Shown here: positions 1 through 291 of the stretch, piece after piece | How the letters are laid out: each line of letters starts with the position of its first letter | Numbering within the stretch: position 1 is the stretch's first letter | NCBI RefSeq assembly: GCF_003334255.1 | Contig: NZ_QOWU01000272.1 | Origin: Escherichia coli | GTDB taxonomy: Bacteria > Pseudomonadota > Gammaproteobacteria > Enterobacterales > Enterobacteriaceae | Direction: 5' to 3' (one strand) | Length of the DNA: 291 nt | Position numbers and translations under genes: made by a program | The notes under the pieces: model-generated | Database searches by the model: none | Told to the model about the DNA's origin: nothing | The model's input: only the letters and a program-made list of their open reading frames with translations

Positions 1-1
1 G

Positions 2-193
2 TGCAGTGCCCTGGGAGTGGATGTCGGGTGCCATGCCACGCTGGTGCATTTTCCGGCCTGGCCGGCGGTGTGGCTGGCGCGTAATGATGACACCGGCTTT
101 CAGCAAGTGCTGGAACGTGCTGACTATCTGGCGAAGGAGCATACCAAAGCTCACTGCACCGGTGAGCGCAATTTTGGCTGTAGCCGGAGTTGA
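2..193 (+). CDS. 3' end of a protein-coding gene (63 C-terminal codons plus TGA stop); 5' part lies upstream of the window; product not identified
   Basis: Frame +2 is open from the window edge to TGA at 191-193. Translation: CSALGVDVGCHATLVHFPAWPAVWLARNDDTGFQQVLERADYLAKEHTKAHCTGERNFGCSRS*. Codon usage is typical of enterobacterial genes: all 5 Leu codons are CTG, both Pro are CCG, 3 of 4 Arg are CGT/CGC, and about 40 of 63 codons end in G or C. Amino-acid composition is unremarkable, unlike the overlapping frame +3. No start codon or RBS can be assessed because the 5' end is outside the window. Confidence 0.6.
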   Translation, partial: CSALGVDVGCHATLVHFPAWPAVWLARNDDTGFQQVLERADYLAKEHTKAHCTGERNFGCSRS

Positions 194-200
194 GCACGAC

Positions 201-210
201 TGGCGCGCCA
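201..210. repeat. Perfect 10-bp palindrome TGGCGCGCCA (contains GGCGCGCC) 8 bp downstream of the stop codon
   Basis: Read directly: positions 201-210 are identical to their own reverse complement. Biological role unknown. Confidence 0.5.
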
Positions 211-291
211 ATATCCGGCAAACCAAAAGTATGGGTTGTTGTCTGGCGGCAACGATGTATCCACTCGCCCACTGACTGTTTTTTACGTCAG

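Follow-up and report, generated by a model that had tools for sequence, protein, structure and literature searches.

A YagK/YfjJ-family island gene of Escherichia coli and the shadow ORF that overlaps its 3′ end

The window analyzed here, a stretch of 291 nt, is almost certainly the 3′ end of an unremarkable genomic-island gene of Escherichia coli that public records already annotate, followed by the start of the intergenic region downstream of it. Three long open frames cross the window: frame +2, open from the left edge to a TGA at 191–193; frame +3, open to a TGA at 273–275, with a GTG at 6 as its first start codon and a product of 89 amino acids; and frame −3, which is free of stops throughout. 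Among these, frame +2 is the reading frame of the gene, with its stop at 191–193 and residues 127–189 of a 189-residue YagK/YfjJ-family protein encoded within the window. The 89-codon frame +3 ORF is a run that by chance meets no stop in the +1 shift of a gene of fairly high GC content, and it extends 82 nt into the intergenic region. This division into a shadow ORF in frame +3 and a real gene in frame +2 had been offered by an earlier sequence-only reading; it is supported by the present analysis, all the independent tests agree, and nothing substantial stands against the frame +2 call. The correct frame is already in the public annotation, so that the call itself is known and changes nothing for the field.

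The stretch is common in the species. It is identical over its full length to many E. coli chromosomes and is present in 3,552 of 5,426 complete E. coli genomes, at a median of one and a maximum of four places per genome, roughly 5,500 copies in all. In strain ATCC 11775, the reference locus used below (L001), it occupies positions 5001–5291.

The frame +2 gene and its family

RefSeq places over the window a plus-strand CDS of 570 nt (WP_000221544.1, "inovirus Gp2 family protein"; L001 4624–5193), which begins 377 nt before the window, with a GGAG 9 nt ahead of its annotated ATG, and ends at window position 193 in frame +2. A RefSeq CDS in the same frame and with the same end is found in every allele inspected. 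The window thereby holds the last 63 codons of the gene (residues 127–189) and its TGA (2..193, plus strand), an assignment in which RefSeq, Pfam, the alleles and the codons concur. The protein matches the Pfam family PF11726 (YagK_YfjJ_C) from one end of the model to the other (residues 21–187 against positions 1–170 of 170, E = 4.8e-48). It likewise matches the phage family PHROG 25019 (7.7e-41), and the 63-residue segment that falls within the window is by itself enough to match the end of that profile (2.7e-8). No NCBIfam model matches the frame +2 protein, and the name given by RefSeq must therefore derive from Pfam.

The family is well populated. The exact 189-residue protein occurs on at least 1000 contigs, its 90% cluster has 3,421 members, and an HMMER scan of 1.84 billion representatives (at 50% identity) recovered 691 homologs at E ≤ 0.001, with 492 at E ≤ 1e-10. 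Full-length homologs mostly align up to query residues 187–189 and terminate no more than a few residues away, a minority carrying C-terminal extensions. The earlier placement of the real gene in frame +2 with its end at 193 is thus borne out by the RefSeq CDS, by the end-to-end Pfam match and by the 691 representative homologs.

Across 51 homologs of 31–49% identity, the invariant columns are E85, H94, H96, W126, A129, Y168 and K171, and the codons of A129, Y168 and K171 fall inside the window. Also encoded there is a conserved C-terminal tail, K175 ... R182-x-F-G185-C-S187 (146..184, plus strand), which ends two residues ahead of the stop and in which conservation is 90% or more at K175, R182, G185 and S187 (alignment A1). 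In these respects the protein is a typical member of the YagK/YfjJ family (PF11726), e.g., yagK of CP4-6 and yfjJ of CP4-57 in strain K-12, which are placed in the family by Pfam name. It covers the whole Pfam model, is of similar size (189 residues against about 190–235), has in common with the family the invariant E, HxH and YxxK residues together with the R-x-F-G-C-S tail, and appears to lie in the same setting, i.e., a horizontally acquired island, beside a small HTH regulator. No notable difference from the family was seen.

In E. coli the gene is multi-copy and mosaic, with a median of two and a maximum of nine places per genome, and the copy at hand is a single allele of it. A scan of one genome per species returned nothing beyond two short fragments of the gene (L003, L004), 94–96% identical, which lie on very short or low-coverage contigs of assemblies labelled as Paenibacillus tengchongensis and a Collinsella MAG and are most likely E. 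coli contamination. Diverged E. coli alleles accordingly served for comparison in place of cross-species relatives. The most variable part of the gene lies at window 24–123 (about residues 134–167), with 68–88% identity per 50-nt bin between conserved flanks, a mosaic pattern that suggests recombination between paralogous island copies, of which there are up to nine places per genome.

The overlapping frame +3 and antisense ORFs

Over-annotation of GC-rich coding DNA can, as is well known, stem from shadow ORFs, i.e., runs without stops that arise by chance in the alternative frames of real genes. The frame +3 ORF (6..275, plus strand; 89 amino acids; not a gene) overlaps the frame +2 gene at a +1 shift over 6–193 and is intergenic over 194–275. 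It came first in the mechanical ORF list because of windowing: the true gene begins 377 nt upstream, and the list shows it only from an internal GTG, as a fragment of 58 residues (17..193). The short window thus sets a trap, wherein a real gene that runs past the edge is under-ranked relative to a complete shadow ORF. As a matter of quality control, trusting the longest ORF within the window would give the wrong product and the wrong gene end (275 instead of 193) and would hide a well-populated protein family. The warning given earlier, that acceptance of this ORF would misplace both boundary and product, was therefore justified, the true end being 193 and the product a YagK/YfjJ-family protein.

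The alleles separate the two frames most directly. Seven diverged E. coli alleles, 88–98% identical over the gene, were compared. The 570-nt CDS and its TGA are common to all seven, and the ORF is intact, with identical start and stop, in all nine copies inspected. Frame +3 is interrupted by stops in four of the seven diverged alleles (L005, L006, L010 and L011), with frame +2 intact in each of them, and is unbroken in the window allele and in L007, L008 and L009. Variable columns, 60 in all, are distributed over the first, second and third codon positions of frame +2 as 19:14:27; the most variable position is therefore the second of frame +3 (27/60), as expected if it equals the third position of the real frame. 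The pooled Nei–Gojobori pN/pS is 0.41 for frame +2, 0.97 for frame +3 and 1.24 for frame +1, values drawn from seven distinct alleles that are recombination mosaics, such that the pairs are not independent and it is the direction that is consistent. Judged from these substitutions, frame +3 evolves neutrally.

For codon usage, 35 core genes of this genome (12,023 codons) supplied the tables, one for the true frame and one for each of the two shifted frames. For frame +2, the coding table is better than the two shifted-frame tables by 37 and 23 bits; for frame +3 in the region of overlap, the table for frames shifted by +1 beats the coding table by 25.8 bits. The comparison of codon adaptation with the host genome, which the sequence-only reading had proposed as a check, came out in the same direction, with a CAI-like index of 0.78 for frame +2 as against 0.49–0.54 for frame +3. 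The rare codons that it had noticed in frame +3 are there as counted (CGG four times and AGG, CGA and ATA once each), frame +2 having a single CGG as its sole rare codon, and the preferred codons it had seen in frame +2 are likewise present (CTG five times, GCG three, CCG two and CGT two). Its description of the frame +3 product as rich in Trp, Cys and Arg stands in kind, with five Cys, nine Arg and a Trp content about five times the 1.6% of the 35 core genes (P = 7e-4), but the number of Trp residues is 7 of 89 and not 8. The frame +2 segment, with four Cys among its 63 residues, is itself Cys-rich. One argument of the sequence-only reading failed: the high third-position G/C held to mark frame +2 is 63.5% in that frame (2..190) and 66–68% in frame +3, and GC3 was rejected as a frame discriminator since the higher value belongs to the wrong frame.

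The homology searches were as one-sided. The product of frame +3 belongs to no family in Pfam, NCBIfam or PHROG, and the exact sequence is not present among about 15 billion proteins. A search against 5.8 billion clusters gave ten matches, all of them chimeras or fragments of this same locus: six are frameshift or fusion chimeras, four of these with a PF11726 annotation, and the rest are short fragments from internal starts. Thus, when both translations are searched, homologs exist for frame +2 and none that is independent for frame +3, the opposite of the outcome that would have spoken for frame +3. Nor is the length of the ORF out of the ordinary. When the synonymous codons of the real gene were permuted and the intergenic bases shuffled, 35% of trials produced an uninterrupted +1 frame as long as the observed one, which measures 95 codons from stop to stop, or longer. 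In addition, 50 kb of core sequence from this genome contain 124 open stretches of that size against 41 annotated features. The frame +3 ORF is no more than chance gives, and no special explanation is needed for it.

It is nevertheless worth weighing whether 6..275 might be a genuine overlapping gene, perhaps young and strain-restricted, and read from the GTG at 6—a start which, as the earlier reading had remarked, is not an ATG—or from an internal start. We regard this as very improbable. The intact ORF in the window allele, L007, L008 and L009 would fit such a gene, as would the versions with internal starts that some pipelines call, one of 52 amino acids (P0002, "hypothetical protein", on 39 contigs) and one of 61 (P0003), and the tail of the frame (192–272) has a mildly positive coding score of 7–9 bits over 27 codons. 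That tail, however, lies in a conserved intergenic block (described below), and its preservation in five alleles is uninformative. The stops in the four alleles that keep frame +2 intact largely refute the overlapping gene; its pN/pS of 0.97 indicates no purifying selection in its own frame, its most variable codon position is the second, the shifted-frame model is ahead over the overlap, and the only ribosome-binding-like element upstream of the GTG is a 3-nt AGG, 9 nt away. Further, it matches no family, its length is that expected by chance, and its exact product goes unrecorded in the protein collections even though the window DNA, at 99% identity or more, is in more than 900 genomes.

The ORF is thus what it had been taken for, a shadow ORF, with no family, stops in four of seven alleles, a pN/pS of 0.97 and shifted-frame codons. 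It resembles typical shadow ORFs in its skewed composition (Trp, Cys, Arg and Met) and host-rare codons, and equally in its lack of conservation across alleles, lack of homologs and chance-expected length. It is unlike them in one respect, as it runs 82 nt beyond the real stop into the conserved intergenic block. In the alleles that keep the block, it appears better preserved than the usual shadow ORF because its tail lies there.

A second shadow ORF, absent from the earlier reading, lies on the opposite strand. The segment that fills the window (1..291, minus strand, frame −3) is part of an antisense ORF of 289 amino acids (L001 4618..5487) in register with the sense codons. Being the longest ORF at the locus, and exceeding the annotated gene, it could be put forward as the real gene or as a second one, but this is barely credible: it is shortened to 117–199 codons in all the diverged alleles, it spans the intergenic region, it is unannotated in every RefSeq record inspected, and the Pfam domain belongs to the sense frame. 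It exists because the sense gene is devoid of the codons TTA, CTA and TCA, which read as stops on the antisense strand.

The island and the downstream intergenic region

The frame +2 gene sits in what is seen as a degraded mobile island. Its neighbors within 5 kb include zinc-ribbon genes, a small HTH regulator, an IS66 element and the remnant of an Hha gene; no integrase was seen in the stretch inspected. The remnant, upstream at L001 3757–3879, is an Hha/YmoA pseudogene missing its N-terminus; the IS66 element, at L001 6631–8800, has a frameshifted transposase and is downstream of two zinc-ribbon genes. A preprint counts Gp2-like genes as likely members of the core set of integrase/AlpA-type islands (bioRxiv 10.1101/2024.08.29.610337).

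The rest of the window (194..291, no strand assigned) opens the 259 nt of intergenic DNA that separate the Gp2-family gene from a putative zinc-ribbon gene, the start of which would be at window position 453. Within it, a block at about 224–273 (L001 5224–5273), which extends to about window 365, is 98–100% identical in five alleles, the coding parts of which drop to 68% identity in single 50-nt bins. Since this block is conserved, the tail of the shadow ORF seems preserved in some alleles. The block is missing from the CFT073-type alleles L010 and L011, wherein unrelated sequence replaces everything after the real stop. The block may control the zinc-ribbon genes that follow, or may provide a site for the putative Rep-like protein discussed below. 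RefSeq annotates no feature in it, and Rfam gave no match at E ≤ 1 on 3 kb around the window. Folding of the 259-nt region on both strands (z-scores of −0.4 and −1.3) gave no sign of a structured RNA, and a promoter scan of L001 4400–5600 found no sigma-70-like site and no plus-strand terminator.

Two inverted repeats were seen in the window. One, a perfect 7-bp repeat, CACTGAC-N10-GTCAGTG, lies at 270–291 (to 293 in the numbering continued along L001, 5270–5293), with the frame +3 stop inside it. Its run of six T residues sits within the loop and not after the stem, and it is not a canonical terminator. The other, of 6 bp, GCTCAC-N7-GTGAGC, is in the coding region at 149–167. It was considered as a minus-strand terminator and set aside: it is the only such hairpin in the scan, which is no more than shuffled sequences give.

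Such surroundings raise the alternative that frame +2, though the right frame, belongs to a gene that is decaying within a cryptic island and now serves no function, neither frame giving a working product. The degraded setting, with its Hha pseudogene, frameshifted IS66 transposase and IS insertions, is in keeping with this, as are the variability of the C-terminal third (68–88% identity per 50-nt bin) and a pN/pS of 0.41, which is a relaxed value. The 570-nt ORF, however, is unbroken and keeps both its start and its stop in nine of nine copies, all seven family-invariant residues are kept, the pN/pS is well under 1 and the structural model of the protein is highly confident. Decay to a remnant is accordingly improbable, if less so than either of the rival genes considered above.

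A predicted HUH nuclease

In HUH enzymes, two histidines together with an acidic side chain coordinate a metal ion, and a tyrosine attacks single-stranded DNA and stays attached as a 5′-phosphotyrosine. The invariant residues of the YagK/YfjJ-family protein can be set against this scheme. The putative HUH motif, H94-Y-H96-LMLLV, lies upstream of the window on a predicted strand (93–102), with both histidines invariant. Downstream of it, on a predicted helix (156–170), is the candidate catalytic tyrosine motif YxxK, Y168-L-A-K171, which is encoded in the window (125..136, plus strand; Y168 at 125–127 and K171 at 134–136) and in which Y168 and K171 are invariant.

The predicted structure points in the same direction. 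An AlphaFold2 model from an alignment of 51 homologs has a pLDDT of 96 and a pTM of 0.91, and its fold matches HUH nucleases: among predicted viral structures (BFVD) there are 146 matches at E ≤ 0.001, the named ones being replication initiators of microviruses. A second, weak Pfam match of the protein is to REP_ORF2-G2P (3.3e-5). Foldseek against the PDB returned nothing below E = 0.001, and sequence searches of the PDB, both with the single protein and with a 51-sequence profile, found no match to any solved structure. Taken together, the model, the invariant residues and the weak Pfam match suggest that the YagK/YfjJ-family protein is an HUH (Rep-like) nuclease of the single-tyrosine type.

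The protein can be compared with a set of HUH enzymes comprising the Reps of parvoviruses, AAV, microviruses and CRESS viruses, RepB of pMV158, ORF119 of SIRV1, the Helitron transposase and TnpA-REP. Relative to the solved HUH proteins, it is without detectable sequence similarity; unlike the HUH Reps and transposases with a helicase or other domain attached, it carries none; and whereas those enzymes belong to plasmids, viruses and transposons, this predicted one is encoded in a chromosomal island. Searches of the literature for functional or biochemical work on YagK/YfjJ proteins, or on those named "inovirus Gp2 family", found none.

Were the prediction correct, E85, H94 and H96 would be the ligands of a divalent metal, and Y168, in the YxxK motif at 125–136, would cut single-stranded DNA via a 5′-phosphotyrosine link. 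The protein would therefore act on the DNA of its own island, in its replication or in its transfer after excision. A more specific proposal, which we put forward tentatively and think somewhat unlikely, is that YagK/YfjJ is an active stand-alone HUH nickase that starts the rolling-circle replication or single-strand transfer of an excised integrase/AlpA-type island.

The wider interest of the gene lies in this resemblance of yagK/yfjJ, a family of the y-ome, to a minimal HUH nuclease. If the nickase proposal is true, the very common "cryptic prophage-like" islands of enterobacteria would gain a replication or mobilization mechanism of their own.

Follow-up and report, generated by a model that had tools for sequence, protein, structure and literature searches.

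Rho silences foreign DNA and terminates transcription on untranslated C-rich RNA, and operon leaders in genomic islands that come under Rho polarity are the closest described counterparts of the locus reported here. Shared with such leaders are genes on one strand, a long untranslated gap between them, no intrinsic terminator and a downstream tract in which C exceeds G. Unlike a passive Rho polarity site, the spacer at this locus is far more conserved than its flanking genes, a property that such a site does not require. A second point of comparison lies in the origins served by HUH Rep proteins. The geminivirus, circovirus and nanovirus origins, targets of the Reps of CRESS-DNA viruses, carry hairpin-loop nonanucleotides that end in TTAC, and the cleavage site of IS608 is TTAC. 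Here too an HUH-fold gene stands next to a hairpin whose loop, TGTTTTTTAC, ends in TTAC, but the stem is not conserved as DNA and the motif also occurs away from genes of this family.

The window that we analysed is a stretch of 291 bases from Escherichia coli; many complete E. coli genomes match it at 100% identity, and some form of it is present in ~3,550 of 5,426 genomes. Its setting is a CP4-44-like E. coli island with a CbtA/YeeU toxin–antitoxin pair, an antirestriction gene, Ag43, a YeeP-like GTPase, an AlpA-like regulator and hha. Copies of the island region number up to six per genome (median, two), and the spacer that begins in the window is found in ~70% of complete E. coli genomes, often more than once. 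As the reference locus we use that of E. coli ATCC 11775 (L001), in which window position 1 is L001 6001.

The window opens inside a gene of the YagK/YfjJ family (hereafter Gp2). Many E. coli genomes carry annotated genes that match positions 1–193 at 100% identity, and the TGA taken by the preliminary description as the end of a gene closes a real, annotated one. The downstream neighbour, which lay outside that description, proved to be a pair of overlapping zinc-ribbon genes (Zn1 and Zn2; Pfam domains DUF7828 and Zn_ribbon_11) on the same strand, the first of them 259 nt from the Gp2 stop. PADLOC and NCBIfam returned zero matches for the three neighbouring proteins. E. coli-type Gp2 sequence of 94–96% identity also turned up in contigs labelled Paenibacillus tengchongensis (683 bp, coverage 0.59) and in a Collinsella metagenome-assembled genome (L028, L073), probably through contamination or mis-binning. 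Features of the window and the spacer are collected in Table 1.

Table 1. Positions, in window numbering, of features in and around the window, forms of the spacer among copies of the island, and nucleotide diversity in eight copies picked for overall divergence from the window (L001, L008–L010 and L014–L017)
Feature	Position	Strand	Nucleotide diversity	Remarks
3' end of the 189-aa YagK/YfjJ ("inovirus Gp2 family") gene	1–193	+	0.1175	Coding part of the window; last 64 codons, including TGA 191–193
Codons Y168-L-A-K171	125–136	+		Candidate catalytic tyrosine motif (YxxK) of an HUH-type nuclease
Inverted repeat GCTCAC/GTGAGC in the coding region	149–167			Terminator-like on the minus strand; weaker signal, with tail ATTTTGGC, on the plus strand
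First 98 nt of the 259-nt unannotated spacer between the Gp2-family gene and the zinc-ribbon pair	194–291	+		Without intrinsic terminator
Flank segment	215–291		0.0065
RNA-only hairpin GUUGUUGUC-UGGC-GGCAACGAU	234–255	+		Three G-U pairs; in the predicted fold
Perfect 7-bp inverted repeat CACTGAC/GTCAGTG	270–276/287–293			Loop TGTTTTTTAC contains the T-run; the end of the window cuts the 3' arm
TTTTTTACG box, 'D' copy	279–287	+		Contains the T-run; one of four clustered island copies
Whole spacer	194–452		0.018
Intergenic region upstream of the Gp2 gene			0.115
Gp2 coding sequence			0.083
Zn1 (first zinc-ribbon gene)			0.073
Zn2 (second zinc-ribbon gene)			0.177
Spacer class: full 259-nt form
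Spacer class: similar only from one point onward	from 215			L011; no Gp2 gene upstream
Spacer class: similar only from one point onward	from 253 or 272			L002, L003, L013; different Gp2 paralogue upstream
Spacer class: interrupted by IS100				L005
Spacer class: short 165-nt form	similarity ends at 195			L004

The preliminary description had reported a flank without a canonical intrinsic terminator, and this was upheld. No stem-loop followed by a T-run was found on the plus strand of 194–291 by a consensus scan, by the same scan over locus positions 5400–7400 or by an energy-based scan. The energy-based scan was written for this analysis; because it recovered clear terminators in every positive control, namely K-12 yfjJ and all eight orthologous loci, the negative result in L001 is not a failure of the method. 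Folding with RNAfold gave −25.4 kcal/mol for 194–291, equivalent to shuffled sequences (z = −0.06; minus strand, z = 0.01). The whole spacer likewise folds no better as RNA than its shuffles (z = −0.37), which counts against a leader function. There is no GC-rich stem-loop right before a U-tract in the flank: the best hairpin ending 0–3 nt before T279 is irregular, at −5.7 kcal/mol (median for random positions, −2.5). Nor does a U-rich tract lie directly 3' of a stem, as the T6 sits in the loop of the 270–293 hairpin. That hairpin is itself no terminator, because the sequence after its stem, TTCCATTG (four T in eight), is not a U-tract.

Other parts of the preliminary description needed adjustment. 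The run at 279–284 is indeed the only one of five or more T in the flank, and the statement that the sequence before it has no complementary partner upstream is literally true; it misleads, however, since CACTGAC at 270–276 pairs with GTCAGTG at 287–293, on the other side of the run. The coding part has the reported GC content (60.1%, given as about 60%), but that of the flank is 53.1% rather than about 52%, and over these 98 bases the drop is not significant (Fisher p = 0.26). Because the GC content of the whole spacer (54.1%) matches that of the downstream genes (53.3%), there is no real compositional break. The proposal of a terminator beyond the window finds no support at this locus, as the remaining 161 nt to the next start codon hold no hairpin with a U-tract in either the consensus or the energy scan. 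A missing terminator between same-strand genes is commonplace; for a gene with a same-strand neighbour downstream it is not unusual, and the finding as originally written is ordinary and matters little.

Two terminator-like structures deserve mention. The repeat at 149–167 is a chance resemblance, its 5' arm being lost in L008, L009 and L017, in which columns 150–157 vary. In the short spacer variant (L004 2424–2500) and in L073, a hairpin TCAGTGTG...CACACTGA of −11 to −14 kcal/mol is followed by TTTTCCC and is a candidate terminator; the region of the L004 hairpin is detectably homologous to window 267–345 (3 of 1,000 shuffles scored as high). These two loci break any rule that no terminator occurs whenever Zn1 directly follows. 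Termination after the Gp2 gene is therefore not universally absent, a further point against the leader interpretation.

The spacer is much better conserved than the genes around it (Table 1), which argues that some function is maintained, whether as a leader, a regulatory site or a DNA site. Within the flank, positions 194–214 are variable between copies. For 215–452 the JC distance is 0.010 across the eight divergent copies, against a mean dS of 0.20 for Gp2 and 0.175 for Zn1, so that this segment appears to diverge ~20-fold less than the synonymous sites of both flanking genes, a figure carried by the only four lineages in which both genes have diverged (L008, L009, L010 and L017). At the population level, best-hit identity is at least 99% in 63% of records for the spacer, 69% for Zn1 and 24% for Gp2; only the Gp2 gene is thus clearly more variable, and the similarity of the spacer to Zn1 counts against a leader role. 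Because the lineages are few, the island is multi-copy and recombining, and spacer and Zn1 are alike in identity, gene conversion is a possible cause of the conservation beside purifying selection.

Variants with another Gp2 gene or none upstream keep the spacer from 215, 253 or 272 onward, and the spacer therefore travels with the downstream operon. In loci with a 199-aa Gp2 paralogue, the spacer holds a relic of an L001-type gene (L002 2330–2530, L003 2302–2515, L005 304–510 and L013 1880–2015). The relic, which is joined to the T6ACG box, consists of the 5' UTR (90–95% identical), the ATG and ~80 nt of frame-shifted 5' coding sequence (tblastn E = 0.04–0.05 in L002 and L003). These loci look like the outcome of a deletion through CGCC..CTGAC microhomology in an L001-like ancestor with tandem Gp2 genes. 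Such a deletion explains the resemblance of window 253–278 to the Gp2 5' coding region better than the idea that 253–278 is itself a relic of that region, which we dropped as the L001 spacer has no protein-level match.

The T-run belongs to a short box, TTTTTTACG, that recurs in the island: four copies lie within 4.1 kb of the 12.3-kb locus and five within 49 kb, where 0.33 would be expected. Three of the four precede an annotated gene in the same orientation (the alpA-like gene, Gp2 and Zn1); the fourth falls in 1.1 kb without annotation, where a 47-aa ORF is all that follows it. No wider homology is shared among the four contexts, between which local alignments recover only a 9–11-mer, and the box is absent from the short variant L004.

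Scanning one genome per species yielded 58 loci with Gp2-family genes. The closest orthologues, 60–69% identical, come from Hafnia, Rosenbergiella, Tenebrionibacter, Siccibacter, Tatumella, Superficieibacter, an Enterobacteriaceae metagenome-assembled genome and a Klebsiella IncHI1B plasmid, in the gene order Gp2, alpA, small ORF, leader, Zn1, Zn2. A T6-7AC tract stands ~54 nt before the Gp2 start codon in these loci and again, in direct orientation, 46–54 nt after the stop. In 8 of 8 of them, with alpA the next gene, a hairpin of −7.4 to −17.7 kcal/mol ends 0–3 nt before the downstream tract, which is a canonical terminator arrangement; no such hairpin precedes the upstream tract. The window has the same T6-7AC shortly after the stop codon. 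However, the orthologous tracts follow a GC-rich hairpin, whereas that of the window follows only the irregular one and lies inside a loop. Beyond the box, no homology links the E. coli flank to the orthologous terminators.

At the other end of the spacer, the last ~90 nt, directly before the zinc-ribbon start codon, are conserved in at least seven genera. We observed that L001 6364–6455 (window-equivalent 364–455) is 85–95% identical in at least seven genera and in IncHI1B plasmids (nhmmer E = 1e-23). This segment is predicted to be closed by a helix, CCGCCA/UGGCGG, in which the changes are one-sided (G-U), with no compensatory pairs. The segment also contains GGGACG, the hexamer of the Pseudomonas aeruginosa AlpA binding element (PMC9371919); for a 6-mer, coincidence may well explain the match.

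Between alpA and Zn1 the other genera carry an unannotated, conserved ORF of 44 aa (MEKRRRTQP..W.CPRCRRQYCGARPCPVCFR...AQP) with two CxxC pairs (L012 2316–2450, L021 2483, L023 2469, L024 2480, L026 1180 and L027 2485). It occurs in five other genera and a Klebsiella plasmid and is missing from the E. coli island. An alignment with MAFFT hinted that 215–365 might be a decayed copy of this zinc-ribbon ORF or of alpA, but nothing beyond the ~90-nt leader was detected with tblastn or an nhmmer profile.

Smaller elements of the spacer were also examined. Folding of the 270–293 hairpin gives z = −2.2 as DNA and z = −1.65 as RNA. With G-U allowed, 97.6% of cells are paired in an alignment of six distinct E. 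coli variants, a proportion that is not significant against a shuffle control. Neither this hairpin nor the Zn1 leader shows covariation, and no double compensatory change was seen in either, which again counts against a leader. Within the 234–255 hairpin, TGTTGTCTGGCGGC (237–250) is repeated at 13 of 14 positions as TGTCGTCTGGCGGC at 425–438 (L001 6425–6438), immediately before the Zn1 ribosome-binding site; a repeat as good arose in 1 of 300 shuffles, and nhmmer picked up the same repeat. The only Rfam 15 match, to SNORD39 in the coding sequence (E = 5.9), is a chance one, and L001 5200–7400 gave nothing at E ≤ 1. Two plus-strand spacer ORFs of 38 and 44 aa are not treated as coding, because the differences in them between the L001 and L003 variants are all non-synonymous. 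Overall, we found no structural or coding signal in 194–291.

The product of the upstream gene bears on how the spacer is to be read. It matches Pfam PF11726 (YagK_YfjJ_C; E = 4.8e-48) and, weakly, REP_ORF2-G2P, and it has the fold of Rep nucleases. Among 46 Enterobacterales homologues, H94-Y-H96 of the HxH motif, encoded upstream of the window, is nearly invariant, as is Y168 of the YxxK motif, in which K171 is invariant. By fold and by these motifs the product is a predicted Rep-like HUH nuclease, with putative nicking activity; a literature search on YfjJ and YagK returned nothing functional. The last 12 codons (window 158–193, motif GERNFGCSR) are also conserved family-wide. The codons that flank the YLAK motif (window 73–157) form the most variable patch of the gene among E. 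coli copies (pairwise identity 70–86%), and such a patch between strongly conserved segments suggests fine-scale mosaicism or diversifying change.

We noted further structures around the 5' end of this gene. A hairpin in the Gp2 leader (L001 5586–5623; equivalents in L021–L027 and L012) overlaps the GGAG ribosome-binding site with its 3' arm. Its stem differs between E. coli (TCCGTATG/CATACGGA) and the other genera (CCGGT..GGTTAT/ATAACC..ACCGG), and the loop TATGAAC is kept. The alpA leader has a comparable long-range pairing onto its own ribosome-binding site (CCTCTGAGG...CCTCAGAGG). A 289-aa ORF on the minus strand (L001 5618–6487) is antisense to the gene, in register with its codons, and spans all of the spacer. 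The frame stays free of stops in this copy alone, where the gene by chance uses no TTA, CTA or TCA codons; elsewhere one or two stops interrupt it, and the ORF is spurious, an accident of codon usage.

From the gene order, the missing terminator, the strong conservation and the recurrence of the box, we propose, with roughly even confidence, that 194–291 may be the upstream third of a conserved, terminator-less intercistronic region that acts as a read-through leader for the zinc-ribbon genes and is possibly attenuated by Rho. RNA polymerase leaving the Rep-like gene would run on into 259 nt of untranslated spacer, Gp2, Zn1 and Zn2 would form one transcription unit, and the spacer would serve the two zinc-ribbon genes as a leader or regulatory region. 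The T-run would then be not the tail of a terminator but part of the TTTTTTACG box found before neighbouring island genes, held here in a hairpin loop. Co-transcription with a downstream gene, one of the options raised in the preliminary description, seems to fit this anatomy of same-strand genes 259 nt apart, a conserved spacer and no promoter that we could find. A scan for −35/−10 consensus pairs with 16–18-nt spacing found no sigma-70-like promoter in the window and none in L001 5400–7400, where 1.2 would be expected, and manual attempts to build a sigma-70 promoter on the box gave spacings of 11–15 nt or poor hexamers.

Rho termination, also raised in the preliminary description, would be compatible with the locus. 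Just past the window, at window-equivalent 300–410, is a C-rich, G-poor tract; its C/G ratio reaches 3.2 at L001 6328 (window-equivalent 328–405), which places it among the highest 0.4% when the 12-kb locus is read in 78-nt windows. An untranslated stretch of ~80 nt with the composition of a rut site is thus present beyond the window, and inside 194–291 the ratio is only 0.9–1.6. On this compositional basis, and outside the window, Rho-dependent attenuation is plausible: Rho loading on the naked C-rich RNA could reduce the output of the distal genes.

The same tract is open to a different reading, the main rival, which we regard as unlikely but worth serious consideration: two transcription units, with Rho ending the Gp2 transcript in the C-rich spacer and the zinc-ribbon operon transcribed from a separate promoter, dependent on an activator, that lies on or close to the TTTTTTACG box. 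The Gp2 3' end may then be trimmed back to the 270–293 hairpin. The C-over-G tract within 259 nt of untranslated RNA suits this reading, as does the placement of three of the four boxes ahead of the alpA-like gene, Gp2 and Zn1. Upstream of Gp2, the sequence conserved across genera starts a few bases at most from the box and reaches the start codon, and L002, L003 and L013 keep everything from the box onward. However, no −35/−10 pair passes the consensus scan, the D copy has no 'TA' ahead of its T-run as other copies do, and the fourth box has only the 47-aa ORF downstream; the rut-like tract is outside the window, and composition by itself is a weak guide to Rho. If instead the T-run were a leftover U-tract from an ancestral terminator whose hairpin was lost together with the alpA module, conservation could reflect recent gene conversion among copies. 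The hairpin with T6-7AC after the gene in every one of the eight orthologous loci points that way, as do the visibly mosaic island (breakpoints at 195, 215, 253 and 272), its copy number (median two and up to six per genome) and the absence of signals in 194–291. We nevertheless consider such a neutral relic distinctly improbable: only the box itself connects the E. coli flank to the orthologous terminators, and conversion confined to the spacer would be needed independently in at least four lineages. The relic is weakened in particular because the neighbouring intergenic region, at a diversity of 0.115, is far more diverse than the spacer.

A last alternative turns on the nuclease. The loop-exposed TTTTTTAC box could be a DNA target, nick-site-like or origin-like, of the HUH protein encoded next to it, so that the TTTTTTAC(G) boxes beside YagK/YfjJ-family genes would be cognate single-strand nick sites. 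The fold and the conserved HxH and YxxK motifs of the product speak for this, as do the directly oriented T6-7AC boxes on either side of the orthologous genes, each with a hairpin beside it. The 'AC' is conserved although a terminator tail does not need it, and in L001 the box is presented in a loop. We still judge the idea a long shot. Boxes A and B in E. coli have no adjacent Gp2 gene, L004-type loci are entirely without a box, and YfjJ-type relatives lack the upstream one. The stem shows no covariation, and in L002 and L003 it is an imperfect DNA stem, maintained solely by G-T pairs. There is also no cassette boundary at the downstream box, because conservation continues past it into alpA.

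With the read-through leader as the preferred interpretation, only two features seem worth following: how strongly the spacer is conserved, and the recurrence of the T6ACG box beside an HUH-fold gene. What is new is that the YagK/YfjJ family gains support, from fold and motifs, as an HUH nuclease with a short motif recurring beside its gene, and this combination makes a concrete and cheap biochemical hypothesis. If the nick-site interpretation were true, the apparently missing terminator here and the terminator in other genera would both be DNA sites, resembling an origin or a transfer site, that belong to an island module widespread in enterobacteria.
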